Source: Alphaproteobacteria bacterium
GTDB taxonomy: Bacteria; Pseudomonadota; Alphaproteobacteria; CAAHEQ01; UBA3637
Direction of reading: 5' to 3'
Assembly: GCA_051885475.1 (NCBI GenBank)
Contig: JBJEXE010000025.1
Location: forward strand, 1-44,361
Length of the DNA stretch: 44,361 bases
A program made the position numbers and the translations under genes. Below are positions 1 through 44,361 of the stretch, piece by piece (the first letter of the stretch is position 1; the number at the start of each line of letters is the position of its first letter). A model generated the notes under the pieces. It made no database searches and was not told the origin of the DNA. It saw only the letters and a program-made list of their open reading frames with translations.

Positions 1-290
1 GTCTTTTCATAGACGGGAATCCGTGTAAATTTATCCGCCAAGATGATTTTTTTTAAGTCTGAAAGTTTGGCCGTCAATGAAATAGCACTGATTTCACTGC
101 GCGGAATCAAGACATCCGCCGCCCGAATATCACGCAAATGAAACAGGTTTTTCATTAAAAGCACTTCGTCATCCGCCACCAAAACCTCATCCCCGCGTTC
201 TTCGCGTTTATCCATAATTTCTTCCAACGTTTCAATGGCTTCTTCTTCCTCGGGGTGCTTTTCAAAAAGAGACTTAATTTTATTCAGCAT
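1..290 (-). CDS. CorC/TlyC-family CBS-domain protein, N-terminal part only (gene runs off the window start)
   Basis: Absent from the ORF track because it has no in-window stop. My minus-strand translation from ATG 290..288 gives MLNKIKSLFEKHPEEEEAIETLEEIMDKREERGDEVLVADDEVLLMKNLFHLRDIRAADVLIPRSEISAI...FTRIPVYEK, which fits the CorC/TlyC pattern (MxPR ... RxPVY). It starts 4 nt after the ybeY stop, the usual miaB-phoH-ybeY-corC order. Confidence 0.7.
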   Translation of the reverse strand, partial: MLNKIKSLFEKHPEEEEAIETLEEIMDKREERGDEVLVADDEVLLMKNLFHLRDIRAADVLIPRSEISAISLTAKLSDLKKIILADKFTRIPVYEK

Positions 291-293
291 ATT

Positions 294-728
294 TTACTCC
301 TTATAAGGATCCGGATAACCCAATTTTTTCATAATCTTGGTTTCCAAGTGTTCCATTTTTTCAGCCTGCTTATCCGTTAGATGGTCATAGCCTTGCAGGT
401 GCAAAGTGCCATGAACCAACAAATGAGATAAATGGGCACCAAAAGATTTTTTTTGTTCCCGTGCTTCACGCACCAAAACACCGTAAGCCACGACAATATC
501 ACCGGCACAAAGGCCTTCGTTTTCAAAAGAAAGAACATTCGTCGGCTTATCCTTACCGCGGTAGTGTTTGTTCAGCTGATGCACAAAATCATCCCCCGCC
601 AAAACAACAGAGATTTCAGCCTGAGGATTTCCCATCCAAGCCGCCTGTATCGCGCGCTTACAAAAAGTCTTTGGACAAATCAAACGCCAAAAATGTTTAT
701 CGCGAATTTGTATGTCAATGTTGGGCAT
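294..728 (-). CDS. ybeY: Endoribonuclease YbeY (rRNA maturation factor)
   Basis: HGTLHLQGYDH zinc-binding motif. I prefer the internal start MPNIDIQIRD (ATG at 728..726) over the 821 start, which would run deep into phoH. Confidence 0.9.
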   Translation of the reverse strand: MPNIDIQIRDKHFWRLICPKTFCKRAIQAAWMGNPQAEISVVLAGDDFVHQLNKHYRGKDKPTNVLSFENEGLCAGDIVVAYGVLVREAREQKKSFGAHLSHLLVHGTLHLQGYDHLTDKQAEKMEHLETKIMKKLGYPDPYKE

Positions 729-1398
729 TTTGTTTTGCTTTTTCGTGTTCGTAAGCGGCGACAATTTTGGACACCAAACCATGACGCACAACATCTTTGT
801 TTGTAAATTCCACAAAGGCAATTTCAGGAACGTTTTTTAAAATCCGTTCGGCTTCGGCCAAACCTGACGCTCCGCCACGGGGTAAATCCGTTTGGGTCAA
901 ATCGCCGTTAATAACCATTCGGGAACCTTCCCCCAAACGCGTCAAAAACATCTTCATTTGCATCGGCGTCGTATTTTGCGCTTCATCCAAAATAATCATC
1001 GCATGGGTCAAGGTCCGGCCGCGCATATAAGCCAAAGGAGCAATTTCAATTTCGCCATTGGCAATTTTTTTGCCAACCACATCCCGTGGCAACATTTCAT
1101 ATAAAGCATCATATAAAGGCCGCAAGTACGGGTCAATTTTTTCCTTGAGGTCGCCAGGCAAGAATCCCAAATTTTCACCAGCTTCCACCGCCGGACGTGT
1201 CAAAATAATTTTTTCCACGCGATTGGCCAGCATTTCATCCACGGCTTTTGCCACCGCCAAATAGGTTTTTCCTGTGCCGGCAGGCCCCATTCCAAAGACC
1301 ATATCGTGCGTATTCATCGCCTCAATAAATTGGCCTTGGATTGCCGTTCTGGGGTTGATATGTTTTAAAGTTGTTTTAAGGGTTAAATTTTCGCTCAT
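715..1398 (-). CDS. phoH: PhoH-like ATPase (YbeZ)
   Basis: Walker A GPAGTGKTYLAV and ILDEAQN Walker B. Conserved position between miaB and ybeY. Confidence 0.9.
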   Translation of the reverse strand: MSENLTLKTTLKHINPRTAIQGQFIEAMNTHDMVFGMGPAGTGKTYLAVAKAVDEMLANRVEKIILTRPAVEAGENLGFLPGDLKEKIDPYLRPLYDALYEMLPRDVVGKKIANGEIEIAPLAYMRGRTLTHAMIILDEAQNTTPMQMKMFLTRLGEGSRMVINGDLTQTDLPRGGASGLAEAERILKNVPEIAFVEFTNKDVVRHGLVSKIVAAYEHEKAKQNAQH

Positions 1399-1459
1399 CT
1401 TGAAGAAACTCCTTTCAATAAATCCAGTCTAACCGATTTTAAAAGGAAATGCAAGCGAG

Positions 1460-2761
1460 CTATTTGATAATTTTCCCCATCAAGGCTGTCGCAGTGGCAT
1501 CGGTAATTTGAACGCGAACAATTTCACCCAACTGAGAAAGCGGGGCTTTCACAACTGTGCCTTGCATATAAGGCGTATAGCCCACCAACTGTCCCCTGCT
1601 CTTACCGCGTTCGGTCAGCAAAACCTCCAAAACTTTCCCCACCGTCCCTTCGTTAAAGGCTCGTTGTTGGGATTGTAAGAGTTTTTGAAGAGCCATCAGG
1701 CGACGCGTTTTGACTTCTTCAGGCACTTGGTTTTTCATCAAACTGGCCGGCGTACCAGGACGCGCACTGAACTTGAAGGAAAAGGAGCTGGCATATTGAA
1801 CGCGTTCCACCAGCGCCAGCGTTTGTTCAAAATCTTCCTCTGTTTCCCCGGGAAAACCGACAATAAAGTCAGACGAAATAGCGATATCAGGACGCACAGC
1901 CCGAAAAGCCGCCACTATTTTTTCGTATTCCGCCACCTTGTATTGGCGATTCATCGCCTTCAAAATTTTATCCGAACCTGCCTGAATCGGCAAATGAATA
2001 TAAGGCATCAACTGGGGCGTATCCGCATGGGCGTCAATCAGGTTTTGCGTAATCTTACTGGGGTAAGAAGTCGTATAACGAAGCCGTTTCAGGCCCTTGA
2101 TTTTAGCCACATCCCGAACAAGGTCCCCCAAATCCCGGCCTTCATCCCCATGCCAGGAATTAACGTTTTGCCCCAACAACATAATTTCTTTGGCGCCGGC
2201 TTTCACAAGGGCTTTGGCTTCTTGCAAAATATCCTTGGACGGACGGGAGTATTCACACCCCCGCGTATAGGGCACCACACAGTAGGAGCAAAAATTATCG
2301 CAACCTTCCTGAATCGCCAAAAAAGCATTCGCTGGACTTGTCGTAGGCATTGGCAGGGCATCAAATTTGGATTCTGCCGGAAAATCAGCCAAAATCAGGC
2401 GTCCTTTTTCCCTTTGGCGACGGGCAATCAATGCCGGCAACTGATGATAATTTTGGGGTCCCACCGCAATATCAATCAAAGGAGAACGACGCAAAATTTC
2501 GCGCCCTTCCGCCTGAACAACACAGCCCGCCACAATAATTAAAGCAGACTTTTTTTTCACCTTTGCCAAACGCCCGATTTCAGAAAAAAGTTTTTCCGAG
2601 GCTTTTTCACGAATATGACACGTATTCAGCAAAAGAATATCAGCTTCGGCCGGTTTGTCCGTTTGTTTAAAACCATGCACTTTTAAAGCATCCACCATTC
2701 GGCCCGAATCATAAACATTCATTTGGCAACCAAATGTCTTTACATATAATTTCTGTGTCAT
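1460..2761 (-). CDS. miaB: tRNA-i6A37 methylthiotransferase MiaB (radical SAM)
   Basis: N-terminal UPF0004 pattern (KTFGCQMN), radical-SAM cluster CDNFCSYCVVP and a C-terminal TRAM-like end. Confidence 0.92.
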   Translation of the reverse strand: MTQKLYVKTFGCQMNVYDSGRMVDALKVHGFKQTDKPAEADILLLNTCHIREKASEKLFSEIGRLAKVKKKSALIIVAGCVVQAEGREILRRSPLIDIAVGPQNYHQLPALIARRQREKGRLILADFPAESKFDALPMPTTSPANAFLAIQEGCDNFCSYCVVPYTRGCEYSRPSKDILQEAKALVKAGAKEIMLLGQNVNSWHGDEGRDLGDLVRDVAKIKGLKRLRYTTSYPSKITQNLIDAHADTPQLMPYIHLPIQAGSDKILKAMNRQYKVAEYEKIVAAFRAVRPDIAISSDFIVGFPGETEEDFEQTLALVERVQYASSFSFKFSARPGTPASLMKNQVPEEVKTRRLMALQKLLQSQQRAFNEGTVGKVLEVLLTERGKSRGQLVGYTPYMQGTVVKAPLSQLGEIVRVQITDATATALMGKIIK

Positions 2762-3498
2762 TTTGACCTTTCCTTTTGTTTTTTATCCACATAACCGGTC
2801 AAACGGTCCTTTAATTCAGTCATTGCTTGGGCTCGGGTGGCAGACTTTTTTAATCTTGTTTCAAAATCAGCATACTCTGTTTCCGTCAAAATTTCCTGCG
2901 CCATTTCCAACAATTTCCGCGTTTTCCATTTGGAGGCATCATTCATAGCGGCCTGACGCTTTTCAGAAGTGATTTGATAATTTTGAAGCAAAACAGAAGT
3001 GCGTGCCGGTGCCGAGCGCGTCAAACTGGGATAATACCATTTGTTTTCCGGGCGTTCCGAGGCCAGCAGCAAAAGGGTATAAGGATGCAAAATTTCTCCG
3101 GCAAAAGAGCTGGCATTTCCCTCATTTTTTTGTAGTTTTTCCAAATACTCTTTCAATTCCCGGCGTCGTTCGGAAGAGGTATCAAAACTTTGTAATAATT
3201 CCGCCAACTTCACCTGTGCTTCGGCATTGCCATTTTCCGCAGCCAACTGATACATATAAAGCGCTTGGCGTTCGTCTTGTTTTAATCCATTTTTCCCCTT
3301 CATATAGCCTTCAGCCATTTTCATTTGAGAGGCATCGTCATTATAAGAGAGGGCGCATACATTCAATGCAACCTGTTCCATTTCAGGTTTATTTTCCTGA
3401 GCGTATTTATCCGCCAACGGACAACGCGCTGACACACAAGGCGCCATCCCTAAAATCAGTAATCCTGAAATTATTTTTCCAAAACAACATCTACCCAT
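2758..3498 (-). CDS. Secreted Sel1/TPR-like repeat protein, function unknown
   Basis: N-terminal signal-like segment GLLILGMAPCVSA. One clear Sel1-like unit (AEGYMKGKNGLKQDERQALYMYQLAAENGNAEAQVKLAELL). ATGA overlap with the miaB start. The start codon is uncertain because it overlaps the upstream gene by 28 nt. Confidence 0.5.
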   Translation of the reverse strand: MGRCCFGKIISGLLILGMAPCVSARCPLADKYAQENKPEMEQVALNVCALSYNDDASQMKMAEGYMKGKNGLKQDERQALYMYQLAAENGNAEAQVKLAELLQSFDTSSERRRELKEYLEKLQKNEGNASSFAGEILHPYTLLLLASERPENKWYYPSLTRSAPARTSVLLQNYQITSEKRQAAMNDASKWKTRKLLEMAQEILTETEYADFETRLKKSATRAQAMTELKDRLTGYVDKKQKERSK

Positions 3499-4280
3499 TG
3501 AATATCCCCCAAAGCCGGCGTATAAGTTCCAAAAAAGGGCTGCTCCATATCCGGATACAAAATGCCTGCCGGCAAGTAAATTTCCTTTTCAAAGGCCAAA
3601 GCGCCCTTCGTATCATAAGCCAACGCGTAAATTTTTTCAGGAACTGGCAGTTTTTCAGAAGTCGTATTTTTTAAAACCCCTTCAATCAAAACGGCCTCTC
3701 CTGTCGGCGTTTTACGAAAACGAACAGATTGAACGGAAAGTTTCGGTAAAACAACAGGCGCCTCCGCCACGGGTGCTTCTTCCGCTACAAAAACGGGAAG
3801 AACAACCGGGGTTGGCGCAACAGGCTTTACAGAAGGCATCTTATGAAGACGCACGGAAACAGGGGGCGAAGTCAAAGGAAAACTTTGATTTTTGAGCATC
3901 CATAAATCACGCCACAACCATCCCATTCCTATCAGGCCAATAACCAAAACAAAACACACCACTATCCAAAAATAAGGCAACGATTTTTTGGGGGGATTTT
4001 TAAGCTGAACCGGCCGAAAAACTTCGGGCAGAACAGGCCGAGAATCAGAAGAAGACGCCGGCGCCGTTTTCACAACAATCCGTTTGACATTTGCATCAAA
4101 AGACAAAACAGCATCTGGCGGTGGTTGTATAGTGGCAGTTTGGGAGAGCTGTTCTTTGGGTTTTGAAGAAAACTCAAAAATATGCTCACAAGCGGAACAT
4201 TGCATTTTCTTGCCATTGAAAATCTTAATTTCCGGCGGAATTTTATATTTTGCAGAACATTTTGGACAAGTAATCAGCAT
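3471..4280 (-). CDS. MJ0042-type zinc-ribbon membrane protein with DUF3426-like C-terminus
   Basis: MLITCPKCSAKYKIP...MQCSACEHIFEF zinc ribbon, one TM helix (YFWIVVCFVLVIGLIGMGWLW) and a Pro/Ala/Val linker. Start chosen at ATG 4280..4278 rather than 4349. Confidence 0.7.
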   Translation of the reverse strand: MLITCPKCSAKYKIPPEIKIFNGKKMQCSACEHIFEFSSKPKEQLSQTATIQPPPDAVLSFDANVKRIVVKTAPASSSDSRPVLPEVFRPVQLKNPPKKSLPYFWIVVCFVLVIGLIGMGWLWRDLWMLKNQSFPLTSPPVSVRLHKMPSVKPVAPTPVVLPVFVAEEAPVAEAPVVLPKLSVQSVRFRKTPTGEAVLIEGVLKNTTSEKLPVPEKIYALAYDTKGALAFEKEIYLPAGILYPDMEQPFFGTYTPALGDIQWVDVVLEK

Positions 4281-4295
4281 TTTTTTCTTTCCCTT

Positions 4296-4323
4296 TTGAC
4301 AAAAATAGTGTACATAGTATATA
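4296..4323 (+). promoter_or_regulatory. Putative sigma70-type promoter for ftsEX operon
   Basis: TTGACA (4296..4301), 16-nt spacer, TATATA (4318..4323), about 48 nt upstream of the ftsE ATG. Pattern match only. Confidence 0.35.
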
Positions 4324-4370
4324 CAAGTTTTTAAAAAAGATGCAAACACTTTTTGAAAAAAGGATAAAAA

Positions 4371-5120
4371 ATGACATCAAATGAAGCTCTTTCACCCGTT
4401 ATTGCCGAATTCAACGGCGTGTCTTTTCGCTATAAAGGCAATACGGATGTCTTAAAAGATATTCAATTTTCATTGGCGCCCGGCTCTTTCCATTTTATGA
4501 CAGGGGAAAGCGGGGCCGGTAAGACGTCTTTATTGGGACTACTTTATTTGGACCATTTGCCCACCAAAGGGCGTGTGCGTTTGTTCGGACAGACGGTGGA
4601 TTCCCTTTCCCGTTCGGCCAAAGCCATGATCCGCCGCCAAATCGCGGTGGTCTTTCAAGATTATCGTTTGTTGGAACATTTAACTGCCTTTGATAATGTC
4701 GCTTTGCCTTTACGTTTAATCGGGGAAAAAGAAAGCGAAATCAGGCGGCACGTTTCCGAACTCTTGGCCTGGGTCGGGCTGGAAAAGCAAATGAAAGCCC
4801 ATCCTCAGGAATTATCCGGTGGAGAACAGCAACGCATCGCCATCGCCAGAGCCGTCATTCATAAACCGTCGTTATTATTGGCAGATGAACCGACCGGCAA
4901 CGTGGATGATGCAATGGCTAAACGCTTATTACATTTATTTTTGGAACTCAACAAATTAGGCACAACAGTGGTGGTGGCCACCCATAATATAGAATTGGTC
5001 AAGACATTTCAATTTCCGCAACTGCATTTAAAGCACGGAAAATTAGAGCTGATTCCCCCCGTTCATTCTTATACAGATATGGCAGCCAGATTGTTAAACA
5101 AAGGAAATAAAGATGCATAA
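4371..5120 (+). CDS. ftsE: Cell division ABC ATPase FtsE
   Basis: Walker A GESGAGKTS, signature LSGGEQQR, Walker B LLLADEPTG. Followed by ftsX with an 8-nt overlap. Confidence 0.9.
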   Translation: MTSNEALSPVIAEFNGVSFRYKGNTDVLKDIQFSLAPGSFHFMTGESGAGKTSLLGLLYLDHLPTKGRVRLFGQTVDSLSRSAKAMIRRQIAVVFQDYRLLEHLTAFDNVALPLRLIGEKESEIRRHVSELLAWVGLEKQMKAHPQELSGGEQQRIAIARAVIHKPSLLLADEPTGNVDDAMAKRLLHLFLELNKLGTTVVVATHNIELVKTFQFPQLHLKHGKLELIPPVHSYTDMAARLLNKGNKDA

Positions 5121-6003
5121 AAAAAATGATTTTTTATTTACAAGGGATTCCAGCCGTTTTTATTTTCCGTGGATGTGTTGGTTGATGGTCTTTATTGGGA
5201 CTTTTATTTGCGGCGGCGGAATGTTGGTTTATAATTCCTTGACAGGATGGCAACGCGGCGTTTCTGAATCCTTGACCGTTCAAATCAACACTTATGATGA
5301 AGAAGGACGCGACAGGGGCGAATTAGTCATACAGGATGTGGAAAAGGCTTTATCCATCTTACGAACGACCCCCGGAGTCATCGGCGCCAGTGTTTTAAGT
5401 GATGCCCAAATGAATGAGCTCATGGCGCCTTGGGTGGGGGCTGATGTAGCCATTACATCGTTGCCTGTTCCAAAATTGATTGATGTGGCAGTGGATACGG
5501 CTGCTCCTCCGTTCTTGGAGCAATTAAAAGTAGATTTAGCCGCTCATGTCCCAGGCGCCACAATGGACAGTCATCGGATTTGGTTGGCCGAATTGGTAAA
5601 ATTGTCGCATCATATTTTAAAGTTGGTGATTTTTGTTTTGGCACTGTTAGCTTTAACCATTGCTTTTACGGTTGCCTATACAACGCGTTCCACTTTGAAA
5701 ATTCATGAATCCGTTATCAAATTGGTTCATATGATGGGCGCCAAAGATTTATTTATTACGAACAAGTATGCTCTTTTGAATTCCAAATATGCCCTGACTG
5801 GCGGTGTGTTAGGGTCGGCATGCGCTCTGCCCTTGTTATGGGTTGTCATTTTATTTTTCAAAGAGACTTCTGATACCATTTTCCAAACGCAATTTTCCCC
5901 CTTGCAATGGGGCATTTTGGGCGGCTTTCCGTTCGCCGTGGCGCTTTTGGCTTTCATCACAACCTTTAAAACGGTTCTTTCTTATTTAAGGCGGTTCTTA
6001 TAA
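5113..6003 (+). CDS. ftsX: Cell division permease-like protein FtsX
   Basis: Four-TM FtsX topology with a large periplasmic loop after TM1. Coupled to ftsE. Confidence 0.85.
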   Translation: MHKKNDFLFTRDSSRFYFPWMCWLMVFIGTFICGGGMLVYNSLTGWQRGVSESLTVQINTYDEEGRDRGELVIQDVEKALSILRTTPGVIGASVLSDAQMNELMAPWVGADVAITSLPVPKLIDVAVDTAAPPFLEQLKVDLAAHVPGATMDSHRIWLAELVKLSHHILKLVIFVLALLALTIAFTVAYTTRSTLKIHESVIKLVHMMGAKDLFITNKYALLNSKYALTGGVLGSACALPLLWVVILFFKETSDTIFQTQFSPLQWGILGGFPFAVALLAFITTFKTVLSYLRRFL

Positions 6004-6578
6004 TGAGACTGGTAAAAACAATTTTAGGGTATTTCATCATTTTAATCGGCGCCATTTGGGCAATCGGCTTTGTCGTATTCGCCGGCATAAGCATCGGGAT
6101 GAAGTATCGCCCGTTGGAATCCGCCGAAGCCATTGTCGCTTTAACCGGCGGCAACGACCGTATCAAAGAAGCGATTCGTTTATTACAAGAAAAAAAAGCA
6201 CCCCGCTTATTTATTTCAGGGGTCAATGAAAATGTAACAGGCTATCATTTGTTAAAAGAAACGCCCCCAAAATGGCAAGATAAAATTGAGCTGGGTTATC
6301 AAGCCAAAACAACCCGTATGAATGCCGTTGAAACAGCCGGATGGATTCAAAAAAATAACATTTCTTCCATTATTTTGGTAACCAGTTTTTACCATATGCC
6401 GCGCAGCTTGTTGGAAATTAAAGAGGCTGTTCCCGGCTTAAAAATTACCCCCTACGCCGTTTTTCCGCACCGTTTTGACCAAGATACAAAGTGGATTCAT
6501 ACGCGTTATGCATGGCAGTTATTTTTAGAATATCATAAATTTTTTGTTGCTTACTTTTTCAAAGGAGTTGTCAAATGA
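6003..6578 (+). CDS. DUF218/YdcF (ElyC-like) family envelope protein
   Basis: N-terminal TM helix, then the ALTGGNDRIKEAIRLL...LFISGV and SFYHMPRS patterns typical of DUF218. TAATG overlap with ftsX. Confidence 0.7.
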   Translation: MRLVKTILGYFIILIGAIWAIGFVVFAGISIGMKYRPLESAEAIVALTGGNDRIKEAIRLLQEKKAPRLFISGVNENVTGYHLLKETPPKWQDKIELGYQAKTTRMNAVETAGWIQKNNISSIILVTSFYHMPRSLLEIKEAVPGLKITPYAVFPHRFDQDTKWIHTRYAWQLFLEYHKFFVAYFFKGVVK

Positions 6579-7288
6579 TTCGTTCTGTTTTATTTTTAAT
6601 CACTTTTTATTTATTCACAGCCTGTTTGTTTATTTTAATGTTACCGGCGCTTTTTTTGCCCAGACGGGTAGAATACGCTTTCCTGTATTTTTGGACAAAA
6701 GGCGCCAGAGCATTACTGTGGGTATTTTGCGGCATTAAAATCAAGGTAAAAGGATTGGAAAATCTGCCCAAAAAGAATGGCTATATTGTGGCGTCAAAAC
6801 ACGAATCTGCCATGGAAACTGTTTTGTTTCACAGCTTAATTCCCAATGTCTTTTATATTTTTAAACAAGAATTATTATGGGTGCCAATTGCCAATCTGCA
6901 CGCCATGAAAACAGGATGTATTGCCATTGACAGAAGTGCCGGCGGCAGTGCGATGCGCTCAATGTTAGAAAAAACAAAAAAGCATTTATCGGAGGGGTTA
7001 AATTTAGTCATCTTTCCGGAAGGAACGCGCGTGGCCCCCGATGCCCCCACCAAGTGCGCCCCCGGTATTGCTTTTTTATATGCCAATTGTGATGTACCCG
7101 TTGTGCCTGTTGCCCTGAATACAGGGTATTGTTGGGCCAAAAATAAAACTTTGAAAAAAGCCGGCACTGTTACCGTGTCATTTTTGCCGGCCCTTGAACC
7201 AGGCTTGGAAAAACGAGAATTTTTACATCAGCTGGATACAGCATTAGAAGCCGAACAAAATAAACTTCCACATCCACAAAAGGGATAA
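6575..7288 (+). CDS. plsC: 1-acyl-sn-glycerol-3-phosphate acyltransferase
   Basis: The acyltransferase block KHESAMET reads as HX4E rather than HX4D. FPEGTR block present. N-terminal TM helix. Confidence 0.85.
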   Translation: MIRSVLFLITFYLFTACLFILMLPALFLPRRVEYAFLYFWTKGARALLWVFCGIKIKVKGLENLPKKNGYIVASKHESAMETVLFHSLIPNVFYIFKQELLWVPIANLHAMKTGCIAIDRSAGGSAMRSMLEKTKKHLSEGLNLVIFPEGTRVAPDAPTKCAPGIAFLYANCDVPVVPVALNTGYCWAKNKTLKKAGTVTVSFLPALEPGLEKREFLHQLDTALEAEQNKLPHPQKG

Positions 7289-7289
7289 A

Positions 7290-8381
7290 ATGCAGTTAAA
7301 AGAACAAAAAATTTGGGCGCTTTATTCGGACACTTCTTTTCAAGAGGTAGAAGCGGCCATCGTTTTGACAGACGGATTGGATATTTTGAACGTGGAAAAT
7401 TCCTTCATGCGTCCTTACTCTTATGAATTAAAAGACAAATTATTGAACATGACTTTTGATCAATTGGCAGATAAAAAATATCTGGATGAATTGGAAAAAG
7501 AGGTCAGTGATTTTTTTATCGAAATTTTAAAAGAGCTTGAAGAATCAAATCCCCAAAAAGCAGATTTAATGGCCCTAATGGGACCCGTTTTTGAAAGAGC
7601 AATTACGGATAAACATGTGCTTGAAATGGTTGATTTTAAAAGAATAGCCACCACCTTTCAAATTCCCGTCATCGGGCATTTTATGCAAGGGGATTTAATG
7701 GCCGGCGGGGTTGGAAGTCCTTTACAATCCGTTTTTTGGGAAAGGATGGCGCAACAAATACAAAAACCAGCCATTGTTGCCAATGTCGGGGGAATTTTAA
7801 AACTGACCTATCTGGGACCCAATGGAGAAATCATCGGGTTTGACGCAGGAATCGGAACGGCTTTAATGGATGAATGGGTCTTTAGAAAAACAGGACAAAG
7901 CCAAGATGAGGGCGGGTGGTTAGCTGCCCAAGGAAAACCCGATATGAGGGTCGTCAAAGTTTTGTTGGAACATCCCTTTTTTAATCAAAAGCCGCCCAAA
8001 GCCGTTATGCGAAAGGAATTTCTTGTTTTATTGGAACAGTTAGACGGACTGTCGGCAGCCGACGGATGTGCTACGTTGGTTTCTTTTTTTGTAGAAAGTT
8101 TAAAAAAAGCATGTGTGTTTTTACCAAGCCCTCCTCTTGGATGGATTTTAACCGGAGGGGGACTTAAAAATCCAAGCCTTGTTTTGGCCCTAAAGCAAGC
8201 GTTTCCAAATATTCAAAAGGGGAGTGAGTGCTTTGCCTTTCATGAGCATTTAAATGCCATCGGAACAGCTTTTTTGGGAGCACGCCAGTTGATGAACCTG
8301 CCCATCAGTTTACCCACAACAACCGGCGTTGTTGAAGCTGTCAGTGCAGGAGAAGTTTTTGATCCCGCACCTGATAAATAA
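7290..8381 (+). CDS. anmK: Anhydro-N-acetylmuramic acid kinase family protein
   Basis: Length and C-terminal LTGGGLKNPSL motif fit AnmK. The N-terminal phosphate-binding motif is degenerate (ALYSDTSFQEVEAA instead of G.MSGTS.DG.D). Confidence 0.75.
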   Translation: MQLKEQKIWALYSDTSFQEVEAAIVLTDGLDILNVENSFMRPYSYELKDKLLNMTFDQLADKKYLDELEKEVSDFFIEILKELEESNPQKADLMALMGPVFERAITDKHVLEMVDFKRIATTFQIPVIGHFMQGDLMAGGVGSPLQSVFWERMAQQIQKPAIVANVGGILKLTYLGPNGEIIGFDAGIGTALMDEWVFRKTGQSQDEGGWLAAQGKPDMRVVKVLLEHPFFNQKPPKAVMRKEFLVLLEQLDGLSAADGCATLVSFFVESLKKACVFLPSPPLGWILTGGGLKNPSLVLALKQAFPNIQKGSECFAFHEHLNAIGTAFLGARQLMNLPISLPTTTGVVEAVSAGEVFDPAPDK

Positions 8382-8919
8382 AAATCTTACTTTTAAACCC
8401 CAAAAGGCGCGAGTTTACAATTTTTTTAGGGGTCCAACCGTCAATTTCAAAAACTTCAGAAATGACAATAGCTGATGGTTTTAGGGTTTGCTTTAATCTG
8501 TTTCCTAAATTCTGGATATGAGCTAAATAGCAAAGAGCGATATCCACATGCTTTAAATTTGTTTCCATGAAATCTGCCCGAATAATTCGGGTGTTTTTAT
8601 ATTTTTTAAGACGCCTTTTGGCGATATTAAAAGGAAAAGGATCCCATTCATAGCCATAAAAATTGTGTTTAGAAAATTTTGGGGCCAGACCAACCAACAG
8701 TGAACCATCCCCGCAGCCCAAATCAGCCACATTTAACGGCTTTTGAGATTGATTTAATACCTTGAAAACTTCCGCAATCAATGTCTTTTTAGTGCGCCCG
8801 AATGAGGGAATATAAGGGGGATTATTCCAGCCCTTAAAAATAAAATAACTAGCAAAAGCATAGGTGCAAAATGCAATTGCTAAAATATAAAACAAACTCG
8901 CGAAAAACAAAAAAAGCAT
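8341..8919 (-). CDS. Membrane-anchored class I SAM-dependent methyltransferase
   Basis: N-terminal TM helix, then motif I VADLGCGDGSL. The 3' end overlaps the anmK 3' end by 41 nt (convergent). Confidence 0.65.
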   Translation of the reverse strand: MLFLFFASLFYILAIAFCTYAFASYFIFKGWNNPPYIPSFGRTKKTLIAEVFKVLNQSQKPLNVADLGCGDGSLLVGLAPKFSKHNFYGYEWDPFPFNIAKRRLKKYKNTRIIRADFMETNLKHVDIALCYLAHIQNLGNRLKQTLKPSAIVISEVFEIDGWTPKKIVNSRLLGFKSKIFIYQVRDQKLLLH

Positions 8920-8940
8920 AGTTTTTTATACTATGCTTTT
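8912..8940 (-). terminator. Rho-independent terminator-like hairpin after the antiporter gene
   Basis: The minus strand reads AAAAGCATAGT-ataaaaa-ACTATGCTTTT followed by TTTTTGTTTTT. This is an 11-bp stem. The distal arm and T-run overlap the ATG and first codons of the methyltransferase gene. Confidence 0.45.
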
Positions 8941-8960
8941 ATGGGAAAATCAAGGCGTTT

Positions 8961-10409
8961 TTAAATTTTAATCAGGCCATGGATAAAGGCGTAAAGAGCT
9001 GCTAATGCCACCAAAGAGATTATCCAAGACAGGCTTTTTTCTTCCTTGGAAAAAATCAAACCTTGCGTATTTTCTTTGCGCGCCACCCAATAAACAGGAA
9101 GACCCAGCGCAATAAATACGACCGCCATCAACAAATAACCCAGTCCCGCTGCATAAATCAACCAAAGAGCGTAAAGGCTGCCCAAAAGGGCGGTCAGCTG
9201 TGCCGTAAAACGGGAAATTCCCAGATGTTGATTAAACTCACCGTCCGAGCAAATCTTCCATAAATAAAGGCAACTGGTTAAATAGGCCGGCAACACCATC
9301 ACACTGGTAATGGAAAGCATTGTATTCCATGCATTATTGGAAAAATAAACCAAGAACAAAGCCGCCTGCATCATCCAACTGGTAACCCACAAAGAAATAC
9401 TGGGAGCACCTGCATCATTTTCACGGGCAAAACATTTCGGAAATGTCCCGTTTTGAGCCATGGTTTGGGGCATTTGTGCCACAATCATTGTCCAACTGAG
9501 CCAGCTGGCCAACACAGCAATAATCAGCCCCACATTCATTATCCAAGCGCCCCATTTTCCAACCACGTGTTCCAAAACACCTGCCGTAGACGGATTGGGA
9601 ATTTGGGCAAGTTGTTCTTGAGTCATCAGCCCAAACGGCAAAATAGAAAGGAGGACATAAATCGCCAAACATCCCAAAAAACCCAACATTGTGGCACGTC
9701 CCACATCAGATTGGCTTTTGGCACGACCGGACAAAACAACGGCCCCTTCAATTCCGATAAAGGCCCACAAGGTGACCAACATCGTGCTTTTGATTTGCTG
9801 AGATAAATCGCCTAAATGATGAGTCTGGCTGTGCCCCCAAAAGTCAAAATCAAATTGGGACGCATTAAACACAACCCCCAAAATTAGAATGAATAAAACA
9901 AGAGGTACTATCTTCGCAATCGTAGCAATCAAGTTGATTTGGGCAGCTTGCCGAACACCCCGCAAGACCAACCAATTAAAGCCCCAGATAAGCAAAGAAC
10001 CTCCGATAATGGCGTTTAAATTATTGCCACCGGTAAAAACACCCGGGAAAAAATAATTCAACGCATCCATTGTAATCACAGCATATCCCACGTTGCCGAA
10101 AATCTGACAAAGCCAATAGCTCCATCCGATATTAAAGCCCATAAACGGTCCGAATCCAGAACGCGTGTACATATAAACCCCCGAAGTCAAATCAGGTTTC
10201 ACCGTGGATAAAATACGAAATGTATTGGCAATAAAATAAATCCCCACCCCTGTAATCAACCATGCTAAAATAATCGCTCCGACAGCCGCACCCTGGGCCA
10301 TATTTTGGGGCAATGAAAAAATACCACCCCCTATCATAGAACTGACCACGATACCGGCCAAGCCCAAAACACCCAGTTTGCCAGCCGAACTTATTGTATT
10401 TTTTGTCAT
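8961..10409 (-). CDS. APC-superfamily basic amino acid antiporter (ArcD/AaxC-like, arginine:agmatine or arginine:ornithine)
   Basis: About 12 TM segments. N-terminal SSMIGGGIFSLPQNMAQGA matches the ArcD family signature. Directly downstream of a pyruvoyl arginine decarboxylase gene. Confidence 0.85.
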   Translation of the reverse strand: MTKNTISSAGKLGVLGLAGIVVSSMIGGGIFSLPQNMAQGAAVGAIILAWLITGVGIYFIANTFRILSTVKPDLTSGVYMYTRSGFGPFMGFNIGWSYWLCQIFGNVGYAVITMDALNYFFPGVFTGGNNLNAIIGGSLLIWGFNWLVLRGVRQAAQINLIATIAKIVPLVLFILILGVVFNASQFDFDFWGHSQTHHLGDLSQQIKSTMLVTLWAFIGIEGAVVLSGRAKSQSDVGRATMLGFLGCLAIYVLLSILPFGLMTQEQLAQIPNPSTAGVLEHVVGKWGAWIMNVGLIIAVLASWLSWTMIVAQMPQTMAQNGTFPKCFARENDAGAPSISLWVTSWMMQAALFLVYFSNNAWNTMLSITSVMVLPAYLTSCLYLWKICSDGEFNQHLGISRFTAQLTALLGSLYALWLIYAAGLGYLLMAVVFIALGLPVYWVARKENTQGLIFSKEEKSLSWIISLVALAALYAFIHGLIKI

Positions 10410-10428
10410 TTAAAACTCCTTTTAAAAA

Positions 10429-10446
10429 GGGCAACCGAAGTTGCCC
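10429..10446 (-). terminator. Intercistronic GC hairpin (partial terminator or mRNA stabiliser) between decarboxylase and antiporter genes
   Basis: The minus strand reads GGGCAAC-ttcg-GTTGCCC, then TTTTTAAAAGGAG (T-run merging into the antiporter SD). Confidence 0.4.
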
Positions 10447-10452
10447 GATTTC

Positions 10453-11052
10453 TTACTTTTTCTTTTTGGCAGTCAAGTCCACCACCGGCGCATATTCAAA
10501 ATTGAGAAAGCCCAGTGCGGTCAAACAATAGCCAAAGTTTTGTGTCACATTCACAAAATTATGGTAAAATTGAAATTCACTGTGTTGTTGACACCCGCGT
10601 AATTGCAATTCGTGATTTAACGATTTGGTCAACCACATCTCACAGTGGGATTTCGCAATATCATCATCAATGAACGTGTCAAAATATTCCACATATTCAG
10701 CAGCCCATCCCCCCAAAAACTTACCGCGTTTATCTTTGCCCCACACAATACCAATACCCGTGGCGATAGCTTTGTGTTCTTCGGCACGAGCCCCGTTGCC
10801 GGCCATAATGACTTCCAAAACAGCACCATGTTTAAAATGTTTTTCCACCTGCTCTACCGGTACAATATTACCGAAAAGTTCCGGCGGTAAAACCGAAGTG
10901 TAAGGGATGACGTTAAAATCTTGGATTTTGGCTTGCATTAAAGCCGAATCGTAACAAAATGTTTCAAAAGGTTGCGGAGGAATACCATCTTCCGCCAAAC
11001 CTGCCCCACCGGTATGAAAAGCCAATGTGGGATAACGAGTTCCTAATTGCAT
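10453..11052 (-). CDS. aaxB: Pyruvoyl-dependent arginine decarboxylase (AaxB/PdaD type)
   Basis: [11 protein letters not shown]...[13 protein letters not shown]...[10 protein letters not shown] has a Thr52-Ser53 pair at the expected self-cleavage position, followed by [10 protein letters not shown] and SEFQF.HN motifs. About 199 aa, as for this family. Confidence 0.88.
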
Positions 11053-11157
11053 TTTTTCTCCTTTTTTAGTTGCAAGATTACAGTTATAACAACCGTAAAT
11101 TGATATGGGCGCCCTTAAGGGGATCCGTCAAGCTGAACGAAAGGTAAAAGAAAAAAC

Positions 11158-11186
11158 TTGAATTTTCTGTGGGGGATTGCTAAACT
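11158..11186 (+). promoter_or_regulatory. Putative promoter for bamD
   Basis: TTGAAT (11158..11163), 17-nt spacer, TAAACT (11181..11186), followed by AAGGAG SD and ATG 11205. Pattern match only. Confidence 0.3.
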
Positions 11187-11204
11187 GATAAAAAAGGAGC
11201 AAAA

Positions 11205-11924
11205 ATGAAAAAAGTATTACTTGCCGGTTTGTTATTTTTGGGAGCATGCGCCACAGAGCACCCTTCGGGTGATTTGAACGCAGAGGAAATTTACACGCAG
11301 GCCTATCAGTACTTCCAAGAAACTGATTATGAAAAAGCCGCCGAAGCCTTTGATAAAATTGAACAACAATACCCTTATTCCGAATGGGCCGAAAAGGCAC
11401 AGATTATGATGGCTTATTCCCAATATAAACAAAATGAATACACCGATGCCATTTTAACATTGGACAGATTCTTGCAATTACATCCGGGGAATAAAAATGC
11501 TTCTTATGCCCTGTATTTAAAGGCTCTGTGTTATTTTGAACAAATGTCAGATCCTTTGCGCGAACAGGAAATGACTCAAAAAGCAGAGGATACTTTCCGT
11601 GAATTATTAGCGCGTTTTCCAAATTCCGTATATGCAGAAGATGCCAAAGCCAAATTAAAGACAATTCAAAATACTTTAGCTGGAAAGGAATTGGCTGTCG
11701 GACGTTATTACCAACAACATGAAGATTATCTGGCTGCAATGAACCGTTTTCAAAATGCCTTAAAAGAATATCCAAACTCCAATCAAACGGAAGAAGCGCT
11801 TTATCGTTTGGCCGCCTGTTATCAGGCTTTGGGACTGACACATCAAGCCGGGGAAGTCTTTCAAGAGATGAAAACAAAATACCCAAAATCCGAATGGATT
11901 GAATACACCGACAAATTATTTTAA
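11205..11924 (+). CDS. bamD: Outer membrane protein assembly factor BamD (TPR lipoprotein)
   Basis: Lipobox LLFLGAC. TPR-like repeats with the typical YPYSEWAEKAQ and FPNSVYAEDA blocks. Confidence 0.88.
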   Translation: MKKVLLAGLLFLGACATEHPSGDLNAEEIYTQAYQYFQETDYEKAAEAFDKIEQQYPYSEWAEKAQIMMAYSQYKQNEYTDAILTLDRFLQLHPGNKNASYALYLKALCYFEQMSDPLREQEMTQKAEDTFRELLARFPNSVYAEDAKAKLKTIQNTLAGKELAVGRYYQQHEDYLAAMNRFQNALKEYPNSNQTEEALYRLAACYQALGLTHQAGEVFQEMKTKYPKSEWIEYTDKLF

Positions 11925-11933
11925 AGGATTTTT

Positions 11934-13586
11934 ATGCTGACACATTTGGCCGTTCAGAATTTTGTTTTAATCAATAAACTGGATTTGTCATTTGACAGGG
12001 CTTTAAGTGTTTTTACCGGTGAAACAGGGGCTGGAAAATCCATTTTATTGGATGCCCTTTCCTTGGTTTTAGGGGCCCGCGGAGAAGCACGTTTTGTCCG
12101 TAAAGGCGAAAAGCAAGCGGTTATTTCGGCCGCCTTCCATTTAAATAAAAATCATCCCGTCCGTGAGATATTGGAAGAACAAGGGCTGACAACCGAAGAA
12201 GAATTGATTTTACGGCGCACCCTGTCATCCGACGGAAAAAGCAAAGCCTTTATCAACGATCAACCTGTGGGCTTGGCTTTATTAAAAACAATCGGGGAAT
12301 TATTGGTTGAAATTCACGGACAATTTGCCACACACAGTCTGTTAAATCCCATAACACACAAAACGACTTTGGATAATTACGGGCATTTGGAAAAAGAAGT
12401 GAAAGCCGTTCAAAAAGCTTGGCATCATTGGCAAGAGCGTAAAAAAGAACGCCTGGAATTAGAAGAAAATTTAAGCCGACAAATGGAAGAGGAATCTTAT
12501 CTGAAAGAGGCTGTGGATGAGCTGAATAAATTGAACCCCAAAACGGGTGAAGAAGCGTATTTAACAGAGCGCCGCAGCTTTTTAATGAATGCCGAAAAGA
12601 TGGGTGAAAATTTAAAAAATGTTCAAACTTTAACGGATGAAGAAGAACGAGGCGTTCTTGCCCTGATAAGGCGTTTAAAGTTTTATTTGGAGCAAGCCGA
12701 ACGGTTAAATGAGAAGGAGATAAGTCCTTTATTGGAACAAATGGAGGGAGCCGAAAATGCTTTGACGGAAGTTTCCGAAAAAGTAGAAAGCTTATTGGCA
12801 GAGATGGGGGATGAAAATGAGCTGATCCAAATTGACGACCGTTTATTTGCCCTGCGTGATGTGGCCCGTAAGCATCACGTTGTTTTAGATGAATTACCCG
12901 CTCTTACAGAAAAATTTGAAAAACAATTACATCAAATTGTGCATGCCGAAGATGAAAAAGCACGCTTAATGAGGGCTGAAGAAGAAGCCAAGGGAATTTA
13001 TTTTGAAGAAGCCAAAAAGCTGACTGAGGCCCGCCAAAAGGCAGCGCAAAAATTAGAAAAAGAAATTTTAAGAGAGCTGCCGGATTTGAAGTTGGAAAAA
13101 GCGCGTTTTACCGTAGAAATAAAAGAGGCCGAACCCGCCGAAGACGGCGTCAATCAAATCACCTTTTTGGTGGCCGCAAATAAAGGAACAGATTTAATGC
13201 CCATTCATAAATGTGCCTCAGGCGGTGAATTAGCACGCATTATGTTGGCTTTGAAGGTCAATTTAAATGAAGAAAATCAAACCCTGATTTTTGATGAAAT
13301 TGATACGGGCATTTCAGGGGCAACGGCTTCAGCCGTAGGAAAACGTTTGGCCCGTTTGGGGGAAAACCATCAAACTTTGGTGATTACCCATTCTCCACAA
13401 GTGGCTGCCTGCGGGAAGCACCATTATCGTGTTTCAAAAGAAGAAGGAGAAAAGACTCCCTTTACCTGTGTAAGAAAACTAACGCCGACTGAACGCGTGG
13501 AAGAAATTGCAAGATTATTATCCGGTGCACATATTACAGAGGCTGCCCGAGCAACCGCCAAAGAATTATTAAATACAGGATTTTAA
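11934..13586 (+). CDS. recN: DNA repair protein RecN
   Basis: N-terminal Walker A GETGAGKSILLDAL, long coiled-coil middle, C-terminal SGGELARIMLAL signature and FDEIDTGISG Walker B. Confidence 0.92.
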   Translation: MLTHLAVQNFVLINKLDLSFDRALSVFTGETGAGKSILLDALSLVLGARGEARFVRKGEKQAVISAAFHLNKNHPVREILEEQGLTTEEELILRRTLSSDGKSKAFINDQPVGLALLKTIGELLVEIHGQFATHSLLNPITHKTTLDNYGHLEKEVKAVQKAWHHWQERKKERLELEENLSRQMEEESYLKEAVDELNKLNPKTGEEAYLTERRSFLMNAEKMGENLKNVQTLTDEEERGVLALIRRLKFYLEQAERLNEKEISPLLEQMEGAENALTEVSEKVESLLAEMGDENELIQIDDRLFALRDVARKHHVVLDELPALTEKFEKQLHQIVHAEDEKARLMRAEEEAKGIYFEEAKKLTEARQKAAQKLEKEILRELPDLKLEKARFTVEIKEAEPAEDGVNQITFLVAANKGTDLMPIHKCASGGELARIMLALKVNLNEENQTLIFDEIDTGISGATASAVGKRLARLGENHQTLVITHSPQVAACGKHHYRVSKEEGEKTPFTCVRKLTPTERVEEIARLLSGAHITEAARATAKELLNTGF

Positions 13587-13629
13587 AAATTTTCTTTTCT
13601 TTTCATGAAAAAGAGCGTATAATAACGTT

Positions 13630-14424
13630 ATGATTCAAGAGTTAACCGTTTATAATTTAAAAGATTTTGAAGGACTGCGCAAGGCCGGACGTTTGGCTGC
13701 CGAAGTGTTGGATTATATTACCCCCTTTGTAAAACCGGGGGTGTCAACCGGTGAATTGGACGATAAAATGGACGCCTTTATTACCGAGAATGGCGGGCGA
13801 ACGGCTTGCCGTGGATATAACGGTTATCCAAAGTGTACCTGTATTTCCCCCAACCATGTCATTTGCCACGGAATTCCGTCTTATGATAAAATCCTGCAAA
13901 AAGGCGACATCATCAACATTGATGTTACGGTGATTGTGAACGGTTGGTATGGGGATACGTCCAGAATGTATTATGTGGGAAAACCTTCCATCAAAGCCCG
14001 CCGCTTGGTAGAAACGACTTATGCCACGATGATGGCCGGCATCAATGCCGTCAAACCAAACGGATCTTTGGGGGATGTGGGGGCCATTATGGAAGAAACG
14101 GCCTTAAAAGAAGGATTTACCACTGTGCACGATTATTGCGGTCATGGTATCGGGCGCATTTTTCACGGGGCACCAAATGTGTTAAATTATGGCAAAAGGG
14201 GAACAGGTGTCAAATTAGTTCCCGGATTGGTCTTTACCGTGGAACCGATGCTGAATACCGGTTCAAAAGACACAATTACTTTATCGGACGGGTGGACAAC
14301 CGTCACACGGGATAGAGGCCTTTCTGCCCAATTTGAGCACACGTTAGGCGTCACGGAAAAGGGCATTGAAATTTTCACCCTTTCCCCAAAAGGATATACT
14401 TTTCCGCCCTATAAGGACAAATAA
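13630..14424 (+). CDS. map: Type I methionine aminopeptidase
   Basis: Metal-ligand blocks INIDVT, GWYGDTSRM, CGHGIG, FTVEP and QFEHT. Confidence 0.93.
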   Translation: MIQELTVYNLKDFEGLRKAGRLAAEVLDYITPFVKPGVSTGELDDKMDAFITENGGRTACRGYNGYPKCTCISPNHVICHGIPSYDKILQKGDIINIDVTVIVNGWYGDTSRMYYVGKPSIKARRLVETTYATMMAGINAVKPNGSLGDVGAIMEETALKEGFTTVHDYCGHGIGRIFHGAPNVLNYGKRGTGVKLVPGLVFTVEPMLNTGSKDTITLSDGWTTVTRDRGLSAQFEHTLGVTEKGIEIFTLSPKGYTFPPYKDK

Positions 14425-15107
14425 TGAGTGAAACAAAACCGGATTATTTGGGACACCGTGCACGGGTAGAAAACAAATTTTTGACTTATGGGCACGAGGT
14501 ATTTGCCGATTATGAATTTTTAGAATTAATGCTGATGTGTGCCCTACCCCGTATTGATGTCAAACCTTTGGCAAAGAGGCTGTTGGCTGAATTTGGATCA
14601 TTAAGTGGTATCTTGACAGCAGCGCCAAAAGACTTGATGAAAGTAAAAGGAATTAAACATCACAGCGTTTTATTTTTAAAAATTATTTTGGCAGCTTGTC
14701 AAAGATTGACAACAGAAAAAGTAAAAGAAGGACCCATTTTAAAAGACTGGGTCAGCTTGATGGCCTATTGTCAAATGATCTATGCCAATGAAACTGTTGA
14801 AAAAATGCATATTTTATTCTTGGATAAGGGGTTGCGTTTAATTCACAGTGAACTGCATCAAAAAGGAACTGTAGATCACATTCCGGTTTTCCCAAGAGAA
14901 ATTTTAAAACGCGCCTTGGATTTAAATGCATCCAGTGTGGTGATGATGCATAATCATCCGTCGGGCGATGCCAATCCTTCCAATGCAGATATTGAAGTGA
15001 CAAAGGAAGTACGCCGTTTATTGGAAACAGTTGGGATTCAATTTCTGGATCATTTAGTCATCGGTAAAGCGCAAAATATTTATTCTTTTCGGGCGCACGG
15101 GCTTTAA
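14424..15107 (+). CDS. radC: RadC-family JAMM/MPN domain protein
   Basis: N-terminal HhH-like region ([12 protein letters not shown]) and the JAMM motif [11 protein letters not shown]. Confidence 0.88.
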
Positions 15108-16891
15108 TCATCCCCGATTTTCAAGGCTTGGATAAAAGCATTTTGGGGAATTTCCACCTGACCAAATTGACGCATCCGTTTTTTGCCTTCTTTTTGTTTT
15201 TCAAGAAGTTTGCGTTTGCGCGTAATATCCCCCCCATAACATTTGGCCGTTACATCTTTACGATAGGCAGAAATATCTTCACGGGCAATAATTTTACCAC
15301 CGATACTGGCTTGAATCGGAATCTTAAACTGATGTCGGGGAATCAAATCCTTTAAGCGGGCACAGATTTGGCGCCCACGGCGTTCCGCCTGAGAACGATG
15401 AACCAAAAAGGCAAGAGCATCCACAGGTTCCGCGTGCACCAATATATTGACACGCACCAAATCAGATTCGGCATAGCCGTCCACTTCGTAATCAAAACTG
15501 GCATACCCGCGCGAAATGGATTTTAATCGGTCATAAAAATCAAAAACAATTTCATTCAAAGGCAGGCGATACACCGCCATTGCACGATTGCCGACATACG
15601 TTAAATCCAGTTGTTCCCCACGGCGTTCTGTGCACAATTGCAAAATGCCACCCAAGGCTTCATCCGGTGTTAAAATAGTGGCTTTTACCCAGGGTTCTTC
15701 AATTTTTTGAATCGTTGTTACATCCGGCATATCGGCAGGATTATGCATAATGAGCATTTCACCGTTCGTCTTATAGACTTTATAGGCCACCGAGGGAGCC
15801 GTTGTAATTAAATCCAAATTAAATTCTCGGGATAAACGTTCCTGAATAATTTCCATATGGAGCAAACCCAAAAAGCCACAGCGAAAGCCTTGCCCCAGTG
15901 CCATAGATTTATCAGGCGTAAATTGAAAGCTGGCATCATTCAGTTGCAGCTTTTCAATTGCCTCTTTCAAGGCTTCGTAATCCCCCATATCCACGGGAAA
16001 CATAGAACAAAAGACAACACTTTGACTGGGTTTAAAACCGGGTAAAGCCAGCGCACAAGGTGTTTTTTCATCCGTAATGGTATCCCCTACTTTGGTTTCA
16101 CCAATGGTTTTGACACCACAAATCATAAACCCGAGCTCACCTGTGGCAATTTCGTTCGTATCACACATTTTCGGCGTAAAATAGCCCAAACGTTCCACCT
16201 TGTAAGTGGCACCGGTGGACATAAATTGAATGGCTTGATTTTTCTTTAAAACGCCATCCACAACGCGGACCAAAACAACAATCCCCAAATACGCATCATA
16301 CCATGAATCCACCAACATTGCTTTCAAAGGGGCCTTGACTTCCCCTTTGGGAGCCGGCAAACGATTTACAATGACCTCCAAGACCGAGTCCACCCCCAGC
16401 CCCGTTTTCGCAGAAATCAACGGGCAATCCGTCGTATCCAGACCAATCACTTCCTCTATTTGATTTTTAACACGTTCTGGTTCGGCCGCCGGCAAGTCCA
16501 CTTTATTGATAACCGGCACAATTTCGTGGTTAGCATCCAAAGCCTTATAGACATTTGCCAGCGTTTGCGCTTCCACCCCTTGCGTGGCATCCACCACCAA
16601 TAAAGAGCCTTCACAAGCACTTAAAGAACGGCTCACTTCATAACCAAAATCCACATGCCCCGGCGTATCAATCAAATTCAAAATATAGTCTTTATATTTC
16701 AGGCGGACAGTTTGGGCTTTAATCGTAATGCCCCGTTCGCGTTCAATATCCATATTATCCAAAATTTGAGCTTTCATTTCACGGTCGGAAACCGCACCAC
16801 ACATTTGAATCAAACGATCCGCCAAAGTAGATTTACCGTGGTCAATATGGGCAATAATTGCAAAATTTCTGATATGGCTTAAATCTGTCAT
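15104..16891 (-). CDS. lepA: Translation elongation factor 4 (LepA)
   Basis: GTPase motifs [14 protein letters not shown] and NKVD. The LepA-specific C-terminal domain ends ...[16 protein letters not shown]. Confidence 0.95.
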
Positions 16892-16929
16892 AGGCGTATT
16901 ATAGCTTATTTTTTCGGGAAAGGCAAGAA

Positions 16930-19900
16930 TTAAAACAAACGCCCCAATGCGCCCGGAGCCACTGTTTTTAAGGCCTTCCAGCTGACTTCCGGAGCAAATA
17001 AAGGACCAATAACCGTAAACGGAACGTTGATCAGACCTCCACCGGTCGTATCACGGAATAACCACCCCAACACCGGGATTTTCCCCGGCAAGCTGTTGAG
17101 GGCATAGGCCGGAACAACCGATCCGGATAAATCCACACCCGAAGATTGAACTTCACCTTTAAAGGTAATACCCAAGTTTGTGCTGACAGCAAAAGCATCC
17201 GATATCGTCATTTTAAAATCCGGTGTCAGCAAAAACGGAATTTCCGTTTCATCAAATACAATATCCTTTCCCCGGAAAGCATCCACAATGCCCAAAATGC
17301 TCATCGCCTGAATCAAAAAACCCGTTTCTTTTAATTGTGTATCCTTCACCTTGATTTGGCCATCAATTGTGCCATCTTCTTTTTGTGTCGCCATCAAGGA
17401 AAGTTTGCCACCCGTCAAATCATCAGACGCATTCAGGCGTTCCATCAAATCGCCCAAGTCGGAAAAACTGCCTTGAAATTGTTTTTGAGAAGGTTCATAA
17501 ACCAAGACAAAAGGGTCTGAGGCAATGGCTTGTGCGTGAAAATTTCGCCACAAATTATTTTGACGCAGCCCCGTCACAGAAACTTCCGTCAAAGGCTTTT
17601 GCGGATTAAAAATAAATTCTTCCAAAAGAATATCCAGTTGAATATTGGGAGGCACAAGCTTTTGCGAAGAAGAGGTTTCAGAGCCAAAAGAAATTTTTGC
17701 CAAATCAAAAGCCTGCCATTTTTTACCGTGAATTTTTAAGAAAAAATCCGAAGGCGTTGATTTTAATTCCCCGAAAAATTGATTGGGCCCTGCTAAAATT
17801 TCAGAAAAAAGAACGCGCATACTTTCATCCAACCAGTTGGCCGAACCAGAAATCTTGATATCCTCTTTTACCCCCGTCAAAGAGCCCCGCATTTCCCAAG
17901 AAAGTGCACCGGATTTTTTGTGAACATCTGAAAAATGAAGAACGGTTTTTAAGGGGCTGTCCTTTTTCTTTTGAACGGATAAGGGCAACAAAGAAACTTC
18001 CGCCGAGGCAGCGTCTAATTCCAAAAGACCAGAATATAAATCTTTCGGGGTTTTGGTGGCTCTTAAATCCATTTTTACTTTTCCTTGCGCCCATGGTTCC
18101 AAATCCGGTATTAAAAAGAGTAAATCTGATACTTTTAAAGTGCCGGAAAGGGCATATTCTGAAGAAATGTTTTGGGGATTAAAATATTCGTGCCATTTCA
18201 CTCGGAAGGGGGAATTTTTTAAGTTGATCTCACCGGCAATTTCCAATTCTTCATTCGTTACGTCCAAAGTCAAGGTACCGTTTTTGAGTCCCCATTTTTC
18301 CAAAGGAGCATTCACTTTGGCTTTGGTAATATCCGCATGGACAACAGTTTGGACATTTTGCGGAGCCAAATCCTCCAACAAAGGAAAGGATAAATGCACC
18401 AACGCTTTCGTTTGGCCGGAAAGTAAAGAAGGCTTTACATTAAACATTTGGGGAAATTCCAAAGGCTTGGAAGAAATAACTTCCAACGCTTGAGAAGCGG
18501 GGCCTGCCACATCCAAGTCAATTTGAAGCCACGATTCGTCCTTATCCAAATCTGTAAACAGCAACTCTGCTTTATTCAAAGTCAGGTCATCTATATGGCC
18601 TTTGTCGGCCAAAATATGGACCTTATCAGGATAAAGAAGAACCTGCGCCGACACATTTTCCACCGGTTTCATCGGATTTAAGTAATCTACCCGCACCCCT
18701 TTTGTATGAATATCCCCCAATAAATCAGTGAGTTCGCCCGCCGTAAAATAAAGAGTAAAATCAGCCTGTTCAATGCGTCCTTTGGAAAGATTTTTCGCCA
18801 CCCAAGCGTGCGCAGCAGGGCCTTGTTTGGGCGGCCATAACGATGGAACATGCCCCATCGGAGAATCATATAATGTGGCCTTTAGAATTGTTTTAAGGTG
18901 AGCGCTTTCCCTTTGATTCAAAAAAGCATCAATGCCCGAAACATCCAAATAAAAATCCGCCGGTTTTTCATTTTTCAGTTTGACCTTGGAAGAAGCAATT
19001 TTTAATTGTTTTGCCCCCTTTGTTAAAATACCGTTGATATCGGCCCAATCCACATAGTAAAGGTTATCCAAATCCCCCATCAGATTTAAAGTCCCAGATT
19101 TTAAAGTTTTAACATTAAATTGAACTTTTGAAATATAATCCGTTATTTTGGTATGATTTTTGGCAATATCAAATTCGGCCTTAGCAGAAAATTGAACATC
19201 CAAATTGGCCTCTTCCAACACCGGAATAAGGAGAGAAATTCTTTTTAAATTGATTTCATCCAAACCAGTTTCTAAAGTTAAAATCCGTGTCCAAGGATTT
19301 AAATTCGCCGTTGCCAAAATCCGAGAGCTCATTCCATCACGTGTTAAAATGGCCTTTAATCTGGCCCGTTTGGAAAAACGAAATCGTCTTTGCAATTCCA
19401 AATCAATATCTGATAATTCCCATTTCTTTTGAACACGGTTATCTTTTAAGCTGAAAAATGCATCTGTCATACGTAAATCCTGAATAGCCAAAATACGATT
19501 TAACATTTTCTTAAAATTGGAAACATCCACAACATGGGCTGCCGATTTATCTGCTGTCACAGCAACTGTTCCCGCTTCATCAATCGTCATTTCCCAAAAA
19601 GGCTTTTCAACAATAACCGTGCCAGGTAAATAATTAAGGCTTAAAATATGCCATAAATCATAAGAAAATTGAGCCCGCGGCACAAAAAGCGAAACAGAAT
19701 TATCCGCACGCAAAATGGTTAAATTTTCAACATCAATTTGAATCAATCCGTCCCGTGACCAATCTGAAGTCAGTTCTACTTTTTGAGCCTCTAACCGATA
19801 GCCGATATCCGTCGGAAATAAAGCGCGTTCAATTTCGGGGATATATTTCATGGCGTCCATCGGTTCTTTGTGCAACCGGTAAAGAACGAGCCCTCCCAAG

Positions 19901-19986
19901 ACGAAAACAAGTGCCAAAAAAACTTCCACCATCTTCCAAAGAAAAGTGGTGAGTTTTTTTGAAATTTTCCAAATGCGTTTGACCAC
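16930..19986 (-). CDS. Large AsmA/YhdP-like (DUF3971-type) inner-membrane-anchored envelope protein
   Basis: 1018 aa with a single N-terminal TM helix ([15 protein letters not shown]). Long, repetitive beta-rich body. The C-terminal end ([12 protein letters not shown]...[18 protein letters not shown]) is typical of the AsmA-like C-terminus. Confidence 0.7.
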
Positions 19987-20949
19987 TTAAAGCCCCCTTG
20001 CCAATATTATAGTTTGAAAGCCAAAGCAAAGCAAACCCGAAAAAAGAGGAGCCCAGAACCAGCTGGCGATAATAGAAAACAGCGCTTTTCCCTTAAGACC
20101 GTATCCCCCCTTGGCAAAAGAAATCCCCACGATGGCACCAATCAAAGACGCACTCATGGAAATGGGTAGAGCCGGAAAAAAGCCGCTTTGAAATGAAAAA
20201 AGAAGAAGAGTTAAAGCCCCCGAAAAACCAACAATTAAACTTTCAACCGAAGAAAGGGGAAAGAGTTTGGAACTGACCATACGAATCACTTTTTGAGAGG
20301 CCATTAAACACCCTATCCCGGCAGACAAAGAAAAAAGAAGCGAAAACGCATCAGGGCCCCCTATAAGCCCAACAAAAGGCACCGTTAAAACCGGTAAATT
20401 ATTGGCCCCCAAACTGTAAGCCGTAAAAGAACCGATCAACACCCACAAAAAACGAACTCCCATATCCCGATACAAAAGAGGAACTGGATATTTTTTTAAA
20501 ATAAAACGTGTTCCTTTAAAAACAAAAAAAGCCACAAAAAAAGCAATCAACGGACTATACACCCACCCGACCACAATTTGTCCGATTTGAGACCATAAAA
20601 CGGGAACATTCAATGCCAAATTCCAGCCAACAAGCCCCCCAACAGAAAGTTGAGCCACTGAAGCCGGAATTCCCCAACGCGTCAAAAAAAGCATCATTAC
20701 CGCAATTATAAATGAAAAGAAAAAAGAATCCGACAAAAAATGAAAATGAGCAAGCCGGGATATCGTTTCAGAAGTCCCCGAACTGTTGAACAAGGCCCCC
20801 AACAATAAAAAAACACCCGTTAAAAAAGAAGCTGTTTTAAAAGAAAGAATCCCCGTTCCAACCGCCGAGCCAAAAACATTACTGAAATTATTGCGCCCGA
20901 AAGCCCAAGCCAGCAATACACCGCCCAAAAGAAAAATGCCGGTCATCAT
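19987..20949 (-). CDS. PiT-family inorganic phosphate transporter
   Basis: GRNNFSNVFGSAVGTG and a second GANNLPVL repeat (PHO4 signature halves). Polytopic. Coupled to the DUF47 gene. Confidence 0.8.
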   Translation of the reverse strand: MMTGIFLLGGVLLAWAFGRNNFSNVFGSAVGTGILSFKTASFLTGVFLLLGALFNSSGTSETISRLAHFHFLSDSFFFSFIIAVMMLFLTRWGIPASVAQLSVGGLVGWNLALNVPVLWSQIGQIVVGWVYSPLIAFFVAFFVFKGTRFILKKYPVPLLYRDMGVRFLWVLIGSFTAYSLGANNLPVLTVPFVGLIGGPDAFSLLFSLSAGIGCLMASQKVIRMVSSKLFPLSSVESLIVGFSGALTLLLFSFQSGFFPALPISMSASLIGAIVGISFAKGGYGLKGKALFSIIASWFWAPLFSGLLCFGFQTIILARGL

Positions 20950-21605
20950 AGCGTATGTTTTGTTCCCATAACTTTTAATTTATCCGCCGCATCTTCAGTC
21001 ATATCCGAAATTTTTTCCAAGCTGTAAATAAATTCTTTCAGTTGCAACTGACGTGCTAAATTGAGGCGTTTATCCTTGAATGTCAAGGCTTTTAAATCTA
21101 TCGCCTGCATATCCACTTGATGTTCCAGTGCATACGTGATTTGAATTTCATCATCCACATTGGCCCCCGAAAAAAAAGTCTTGACACCACCGATAAAGGC
21201 GCCCACACAATCCAATGAAGTAGCCATCATTTGAAGCAACGGACGGTGGAGTTTTTTAGGAATATCAGGTTTTTCCAGCGACCACAAAATCATATCTGTT
21301 TCGTATTTATTGATAATTTTATCGCAGGCTTCCAACAAATCAATCAAGTCCGAACGCATATCAGGCAACAACATATGGTGGTATAAATCCAATTCCATTT
21401 GGCGACGCAAGGCATCATTTTCGCCTTCCAAGGAACTGACCTGAGCCTGCAAAATTTTGAATTGTTTATCTACCCCTTTGGCCAAATAAGTTTCCAGCCC
21501 TTGTTTGACAAGGTATCCCGCCTGAAGAATATTCATTAAAAACAGGGTGATTTGTTCTTCCAATTGACGCGTTCTTTTGAATAAAATAAAACGTTTATTT
21601 TCCAT
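20946..21605 (-). CDS. DUF47 (PhoU-like, YkaA-type) phosphate transport regulator
   Basis: All-helical protein of about 219 aa, ATGA-coupled to the PiT gene as in the known DUF47-PiT pairs. Start chosen at [11 protein letters not shown] (ATG 21605..21603). Confidence 0.72.
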
Positions 21606-22711
21606 TCTTGCCCTCCTTTGCAAGTTCCGCCAAAGCTGCCCGCATGAAGTCATCCAAATCACCGTCTAAGACTCCCCCGGTATCCGAGGTTTCATAACCG
21701 GTACGCAAATCTTTGACCATCTGATAAGGCTGTAAAACATAAGAGCGAATTTGATTACCCCAACCGTTATCGCCTTTTTGCGTATCCACCGCGCCTTGTT
21801 CGGCTTGACGTTTTTTTAATTCCAGCTCATACAAACGGGCACGCAGCATATTCCAAGCCTGCTCCCGATTTTGAAATTGGCTGCGTTGCGTTTGGCAAGC
21901 CACCACAATTCCCGTCGGTTGGTGTGTAATACGAACAGCGCTTTCGGTTTTGTTCACGTGCTGGCCGCCGGCCCCAGAAGAGCGATAAACATCAATGCGG
22001 CAATCAGCCGGATTGATGTCCACTTCAATGGAATCATCCACCACCGGATAAACCCAAACAGATGAAAAGCTGGTATGACGTCGCGCATTGGAATCAAAGG
22101 GCGAAATACGCACTAAGCGATGAACACCCGATTCAAATTTAAGCCACCCATAAGCATTCAAGCCCGAAATTTTAAGAGTAGCAGATTTTATACCAGCTTC
22201 TTCCCCGGCAGATTCTTCCAAAACTTCCACTTTATAACCCGATTTTTCCGCCCAGCGCAGGTACATTCTTTCCAACATTGAGGCCCAATCTTGCGATTCT
22301 GTTCCCCCTGCCCCTGAATGAATTTCCAAAAAGGCATCGTTTTTATCACCTTCCCCTGAAAGCAGGCTTTCCAGTTCCACTTTTTCCAGTTCGGGTTCCA
22401 TTTGGATAAATTGATTTTCGGCTTCGGCCAATAATTCGGATTCCCCTTCTTTTTCGGCCATTTCAATCATTTCATAGGTATCGTTTATTTGCTTTTCCAA
22501 AGATTTGACCCGCTCAATTGCATTATTAAGAGCGGTGCGTTCCGAAAGGAGTTTTTGGGCGCGCTCGGGATTTTCCCATAGATTGGCATCTTGGGTCAGG
22601 GTTTCTAATTCAGCCGAACGGGCAAGGGCTTTATCCCAGTCAAAGACGCCCCCTTATCAAGGTCAAGATGCCTTGATATTTTTCATGCAGTGAAATAATT
22701 TCTGAATGCAT
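21595..22711 (-). CDS. prfB: Peptide chain release factor 2, expressed through a programmed +1 frameshift
   Basis: Frame 0 (22711..22643) encodes [23 protein letters not shown] and then hits TGA. Shifting +1 at CTT TGA C continues [29 protein letters not shown]... into the 301-aa ORF, which carries SPF and [16 protein letters not shown]. Confidence 0.92.
22639..22654 (-). promoter_or_regulatory. RF2 autoregulatory +1 frameshift site with internal SD
   Basis: The minus strand reads AGG GGG CGT CTT TGA C. This is an SD-like AGGGGG 3 nt before the CTT slippery codon plus an in-frame UGA followed by C, the same architecture as the E. coli site. Confidence 0.88.
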
Positions 22712-22722
22712 TGTATTCTCCT

Positions 22723-25110
22723 TCAATATAAACCACCCATATCGGGAATATCTTCTTCTTCGGTGGAAATAGAAATGTCTTTTCCAACGATTTTTGTTTC
22801 TTGGGTCAAATCCGTTTCCGGACGGAAAGCTTCCATAATCACGTTCTTATCCCCGGCTTTGGCAGGCTTTCCCGTCAAAGCATTCACACGCACCAGCCTG
22901 ACCGAATCCGGCACACGGAAAGGCATATCAGGGGTATCCTTCAAAGCCTCTTTCATAAAATCGCGAAAGATAGGTGCCGATACCACCCCACCCGTATCAT
23001 TGGGCCCCAGCGTTTGCGGCGCATCAAAGCCCACCCAAACACCAGCCACTAAATCAGGTGAAAAGCCAACAAACCAAGCATCAAAGCTGTCATTACTGGT
23101 CCCTGATTTAGCCCCCAAAGTTTTACCGACGGAGCGAGCCGAACGACCGGTTCCACGTTCCACAACACCATTTAAGATATTCACCATTTGATAAGCACTA
23201 GCCGGGTCCTGAATTTGTTCCCGTTCATCCGGAATTTCAGGCTTTAAATCGGGGGTTGCCTGTTCCCCAGAACAATTCGGGCAATCACGTGTATCTTGTT
23301 TATAAAGAGTTTTGCCGGTTCTATCCTGAATCCGGTCAATCAAGGTCGGTGTGATGCGTTTTCCCCCATTGACCAGCATCCCATAGGCTGTTATCAGCTT
23401 CATTAAAGTTGTTTCACCGGCCCCCAAGGCAGTGGCCAAATTCGGCTCTAATTTATCGGAAATACCAAATTTTTTGCCATAGTCCAAAATCTTACGCATT
23501 CCGATTGCTTGCGCCAAACGCACGGTCATCAGGTTGCGGGATTTTTCAATACCCACCCGCAAAGTGGTTGGCCCGTAAAATTGACGCGAATAGTTTTGCG
23601 GCTTCCATTTGGTGCCATCCACATTTTCCATGACAATAGGCGCATCCAAAATTAAACTGGAAGGCGTATAGCCTGAATCCAAAGCGGCCAAATACACAAA
23701 CGGTTTAAACGAAGACCCCGGTTGACGTTTCGCCTGAATCGCACGGTTGAATTGATTTTTTTCAAAAGCAAAGCCCCCCACCATTGCCAGAACGCGTCCT
23801 GTATGCGGATTCAAGGCAACCAGTGCCCCTTCCGCAGCCGGCATTTGTTCCAAAGCATAATAATCTTTTTTGGGGGAAACCAAAATAATATCCCCCACAG
23901 ATAAGACATCAGCCGGTTTGGTGGGCGTTGTCCCCGAAATCCGCCCGTTTTCCAAAGCCTTTTTGGCCCAAGTCATTTCAGATAAAGGAAGGCTTCCCTT
24001 TGTTCCATCGGTGAAAAGAAGGTCTGCTTTTTCGCTGCTTAAATTTTGCACCAAAGCATAACGCCAATCTTTGGGGGTATATTGAGAAGCATAAGATTTC
24101 AAGACCTCAATCGGGTCTTGATTTTCGCCCACCTGTGCCACAGGACCACGCCATCCATGACGGCGATCATAGGCAATCAAACCTTTTTGTAAGGCTTTGG
24201 TAGCCGCCACCTGCAACCGAGGATCCACAGAAGTCCGAATGCTTAAGCCCCCCAAATTGACAGAATCTATACCATATTTATCCACAACAAAATGGCGCAC
24301 TTCTTCGGCATAATATTGACCTTCACGCAAAGGTTTAGCAGAAGAGGCATTCATATGAACAGGGGTATCCATGGCTTGTTTGGCCTGATCGGCGGTGATA
24401 TAACCATCTTCAAGCATACGGCCCAAAACCCAATCCCGACGCGCCTTGGCTGCATCTGCATTTTTAATGGGATGATAATTATTGGGAGCCTTAGGCAGCG
24501 CCGCCAAATAAGCCATTTCATCCAAACTCAATTCATCCATTGCTTTATCAAAATAGGCCTTACTGGCACTGGCTACCCCATAGGCCCCCTGCCCCAAATA
24601 AATTTCATTCAGATAAAGTTCCAAAATATGCTCTTTGGTAAAGGCCCGTTCCATCCGGTGCGCCAGCAAGGCTTCTTTAATTTTGCGGGAAAGAGAACGT
24701 TCTGGGGAAAGAAAGAAATTCTTGGCCACTTGTTGCGTAATAGTGGAAGCCCCCACCGCCCGGCGATTCCGACCGATATTTTGAAGGTTGGTCAAAACTG
24801 CCCGCGCAAGGCCCAAAAAATCAATGCCGGCATGCCGATAAAAGTGTTTATCTTCGGCCGCGATAAAAGCCTGTTTTAACAGCAGCGGCATTTTTTCCAC
24901 CGGCACAAACATTCGTTTTTCCGTGGCATATTCAGCCAACAATGACCCGTCTTCAGCATAAAGGCGTGTTGTGACAGGAGGTTGGTAGTCTTCCAATTGG
25001 CGATAATCCGGCAACCCCACCGAATAATGCATCAACACGACAAATAACAATAAAGCTGCCGCGATAGAGCCGAAAAAAAACAAACTGACCAATGTGGACA
25101 AAAAACGCAT
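22723..25110 (-). CDS. mrcA: Bifunctional class A penicillin-binding protein (PBP1A)
   Basis: N-terminal TM helix. Glycosyltransferase-51 motifs (EDKHFYRHAGID, GASTITQQ, RKIKE). Transpeptidase motifs SSFKP, SRN and KSGTS. Confidence 0.92.
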   Translation of the reverse strand: MRFLSTLVSLFFFGSIAAALLLFVVLMHYSVGLPDYRQLEDYQPPVTTRLYAEDGSLLAEYATEKRMFVPVEKMPLLLKQAFIAAEDKHFYRHAGIDFLGLARAVLTNLQNIGRNRRAVGASTITQQVAKNFFLSPERSLSRKIKEALLAHRMERAFTKEHILELYLNEIYLGQGAYGVASASKAYFDKAMDELSLDEMAYLAALPKAPNNYHPIKNADAAKARRDWVLGRMLEDGYITADQAKQAMDTPVHMNASSAKPLREGQYYAEEVRHFVVDKYGIDSVNLGGLSIRTSVDPRLQVAATKALQKGLIAYDRRHGWRGPVAQVGENQDPIEVLKSYASQYTPKDWRYALVQNLSSEKADLLFTDGTKGSLPLSEMTWAKKALENGRISGTTPTKPADVLSVGDIILVSPKKDYYALEQMPAAEGALVALNPHTGRVLAMVGGFAFEKNQFNRAIQAKRQPGSSFKPFVYLAALDSGYTPSSLILDAPIVMENVDGTKWKPQNYSRQFYGPTTLRVGIEKSRNLMTVRLAQAIGMRKILDYGKKFGISDKLEPNLATALGAGETTLMKLITAYGMLVNGGKRITPTLIDRIQDRTGKTLYKQDTRDCPNCSGEQATPDLKPEIPDEREQIQDPASAYQMVNILNGVVERGTGRSARSVGKTLGAKSGTSNDSFDAWFVGFSPDLVAGVWVGFDAPQTLGPNDTGGVVSAPIFRDFMKEALKDTPDMPFRVPDSVRLVRVNALTGKPAKAGDKNVIMEAFRPETDLTQETKIVGKDISISTEEEDIPDMGGLY

Positions 25111-25186
25111 TCTTTTTCCCTTTTGTTGATGGGGGATAGTTTAGAAAATTTTTTCAAAAAAGGCAAGTAAGATTTTGAAAAATCAC

Positions 25187-25215
25187 TTGACGCAAGACGA
25201 TGAATCGGGTAGTAT
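25187..25215 (+). promoter_or_regulatory. Putative promoter for the small ORF and murA
   Basis: TTGACG (25187..25192), 17-nt spacer, TAGTAT (25210..25215), 7 nt before ATG 25222. Pattern match only. Confidence 0.35.
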
Positions 25216-25221
25216 TTTCGT

Positions 25222-25377
25222 ATGACTGATAAATTAGAAGAAATTGTAGAAAAAGAATTAAAGCTCTCGGGCAAGAAAAAAGAGGCCTTTTTGCGTGAGG
25301 CACGCGCCCTGCGAGCCAATGTTGAATTGCGCAAAAAACAACAGAAGGAACGTCAAAAATGTATGCATTCAAAATAA
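25222..25377 (+). CDS. Hypothetical 51-aa charged helical micro-protein overlapping the murA start
   Basis: My translation: MTDKLEEIVEKELKLSGKKKEAFLREARALRANVELRKKQQKERQKCMHSK. Below the ORF-track size cutoff. Overlaps murA by 19 nt in another frame. No family recognised. Confidence 0.3.
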   Translation: MTDKLEEIVEKELKLSGKKKEAFLREARALRANVELRKKQQKERQKCMHSK

Positions 25378-26618
25378 AAGGCGGCAAGCAATTGGCCGGT
25401 GAAGTAAGTATCAAAGGGGCCAAAAATGCTCTCCTTCCTTTGATGATTTGCACATTATTGACCGATGAACCGATTGTTTTACACAACTGTTCCTTATTAG
25501 CCGATGTGAAAACTTTGATACAGTTGTTGGAATCATTGGGAAGCCAAATAACAATGGACAGGGATACGATGACTTTAAGGACCCCCAAAATTACCAATAC
25601 GTTAGCTAACTATGATTTTATTTCCAAAATGCGCGCCGGCTTTTGGGTGTTGGGACCGTTGTTGGCGCGAATGGGCAAAGCCACGGTTTCTTTGCCAGGG
25701 GGATGTTCCATCGGTGCACGAGCCTTGGATATTTATTTTTCAGCCTTAACCGAAATGGGGGCTGATATCAAAACGGAAAACGGTTATATTTTAGCCAAAG
25801 GAAAATTGCACGGCGCTGATATTACCTGTTGGCGGGTGACAGTGGGCGGAACCCATAATACGATTATGGCTGCTTGTTTGACCCCCGGAAAAACAGTCAT
25901 TCATAATGCAGCCTTGGAACCTGAAGTCATGGATTTAATTGCAATGTTGACGCAAATGGGGGCCCAATTTGAAGGCGTCGGCACACGCACTTTAACCATC
26001 CATGGCGTGGATAAATTGCACGGCACCGAATTTACCTCTGTGCCCGACCGTATTGAAACAATGACCTTTATTGCAGCGGCGGCAGTCACAAAATCAAAAA
26101 TCTTTTTAAAAAATGCCCGAGCAGATTTATTAAAACCAGAGCTGGATTTATTATCCCCCAGCGCCATTCAAATTGAACAAAAGCAAGACGGGATAGAGGT
26201 AGATGCCAGAAATGCCCATTTAAAAAGCACGTCCATTATCACAGGACCGTATCCCGAATTTGCAACAGATAATCAATCTTTATTTTGTGCTCTGTTGGCT
26301 GTGGCGGATGGCGAAAGTGTGGTCTATGAAAAAATGCACGATAACCGCTTTATGCACGTGCCGGAACTGAACAGAATGGGGGCCAATATTCGCCCATTAG
26401 ATAACACGCACGTGGTCATTCAAGGGGTCAAAGAACTGTCAGGATCCACCGTTATGGCTTCGGATTTAAGAGGCGGAGCGGCCTTGGTAATAGCGGCCTT
26501 GGCGGCCAAAGGCGAAACCTTGCTGCAACGCGTCTACCACATTGACCGCGGATATCGCCGAATTGAAGAAAAATTGCAGGGTTTGGGTGCCGATATTGAA
26601 CGTGTGTGGTTAGATTGA
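25359..26618 (+). CDS. murA: UDP-N-acetylglucosamine 1-carboxyvinyltransferase
   Basis: KGAKNA N-terminal block. Active-site loop LPGGCSIGARALD retains the Cys. C-terminal HIDRGYRRIEEKL. Confidence 0.93.
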   Translation: MYAFKIKGGKQLAGEVSIKGAKNALLPLMICTLLTDEPIVLHNCSLLADVKTLIQLLESLGSQITMDRDTMTLRTPKITNTLANYDFISKMRAGFWVLGPLLARMGKATVSLPGGCSIGARALDIYFSALTEMGADIKTENGYILAKGKLHGADITCWRVTVGGTHNTIMAACLTPGKTVIHNAALEPEVMDLIAMLTQMGAQFEGVGTRTLTIHGVDKLHGTEFTSVPDRIETMTFIAAAAVTKSKIFLKNARADLLKPELDLLSPSAIQIEQKQDGIEVDARNAHLKSTSIITGPYPEFATDNQSLFCALLAVADGESVVYEKMHDNRFMHVPELNRMGANIRPLDNTHVVIQGVKELSGSTVMASDLRGGAALVIAALAAKGETLLQRVYHIDRGYRRIEEKLQGLGADIERVWLD

Positions 26619-27752
26619 CCGAACAACCAACGCCTTTTTCACTGGATCATAGCAAAAAGCCAATTTACCGGCCATTAAGTCCTGAACTCTTTTCCCGTAA
26701 ATTTGATAACGCCACCCCTTCATAAAACGAACTTCCTGAGGGTGGTAAAGATATTGAACCAAATCTTCGGTGGAAGCAATTAAAGAGGGCGCCACCTGAT
26801 TTTCTTCAGCAACCACATTTAAAAGAAGACGCAGAGCTTCCACACGATTCTTCTTATTCGGGCGCAAAACGTAATGTTTTGAAGCGGGCCATTCTTGGGG
26901 CGGCTCTGAAGCAACCTCTAAACAAAATTGGCTCAAGGATTGGCCGATTTCATTTTTCCAAAATTTGGGGGAAAGCGCTCTGAGCCTTTGGAAATCTTCC
27001 GGTCGTTGCGGACGAATCGCCGCGCATTCAATCAAGCTGTTATCCGAAATAATGTAAGAACGCGGTAAATTCAGTTGTTTAGCCCACTTTTCCCGCCACT
27101 CACACAACCGGGCAAGTAGGTGAATTTTAGAGGGATTTTGAAAAGGAACGTGCATTTTTTCCAACAAATGCGCTGCATCAGGTTCATAAAGAAACGGATC
27201 CAGCGAGGCTTCAATTTCTTCTTGAATCCAATCCAAGCGATTGGCACGACAAATTTCATCCATCATTTTGGTGTAAATGGCCTTTAATTCAATCACATCG
27301 TGCAGAGCATATTTTTCCTGTTCCGGTGTCAAAGGACGATGCGACCAATCCGTAACACGCATTCCCTTATCCAATTCCACCCCCAAATAATCTTTGACCA
27401 AATGTTGATAGCCCACATCTTTGGAATAACCACACACCATCGCCCCCACCTGCGTATCAAAAACGGGAGTCGGCATTTCGTGCATTAAATGATAAAAAAT
27501 TTCTATATCCTGACGACAAGCGTGGAAAACCTTAATCACATTTTTATCCCGCAAAACGTCAAACAAAGCAGATAAATCAATATCCTGGGCCAACGCATCA
27601 ATCACCCATGCCCCTTTATCCCCCCCGATTTGAATCAGGCACAGTTCAGGGTAAAAGGTCTTTTCACGGATAAATTCCGTATCTACCGTGATAAATTTCA
27701 GCTTATGTAAACGAGCGCACAGGCTTTGCAATTCTTTTGTCGTTTGTATCAT
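26610..27752 (-). CDS. rnd: Ribonuclease D
   Basis: DEDD exonuclease motifs (VDTEF, HACRQDIE, YALHDV) followed by an HRDC-like region. Start chosen at MIQTTKELQ (ATG 27752..27750). Confidence 0.88.
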   Translation of the reverse strand: MIQTTKELQSLCARLHKLKFITVDTEFIREKTFYPELCLIQIGGDKGAWVIDALAQDIDLSALFDVLRDKNVIKVFHACRQDIEIFYHLMHEMPTPVFDTQVGAMVCGYSKDVGYQHLVKDYLGVELDKGMRVTDWSHRPLTPEQEKYALHDVIELKAIYTKMMDEICRANRLDWIQEEIEASLDPFLYEPDAAHLLEKMHVPFQNPSKIHLLARLCEWREKWAKQLNLPRSYIISDNSLIECAAIRPQRPEDFQRLRALSPKFWKNEIGQSLSQFCLEVASEPPQEWPASKHYVLRPNKKNRVEALRLLLNVVAEENQVAPSLIASTEDLVQYLYHPQEVRFMKGWRYQIYGKRVQDLMAGKLAFCYDPVKKALVVRSI

Positions 27753-27812
27753 AAGAAAAAGTATACACTTTTTTTGCTTGCGATGCAACGAAAAATTTGC
27801 TATAATAAAGGC

Positions 27813-28595
27813 ATGGATTCATTATGGAATAAAGCATCTTTGCAAATTTATAAAGCATTGAACGGGCAAGTCCGTTTAGTGGGGGGATGTATTCGCGATT
27901 ATTTGTTGCGCAAACCCATGCACGACCGTGATATGGCGACCCCTTTGACACCAGATCAGGTGGAAGAAGCCCTGACCAAAGCAGGAATTGATTTTATTTC
28001 CATCGGAAAAAAATACGGCACCATTACGGCCCTTATTCAAGAAGAGCCCTATGAAATCACAACGCTACGTAAAGAAGAAAAGCACAACGGGCGTTATGCC
28101 GAAATGACATGGACGACTTCGTATAAGACAGATGCTTTACGTCGGGACTTTACCATCAATGCCCTGTCAGCAGATGTAAAAAATAAAATTTTTGATTATA
28201 CAACGGGGCGCAGTGATTTGGCGCAAGGATTGGTGCGTTTTATTGGCGACCCGGATAAACGCATTCAGGAAGATTATTTGCGCATTTTACGGTATTTTCG
28301 TTTTTGGTCGGCCATTTCATCTTTGGATTTGGATACGGCTGTTTTACAGGCCTGTAAGCGCCATAAAAAGGGGCTGGAGATTTTATCCAGCGAACGGTTG
28401 CAAGAAGAATTATTTCGCCTGGCCTGCACGCCCAGAGCCGAAGAAGCCTTTGTCGCAATGAAAAAGGCAGATTTACTGACACCCAAAATGTTAGGCCTTG
28501 ACTTTTCCAAAAAACAAAGGCAAAAATTAAACCAACTGAAAAAAGAATCTTTGTTGAAAAAAATCGGCTTCACAGCCTTTAAGGGGGAAAAATGA
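27813..28595 (+). CDS. Short class II tRNA nucleotidyltransferase / poly(A) polymerase family protein (CCA-adding-like)
   Basis: GGCIRDYLL, DRDMAT, RRDFTINA and EDYLRILRYFRF motifs. Only about 260 aa from the MDSLWNK start, so the usual C-terminal body/tail region is largely missing. Confidence 0.75.
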   Translation: MDSLWNKASLQIYKALNGQVRLVGGCIRDYLLRKPMHDRDMATPLTPDQVEEALTKAGIDFISIGKKYGTITALIQEEPYEITTLRKEEKHNGRYAEMTWTTSYKTDALRRDFTINALSADVKNKIFDYTTGRSDLAQGLVRFIGDPDKRIQEDYLRILRYFRFWSAISSLDLDTAVLQACKRHKKGLEILSSERLQEELFRLACTPRAEEAFVAMKKADLLTPKMLGLDFSKKQRQKLNQLKKESLLKKIGFTAFKGEK

Positions 28596-29137
28596 AAAAA
28601 AATTTCAATGAACACAGAGTTTCTTATACCAATCAAAATGAATCCGGGCGCACCATGTTGGAAATGTTGGGCGTGTTGGCCATTATGGGCATTATTACCT
28701 ATGGTGCCATTGCCGGCATCAATTATGGGATGAGCTCATATAAAATCAACCAAACCTACGCCGAAGTTCAAGATATTATTCAAGGGATTGAAGACCTGTA
28801 TTCTTGGAGTAAAGGATACCCCACAAGGGATGATTTGATGACAGCAGCCTGTGCGAATGCTATTTTTACAAACAGCGATTCATGCTCAACTGGAGAAAAT
28901 AGAACAGTCAGAGGAGCATTCGGCGACATGTGGGTTGAAGGAGCTGAGTGCCAGGGGGGAGGAAGAAACTCGTGTGCCAACTTTACAATCCACATTCCCA
29001 TTACGGATTCAAACGATTGCACGCGCTTGGCACAAATGGATTGGAAAGCCAACAGCATTGAATGCGTGAAGTGCGATGGCGAGCGGTGCGAATGTAATGA
29101 CAGGGTCCAAACAGATCTTTGTTTCAGTCCAATGTAA
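28592..29137 (+). CDS. Type IV pilin-like protein with atypical prepilin signal and Cys-rich C-terminal domain
   Basis: MKKNFNEHRVSYTNQNESG|RTMLEMLGVLAIMGIITYGAIAGI has Gly at -1, Glu at +5 and a ~20-aa hydrophobic helix. The C-terminal half has 12 Cys. ATGA overlap with the cca-like gene. Paralog of the 32509 gene. Confidence 0.7.
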   Translation: MKKNFNEHRVSYTNQNESGRTMLEMLGVLAIMGIITYGAIAGINYGMSSYKINQTYAEVQDIIQGIEDLYSWSKGYPTRDDLMTAACANAIFTNSDSCSTGENRTVRGAFGDMWVEGAECQGGGRNSCANFTIHIPITDSNDCTRLAQMDWKANSIECVKCDGERCECNDRVQTDLCFSPM

Positions 29138-30037
29138 TTATTCGGCCAGTAATTGGCGCGCAAGGGCACGATTAGCTTCTTTAAATTCAGATAAATTCAG
29201 CAAGGCGTACAGTTGTGCCAACTCATAAAGCGGGAGAGCACCTGTATCCATCATAATATCTTCATCGGATTTAAGAAACATCTCGGCCGTGAAACCGGCG
29301 GCTTCTCCGCCGTCATCCAAAAAATCATTGGCCGAATCCATATAAAGCCATTCTTTGCCCGTTTCAATGGCGAGCTGCATACGCTTTTCGGCGTGCCCTA
29401 TAATATACTTTATTAATTCATTCGGCAAAACATTCGGCGACATTCCGGCAATATGCGACGTCGGATTTTTGGGCTTTTCAACAATACGGTTATTCACCAA
29501 AATCGCATTGTTGGACACATCTTCGCGCCATAAGCCCGTCAGTAAAATGCGACGAGGGTTTTTCAAAAAATCGTCCACCAACTTTTTAATATGCGGATTG
29601 GCCGGATCTTTGGATAAGATAATATCATCAGGGAAAATAATCACCACATGCCTGTCCCCTATTTCTTTTTGAGCACAATAAAGAACATGGGCCGTGCCCA
29701 AAGGCTTTTCCTGCAAAACAAATTTTAAATCCACATCCTCGGGTAAAAAGGTGGATTTTAAAGCTTCGGCAATTTCCAGCTTTCCTTTATTACGGAGCTT
29801 TTCTTCCACCCGCATGTCCGTTTCCAAGGCCCGTTTAAAGCTGTCAATCACCTGATGAGAAGAACACACAATCGTGATATGACGTCCCCCCATTGCCACA
29901 ATATCCTTTAAGACATAATCAATCAAACGGATATCGCCAAACGGCAGCAAAGATTTATGTGGCATTCCTTTGGAATGCGGAAAATTACGGGTGGATTCCC
30001 CCCCACAACAAATCACAAATTCAATACCATCATACAT
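29138..30037 (-). CDS. Sugar-1-phosphate nucleotidyltransferase (UTP-glucose-1-phosphate uridylyltransferase-like)
   Basis: N-terminal CCGGESTRNFPHSKGMPHKSLLPF nucleotide-binding loop, EKPLGTAH block and GalU-like length. Its stop codon abuts the pilin-like gene stop (TAATTA). Confidence 0.72.
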   Translation of the reverse strand: MYDGIEFVICCGGESTRNFPHSKGMPHKSLLPFGDIRLIDYVLKDIVAMGGRHITIVCSSHQVIDSFKRALETDMRVEEKLRNKGKLEIAEALKSTFLPEDVDLKFVLQEKPLGTAHVLYCAQKEIGDRHVVIIFPDDIILSKDPANPHIKKLVDDFLKNPRRILLTGLWREDVSNNAILVNNRIVEKPKNPTSHIAGMSPNVLPNELIKYIIGHAEKRMQLAIETGKEWLYMDSANDFLDDGGEAAGFTAEMFLKSDEDIMMDTGALPLYELAQLYALLNLSEFKEANRALARQLLAE

Positions 30038-30038
30038 T

Positions 30039-30665
30039 TTAAACCTCCTTTATTTCAATGCACGAAAGTTGACGTGCGGGATTTTGCGCATCCCGGCGAT
30101 AGCTGTTATATTTAAAATCGGTATACGTATCGTCCCCGACAGAGTCAACCGTCAAAAGGCCTGCACGGTGCAAACGGTGAAGCACATAGGCGTCAAAATC
30201 AAAATGGATTTTCCCCTCTTCTATCCCAAAAAAACGCTCCTCGGTCACAGGGAAAAGCGCCCGCATTTCAGGAGCCACTTCAAAACTTTGGATTTGTAAG
30301 TGAGGCCCAACACCAGCCACCATATTTTGAGGATTCCCCCCCAACTCTATCATTTTCAAAATCGTATTTTCAATGATCCCTTGAAAAGCCCCTTTCCAAC
30401 CGGCATGAATGGCTGCGATCAAATGCGCCTGGGTATCCGCAATCAAAATCGGTGCGCAATCTGCTGTCTTAACGGCCAACCTTAACCCCGGCTGATCGGT
30501 TATCAAGGCATCCACCGAAGGATTTTCAGACGGATTTTGCGTGATATAGAGGCAATCCGCCGAATGGACTTGATTCATTTTGATGGCCTGCACACCAACA
30601 GATTCGGCCGCATCATAAAAACAGGCTTGACACCAATTTAAATTCAAACAAGGAACACTTTTCAT
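30039..30665 (-). CDS. pgeF: YfiH/PgeF (DUF152) family purine nucleoside phosphorylase / peptidoglycan editing factor
   Basis: QVHSADC...DALITDQPGLRLAVKTADCAPILI...AAIHAGWKG motifs. The N-terminus is shorter than usual. Confidence 0.8.
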   Translation of the reverse strand: MKSVPCLNLNWCQACFYDAAESVGVQAIKMNQVHSADCLYITQNPSENPSVDALITDQPGLRLAVKTADCAPILIADTQAHLIAAIHAGWKGAFQGIIENTILKMIELGGNPQNMVAGVGPHLQIQSFEVAPEMRALFPVTEERFFGIEEGKIHFDFDAYVLHRLHRAGLLTVDSVGDDTYTDFKYNSYRRDAQNPARQLSCIEIKEV

Positions 30666-31216
30666 TTTTGCCTTTCAGCCAAACGTTTTTGCTTTAATTT
30701 CAGACGCAGGCGTTCATATCGCATTGTCATATAGTAGCTGCCCACGCCAAAAACCAGAGCCCAAGGTAAACAGCCAACACTCATCCCCAAGCCCCAATCT
30801 TGCATCAATAATTTACCACTAGCCATAATTTTTTCCCAAAAAGTATAGTCGGCAAAAAAGACACCTTTCATTGTTTCCTTTAAATCAACATAGCCAGTAA
30901 TCGGGCGGCGCATCATCAGTTGCCCCGTTACATAAAAGCCATAGTAAATGGGAATCATTGTAAAAACATTTGTAATCCAGGTATAGGCCAATCCCAAAAC
31001 CAAAGAAAAATCCCGCTTAAAGATTTTTTTCATCACCAACCATGTCAAAAAGACCAAATACATCTGAATTCCCACCAACGGCGTCATGGCCCAAGCCACA
31101 CCGATAGATACGCCCAACGCTTTATATTTCGGGGGATGGGGAGAGCGCACCAAAGGAATCACCAAACGATACCTGCACACACGCTTTATCTTTTGCCAAA
31201 GGGTCAATTTCCGCAT
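30662..31216 (-). CDS. DUF2062 family membrane protein
   Basis: RSPHPPKYKALGVSIGVAWAMTPLVGIQM pattern plus 3-4 TM helices. Start chosen at MRKLTLWQK (ATG 31216..31214, TAATG overlap with lgt). Confidence 0.72.
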   Translation of the reverse strand: MRKLTLWQKIKRVCRYRLVIPLVRSPHPPKYKALGVSIGVAWAMTPLVGIQMYLVFLTWLVMKKIFKRDFSLVLGLAYTWITNVFTMIPIYYGFYVTGQLMMRRPITGYVDLKETMKGVFFADYTFWEKIMASGKLLMQDWGLGMSVGCLPWALVFGVGSYYMTMRYERLRLKLKQKRLAERQK

Positions 31217-32049
31217 TACTTTTCCTTTCCCAAGCGATACAAAATAGCCCGCGGAGAAGCGTAAATCAATAAAGCTGCCCCAAGGACAATCATCGGTAAA
31301 CACAATAATTGTCCCATGGATAAGTCAGCTATCAAAAGACCCAGCTGGGCATCCGGTTCACGAAAGTATTCCAAAACGAAACGCCCCAAACCATACAGTA
31401 AAAAGAAAAGCCCCGAAAAAAATCCGGCACGTTCCCTTAGCCGCGGAACACCCCACCAAAGCGTATTGAGAACGATGAACAAAAAGAGTCCTTCTATACC
31501 GGCTTCATATAGCTGACTGGGGTGACGCGGTAAATTGCCCCCTTCGGGAAAAATCATCACCCAAGGGACAGATTGACTGACACGCCCATAAAGTTCCCCA
31601 TTCACAAAGTTTGCTAAACGCCCCAAAAACAGGCCAATCGGGGCCACACACACCAAAATATCCCCCATAGAAAGAACAGGAATTTTCTTTTTATACGCAA
31701 ATAAAAGCGTGGCCACAATCACGCCCAAAAGTCCTCCGTGGAAAGACATACCGCCTTGCCAAACAAAAAGAATTTGAAGCGGAAATTCCATAAAATAACG
31801 AAAGTTATAAAAAAAGACATAGCCCAATCGACCACCCACCACAACACCTATCGTCGCCCATAAAAGAAAATCATCTATTTTAAGAACGGTGAACGGGCTG
31901 GCAGAAACGCGCGACATTTGACGCGCCAACACCCAAGCCCCCAAAAGGCCAAAAATATACGCCAGCGAATACCAGCGAATAATCACCCACCCCCATTGAA
32001 ACAAAACAGGGTCTATATCGGGAAACGGTATGCCGGGATAAGTGGTCAT
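31216..32049 (-). CDS. lgt: Prolipoprotein diacylglyceryl transferase
   Basis: IRWYSLAYIFG, GGRLGYVFFYN, GMSFHGGLLG, GRLANFVNGELYGR and RHPSQLYE blocks. Start chosen at MTTYPGIPFP (ATG 32049..32047), preceded by AAGGAG. Confidence 0.9.
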   Translation of the reverse strand: MTTYPGIPFPDIDPVLFQWGWVIIRWYSLAYIFGLLGAWVLARQMSRVSASPFTVLKIDDFLLWATIGVVVGGRLGYVFFYNFRYFMEFPLQILFVWQGGMSFHGGLLGVIVATLLFAYKKKIPVLSMGDILVCVAPIGLFLGRLANFVNGELYGRVSQSVPWVMIFPEGGNLPRHPSQLYEAGIEGLFLFIVLNTLWWGVPRLRERAGFFSGLFFLLYGLGRFVLEYFREPDAQLGLLIADLSMGQLLCLPMIVLGAALLIYASPRAILYRLGKEK

Positions 32050-32132
32050 TTCTACTCCTTTGATTTTAAAAAGAGTAGAAAATTTTTGAACAAATGTCAA
32101 GGCAGCACCAAATTTTAACCTAATAAATTTTC

Positions 32133-32161
32133 TTGCCTTTTTTTTGGGATTGACGTATAAT
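32133..32161 (+). promoter_or_regulatory. Putative promoter for tRNA-Arg
   Basis: TTGCCT (32133..32138), 17-nt spacer, TATAAT (32156..32161), 18 nt before the tRNA 5' end. Confidence 0.4.
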
Positions 32162-32179
32162 GAGGAATATTCGTTGAAA

Positions 32180-32256
32180 GCGCTTGTAGCTCAGCTGGAT
32201 AGAGTGTCGCCCTCCGAAGGCGAAGGTCGTGAGTTCGAATCTCGCCAAGCGCGCCA
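32180..32256 (+). tRNA. tRNA-Arg (anticodon CCG), CCA end encoded
   Basis: Hand-folded cloverleaf: acceptor GCGCTTG/CAAGCGC, D-arm GCTCAGCTGGATAGAGT, anticodon stem TCGCC/GGCGA with loop CTCCGAA, variable AGGTC, T-arm GTGAG-TTCGAAT-CTCGC, discriminator G, then CCA. 77 nt. Confidence 0.93.
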
Positions 32257-32294
32257 ATTTCAAAAAAATTTTGGCTCTAAAAAAGAAATAATCT

Positions 32295-32323
32295 GTTGAC
32301 ATTTTGAAAATAATCATTTACTC
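32295..32323 (+). promoter_or_regulatory. Putative promoter of the pilin-lectin gene
   Basis: TTGACA (32295..32300), 17-nt spacer, TACTCT (32318..32323). This would give a leader of about 180 nt. Confidence 0.3.
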
Positions 32324-32353
32324 TGAGTTCGCTTTATGGCAAAGGCCGTAAAG

Positions 32354-32458
32354 TCGGACATAAACAATCCGTATGCAACAAAAAACCGCTCGTCAGGGCG
32401 GATGACCGCCGAATAAATTGAATAGGCGATTTTGCTTTGTTGCACATTGTTTACGTCC
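32354..32458 (+). promoter_or_regulatory. Long imperfect hairpin in the 5' leader (possible riboregulator, attenuator or palindromic element)
   Basis: CGGACATAAACAAT..TGCAACAAA (32354..32381) pairs with TTTGTTGCA.CATTGTTTACGTCCG (32435..32458), about 22 bp with one mismatch and one bulge. The enclosed 53 nt carry mutually exclusive CCGC/GCGG, GGCGG/CCGCC and CGCC/GGCG pairings. Confidence 0.4.
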
Positions 32459-32459
32459 G

Positions 32460-32484
32460 TCCACTTGAAATAAGTGGCATTTTT
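32460..32484 (+). terminator. Weak terminator-like hairpin plus T-run just upstream of the pilin-lectin SD
   Basis: CCACTT-gaaat-AAGTGG followed by caTTTTTT. Only a 6-bp stem, so weak. It lies between the long leader hairpin and the GGAAGGGA SD. Confidence 0.25.
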
Positions 32485-32508
32485 TATTGAAAAGGAAGGG
32501 ATGTAAAA

Positions 32509-33693
32509 ATGAAAAAACAGAATTTAAAAAAACAAACTGGCGTTTCGCCCTTGATGGGAAAGTCGGTTGGGAATAAGGATATAAATGCTGCTGGATGCCC
32601 GATCAGGTCGGGCATGACAGAGTACTATGAATCCGGCCGGAGTATGGTTGAAATGCTGGGCGTGCTGGCGATTATGGGGGTGCTCTCCGTTGGTGGAGTC
32701 GCAATGTATACAACCGCGATGAATAAACACCGCGCGAACGAAATCTTGAATGAAGCCTCCAAACGGGCCACCATAGTGGCAGGACAACTTTTAAGCAATC
32801 CCGAAGCAAAGACAATGTCTTTGGCACAATTCGGAAATAATACTGTGGCAGGGGCAACCTTTGGTGAAGAGGCAACCATTTCTGATAACAACATTACTTT
32901 AACTTTATCGGATGTGGATGAGGCTATCTGTAGCCAAATGAAAGCCGCTTTGGGCGACAGCACCATTATGGCCGTGGACGATATTTGCGGCCAAATTACT
33001 TTTAATGCGGATATGAGCAGAGGTGTAGATGCCAACGGTGGGAATGGGGATAATAATGCCCCATGTACAGAAACACCAACGGGATGCCAAGTATGTATGA
33101 ATGGTGAACTTGTGGATTCTGATGATAAGTGCCCCACTGATTCAGTTTGTGTGGATGGAGTGTGTAGCGATCCTTTAACAGGTAATGGCTGCGCCAAAAA
33201 CAGCGACTGTGAAGAAGGATACTTCTGCGATTTTAAGGGCAAAGTAAATTGTGAAAAGGGTCCGAAGGGTAAAAATGGAACCTGTACCAATAGAGAATCA
33301 TTTACAAGATCCCCCGATTTAGCTGGATTTGTGTGGGGAGCGTCCACGGATTGGTTTAGTGCCAAGAATTTTTGTTTGGCATTAAATAAACGGATGGCCT
33401 CTATTTCTGATTTTAACTGCCCTTATACAGTTGAAGAATATAGAACATCGGATGTTGAATTCCCAGGGGGATATTGCTGTAAAACAAAGCAGGATAGCAT
33501 CAATGAGCAATGTGGTGATAATCAGAATGATAAGCTAGCAGAAATAATGAAAACTGTTTCAGGGGGATATTTTTGGACGAAAGACCTTACAAAAAGATCT
33601 TGTATAGCTTTCAATATGTTGGGGAATAGTGTCTATTACAACTACCGTGATGCTAACCCCAGCTATGGTGCCTACTATGCGTTGTGTAAGTAG
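32509..33693 (+). CDS. Pilin-like protein fused to a Cys-rich linker and a C-type-lectin/DUF1566-like C-terminal domain
   Basis: ...YYESG|RSMVEMLGVLAIMGVLSVGGVAMY class-III-type signal (Gly43, Glu48 at +5). Residues ~186-259 hold 14 Cys in EGF-like spacing. Residues ~264-394 read WGASTDWFSAKNFCLALNKRMASISDF...GGYFWTKDL..SCIAFNM....YYALCK, a CTLD-like pattern. An alternative start at ATG 32614 (MTEYYESG|) is possible. Confidence 0.75.
   Translation: MKKQNLKKQTGVSPLMGKSVGNKDINAAGCPIRSGMTEYYESGRSMVEMLGVLAIMGVLSVGGVAMYTTAMNKHRANEILNEASKRATIVAGQLLSNPEAKTMSLAQFGNNTVAGATFGEEATISDNNITLTLSDVDEAICSQMKAALGDSTIMAVDDICGQITFNADMSRGVDANGGNGDNNAPCTETPTGCQVCMNGELVDSDDKCPTDSVCVDGVCSDPLTGNGCAKNSDCEEGYFCDFKGKVNCEKGPKGKNGTCTNRESFTRSPDLAGFVWGASTDWFSAKNFCLALNKRMASISDFNCPYTVEEYRTSDVEFPGGYCCKTKQDSINEQCGDNQNDKLAEIMKTVSGGYFWTKDLTKRSCIAFNMLGNSVYYNYRDANPSYGAYYALCK
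32573..32622 (+). repeat. Copy A of a ~50-nt hairpin-containing repeat, in-frame inside the pilin-lectin leader coding region
   Basis: ATAAGGATATAAATGCTGCTGGAT-GCCCGA-tcagg-TCGGGC-ATGACAGAG. It encodes residues 22-38 (NKDINAAGCPIRSGMTE). Confidence 0.7.
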
Positions 33694-33776
33694 TCCGGCA
33701 GTTTAAGTCCGCCTAAATCTTCCGCGGCCATCGTGTCGGGGAATTTTTTGAAAATTGACTGTTTGCACTTACCACA

Positions 33777-33826
33777 CAGTGTCATGCCCGACTTGACCCA
33801 GCATCCAGCAGAACTTAAAGCCTTAT
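33777..33826 (-). repeat. Copy B of the repeat, inverted relative to copy A, 84 nt downstream of the pilin-lectin stop
   Basis: The reverse complement reads ATAAGGCTTTAAGTTCTGCTGGATGCTGGGTCAAGTCGGGCATGACACTG. By my hand alignment 40 of 50 positions are identical to copy A. The internal hairpin is degenerate. Confidence 0.7.
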
Positions 33827-33830
33827 AACC

Positions 33831-33881
33831 AAAGGAATATCACGCCGCTGGATCCTCGGGTCAAGCCCGAGGATGACAGAG
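33831..33881 (+). repeat. Copy C of the repeat, head-to-head with copy B (REPIN-like doublet)
   Basis: AAAGGAATATCACGCCGCTGGAT-CCTCGGG-tcaa-GCCCGAGG-ATGACAGAG. It shares the flanks with copy A, but the stem sequence differs while pairing is kept (compensatory changes). Confidence 0.65.
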
Positions 33882-33997
33882 AGAAAAAAAGCGCCCGAGA
33901 AGGACAAAAGAAAAGAGAGGGCACAGAGGATATATAGACAAGAGAAAAAAGGGGGGGCAAAGGATAATAGGTAGGAGGTAAAAAAATTTTATACCAG

Positions 33998-36900
33998 TCA
34001 TTTACCTGTGGCGATTGCGGCCAAGCGGGCAATCATATCGCGGACGCCCGTCAAACGTTTACCCAAATCCCCCCAAGGACGCATCACAACCACTTTTTGA
34101 TCCGGACGGATTTTCATGGTGCCCACTTGGCTTTGGATATAGTCAATCAATCCGGCGGGATTCGGGAAAGTGTTTTGATAAAAGCTGATGGTCGCGCCCT
34201 TATCCCCTGCATCCACACGCTCAATATGTGCTTGTTTGGCCAGCAGTTTCAGTTCCAATGTTAAAAACAAGTTTTCTGTTTCCTGGGGGTAAAGGCCAAA
34301 ACGGTCCTTGAGTTCTTCCCGCATCGCATTGATTTCATTTAATGTGGTGAGTTCACTCAAACGGCGGTATAAATCCATACGCACCCCCAAATCAGGGATA
34401 TATTTATCCGAAATCAAAACGGGCAGCCCCACCTGAATTTGCGGGGACCAATCTTCCTGAAGCGGTTTTTCGCCCGCTTTTTGTTGACGCAGATGACCCA
34501 CTGCCTCCTTTAACATTTTTTGATAAAGGGCTACCCCAACTTCACGGATATGGCCCGATTGTTCTTGGCCCAGCAAGTTCCCTGCCCCGCGGATATCCAA
34601 ATCGTGGCTGGCTAACATAAAGCCGGCCCCTAAACTATCCAATTTTTGCATCACTTCTAAACGCTTACGAGCATTATCAGACAGGCTTCCCGTTGTCGTT
34701 AAGTAAGCATAGGCCTTTTTCTTGGACCGACCCACGCGTCCCCGCAACTGATAAAGTCCGGCCAAACCAAACATATCCGCCCGATAAATCACAATCGTAT
34801 TCACAGCCGGAATATCCAAGCCCGATTCCACAATACTGGTTGCCAGCAAAATATCATAGTGCTTGACCATAAAAGCTGACATAATTTTTTCCAGCTCCGA
34901 CGGCGCCATTTGACCGTGGGCTTTCACAATTTTAAGGTCAGGCAAAAGTGCATGCAATTTATCATAAACTTCGTCCATATCCGAAATACGCGGCACCACC
35001 ACAAAACTTTGACCTGCGCGGAAATGTTCCCGTAAAATTGCTTCTTTTATCACCACCGGATCAAAGGGCATCACATAGGTTTTAACGGCCAATCTGTCCA
35101 CCGGAGGGGTGGCGATAATAGAAAGCTCCCTCACCCCCGACAATGACAGTTGCAACGTGCGGGGAATGGGGGTCGCCGTCAAAGTCAAAACGTGAACGCC
35201 GGCCTTTAATTCCTTTAAACGTTCTTTGTGTGCAACACCAAAGTGTTGTTCTTCATCTATAATCACCAATCCCAAATTTTTAAAGCGAATGTTTTTATTC
35301 AAAAGAGCGTGAGTCCCGACAACAATATCTATTCCGCCCGCTTCAAGCCCTTCTTTGGTGCGTTTGGTATCCGCCGAATTGACCAGCCGGGAAAGAGAGC
35401 CAATCCGAACAGGGAACCCCTTAAAACGCTTTGCAAAATTTTCAGCGTGTTGGCGAGCCAAAAGCGTTGTCGGCGCAACCATCGCCACCTGCATCCCATT
35501 CATAACGGCCAAAAAAGCTGCCCGCATGGCTATTTCCGTTTTACCGAATCCCACATCCCCACACACCAAACGGTCCATCGGCTGGCCCTTGGCCAAATCC
35601 GTTTCAATTTCCGCCATCGTTTTCAGTTGATCTTCTGTTTCCACATAAGGAAAACCAGCACAAAATTCCTGATAAAAACCATGCGGCGCCAAAAGCTTGG
35701 GCATTTTATTGACCGCACGTTCAGAAGCAATGCCTATCAATTTATCAGCCATGACCAAAAGGTCTTTCTTGACCTTTTCCTTACGACCAGCGAAGGAGGA
35801 ACTGCCAAGTTTATCCAGTGCCACCTCTGAAGAACCATAGCGCGACAAAACATCGGCGTTTTCCACCGGCACAAAAAGTTTGGCGTTATCCGCATATTCC
35901 AGACAAAGGCAATCATGCGGAGCCCCTGCCAAAGTCAACGCCTGCAACCCCATAAAACGCCCAATGCCGTGTGTTTGATGAACAACCAAATCCCCCGCCG
36001 AAAGCGTAGAAATATCCCCAATAAAATCTTGACTGCGGCGACGCTTGGGCGCCGATTGCATCCTTTCCCCAAACATATCCGTTTCACTCAGGATTAAAAA
36101 ATCATCGGTTTGAAAGCCTGATTCAAAAGGGGCAACAATTAAACTGGGGGCACGTTTCAAAGCCTCAGCCCAAGTATTGGCCCACTTCAAAGCAACTCCT
36201 TTTTCCTTTAAAAGAGCCGAAAGACGTTGACCGGCTCCTTCCGTAAAGACACTGACAATAACAGGTTTGACGCCCGACGAAATAAAATCGGCCACAGCTT
36301 CAAAAATATCCTGCTTTTGTTGAATACGTACATCCATAAAATCATGGCCAGCACGACCACCTTGGTCAAGTGTTTTTTCCTGATAAAACGGGGTCAGCTG
36401 AACCGTATCAAATTGGGCCAGCAAGTTTTCCGTTTCTTTTGGGGACAAAAACATCAACGATGGAGCAATGGGATAATAGGCACCGTTCGGGTCCAATTTT
36501 TCCCGAAGAGCTTGTTGACGCGCTTCAAAATATTCTTGGATTTGTTCAGCGCGAGAGGTGATGGCTTCTTGGACCGATGGCGCCAAAAACACCCGTGTGT
36601 CATCCAAAAGGACATCCCCAAGCGTCAACATCTTATCATAAAAAAGCGGCAAAAAATGCTCCAGCCCCGAGATAAATTGTCCCGTGGAAACAGCCTGATA
36701 AAAAGCATCTTCCGAACCCGCTTTTAATAAATCACGATAGCGCGAACGAAATAATGTTTGAGTTTCCGGCGTCAGCTGAAACAACCGAACCGGACGCAAA
36801 ACAATTTCACCAATATCCCCGGTTGTGCGCTGCGTGGCTGGGTTGAAAAGCTTCGTAGATTCCAGCTCATCATCAAAAAAATCCAACCGCACAGGGCTTG

Positions 36901-37390
36901 TAAAACCGGCCGGATAAATATCCACAATTTCACCCCGAACGGCAAATTCGCCAGGGGCAGCCACCACATCCGTGGATTGATAACCGTTTTGGCTTAAAAA
37001 ATGTATAAGGCGTGTCATAGAAACAGATTTACCCACCGTTAAAGCCAAAGTATTATTCGTAATTGCCTCCAAAGGAGGAAGGCGTTGCATAAACGCCGAA
37101 ACGGTTGTTAAAACAATTTCATTTTTAGAAAGCGTAGGCAGTTTTGTCAAAGTGGCAATTTGTTCCCCGACAATATCCGTTGACGGAGAAATACGATCAT
37201 AAGGCACCGTATCCCAGTTGGGATAAGAAAATACCTGAACTTTGGGACAAATCAACGCCAACGTTTTTTCCATAAAATCCAATTGTTTTTCATTGGCGGC
37301 AATGTATAAAATGCCCCCTTGCTTGACCTCCCGGGACAAAATAAAGGGCTCAAACCCAAAAGGAACAGAGCTGTAAATTTTCTTTGTCAT
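33998..37390 (-). CDS. mfd: Transcription-repair coupling factor
   Basis: 1130 aa with a UvrB-homology N-terminus, an RNAP-interaction region, superfamily-2 helicase motifs (GDVGFGKTE, DEEQHFG, TATPIPRT, QLRGRVGRS) and a TRG motif. Confidence 0.95.
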   Translation of the reverse strand: MTKKIYSSVPFGFEPFILSREVKQGGILYIAANEKQLDFMEKTLALICPKVQVFSYPNWDTVPYDRISPSTDIVGEQIATLTKLPTLSKNEIVLTTVSAFMQRLPPLEAITNNTLALTVGKSVSMTRLIHFLSQNGYQSTDVVAAPGEFAVRGEIVDIYPAGFTSPVRLDFFDDELESTKLFNPATQRTTGDIGEIVLRPVRLFQLTPETQTLFRSRYRDLLKAGSEDAFYQAVSTGQFISGLEHFLPLFYDKMLTLGDVLLDDTRVFLAPSVQEAITSRAEQIQEYFEARQQALREKLDPNGAYYPIAPSLMFLSPKETENLLAQFDTVQLTPFYQEKTLDQGGRAGHDFMDVRIQQKQDIFEAVADFISSGVKPVIVSVFTEGAGQRLSALLKEKGVALKWANTWAEALKRAPSLIVAPFESGFQTDDFLILSETDMFGERMQSAPKRRRSQDFIGDISTLSAGDLVVHQTHGIGRFMGLQALTLAGAPHDCLCLEYADNAKLFVPVENADVLSRYGSSEVALDKLGSSSFAGRKEKVKKDLLVMADKLIGIASERAVNKMPKLLAPHGFYQEFCAGFPYVETEDQLKTMAEIETDLAKGQPMDRLVCGDVGFGKTEIAMRAAFLAVMNGMQVAMVAPTTLLARQHAENFAKRFKGFPVRIGSLSRLVNSADTKRTKEGLEAGGIDIVVGTHALLNKNIRFKNLGLVIIDEEQHFGVAHKERLKELKAGVHVLTLTATPIPRTLQLSLSGVRELSIIATPPVDRLAVKTYVMPFDPVVIKEAILREHFRAGQSFVVVPRISDMDEVYDKLHALLPDLKIVKAHGQMAPSELEKIMSAFMVKHYDILLATSIVESGLDIPAVNTIVIYRADMFGLAGLYQLRGRVGRSKKKAYAYLTTTGSLSDNARKRLEVMQKLDSLGAGFMLASHDLDIRGAGNLLGQEQSGHIREVGVALYQKMLKEAVGHLRQQKAGEKPLQEDWSPQIQVGLPVLISDKYIPDLGVRMDLYRRLSELTTLNEINAMREELKDRFGLYPQETENLFLTLELKLLAKQAHIERVDAGDKGATISFYQNTFPNPAGLIDYIQSQVGTMKIRPDQKVVVMRPWGDLGKRLTGVRDMIARLAAIATGK

Positions 37391-37494
37391 AAAGGCATTT
37401 TATGCTTTTTTTAAAAAAATCTCAAGAAGAAATCCTAAAAAACACTGGACAATCCTTTTTAATTATGGCATCCTTATAAAAAAAAGGAGGAGTT

Positions 37495-38829
37495 ATGTTC
37501 AATAAACCCATTTTACCCAATTTTTTAGGTGGCAATAAACTTCAGACGCCAGCATCAACTGTGCCACCAGCGCGTCCGCCAATGAGGCCCACGCCCAGTA
37601 TGGAAACTCAAGAAACACCAAAAGATGCGGTCCAAGCAGAGCCTCTGCCTACAAAAGAGGAAAGTGTCGCCCCCGTGGCAAGCACCCCTGTTATGCCCCC
37701 CAAAAAGAAAGAAGAAGTTGTTTCTGAGGGGACAACTCCCGTTACAAACGTCCCCCCAAAAGCGGAAACGACAGCCCCTTCGGCAACTGCAACGGTCACG
37801 GCCACGCCAGAAAAAAAACGTGTCTTTTCCAATCAGCCTGATCAACCAACAGATGCTGATGGCGTCGTCAGAGGGCCCAACTTGCACGACACGCGTTTTG
37901 CGGATATTTGGTTTACCCCCGAAAATACCGCCTATGTGCGTGATGTACGCACACGTTTTGCATTGACCCCCATTGAAACGCCGGATTTACCGGATTTTCG
38001 TCAGGCTTTGGAACAAGGCTTTACTGGCGCTTCCAGCTATGCCATTAAATTTGCTGGGGATTCCTACCGTGTGGAACGCGTGATGACCAATGACGGAGTG
38101 CAATTTAACTGCCGTAAAATGCCGACAGAAACACCCGAAATTGAATCTTTGGGGTTTGCCGCCCCCATTGTGAAACATCTGTCTTCATTGGGCCGTTCAG
38201 CCGGATTGTTGTTATTTGCCGGGCCAACAGGACAAGGAAAAACGACCTCTGCTTCGGCCATTATGAAACGCTTTTTGGACACAGACGGAGGCTTTTTATA
38301 CACCATTGAAGACCCACCAGAAATGCCCTTGGGTGGTCTTTATCACGCCAAAAACGGAGGCCTTGGATTATGTAAACAAACAGCCGTTGAAAATGATCAA
38401 TGGGGTGCCTGTCTGCGGTCGGCCTTGCGTTCCAAACCACGTTATATTTTGGTGGGGGAAATTCGGACGCCGGAAACAGCCAGTATGTGTTTGGTGGCTG
38501 CAACATCAGGCCACTTGGTGCTGTCCACCATTCACGCCAACGGTGTAGAAGATGCTTTGAATTCTTTGATTAAATATGCGGCCTCCACCGGTTTGGCGGA
38601 AAGTTTGGTATCCGATTTGTTAGCACGCGGTATTTTGGGCGTCATCTATCAACGTTTGGAAGGGGTGGAAACATTGAAGCTGCACTATAAAACGGCTTTT
38701 GCAAATCCCAACACCGCCGCCGCAGACCAAATGCGTATGGCTATCCGCGATGGCAGCGTCAATTTGGCCACCTTTATGGAAACACAAGAAACCCGTATGA
38801 ATCGCGGGATGCCGATGTTCAAGGAATAA
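37495..38829 (+). CDS. PilT/GspE-family type II/IV secretion ATPase with a long Pro/Thr/Lys-rich N-terminal extension
   Basis: Walker A GPTGQGKTT, Asp box TIEDPPE, Walker B ILVGEIRT, His box SGHLVLSTIHANG. Residues 1 to ~115 are low complexity (PPARPPMRPTP, PPKKKEE, PPKAETTAPSATATVTATPEKK). Strong AGGAGG SD. Confidence 0.8.
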   Translation: MFNKPILPNFLGGNKLQTPASTVPPARPPMRPTPSMETQETPKDAVQAEPLPTKEESVAPVASTPVMPPKKKEEVVSEGTTPVTNVPPKAETTAPSATATVTATPEKKRVFSNQPDQPTDADGVVRGPNLHDTRFADIWFTPENTAYVRDVRTRFALTPIETPDLPDFRQALEQGFTGASSYAIKFAGDSYRVERVMTNDGVQFNCRKMPTETPEIESLGFAAPIVKHLSSLGRSAGLLLFAGPTGQGKTTSASAIMKRFLDTDGGFLYTIEDPPEMPLGGLYHAKNGGLGLCKQTAVENDQWGACLRSALRSKPRYILVGEIRTPETASMCLVAATSGHLVLSTIHANGVEDALNSLIKYAASTGLAESLVSDLLARGILGVIYQRLEGVETLKLHYKTAFANPNTAAADQMRMAIRDGSVNLATFMETQETRMNRGMPMFKE

Positions 38830-39579
38830 TTATTTCCTGAAAACTTTATTGGCTTCTATGACAGCCTGCAGGACCGGATGAATGGGAGTTCCTTTTGTGT
38901 ATTCGGTAAAGGCATTCACATCCTTTGGAAAACATTTGCCACCATATCCGAATTTGCCATCCGGCCCGGGGACATGAGAATGTGTCGGGGCAATATAACC
39001 GCTCAACAGCAACCCTTGACGCACTTTTTCATAGTCAGCCCCTTCCCTTTGGCATACATCATAAATACCGTTAAAGTAAGTGACGGCGACTGCCCCGAAA
39101 ACATTATGGGCATACTTGGTAAGTTCCGCTTCCAGATTGGACATATAAAGCCGTTTTTTCGTTGCAAAAATCACATCTAATATCTCTTGCTCGCCCGTAA
39201 TCACAACGTCTTGAGAACAAAAGTCTTGATAGGCTGTGCGTTCGGTTAAAAACTCGGGCATAAAATAAACGGGACGCCCCAATTCCTGCGTCAACTTATT
39301 CGTCGTTCCAGGCAACAAAGTCGTCCGAATAAAAATGGAGGCCATCGGTAAACCCTGAATAATTTCTTTTAAAAGCGTTAAATCCTGAGTGCCATCAGCC
39401 TCCGTCGGAATATGAATACCAATAAAAAACACGTTGCATCCCGCTAAATCATCATTGATTCCCTTTGGGGGATCAGAAACGGCCTGCTGACATTTTGTGT
39501 ATTCCTTCAGCCAACGACTGAATGTAGAACCGATGACACCATAACCGATAATGCCGACTTTAATTTGTTCCTGCTTCAT
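38830..39579 (-). CDS. Truncated UDP-glucose/GDP-mannose dehydrogenase family protein (NAD-binding and catalytic central part only)
   Basis: Rossmann GIIGYGVIGS, PEFLTERTA and the catalytic-Cys motif GGKCFPKD. The protein ends about 25 aa after this motif, so the usual C-terminal UDP-binding domain is absent (249 aa). Confidence 0.72.
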   Translation of the reverse strand: MKQEQIKVGIIGYGVIGSTFSRWLKEYTKCQQAVSDPPKGINDDLAGCNVFFIGIHIPTEADGTQDLTLLKEIIQGLPMASIFIRTTLLPGTTNKLTQELGRPVYFMPEFLTERTAYQDFCSQDVVITGEQEILDVIFATKKRLYMSNLEAELTKYAHNVFGAVAVTYFNGIYDVCQREGADYEKVRQGLLLSGYIAPTHSHVPGPDGKFGYGGKCFPKDVNAFTEYTKGTPIHPVLQAVIEANKVFRK

Positions 39580-39916
39580 CTTGAACTCCTTTCGTTTGTG
39601 TGACGGGTAAAGGTTTACGCACCGGATTATACCTGCTTTCCAATGTCTGTTTAATTTCTTGGAACATCGGGCTTAGATAGGGAACGTTCATACTGACCAC
39701 CACGCTGATGATTTTAAAGATAATCGCAATCACCAACGTCGCACCAACGGTCAATCCCACACCGCGCGAAATACCGGCCACCAAATTCAGCCAAATCAGA
39801 CGCGACGTCTTATTCAGGTTTGTCACATAATCCCCAAAGCGCATCCGCTCCAAACGGTCTGCCAACTTTTCCAGTTGGGTAATTTTTTCTTTTTTGGTTA
39901 ATTTTTCTTGTTTCAT
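39560..39916 (-). CDS. DUF5665-like small membrane protein
   Basis: LERMRFGDYVTNLNKTSRLIWLNLVAGISRGVGLTVGATLVIAII matches my recollection of the DUF5665 core. ATGA overlap with the glycosyltransferase stop. Start chosen at MKQEKLTKK (39916..39914). Confidence 0.6.
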   Translation of the reverse strand: MKQEKLTKKEKITQLEKLADRLERMRFGDYVTNLNKTSRLIWLNLVAGISRGVGLTVGATLVIAIIFKIISVVVSMNVPYLSPMFQEIKQTLESRYNPVRKPLPVTQTKGVQDEAGTN

Positions 39917-41046
39917 TTTAATATCTCCTGATATAACTCTAATGTTTTTTGGCACATTTTTTGAATGGAAAAGCACTCTTCTATCCTTTCGCGAGCTGCT
40001 TCTTCCATCTTTTTTTTCTGAGAAGAATTCATTTCCAACACCTGATCCAACTTTTGTGCCAAACTGTCCGTATCCGAAACGGGAATCAAAAAGCCCGTTT
40101 TTTGATCCTGAATAATTTCCGTCGGCCCTCCGTGATTAAAAGCAATCACAATTTTTTTCATTGCATTGGCTTCGGCAATTGTCCGGCCAAAAGTTTCAGG
40201 AATAACTGAAGCAGAAACAACCACATCCGATAACATATAAACCAATGGGATTTCCAAGGCCGAGGCCGAAAGCGTGCGAACGGTAATTGTTCCGGGAAGT
40301 TTGGCAATTTCATCTTTTAATAATTGTTCATATTCGGGGTTTGCTTTACCACCCACCAACAAACAGGTAAGCTCTTGATGGCGCATTTTTGAAAGCGCTT
40401 CCAACAATAAATTCTGTCCTTTCATTTTAGACAGACGCCCCACCAAAGTAATTACCGGCTTATCCAAGGGAATTTGTTTTTTTTGGGCAAACTCTTCCGC
40501 TTTATCAAAAGGAATATAATCCGGATTAAACCGTTTTAAATCAGCACCGCGATAAATCACATGAATTTTGTTTTCCGGATAATGATAAACGGCCATCAAA
40601 TGTTTTTTCACAGATTCAGAAACTGCAATGGTGCATAGCCCCTGCAACATCACCCGATTATAGAGCTTTTTAAGGACCGGTTGAATTCCATACATCCCGT
40701 GATAAGAAGAAATAAAAGGAATCCCTGTTTTTTGGCTGGCCCACTTCACGCTCCAAGCAGGAGCCCGCGAACGAACGTGCATCAAAGCCACATCATTTTC
40801 ACGCACAATCTGCGCCAGTTTTTTAGAATTCAACCACATCCTGAAAGGATTCTTACTGTGCAGCGGTAATTGAATATGCTTGACACCGATTTTATCCAAC
40901 TGGGCAACCATTTCACCCCCATTGGAAACCACCAAATTAGGGATACCTGCTTTTTGTAAAGCCGATGCAATTTCAATGGTTCCTGTTTCAACACCGCCTT
41001 GTTTCAAAGAAGGTAAAATTTGAAGAATTGTTTGAGTCATTGACAC
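39913..41046 (-). CDS. GT4-family (GT-B fold) glycosyltransferase
   Basis: N-terminal PSLKQGGVETGT. C-terminal E-x7-E-like region (SVIPETFGRTIAEANAMKKIVIAFNHGGPTEII). Confidence 0.85.
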   Translation of the reverse strand: MSMTQTILQILPSLKQGGVETGTIEIASALQKAGIPNLVVSNGGEMVAQLDKIGVKHIQLPLHSKNPFRMWLNSKKLAQIVRENDVALMHVRSRAPAWSVKWASQKTGIPFISSYHGMYGIQPVLKKLYNRVMLQGLCTIAVSESVKKHLMAVYHYPENKIHVIYRGADLKRFNPDYIPFDKAEEFAQKKQIPLDKPVITLVGRLSKMKGQNLLLEALSKMRHQELTCLLVGGKANPEYEQLLKDEIAKLPGTITVRTLSASALEIPLVYMLSDVVVSASVIPETFGRTIAEANAMKKIVIAFNHGGPTEIIQDQKTGFLIPVSDTDSLAQKLDQVLEMNSSQKKKMEEAARERIEECFSIQKMCQKTLELYQEILK

Positions 41047-41052
41047 CTCCTG

Positions 41053-41457
41053 TTATTGTGGAAAAACCTGATAATTGACCCGATTAGGAATGCGTTGCGT
41101 ATAATGACGGCGTTCCATACATTTTTGATAATCGTCATAATCCACCGACCAATCCGCATGGGCATAATTGACATTGACAGGCTGAGCCCCGGGATAAGGT
41201 ACAAAATTTCCCCACACCCCATTTTCAGCATCATTATCAAAACGCAAATTCAACTTTTCGGATTGCCACGGCAAATTCGGCCATTCAAAGGGCCAACTGT
41301 CCGCTTCCAACATACATTCACGATGGTCTTTGGCAAACCAAGCCACCCCTGTATTCGGGCGTTCCCAATAAAACAGTTTTTGACCTTGACGGTCATCCCC
41401 TTGAACAAACCAGCATCCCCCCAATAAAAATAAACTCAACAAGAAAAAAGGCTTCAT
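41053..41457 (-). CDS. Trp-rich hypothetical lipoprotein
   Basis: Lipobox LFLLGGC after MKPFFLLS. Strong AGGAGG SD. No family recognised. Confidence 0.6.
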   Translation of the reverse strand: MKPFFLLSLFLLGGCWFVQGDDRQGQKLFYWERPNTGVAWFAKDHRECMLEADSWPFEWPNLPWQSEKLNLRFDNDAENGVWGNFVPYPGAQPVNVNYAHADWSVDYDDYQKCMERRHYTQRIPNRVNYQVFPQ

Positions 41458-41466
41458 TCTTCCTCC

Positions 41467-42144
41467 TTAAAAATCCAAATCCGCATAATGTTCCGAAGGC
41501 TGTATTCCCGCCACGCTGTCCGACAAAAGCGGCGCAAAAGTCGGACGCGATTTCATCTTGGCATACCATGTCGCCGCCTCTTGCAATTTTCCCCAATCCA
41601 ATTCTCCCAAATAATCCAAAACAGATAAGTGGGCTGCGGCCGCCAAATCAGCAAACGAAAGAGAACGCCCGCCCAAGTAAGCTCTGCGTCCGGCCAACCA
41701 ATCCACATATTTCAAATACTTGGCCAAATTATCCCGCCCCACACGAATCACATTAGAGCTGGGGGTTTCCTTTGTCTGAATCACTTTGATGACGCGTTCC
41801 AACAAAATCGGATACACTGCATCCCGATAAAAAGCACCGTCAAACCATTCCGTCAAACGACGAATTTCAGCCCGTCCACGGGGTGTTTCCCCCAATAAGT
41901 TTGGAGCTGATTTGATTTCATTTAAATATTCACAAATGGCATTCACCCCCGATAACGAATGCCCATCCGGTTCCACCAAAAGCGGAATCGTTCCTAAAGG
42001 ATTTTTTTCCAAAAAGGCCGGACGCCTTTCCCACGTTTTTTCCAAAATAAGACCAACGGGAATTCCTTTTTCCAAAAGAGTCAAACGCACACGACGACAA
42101 TATGGGTCCAAAGGATAGTGATACAAAATAGCCCTATCTGTCAT
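41467..42144 (-). CDS. Glutathione S-transferase family protein
   Basis: Thioredoxin-like N-domain (LYHYPLDPYCRRVRLTL..., GTIPLLVE) and a helical C-domain (FADLAAAAHLSVLDY). Confidence 0.8.
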   Translation of the reverse strand: MTDRAILYHYPLDPYCRRVRLTLLEKGIPVGLILEKTWERRPAFLEKNPLGTIPLLVEPDGHSLSGVNAICEYLNEIKSAPNLLGETPRGRAEIRRLTEWFDGAFYRDAVYPILLERVIKVIQTKETPSSNVIRVGRDNLAKYLKYVDWLAGRRAYLGGRSLSFADLAAAAHLSVLDYLGELDWGKLQEAATWYAKMKSRPTFAPLLSDSVAGIQPSEHYADLDF

Positions 42145-43285
42145 TTTTCCCCCTTTCTGCCATTTTAATCAAACAATCAGCAACTTTTTCAGAAGGCGAT
42201 TCTTTCCCTTTTAGACCTAACTTTTGAAGACTGGGAAGGGTATCTTGATGCGCCCCAAATAACTTTTGAGCCGTTTGAAGCAATTTTTCGGGTGTACAAT
42301 TTTCTTGCAATAATTCCGGAATCACTTCTTTATCTTGTAATAAATTGACAAGGTTGACATATTTGATTTTCAAAATCCGACGTGCCAAAGCAGCCGTTAA
42401 AGCGTTCAAACGATAGGCAATTAAATGCGGGACCTTTGCCATTGCCAGCTCAAGGCTGACGGTCCCACTGGCCGCAATCGCAATATCAGCCGCTGCAAAA
42501 GCATCATAGCGCGCCTTTTCCCCCAAAATAACAGCATGTGGAAGACGCCAACCTTTCAGGCTATTGATAATTTTATCGGCCACGGTTTGGACGCTGGGAA
42601 GAGCCACAAAAAGCCCGGGATGGCTTTCGGCCAATTTTTCAGCCACCTGCATAAACACGGGAAGAAGCGCTTTGATTTCATTTTTACGGGATCCGGGAAG
42701 CATCACCAAAACAGGTGTTTTTTCATCCAATCCATACCGAGCGCGAAAGCGGGCAGCCTCGCCTTTATCTGCCCCCCCCTCTATCACGGGATGTCCGACA
42801 AAAGTGGTCGGAAGTCCGTAGGGGGTAAAATACCCCGGCTCATCGGGCAACAGGCAAAACAAGTGGTCCACCCATTTAGGCAAAATCTTGGTGCGTCCCT
42901 TGTTCCAAGCCCAAACTTGAGGGGCCACATAATGCGCGTGCGGAATATCAATTTTATTTTTTTTAAGCAATTGATGCACACGGATGGAAAAAGAATATGA
43001 ATCTATCGTTAAAATCACATCCGGCTGAATTTGCCGAATATCCGCGATAATGTGGTGCAGATGGCGTAAAATTTTGGGAACGGAGGGAATGACCTCCATC
43101 AATCCCATTACAGAGAGATCCTTGATATCAAACAGGCTGTTCAAACCTTCCGCCTGCATTGTTTCACCGCCCACACCATAAAAAGCAACGTCCCCCCGCG
43201 TTTGGTGTTTTAAAGCACGCATTAAACGGGACCCCAATAAATCCCCAGAGGCTTCCCCCGCCACCAAATAAATTTTGAGTGTCAC
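42134..43285 (-). CDS. lpxB: Lipid-A-disaccharide synthase
   Basis: IYLVAGEASGDLLGSRLM N-terminus, YVAPQVWAW and ASGTVSLELA blocks. Confidence 0.9.
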   Translation of the reverse strand: MTLKIYLVAGEASGDLLGSRLMRALKHQTRGDVAFYGVGGETMQAEGLNSLFDIKDLSVMGLMEVIPSVPKILRHLHHIIADIRQIQPDVILTIDSYSFSIRVHQLLKKNKIDIPHAHYVAPQVWAWNKGRTKILPKWVDHLFCLLPDEPGYFTPYGLPTTFVGHPVIEGGADKGEAARFRARYGLDEKTPVLVMLPGSRKNEIKALLPVFMQVAEKLAESHPGLFVALPSVQTVADKIINSLKGWRLPHAVILGEKARYDAFAAADIAIAASGTVSLELAMAKVPHLIAYRLNALTAALARRILKIKYVNLVNLLQDKEVIPELLQENCTPEKLLQTAQKLFGAHQDTLPSLQKLGLKGKESPSEKVADCLIKMAERGKNDR

Positions 43286-44094
43286 GCCTTAACCCCCACA
43301 ATAAAAATACCCAACTGATTGGCCAATTTCACCGTTTGTTCGGATTGACTGATTAAAACAGCCCCAGCTTCAACAGCAATGCCAACAAAGCCTGCATTTT
43401 TAACAGCCTGAACCGTCGCGGGCCCAATCGTTGGTAAGTCCATACGCCGGTCCTGTTGCGGTTTAGAAACCTTCACCAAAACACCTCCGCCCCCTTTACG
43501 CTTTAAATCAGCAGAACGACGAATCAAAGCATCCGTGCCTTCAATCCCTTCCACAGCCAACACAAGCCCTTGTTGCACAATAACGGATTGCCCGACATCC
43601 GCTTTGCCCAATAATTTAGCCACTTCTATGCCGCGACGGATATCCGCTTGTTCAGGGGGACGAGGCATTTCACGTGTATAAACACCCCCCGTTGCCAAAA
43701 GGTGCGGTAAAATTTCATCAATTCCGACAACCTTAAATCCTTCCCCTTCAATTTCCCGGGCGATAGCGCGCAGCAGGCTGTCATCCCCGGATTTTCTTTT
43801 TAATCGGGCAATCGCTTTCATGCCGCGCAAATCAGGAAAAAGTCCCACAAAAGAAGGACGTTTGACGGCACCAATCATCACAACTTCTTCCACACCGTTT
43901 TTCTTCATCAAGCGAAAACCTTTACCGACCGCGCCCAGACGAATCCAACCTTGGGGCAAGGCTTTATCGTATTCTTGGGGATTAGCTTGCCCTTTTAGGC
44001 CCAGCAAAAAAAAGGGCCTTTTCATGCGTTCACACGCTTCAATTAAAGCGTGTGGTAAAGCGCCAGAACCAGCGATAATCCCTAATTTTTTCAT
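43282..44094 (-). CDS. lpxI: UDP-2,3-diacylglucosamine hydrolase LpxI (DUF1009)
   Basis: LGIIAGSGALP N-terminus, GQSVIVQQGLVLAVEGIEGTDALIRR and DLPTIGPATV blocks. Located between lpxA and lpxB. Start chosen at MKKLGII (44094..44092, ATGA overlap with lpxA). Confidence 0.85.
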   Translation of the reverse strand: MKKLGIIAGSGALPHALIEACERMKRPFFLLGLKGQANPQEYDKALPQGWIRLGAVGKGFRLMKKNGVEEVVMIGAVKRPSFVGLFPDLRGMKAIARLKRKSGDDSLLRAIAREIEGEGFKVVGIDEILPHLLATGGVYTREMPRPPEQADIRRGIEVAKLLGKADVGQSVIVQQGLVLAVEGIEGTDALIRRSADLKRKGGGGVLVKVSKPQQDRRMDLPTIGPATVQAVKNAGFVGIAVEAGAVLISQSEQTVKLANQLGIFIVGVKA

Positions 44095-44361
44095 CTTTTT
44101 TTCTCCGGTTGCATAATGCCATTTTTGGAAGGATTTTGACAAAAGGTAATCACTTTGTCAATCAAAGGATGCCCCGCATATTCTGAAGCCACTTTTTCCA
44201 AGCGTTCAGAAAAAACACCCTCGCCCATAAAAAGTTCCTTATAAGCCTTGGAAAGTTCCATCACCCATTTTTTATCCACACCGGCACGCTGTAAGCCCAC
44301 CAAATTAAGGCCGGCCAAACCATCGCGCATTACAATGCCAAAGGGAATCACATCCCGTCCG
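44091..44361 (-). CDS. lpxA: UDP-N-acetylglucosamine acyltransferase, C-terminal part only (5' end beyond the window)
   Basis: ...GLNLVGLQRAGVDKKWVMELSKAYKELF...SERLEKVASEY... is the helical C-terminal domain pattern of LpxA. Followed by lpxI and lpxB. Confidence 0.8.
   Translation of the reverse strand, partial: GRDVIPFGIVMRDGLAGLNLVGLQRAGVDKKWVMELSKAYKELFMGEGVFSERLEKVASEYAGHPLIDKVITFCQNPSKNGIMQPEKKR

Follow-up and report, generated by a model that had tools for sequence, protein, structure and literature searches.

The question raised by this locus is whether a single open reading frame of an uncultured alphaproteobacterium joins a pilin-like N-terminus to a lectin-like C-terminal domain and, if so, whether the product is a surface adhesin of a kind not described before. 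The window, meaning the whole stretch of DNA that was analyzed, comprises the 44,361 nucleotides of contig JBJEXE010000025.1 (assembly GCA_051885475.1). An earlier note, made from the sequence alone, had proposed a three-part product encoded at 32509-33693; both the open reading frame and the layout are real, and the product consists of a pilin-like N-terminus, a Cys-rich stretch, and a C-terminal domain. We favor the reading, to which we give a probability of roughly 60%, that its product is a modular type-IV-pilin-like protein of an uncultured gut-associated alphaproteobacterium with a surface-displayed adhesive head. The features on which the argument draws are as follows.

28592-29137, plus strand: second, shorter family member in the same window (181 aa; ...NESG/RTMLEMLGVLAIMG..., with a Cys-rich C-terminus; the slash here and below marks the predicted cleavage site)
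32355-32485, plus strand: strongly structured 5' region (fold z-score, -4.2)
32493-32501, plus strand: Shine-Dalgarno-like AGGAAGGGA, 7 nt before ATG 32509, read from the sequence
32509-33693, plus strand: the open reading frame, ATG start, 394 aa
32509-32637, plus strand: predicted leader peptide, residues 1-43, the last being Gly43 (-1); alternative start at ATG 32614
32558-32619, plus strand: 62-nt palindromic dispersed repeat, in frame in the leader codons and translated as ...GNKDINAAGCPIRSGMT (inverted-repeat and pattern search)
32638-33018, plus strand: predicted pilin module, residues 44-170 (RSMVE, ~20-residue hydrophobic segment, helix 46-96, four-stranded sheet, Cys141 and Cys160)
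33019-33060, plus strand: flexible Gly/Asn/Asp-rich linker, residues 171-184 (pLDDT of <50 at model residues 136-146)
33061-33294, plus strand: predicted disulfide-rich EGF-like stalk, residues 185-262, 11 Cys by count, confidently modeled
33295-33690, plus strand: C-type-lectin-like (CTLD-like) head, residues 263-394, 7 Cys (domain model, Foldseek, and profile matches)
33780-33841, minus strand: inverted copy of the 62-nt repeat, 87 nt past the stop codon (inverted-repeat and pattern search)
37495-38829, plus strand: orphan T2SSE-superfamily ATPase, 444 aa, with a Pro/Thr-rich N-terminus (PF00437; E value, 4e-30)

Translation from ATG 32509, which is preceded by a good Shine-Dalgarno sequence, gives a leader of 43 residues; the alternative ATG at 32614, with no obvious Shine-Dalgarno sequence, gives one of 8 residues (MTEYYESG). 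As a caveat on the choice of start codon, the 43-residue leader holds the in-frame copy of the palindromic repeat. A terminator scan placed a hairpin that resembles a terminator (32461-32477), with a T-run, directly before the Shine-Dalgarno sequence, and the structured 5' region matched no Rfam family, a tRNA being the sole Rfam match. The 394-aa protein contains 21 cysteines, of which 1 falls in the leader (position 30), 2 in the pilin domain (positions 141 and 160), 11 within residues 186-259, and 7 within residues 266-394. Stalk and head thus hold 18 between them, and because both counts are odd, one disulfide is predicted to join the stalk to the head.

The sequence ...YYESG/RSMVEMLGVLAIMGVLSVGG places Gly43 at position -1, Arg44 at +1, and Glu48 at +5. 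Among homologues bearing this motif, each of the three residues is found in 116 of 116, and positions +6 to +24 are near-invariant and hydrophobic. Glu at +5 followed by a hydrophobic stretch of ~20 residues is what a class III signal peptide displays, as is a short leader ending in Gly. In the family, leader length has its mode at 6 to 11 residues (110 family genes), and short Lys-rich leaders such as MYKEKESG/R are frequent among the homologues; in the 394-aa protein the leader is 43 or 8 aa long, depending on the start. The class III consensus (PROSITE PS00409) has a hydrophobic residue at +1, usually Phe and sometimes Met, Leu, or Val, whereas Arg occupies this position in all 116 sequences; Met stands at +3, where the PS00409 pattern has Leu or Thr. 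The N_methyl (PF07963) and TIGR02532 models scored below their cutoffs (11.7 versus 21.2 bits and 9.2 versus 16.3 bits, respectively), and the sole pilin model in Pfam to match the family was PilS_N, a type IVb pilin family, which retrieved 4 of 50 members (best E value, 9.5e-5). Some homologues carry the NCBI names "type II secretion system protein" or "FimT/FimU."

Structure prediction points in the same direction as the motif. The AlphaFold model (mean pLDDT, 84.9) shows a helix and a β-sheet, after which a disordered linker leads to two modules predicted with confidence; its 51-residue helix (residues 46-96) is packed against the β-sheet, with the globular part at a pLDDT of about 90 to 96. 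An hhalign comparison with Escherichia coli PpdD aligned Gly-1 and Glu+5 in register (E value, 3.1e-5; probability, 73%). When the family profile was compared with the PDB, solved pilins were matched weakly (8tob at an E value of 0.0035, geopilin, and 3sok), and with short paralogues as the profile query the PDB matches were exclusively pilins, again weak (E values of 0.2 to 0.7). A Foldseek search of the PDB with the full-length model returned no significant pilin. Taken together, the invariant Gly-1 and Glu+5, the short leaders of the family, the predicted helix and sheet, and the register with PpdD and solved pilins support a pilin-like N-terminus, as the earlier note had proposed.

Beyond the pilin module, residues 171-181 form a linker modeled with low confidence, after which the Cys-rich stretch begins. 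This stretch had been credited with 14 cysteines in EGF-like spacing; the stretch is real, and its count is 11 (residues 186-259). A conserved knot, C..N.DC..G.YC...GTC, lies in the stalk and invariably just before the head. No EGF-like, EB, or DUF7107 HMM reached its cutoff in the stalk of the 394-aa protein; DUF7107, at 18.1 bits versus a cutoff of 24.6, was the sole module match in that protein. Some paralogues, however, clearly match EGF_Teneurin (6.6e-11), EGF_TEN, and EB, and EGF_2 is also matched. For this reason the EGF-like assignment is sound for the family, and the EGF-like character read into the linker is supported, in the 394-aa protein itself by the sub-threshold DUF7107 match only.

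The C-terminal domain had been likened to the C-type lectin or DUF1566 fold on the strength of a set of sequence landmarks. These landmarks (W282..A285..FC289, YFWTKD, C365-AF, and YALCK393) are present, and comparison of 50 homologues shows their columns to be conserved or invariant. W282, A285, C289, and C393 correspond to the CTLD motif WxxAxxxC and a candidate partner cysteine, aligned to WysAeqFC of langerin, and the sequence profile retrieved about 20 CTLD chains, langerin among them, at E values of 0.025 to 0.75, centered on WxxAxxFC. Foldseek with the full-length model retrieved FGE, LYVE-1, and PilW weakly from the PDB (best E value, 0.29), and the head was therefore modeled alone (pLDDT, 84.1; pTM, 0.81). 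The best 50 PDB matches to this head model were essentially all of CTLD type, led by CLEC9A (E value, 0.011; probability, 0.97) and including LOX-1, DC-SIGNR, the mannose receptor, intimin (1f00), and Bd2740 (8oks). In BFVD, the matches were mostly C-type lectins of pox- and herpesviruses (best E value, 0.0038), and rank 11 was taken by a phage protein of the DUF1566 type (E value, 0.058; TMt, 0.51). The Foldseek check proposed in the earlier note thus yielded mostly CTLDs and one DUF1566 protein, all below threshold: structural similarities to CTLDs lay at TM scores of 0.4 to 0.5, and no match at an E value of ≤0.001 was obtained for the head (PDB and BFVD) or for the pilin module. As such, a CTLD-like or DUF1566-like fold is supported for the head, consistent across searches but sub-threshold. 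At the level of sequence families, no Pfam model matched the head domain; Lectin_C (PF00059) gave no match in the 394-aa protein at an E value of ≤10 or in 50 family members at ≤0.01, and the DUF1566 HMM (PF07603, IPR011460) matched neither the 394-aa protein nor the 50 members. The motifs EPN, QPD, EPS, EPD, WND, and WIGL are all absent from the 394-aa protein. Because an EPN, QPD, or WND motif and a Lectin_C or DUF1566 match are lacking, carbohydrate binding by the head is conjecture.

The locus belongs to a large, unannotated, lineage-specific family. A homologue search retrieved 726 sequences at an E value of ≤1e-3, and a scan of species-representative genomes yielded at least 569 confirmed relatives; with the second member in the window, these numbers show that the pattern is not due to chance. 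The product of that second gene (28592-29137) matched no Pfam or NCBIfam model. Relatives stem from metagenome-assembled genomes (MAGs) of human, ruminant, and rabbit gut, which bears out the host-associated source suggested previously. In the sampled loci, each of three MAGs carries at least 12 to 16 family genes, which are scattered among housekeeping genes; paralogues of canonical pilin size also occur in tandem arrays (four in locus L011, and arrays in L026 and L081). One candidate positional orthologue (P0004) was set aside, as its differing neighborhood marks it as either a paralogue or a gene that has moved. Members range in size from about 113 to 115 aa up to 3,034 aa. The N-terminus that defines the family is the invariant G/RSMVEMLGVLA with Arg at +1, and a whole globular domain of ~130 residues and pilin size is common to the 120 of 120 homologues listed. 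Downstream, the N-terminal 25 residues being the same, the heads differ in kind: CTLD-like, discoidin, mucin-2 WxxW, and EGF arrays occur across paralogues, with PF00754, PF13330, PF23106, and PF01683 as alternative heads. Among 1.84 billion representative proteins, the cassette of knot plus CTLD-like head was found nowhere else, and the head domain, with 17 real matches, is confined to the family with the GRSMVEML pilin-like N-terminus. Literature searches found no paper for the motif string RSMVEML and nothing relevant for RF32 combined with pili.

The earlier note had regarded a pilin bearing such a head as an undescribed architecture. This part does not stand, since modular pilins were published in 2021 (Raynaud et al.), defined as a pilin module followed by a linker and a module that is not tied to the biology of type IV pili (PMC8179133). 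The arrangement found here is of this kind, with a predicted pilin module at residues 44-170, a linker at 171-181, and then EGF-like and CTLD-like modules. Dataset S1 of the same paper lists 3 proteins with the architecture IPR012902-IPR001304 (pilin plus C-type lectin) and 7 with IPR012902-IPR011460 (pilin plus DUF1566), in addition to 2 with two copies; neither these proteins nor the present family have been studied experimentally. On paper, these share the domain order seen here, a prepilin motif and then a CTLD-superfamily module, as compared by signature listing; existing signatures recognize those proteins, whereas the present family fails both N_methyl and Lectin_C/DUF1566. A proven precedent is PilC of Streptococcus sanguinis, a lectin-bearing modular pilin that binds glycans and has been modeled at the pilus tip (PMC9934059). 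PilC (lectin) and PilB (vWA) have the same order of parts as the protein analyzed here: the pilin module stands at the N-terminus, a linker that is short or flexible follows, and onto this is grafted an adhesive module whose type also occurs in eukaryotes (PMC8179133, PMC9934059). They differ in other respects. PilC and PilB come from a monoderm and have a canonical class III signal recognized by IPR012902, whereas the present protein has an invariant Arg at +1 and comes from a diderm alphaproteobacterium (the window encodes the envelope proteins LpxB, LpxI, BamD, and YhdP); their heads adopt ConA-like lectin or vWA folds, unlike the EGF-like stalk and CTLD-like head that match no HMM; and each is encoded once, within a pil locus, whereas the present gene is one of at least 12 to 16 dispersed paralogues per sampled MAG. 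While the modular-pilin architecture is already described, what is new is the family, which has over 560 relatives among MAGs of gut Alphaproteobacteria, many copies per MAG, an invariant Arg+1, interchangeable eukaryote-like heads, and giants of up to 3,034 aa.

Whether such a subunit could be assembled depends on machinery, of which the ATPase at 37495-38829 is the sole candidate type-IV-filament machinery gene in the window. Against the PilT, GspE, and PilB models, it gave E values of 1e-22 to 1e-32, far below the cutoffs of those models. The ATPase is kept across the lineage as a stand-alone gene. In locus L031 some 5 kb separate it from a family gene, although the neighborhood is another one, and on three other contigs it stands alone amid housekeeping genes; a linkage between ATPase and pilin genes was rejected, as this pattern is consistent with chance. 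A prepilin peptidase, platform protein, and secretin were not found in the window and about 1.3 Mb of related loci, using phmmer with E. coli GspO, GspF, HofC, and GspD together with a regular expression for the A24 motif (the E. coli GspO control was recovered). This absence is uninformative, because the sample corresponds to roughly 0.7 genome-equivalents, assuming genomes of ~2 Mb. The assembly machine may be unconventional, given that the orphan ATPase is the only machinery gene recovered. As the searches returned that ATPase and neither a prepilin peptidase nor other assembly machinery, we infer, and word conditionally below, the processing, tip location, and ligand of the protein.

In the reading that we favor, a prepilin-type peptidase would remove the leader ending in Gly43 and expose Arg44. 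The hydrophobic N-terminal half of helix 46-96 would anchor the subunit in the inner membrane, and the same segment would then dock it into a type IV filament made mainly of the short (113- to 140-aa) paralogues. The flexible Gly/Asn linker and the rigid, disulfide-bonded EGF-like stalk would keep the CTLD-like head off the fiber, most likely at or near the tip, since the head is bulky. There, the head would bind a host or mucus ligand, which may be a glycan or a protein, as the canonical Ca2+/sugar motif is missing. Taken as a set, the paralogues would supply adhesive subunits that can be exchanged for one another. Family members of 2,000 to 3,000 aa are hard to picture within a filament.

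Two other readings of the N-terminus must be weighed against this one. The protein might be pseudopilin-like or otherwise anchored in the inner membrane, its helix serving as an anchor or as part of a short periplasmic, T2SS-like pseudopilus, with no extracellular fiber; in that case, stalk and head would act in the periplasm or after release. Disulfide-rich domains suit periplasm and surface alike, giant members are more readily accommodated as membrane anchors than as fiber subunits, some homologues are named as type II secretion system proteins, and secretin, platform protein, and prepilin peptidase were not seen in the window and the 1.3 Mb of loci. However, a paralogue set of this size with diverse eukaryote-like adhesive heads would make little sense in the periplasm, and canonical-size pilins arranged in tandem point to a true filament. 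Pseudopilins of a T2SS normally reside in a gsp operon, unlike the family genes with their dispersal among housekeeping genes. We regard a periplasmic role as unlikely, if worth keeping in view.

Alternatively, the conserved N-terminus might act as a Sec signal-anchor or sorting tag peculiar to this lineage and serving some other export or anchoring route, its resemblance to pilins being convergent. The atypical Arg at +1, the sub-threshold pilin HMMs, and the weakness of every structural and sequence match to pilins would fit such a tag, as would its occurrence on proteins of about 115 to 3,034 aa, which is reminiscent of a sorting signal. Convergence is nonetheless improbable in our view: a tag would not account for the invariant Gly-1 and Glu+5 in register with PpdD, for a hydrophobic stretch that runs into the 51-residue helix on a pilin-size β-sheet instead of stopping at a cleavage site of the AXA type, or for the globular domain that all the listed homologues carry beyond the tag, and in the PDB the N-terminal part matches nothing but pilins.

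A further proposal concerns expression of the gene rather than the nature of its product. The two inverted repeats of 62 nt (32558-32619 and 33780-33841) bracket the mature coding region and might be recombinase targets, such that inversion of a 1.2-kb cassette would switch expression on and off. Serine-recombinase-like open reading frames adjoin family genes in two loci (L019 and L059), but none of the ~40 larger (≥120-aa) open reading frames scanned in the window was found to encode a recombinase, and the complementarity of the repeat arms is just 77%. In addition, the repeat resembles a dispersed palindromic element that is also translated in the leaders of unrelated homologues, several of which contain the same translated element. 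Phase variation at this locus is therefore very improbable, and as a general mechanism an invertible cassette was rejected because, of the 90 family genes that could be tested, just 6 have any flanking inverted repeat. A related hairpin, seen by eye at about 33846-33880, is absent from the pattern-search output. Rickettsia palindromic elements are known as in-frame insertions in other proteins, and by analogy a cleavable leader may be a safe landing site for in-frame palindromic repeats.

Returning to the modular-pilin reading, several known adhesins offer points of comparison. The minor pilins CofB and TcpB are of type IVb; CofB is located at the tip, and their heads have β-repeat and β-sandwich folds. 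The R64 PilV shufflon adhesins exist in several C-terminal variants that arise through Rci-mediated DNA shuffling at one locus. In each of these systems, as would be the case here, a constant pilin N-terminal domain precedes C-terminal domains that set the binding of the pilus. Unlike in PilV, head variation in the present family is spread over many separate genes rather than one shuffled locus, and the family leaders, mostly 6 to 11 aa, are unlike typical type IVb leaders. CofB is mentioned in the modular-pilin survey (PMC8179133). A distal CTLD-like fold on an elongated surface protein that binds host or prey is likewise seen in the C-terminal domains of intimin/invasin and Legionella Lcl (DUF1566) and in Bdellovibrio Bd2740; Lcl binds glycosaminoglycans (PMC11162425). 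The scaffolds of intimin, Lcl, and Bd2740 are autotransporter-like, collagen-like, or a trimeric fiber, whereas here the scaffold would be a pilin, and the similarities are sub-threshold (E values of 0.01 to 0.1).

Modular pilins are thought to explain many functions of simple type IV filaments, yet few have been studied, and all were found via existing domain signatures. Neither the pilin nor the lectin signatures detect the present family, which is nevertheless abundant in never-cultured gut Alphaproteobacteria. It is possible, and we suggest it tentatively, that it constitutes a hitherto unrecognized family of type-IV-filament subunits confined to these bacteria, whose private eukaryote-like heads serve as exchangeable adhesins directed at a eukaryotic host, either the mucosa of an animal or a protist living in the gut. 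With its invariant Arg at +1, the family would then widen the range of substrates known for prepilin peptidases. Should the heads prove to be adhesins, it would provide a set of candidate host-binding proteins as well as a natural case of combinatorial head-swapping on a constant fiber subunit.

The open reading frame (ORF) at 32509-33693 on the forward strand, which encodes 394 residues, is a real feature. Its ATG at 32509 is preceded, 7 nt upstream, by AGGAAGGGA. The protein reads MKKQ...YYESG|RSMVEMLGVLAIMGVLSVGG, placing Gly43 at -1, Arg44 at +1, and Glu48 at +5. Of its 21 cysteines, the leader has 1, residues 44-180 have 2, residues 186-259 have 11, and residues 266-394 have 7. The earlier note had described the ORF, the pilin-like start, and the C-terminal landmarks accurately but had counted 14 cysteines in the linker, where there are 11. 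The relevant features of the window are as follows.

Features of the window
28592-29137, forward strand: second family member, 181 aa; its leader has 18 residues, its N-terminus (ESG|RTMLEMLGVLAIMGIITYG) is divergent, and its C-terminus is rich in Cys
32180-32256: tRNA-Arg(CCG), on one side of the pilin gene together with lgt; mfd lies on the other side, on the opposite strand
32300-32510: structured spacer that separates tRNA-Arg from the pilin gene, with a long hairpin and, at 32461-32477 just before the Shine-Dalgarno sequence, a terminator-like hairpin with a T-run
32558-32619: 62-nt palindromic dispersed repeat, in-frame within the leader codons of the pilin gene
33780-33841: inverted copy of the 62-nt repeat, 77% complementary, past the stop codon
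~33846-33880: related hairpin
37495-38829, forward strand: T2SSE-superfamily ATPase, 444 aa (PF00437, 4e-30), with a ~130-residue Pro/Thr/Ala-rich N-terminus

Judged by sequence comparison, the ORF belongs to a large family rather than being a pattern produced by chance. Among 5.8 billion proteins searched, 726 homologues scored E<=1e-3, and those with a named source all come from uncultured "Alphaproteobacteria bacterium" metagenome-assembled genomes (MAGs). The N-terminal ~140 residues are common to all 120 homologues listed, and the Cys-rich and C-terminal parts to 67 of them. Scanning one genome per GTDB species gave at least 598 pattern matches and at least 569 confirmed relatives, the best 80 of which derive nearly all from gut MAGs (human [Hadza and Nepal], goat, roe deer, sheep, buffalo, and rabbit). 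Family genes are dispersed amid housekeeping genes, and the fetched loci alone hold at least 12 to 16 of them in each of three MAGs. The second member in the window has no Pfam or NCBIfam match and is directly preceded by a PolyA_pol/CCA-adding-type gene. Elsewhere in the window (8961-11052, reverse strand), a pyruvoyl-dependent arginine decarboxylase adjoins an amino-acid permease; the pair could serve the gut bacterium as an arginine/agmatine module for acid resistance or energy.

The Cys-rich stalk itself (residues 185-262) matches only DUF7107, below threshold; its description as EGF-like is nonetheless fair, because paralogues match EGF_Teneurin (6.6e-11), EGF_TEN, EB, and EGF_2. Every copy of the C-terminal head, including those in multicopy giant proteins, is immediately preceded by C..N.DC..G.YC......GTC, and the 11 + 7 split of cysteines suggests that a disulfide would link stalk to head.

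For the head, a model of residues 250-394 (pLDDT 84.1, pTM 0.81) was compared with the PDB using Foldseek. In line with the CTLD or DUF1566 match that the earlier note had expected, the top 50 matches are essentially C-type lectin-like domains (CTLDs) only: CLEC9A (E 0.011, probability 0.97), LOX-1, DC-SIGNR, mannose-receptor CRD4, NKR-P1, langerin, intimin, and Bdellovibrio Bd2740. Against BFVD, mostly pox- and herpesvirus C-type lectins were returned, with one DUF1566 phage protein at rank 11. The sequence profile concurs on the fold class, matching ~20 CTLD chains around WxxAxxFC (E 0.025-0.75). All structural and profile matches fall short of E<=0.001, with TM-scores of 0.4-0.5. Neither the protein nor any of 50 relatives matches Pfam Lectin_C or DUF1566, and the protein lacks the EPN/QPD and WND sugar/Ca2+ motifs. 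From the model and the profile, the head is probably a divergent CTLD-superfamily fold. When 1.84 billion representative proteins were scanned with phmmer, only 19 matched the head, two of them as low-complexity artefacts; the other 17 have GRSM(V/I/L)E-type N-termini or are truncated fragments of the same family, and the head is therefore private to it. Among these 17 are two giant proteins: P0121 (3,034 aa) and P0130 (2,070 aa) combine the pilin-like N-terminus (GRSMVEMI...) with four cassettes each of knot motif plus CTLD-like head, dozens of TPxWNGTxC EGF-like repeats, and Gly/Thr-rich β-helix-like repeats. To our knowledge, both are far above the size of any known pilin.

At the N-terminus, G-1, R+1, E+5, L+7, and G+8 are invariant in the 116 homologues with the motif, and positions +2 to +24 are near-invariant and for the most part hydrophobic. 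Short leaders such as MYKEKESG and MKKTNESG are frequent; taking the nearest in-frame start with a Shine-Dalgarno-like motif, 110 family genes gave a modal leader length of 6 to 11 residues, with a tail to 73 and one outlier of 130. Position +1 of pilins is normally Phe or another hydrophobic residue, whereas the family has an invariant, atypical Arg. Curated pilin models also remain below threshold (N_methyl, 11.7 versus 21.2 bits; TIGR02532, 9.2 versus 16.3 bits), and a non-pilin sorting signal would accommodate both observations. Nevertheless, the more sensitive comparisons point only to pilins: hhalign places G-1 and E+5 in register with those of E. coli PpdD (E 3.1e-5, probability 73%) and gives a weaker match to GspG, the family profile matches solved pilins (8tob, E 0.0035; geopilin; 3sok), Pfam PilS_N matches 4 of 50 members, and phmmer with PpdD retrieves family members. 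An AlphaFold model built on a 50-sequence alignment (mean pLDDT 84.9) has a 51-residue helix at residues 46-96 and a β-sheet (pLDDT 90-96), followed by a Gly/Asn linker modelled at low confidence (171-181) and by two modules modelled confidently. With invariant G-1 and E+5, short leaders, the in-register alignment, and this helix and sheet, the pilin-like N-terminus originally proposed is upheld, and we consider the sorting signal improbable. Pilin-sized members (113 to 140 mature residues) also occur, often as tandem arrays. Arrays of two to four short members each, with precursors of 120 to 147 aa and 7-residue leaders such as MMTNENG, lie at L011 15998-18170, L026 9001-10001, and L081 8933-10206 (related MAG contigs), and are plausible major pilin subunits.

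An inner-membrane or pseudopilin anchor that forms no surface fibre would share this N-terminus. Apart from diderm envelope genes (LpxB, LpxI, BamD/YfiO, and YhdP) and ordinary housekeeping genes, the only type-IV-filament-related gene in the window is the T2SSE ATPase, which among NCBIfam models scores best against the PilT family (2.9e-32, far below cutoff). Its orthologues (52 to 81% identity, a few named "TadA" by NCBI) are common in gut alphaproteobacterial MAGs and always stand alone among housekeeping genes. No homologue of GspO/PilD, GspF/PilC, or a secretin was found in the window and ~1.3 Mb of related loci. This sample amounts to only ~0.7 genome-equivalents at assumed ~2-Mb genomes, so prepilin processing and assembly are steps that we infer. 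The anchor is unlikely, though less so than a sorting signal. Inverted repeat copies in the leader and past the stop codon could also mark the coding region as an invertible cassette, a reading to which we give very little weight. Many homologues have long N-terminal extensions (GCPIRSGMT, CHPELVSGS, SSGSADAAPRMT, and others) that look like in-frame translations of such palindromic elements. The arrangement resembles Rickettsia palindromic elements placed in a leader which, being putatively cleavable, would tolerate them. The spacer upstream is much more stably folded than its shuffled versions (MFE, -62.1 kcal/mol; z, -4.2; 0 of 200 shuffles as stable) and matches no Rfam family; it may be an attenuator or further palindromic repeats. 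On two unrelated MAG contigs, serine-recombinase-like ORFs (N-terminus MIYxYCRVSTxHQ...) lie divergent and adjoining pilin-family genes (L019 1461-2048 and L059 4473-5063, both reverse strand), a possible sign that DNA is inverted locally or that a mobile element is present.

We favor, at a probability of about 0.6, a modular type-IV-pilin-like adhesin with a CTLD-like head. The claim that such an architecture had not been described is incorrect, because modular pilins with lectin-type modules are already known (PMC8179133 and PMC9934059). Raynaud et al. (2021) defined modular pilins across >1,200 proteins and 264 architectures, lectin-type modules being among the commonest; their Dataset S1 includes IPR012902-IPR001304 (3 proteins) and IPR012902-IPR011460 (7 proteins, plus 2 with two copies) (PMC8179133). 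The PilC lectin module binds sialylated glycans and GAGs and was modelled at the pilus tip (Shahin et al., 2023; PMC9934059). The motif string occurs in no searchable paper. On related contigs from gut MAGs there are a VirB9/VirB10/VirB11-type type IV secretion cluster, which includes a 2,147-aa TrbI-domain protein, and a FeFe-hydrogenase operon (L001 12250-21044 and L084 2184-6206), which suggest an anaerobic, host-associated lifestyle. Compared with described modular pilins, the present protein differs in its Arg+1 signal, its EGF-like stalk, and a head matching no model, and its family is set apart by its large, dispersed membership, its giant members, and its gut-alphaproteobacterial host range.

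Follow-up and report, generated by a model that had tools for sequence, protein, structure and literature searches.

NTS/dRS3-type repeats probably flank a pilin-like adhesin gene and extend its leader in an uncultured gut alphaproteobacterium

The DNA analysed here (the window, 44,361 nt of contig JBJEXE010000025.1) carries on its plus strand a gene for a pilin-like protein, which is preceded by a structured 5'-UTR RNA and converges with the mfd gene on the opposite strand. The genes and signals of this part of the window are listed below, with ↓ marking the cleavage site of the prepilin leader.

32369..32482, plus strand: conserved structured 5'-UTR RNA of the pilin gene (covariance model R2, 67.3 bits, E 1e-16; covariation)
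32509..33693, plus strand: pilin-like gene, 394 aa, with a class-III (prepilin) signal (ORF and homologs)
32509-32637, plus strand: leader of 43 aa, with the cleavage motif ESG↓RSMVEML at 32629-32655 (G43↓R44 at 32635-32640)
33720..33749, plus strand: probable intrinsic terminator of the pilin gene, UUCCgCGGC...GUCGgGGAA then U6 (RNA fold of 33690-33775 and sequence)
33892..33906, minus strand: terminator-like hairpin and T-run downstream of mfd (terminator scan), abutting repeat copy C
33998-37390, minus strand: mfd (Pfam)

The pilin-like protein has a Cys-rich C-terminal part and 726 homologs, among which GRSMVEMLGVLA is invariant. Homologs in Alphaproteobacteria MAGs carry the annotation 'type II secretion system protein', and Pfam returned weak N_methyl and DUF7107 matches only. 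The start ATG at 32509 is located 8 nt 3' of a Shine-Dalgarno sequence (AGGAAGGG, 32493-32500) and is homologous to the start of two uninserted relatives, L001 and L002. The 90% protein cluster of the window pilin has a single member, the window's own sequence, and no match was found in public assemblies for the exact pilin (with either of two start codons), for Mfd, or for the homologs P0005 and P0008. The 5'-UTR RNA, which ends in a terminator hairpin (32461-32477 and a T-run), is well supported and apparently undescribed; it is separate from the repeats considered below and fixes the position of the pilin gene start. The probable terminator of the pilin gene was missed by a simple terminator scan.

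Three copies of a structured repeat, A, B and C, were found at this gene, at the positions and on the strands given by the initial annotation and with ATGACA as the terminus of each.

32536..32625, plus strand: in-frame insertion of about 90 nt, a repeat unit of which copy A is the right end
32558..32619, plus strand: left arm of the inverted repeat, spacer motif ATAAGG.T.TAA.T.CTGC and copy A
32573-32622, plus strand: copy A, within the leader-coding part of the pilin-like gene
32587..32623, plus strand: copy A core, CTGGAT - ATGCCCGA / TCAGG / TCGGGCAT - GACAG (covariance model 40.7 bits, E 7e-12)
33776..33812, minus strand: copy B core, with the decayed stem GCTGGG / TCGGGC (covariance model 30.6 bits, E 1e-8)
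33777-33826, minus strand: copy B, just 3' of the pilin gene
33780..33841, minus strand: right arm of the inverted repeat, copy B and spacer
33781..33877, no strand assigned: head-to-head doublet B-C, GTCAT..ATCCAG - 41-nt spacer - CTGGAT..ATGAC
33831-33881, plus strand: copy C, head-to-head with copy B
33844..33882, plus strand: copy C core, CTGGAT - CCTCGGG / TCAAG / CCCGAGG - ATGACAG (covariance model 43.6 bits, E 9e-13)

Recomputation gave the same agreement between copy A and the reverse complement of copy B that was reported at first, 40 of 50 positions, and a blastn search of the whole window with the copy A region matched B at E = 1e-9. The arms that include A and B constitute the longest inverted repeat of the 44-kb window (62 nt, 77% identity) and have exact blocks of 11 and 13 nt in common, 13 nt being the maximum; the spacer motif of the left arm recurs in doublets of other MAGs (L064 and L044). 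Scanning of 32400-34000 with the covariance model at full scoring returned exactly the three copies, and no further copies were found elsewhere in the window. The stem-loops described earlier for A and C, with stems that differ in sequence and are each complementary (ATGCCCGA/TCGGGCAT in A, ATCCTCGGG/CCCGAGGAT in C), were reproduced by folding as DNA, with -10.8 kcal/mol (z -3.3) for the hairpin of A, which spans 32595-32615, and -11.9 kcal/mol (z -3.8) for that of C; both fold on either strand, with z of about -3.3 to -4.2. Copy B is a decayed copy, and alone it has no stable DNA fold (z +0.4) because its stem has two mismatches, while B and C together form one long hairpin (-20.8 kcal/mol, z -4.8). 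This doublet occupies the interval in which the pilin gene and mfd converge, with the probable terminator of the pilin gene upstream of copy B.

The leader of 43 aa compares with one of 19 aa in the paralog at 28592-29137, a difference that had been noted and holds. That an in-frame insertion explains the long leader was borne out by relatives with the same conserved 5' UTR and no repeat, the leaders of which are 10-11 aa long (MKNKNKLECG↓RSM in L001 and L002, MLNKKKKLESG↓RSM in L057), and copy A is for this reason regarded as an in-frame insertion. The UTR and the cleavage site are separated by 38-71 nt where the repeat is absent and by 130-195 nt where it is present; the window gene has 152 nt, as against 55 nt in L001. 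The ATG of copy A (32614-32616) is in frame and is codon 36 of the pilin gene. Copy A is translated as AGCPIRSGMT, a peptide also present in homologs from other MAGs, and a B-type variant (AGCWVKSGMT) is present in the leaders of homologs P0008, P0016 and P0021. One of the three frames through the repeat unit contains TGA; the leader reading frames are open across the repeats in all leader copies examined. From homolog leaders only, we infer a decayed left unit (GGCGTTTCGCCCTTGATGGGAAAGTCGG, 32539-32566) at the other end of the insertion, suggested by the leader peptides VISRLSGNP and IVVSQLMGNPAENK; the covariance model at full sensitivity did not detect a unit at 32539-32566. Flanking the leader insertion, several paralogs carry a degenerate second copy of the 'ESG RS' codons of the cleavage site (ESG(Q/R)SN ... 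E.G↓RSM), and several contigs end exactly within repeat-bearing leaders.

The frame of these repeats is that of the 'Ssn-related motifs' (SRM), the wider family that includes NTS and dRS3 and is linked to SsnA-type GIY-YIG single-strand nucleases (Nat Commun 2025;16:2388, PMC11893778). The NTS of Neisseria is CGTCATTCCCGCGMAVGCGGGAATCYRG, and the published SRM search pattern is HGTCWYN(0-2)YYVSBRHN(0-5)WNVSBRGN(0-2)RNCYNB; non-palindromic flanks, GTCAT 5' and ATCC(A/G)G 3', give the unit an orientation, surface-protein genes of Neisseria have an 'SRM-gene-SRM' layout, NTS are seldom intragenic (2%), and Rickettsia is among the SRM-rich genera (PMC11893778). The frame TGTCAT...ATCCAG occurs in all three copies of the window, reading on the minus strand in copy A and on the plus strand in copy B (TGTCATGCCCGACTTGACCCAGCATCCAG). 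Copy C (33848-33878, minus strand) fits the published pattern exactly and has 3 mismatches from the Neisseria NTSvar; A and B each differ from the pattern by 2 substitutions, both in the stem. In 1.2 Mb of related loci the pattern had 11 exact matches, against 4 in reversed controls, and the related MAG loci include a copy that is 1 mismatch away from the Neisseria NTS (L056, 2149-2176), together with six exact dRS3 sites. Rfam searches, whether at the gathering or at permissive thresholds, returned nothing at the repeats or the 5' UTR other than a chance-level RsmY alignment, and no mention of the translated repeat peptides was found in the literature.

Likeness to the Neisseria elements extends to the asymmetric frame GTCAT-hairpin-ATCCAG, the reverse complement of CTGGAT-hairpin-ATGAC (PMC11893778), to a unit size of about 28-31 nt in both, to clustering, in the related MAG loci, beside surface or host-interaction genes in a repeat-gene-repeat layout, and to a repeat-flanked gene for a small single-domain GIY-YIG protein, present here in a related MAG. 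They differ in that the host here is an uncultured gut alphaproteobacterium, that the stems belong to other subfamilies (GCCCGA, CCTCGGG) with T and not C as the first base, and that the repeats here and in many paralogs are inside the prepilin-leader frame, compared with 2% intragenic NTS. Ogata et al. are said to have described, in 2000, in-frame insertions of the Rickettsia palindromic elements (RPE) in genes that encode proteins. The leader insertions share with RPE a palindromic repeat that is in-frame and translated as an extra segment in a tolerant part of the protein; they differ from them in being concentrated in a single class of site, the leader that is cleaved off the members of one large pilin family, and since they sit in this leader the mature pilin is, unlike proteins with RPE, unchanged. 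Taken over all the evidence, the best explanation is that A, B and C are copies of the NTS/dRS3-type SRM family, with doublets flanking the adhesin gene and an insertion in its leader, and we consider it likely; the identity of the repeats as an SRM-type family together with the leader insertion is held with high confidence.

The dispersal of the family was assessed in 1.2 Mb from MAGs of related gut Alphaproteobacteria (80 loci). By the covariance model the copies there number 74 (E<0.01), and 43 copies match TGGAT-hairpin-ATGAC exactly. Anchor pairs numbered 102, against 6 in reversed-sequence controls, and those with at least 5 Watson-Crick pairs 28, against 0. TGGAT and ATGAC are invariant across 36 copies, and stems covary across subfamilies, with 95.5% of cells paired and double changes at 7 of 9 pairs, in an alignment that was selected for hairpins and is thus biased. 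Most of the 74 copies are in head-to-head doublets; the B-C architecture recurs in L004, L008, L011, L032, L042, L056, L064 and L066, with a spacing of 85 nt in the first four, and the two hairpins of a doublet in the related loci usually come from different stem subfamilies. Pilin genes contain or lie within 400 nt of 48 of the 74 copies (65%), an association that is inflated by the choice of loci for their pilin genes; 24 of the 74 are in leader-peptide reading frames. Repeats were also found, in both orientations, downstream of stop codons and of terminators and in clusters between genes. In the window itself (44 kb of genome) all 3 copies are at the pilin gene.

A candidate for the cognate nuclease, on sequence grounds, is encoded in a related MAG (L012, 12491-12769). 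It is a 93-aa single-domain GIY-YIG protein (PF01541, E 8.5e-14), the gene of which is followed by an SRM doublet and in which the spacing of Y4, Y15 and E62 equals that of Y6, Y17 and E64 in SsnA. The family of ~95-aa GIY-YIG proteins of which it is a member is very large, and many of these proteins are encoded on very short contigs; NCBIfam gave only a weak group-I-intron endonuclease match, comparison with PDB sequences gave no match, and no GIY-YIG gene was found in the 44-kb window.

In the arrangement proposed, a conserved asymmetric frame, (T)GTCAT ... ATCCAG, encloses a GC-rich hairpin with a stem that varies by subfamily, and in this lineage most units are paired head-to-head in doublets, the spacer of which is semi-conserved. 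Two doublet-type units in opposite orientation would lie at the two ends of the pilin-like adhesin gene, provided that the putative left unit upstream is counted. The upstream unit would have entered the cleavable prepilin leader in-frame, extending it from about 10-19 aa to 43 aa, and would be tolerated because cleavage at G43↓R44 takes the leader off; translation could also begin, as a fallback, at the in-frame ATG of the element (MTEYYESG↓R). The downstream doublet would have a terminator on either side, those of the convergent pilin gene and mfd. The SsnA of Neisseria is a small single-domain GIY-YIG nuclease (cd10448) that binds NTS as ssDNA, and not as dsDNA or RNA, and cuts beside the hairpin, and genes for nucleases of this type are typically flanked by the repeats (PMC11893778). 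By analogy with this pair, the hairpins may act as ssDNA, with a small GIY-YIG nuclease binding them and cutting beside them, and the cutting may limit or shape the homologous recombination that ssDNA, whether incoming or exposed, undergoes at the flanked surface-protein gene, which evolves fast; the nuclease-repeat pair may also spread the repeats. That an Ssn-type mechanism operates in this organism is put forward tentatively, as a possibility that falls somewhat short of even chances.

An extension of this mechanism would make the SRM doublets boundaries of exchangeable pilin 'cassettes', with Ssn-type cleavage of ssDNA at the hairpins promoting recombination or insulating against it, and with exchange taking place among >100 paralogous pilin genes or with incoming DNA. 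The duplicated 'ESG RS' codons around insertions and the contig ends within leaders are hints in this direction. The extension is considered unlikely; if true, it would amount to an antigenic or adhesin variation system of gut Alphaproteobacteria, with the cleavable leader as a safe docking site.

An explanation at the RNA level was also weighed, in which the hairpin would be a cis-regulatory 5' structure, the true start would be the ATG of the repeat (MTEYYESG↓RSM) and the upstream 35 codons would be untranslated. When folded as RNA the hairpin is indeed strong (-18.5 kcal/mol), G-U wobbles, which are relevant in RNA only, improve the pairing of the B-type variant, the ATG of the repeat is in frame with the pilin in most leader copies (GMT or RMT before x-E-x-G↓RSM), and homolog P0012 is called from it. 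However, this ATG, at the base of the stem, lacks a good Shine-Dalgarno sequence, whereas ATG 32509 has a good one and is homologous to the start of uninserted relatives; the frames from the upstream ATG are open across every leader copy despite TGA in one frame of three, and a separate conserved UTR RNA already precedes the upstream start. There is thus little probability that the leader hairpin is such an element. A 5' regulatory RNA specific to pilin genes was rejected for the repeat unit itself, because copies of the unit point either way and are also located downstream of stops and of terminators and in clusters between genes.

Inversion switches classically act on genes for pilins and adhesins, as with Moraxella Piv, the R64 shufflon (Rci) and E. 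coli fimS. A and B had been proposed as recombination sites of a phase switch, with any invertase acting in trans. Such a switch would flip about 1.16 kb (32620-33780) and cut the pilin body off from its promoter, UTR and leader start. The geometry resembles that of the known switches, with inverted repeats bracketing a pilin-related segment and one of them in the 5' coding region; the arms enclose the gene body nearly exactly, from inside the leader to just past the stop, and contain the exact blocks of 11 and 13 nt. In Neisseria, moreover, dRS3 is targeted by a phage recombinase (PMC11893778). Against this, the arms are just 77% identical, B being decayed, and are copies of a dispersed family that borders many paralogs on both sides and also occurs elsewhere; since its copies usually come as doublets, inverted and direct pairs are supplied automatically. 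The dedicated recombinase of the known switches has no counterpart in the window: the initial annotation had seen none nearby, and Pfam assigned no recombinase, transposase or invertase domain to any of the 40 window ORFs, only housekeeping functions. All that the inverted junction would encode is a nonsense peptide of 36 aa (MTLCGKCKQ...HNA*), and no alternative pilin end or promoter arrangement, nor any sign of two orientations, is apparent. The conserved UTR has 39 instances in related genomes, of which 31 lead into a pilin gene in the 'on' orientation and 3 into other genes, and in the other 5 the contig ends inside the leader or the match is weak; the 'off' arrangement occurs in 0 of the 39. 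An invertible phase switch is thus unsupported, and we regard it as very improbable.

The other reading offered at first, a REP/REPIN-like family, stood in so far as the repeats are a dispersed hairpin and doublet family with copy A in-frame, and failed as to the family concerned. A classical REP/REPIN family mobilised by a RAYT (Y1 HUH transposase) and unrelated to Ssn nucleases would agree with the short GC-rich palindromes and their conserved asymmetric tag, with inverted doublets that fold as a long hairpin in the manner of REPINs, and with intergenic clusters resembling BIMEs. REP, BIME and REPIN elements (Nunvar 2010, PMC2817692, and Ton-Hoang 2012, PMC3333891, both cited in PMC11893778) are likewise short extragenic palindromes that form inverted doublets and mosaic clusters; they are often found where genes converge and are probably processed in the form of single-stranded hairpins. 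The sequence frame, however, is that of NTS/SRM, including the near-exact Neisseria NTS in related MAGs; the hairpins within a doublet usually differ in stem subfamily, unlike those of typical REPINs, and the only repeat-flanked small nuclease gene found is the GIY-YIG gene. A tblastn search with E. coli RayT, a distant query, over the window and the 80 related loci, which are partial genomes, had a best E of 2.7. The repeats were reassigned from RAYT-REP to NTS/dRS3/SRM because the sequence frame matches and the RAYT search was empty, and an origin through RAYT is hardly to be expected. The fallback of a purely local duplication without family or function, to which the confinement of the window's three copies to the pilin gene would conform, is refuted by the dozens of copies in related genomes and in homolog leaders of other MAGs and by the exact fit of copy C to the published family pattern, and its probability is close to nil.

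With the assignment to the NTS/dRS3-type SRM family, a hitherto unexplained repeat is placed in a family described in 2025, the targets of sequence-specific single-strand DNA nucleases, which flank variable surface-protein genes in Neisseria, and the SRM picture would be extended to uncultured gut and rumen Alphaproteobacteria, at the ends of the genes of a very large pilin-like adhesin family. In these Alphaproteobacteria in-frame repeats are repeatedly tolerated inside a cleavable leader peptide. Long 'leaders' and spurious ORFs in their MAGs (AGCPIRSGMT, WIPAFAGMT, LDSRFRGND, DPRVKPEDD) would accordingly be translated repeats and not real protein features, and assemblies break at the repeat sites. 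A second lineage, unrelated to the first, thereby becomes available for testing the hypothesis that Ssn nucleases and their repeats control recombination at surface genes.

The window's pilin-like gene (ORF 32509-33693) encodes a 394-aa protein with the prepilin motif ESG↓RSMVEMLGVLA (arrow, cleavage site) and is accompanied by three hairpin repeats, copies A, B and C. Its 726 homologs, labelled 'type II secretion system protein' or 'Tfp pilus assembly protein', are from uncultured Alphaproteobacteria MAGs, the window itself being the entire contig of such a MAG.

Features at the pilin-like gene of the window
32369-32482, + strand: conserved structured 5'-UTR RNA (covariance model R2)
32573-32622, + strand: copy A, ending in ATGACA (sequence)
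33720-33749: probable pilin terminator, upstream of the B-C doublet (RNA fold)
33777-33826, - strand: copy B, ending in ATGACA (sequence)
33831-33881, + strand: copy C, ending in ATGACA (sequence)
33906-33892, - strand: terminator-like site of the convergent gene mfd, downstream flank of the B-C doublet (terminator scan)

Direct reading of the region gave the same coordinates and ATGACA endings as the initial annotation, the same 40 of 50 identical positions between A and reverse-complemented B, and stems in A and C that differ in sequence with complementarity kept. The inverted-repeat arms were extended by a repeat finder to 32558-32619 and 33780-33841 (62 nt, 77%), the longest inverted repeat of the 44-kb window; a window-wide blastn with the A region as query recovered B at E = 1e-9, and no copies beyond A, B and C were found in the window. 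Folded as single-stranded DNA, A and C each form an 8-9 bp hairpin (-10.8 kcal/mol, z -3.3, and -11.9 kcal/mol, z -3.8, respectively). The stem of B has two mismatches, and B alone folds no better than shuffled sequence (z +0.4); B and C jointly form one long hairpin (-20.8 kcal/mol, z -4.8), placed between the probable pilin terminator and the mfd terminator-like site.

A full-text search for the nucleotide core disclosed a description of the Neisseria Transformation Sequence (NTS), CGTCATTCCCGCGMAVGCGGGAATCYRG, which holds the old dRS3 repeat ATTCCC-N8-GGGAAT, of its variant CGTCATACTCGGGNNNNNCCCGAGTATC, and of a general 'Ssn-related motif' (SRM) (Nat Commun 2025;16:2388, PMC11893778). There, the small single-domain GIY-YIG nuclease SsnA binds and cuts the hairpins solely as single-stranded DNA; the repeats typically flank ssnA genes, cluster beside surface-protein genes and are seldom intragenic (2%), a locus in the NTS-gene-NTS layout is transformed less, and symbionts are enriched among SRM-rich genomes (Rickettsia, Wolbachia, Neisseria, Sphingomonas) (PMC11893778). 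The reverse complement of CTGGAT-hairpin-ATGACA is exactly the NTS/SRM frame. Against the published SRM pattern, copy C has zero mismatches and A and B have two each; three substitutions separate C from the Neisseria NTS variant. Six exact dRS3 sites were found in pilin-bearing loci of related MAGs (numbered with the prefix L), and L056 2149-2176 departs from the Neisseria NTS at one position, as many mismatches as the authors allowed (PMC11893778). Copies A, B and C are NTS/SRM-type repeats, new members of an already-known family.

With the pilin N-terminus as query, a scan of GTDB at one genome per species gave at least 563 confirmed stretches. The best 79 loci of these (1.15 Mb) were used for a census; their source MAGs are gut Alphaproteobacteria of humans, ruminants and rabbits. 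These 79 loci contain 109 pilin genes with the cleavage motif and, by exact search, 43 clean TGGAT-hairpin-ATGAC copies in at least five stem subfamilies (TTCCCGC/GCGGGAA, CTYCGGG/CCCGARG, TTCTGAA/TTCAGAA, TTCCGGA/TCCGGAA and GCCCGA/TCGGGC). Anchor pairs numbered 102, with 6 in reversed-sequence controls; requiring at least five perfect pairs left 28 and 0, respectively. TGGAT and ATGAC are invariant across an alignment of 36 copies; pairing in the stem reaches 95.5%, and 7 of its 9 pairs show double changes, figures that describe the family without proving structure, since the alignment was selected for hairpins. The usual arrangement is a head-to-head doublet (GTCAT..ATCCAG, spacer, CTGGAT..ATGAC), with a constant spacing of 85 nt in one species; the CCTTATAA/ATAAGG motif adjoining A and B recurs in some doublet spacers. 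Intergenic clusters are also present and give rise to spurious ORFs familiar from many Proteobacteria, with peptides such as VIPAKAGIQ, WIPAFAGMT, LDSRFHGNDK, LDLRVKPEDD and CHSRESGNP; those at L056 1527-2385 and L064 1985-2314 are called by ORF finders as 'proteins' of 70-180 aa.

The covariance model of the repeat (R1) gave 74 matches at E<0.01 in the related loci. Pilin leader reading frames hold 24 of them, 16 in gene orientation and 8 in the opposite one, the latter being left halves of doublets; a 400-nt margin around the pilin genes takes in 18 more past the stop codon and 6 ahead of the gene, and 26 are elsewhere. The resulting 65% pilin association is overstated because the loci were chosen for pilin content, yet it is still striking that so many copies fall in leaders, about 1% of the sequence. 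The pilin-like genes form an expanded family with an invariant GRSMVEMLGVLA N-terminus and diverse, Cys-rich C-terminal domains; it includes window 28592-29137 and 32509-33693, and up to four members stand in tandem (L008 16402-17832).

Copy A translates as AGCPIRSGMT. Of the 16 nearest homologs, from other MAGs, most have this peptide, or a frame-shifted or stem-variant form of it, immediately ahead of the cleavage site. Variants include AGCWVKSGMT (the copy B sequence), GFRIRSGMT and WIPGTSPRMT (copy-C type), and short leaders without the repeat peptide occur in homologs P0002, P0004 and P0012, among others. As the element is read in different frames, it is the nucleotide sequence and structure that is conserved, not the protein. 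The uninserted genes of L001 and L002 (leader MKNKNKLECG↓RSM) have their 5' UTR, Shine-Dalgarno sequence and start codon in common with the window; therefore start 32509 is homologous, and MKKQNLKKQ and YESG↓RSM are separated by an in-frame insertion of about 90 nt (32536-32625). Spacing independently gives the same answer: the stretch separating the UTR RNA end from the cleavage-site codon measures 38-71 nt in genes without repeats, 130-195 nt in those with leader repeats and 152 nt in the window. All leader frames are open across the repeats, though one of three unit frames contains TGA, which points to translation from the upstream start through the repeat. It is possible that the repeat's own in-frame ATG (32614) acts as an alternative start, which would rescue expression even with a broken upstream frame.

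In L012, L013 and L020, degenerate cleavage-site codons ESG(Q/R)SN... precede the leader insertion, about 60-95 nt upstream of the functional E.G↓RSM (L012 3794, L013 2375, L020 10007). Two origins would account for this duplicate, found in paralogs of one species and also in L021 and L004: duplication of a 16-nt target, or recombination of a cassette whose junction it marks. In other pilin leaders, another repeat-derived segment, ...SAGRGSILPLKHKGSQRGFEQNPSYTFPYALREGQTG↓RSM, is composed of an SRM-like unit and another hairpin (ACTCCCCTTGAAGCACAAGGGGAGT) (L001 3021-3185, L010 4963, L065 293, L050 188, L006 169); thus the leader accepts more than one repeat family. Several contigs end in repeat-bearing leaders just past the UTR RNA (L012 1-298, L010 7931-8218, L013 1-329, L069 1-192), and a masked N run adjoins a repeat at L006 1331-1368; evidently the repeats break up assemblies or the loci are heterogeneous.

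The structured 5'-UTR RNA, about 120-130 nt long, was recovered by its covariance model (R2) in 38 copies at E<=1e-11 in related loci (window 32369-32482, L012 3522-3646, L021 6665-6790, L067 9787-9916, L057 9825-9949 and 33 more), before pilin genes in 31 cases, small lipoprotein genes in 2 and an ankyrin-repeat gene in 1. Covarying hairpins sit inside a 9-bp long-range helix (GGnYGGAWG / CWTCCRnCC), whose 3' strand shares bases with the 5' arm of an intrinsic terminator, making helix and terminator mutually exclusive; an upstream copy of that strand can compete for the same partner. Covariation is strong, with 95.5% pairing and double changes at 17 of 22 pairs, values reached by 0 of 500 shuffles (slid controls, 26-44% paired). 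Such logic resembles attenuators or riboswitches. The RNA has no match among Rfam 15 families and may merit more attention than the repeats. In the window, tRNA-Arg(CCG) (32180-32256, + strand) lies 112 nt upstream of it with no obvious separate promoter between; tRNA genes are near pilin genes also in L057, L025 and L030.

That the repeat is a pilin-specific RNA regulator is unlikely, as either orientation is found and copies also stand behind terminators and in clusters. The first reading of the initial annotation, a REP-like family with A in-frame in the leader, held for the dispersed hairpin repeat and its position; a RAYT-driven REP family is unlikely given the NTS/SRM frame, and the proposed RAYT search, over the window and 80 related loci, reached only E 2.7 (tblastn with E. 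coli RayT). Its second reading, A and B as recombination sites of an invertible switch, is supported by nothing found here. Many paralogs (L004, L008, L020 and L032, for example) have members of this dispersed family at both ends, the supposed sites being nothing out of the ordinary among them, and any doublet brings an inverted pair with it. Identity between the arms is 77%, no exact block exceeds 13 nt, B is decayed, and a flipped junction would code for a 36-aa nonsense peptide. The conserved UTR occurs 39 times in related genomes: 31 of these are joined 'on' to a pilin gene, 3 lead to other genes and none is 'off', the remaining 5 being a contig end inside the leader or a weak match. As the annotation had stated, no recombinase is encoded nearby, recombinase and transposase domains being absent from the 40 window ORFs. 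Its fallback, a purely local duplication, is refuted by the dispersed copies in related genomes.

No GIY-YIG domain was found among the 40 window ORFs. The related MAG of L012, which carries many repeat doublets, encodes directly after uvrA a 93-aa single-domain GIY-YIG protein (12491-12769, + strand; PF01541, E 8.5e-14), followed at 12770-12940 by four partial GTCATCC(T/C)G... repeats and an SRM doublet. Its Y4/Y15/E62 spacing aligns with the catalytic Y6/Y17/E64 of SsnA, and it is a candidate for the putative cognate Ssn nuclease; its family of about 95 aa has at least 7979 matches at E<=1e-10, with 60-70% identity across phyla and many members on contigs below 2 kb. Among pilus-machinery genes, the window contains only a T2SSE-family (PilB/GspE-like) secretion ATPase (37495-38829, + strand), directly past mfd, and no prepilin peptidase.

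The pilin gene has a repeat-gene-repeat layout, in common with Neisseria NTS loci. By analogy, the hairpins would be single-stranded DNA targets of a putative Ssn-type nuclease, which would shape recombination at a fast-evolving adhesin gene and possibly also spread the repeats; the leader would be a permissive insertion site because it is cut off between G43 and R44. Whereas 2% of Neisseria NTS are intragenic, here the repeats are recurrently embedded in-frame in prepilin leaders, and both this and their strong concentration at gene ends of a pilin family much expanded in gut Alphaproteobacteria are new with respect to the published SRM description. The finding is of moderate interest, for specialists: it is of use in annotating gut Alphaproteobacteria MAGs, whose repeat clusters feed spurious hypothetical proteins into databases, and it adds a second lineage for testing what function Ssn-repeat pairs have.
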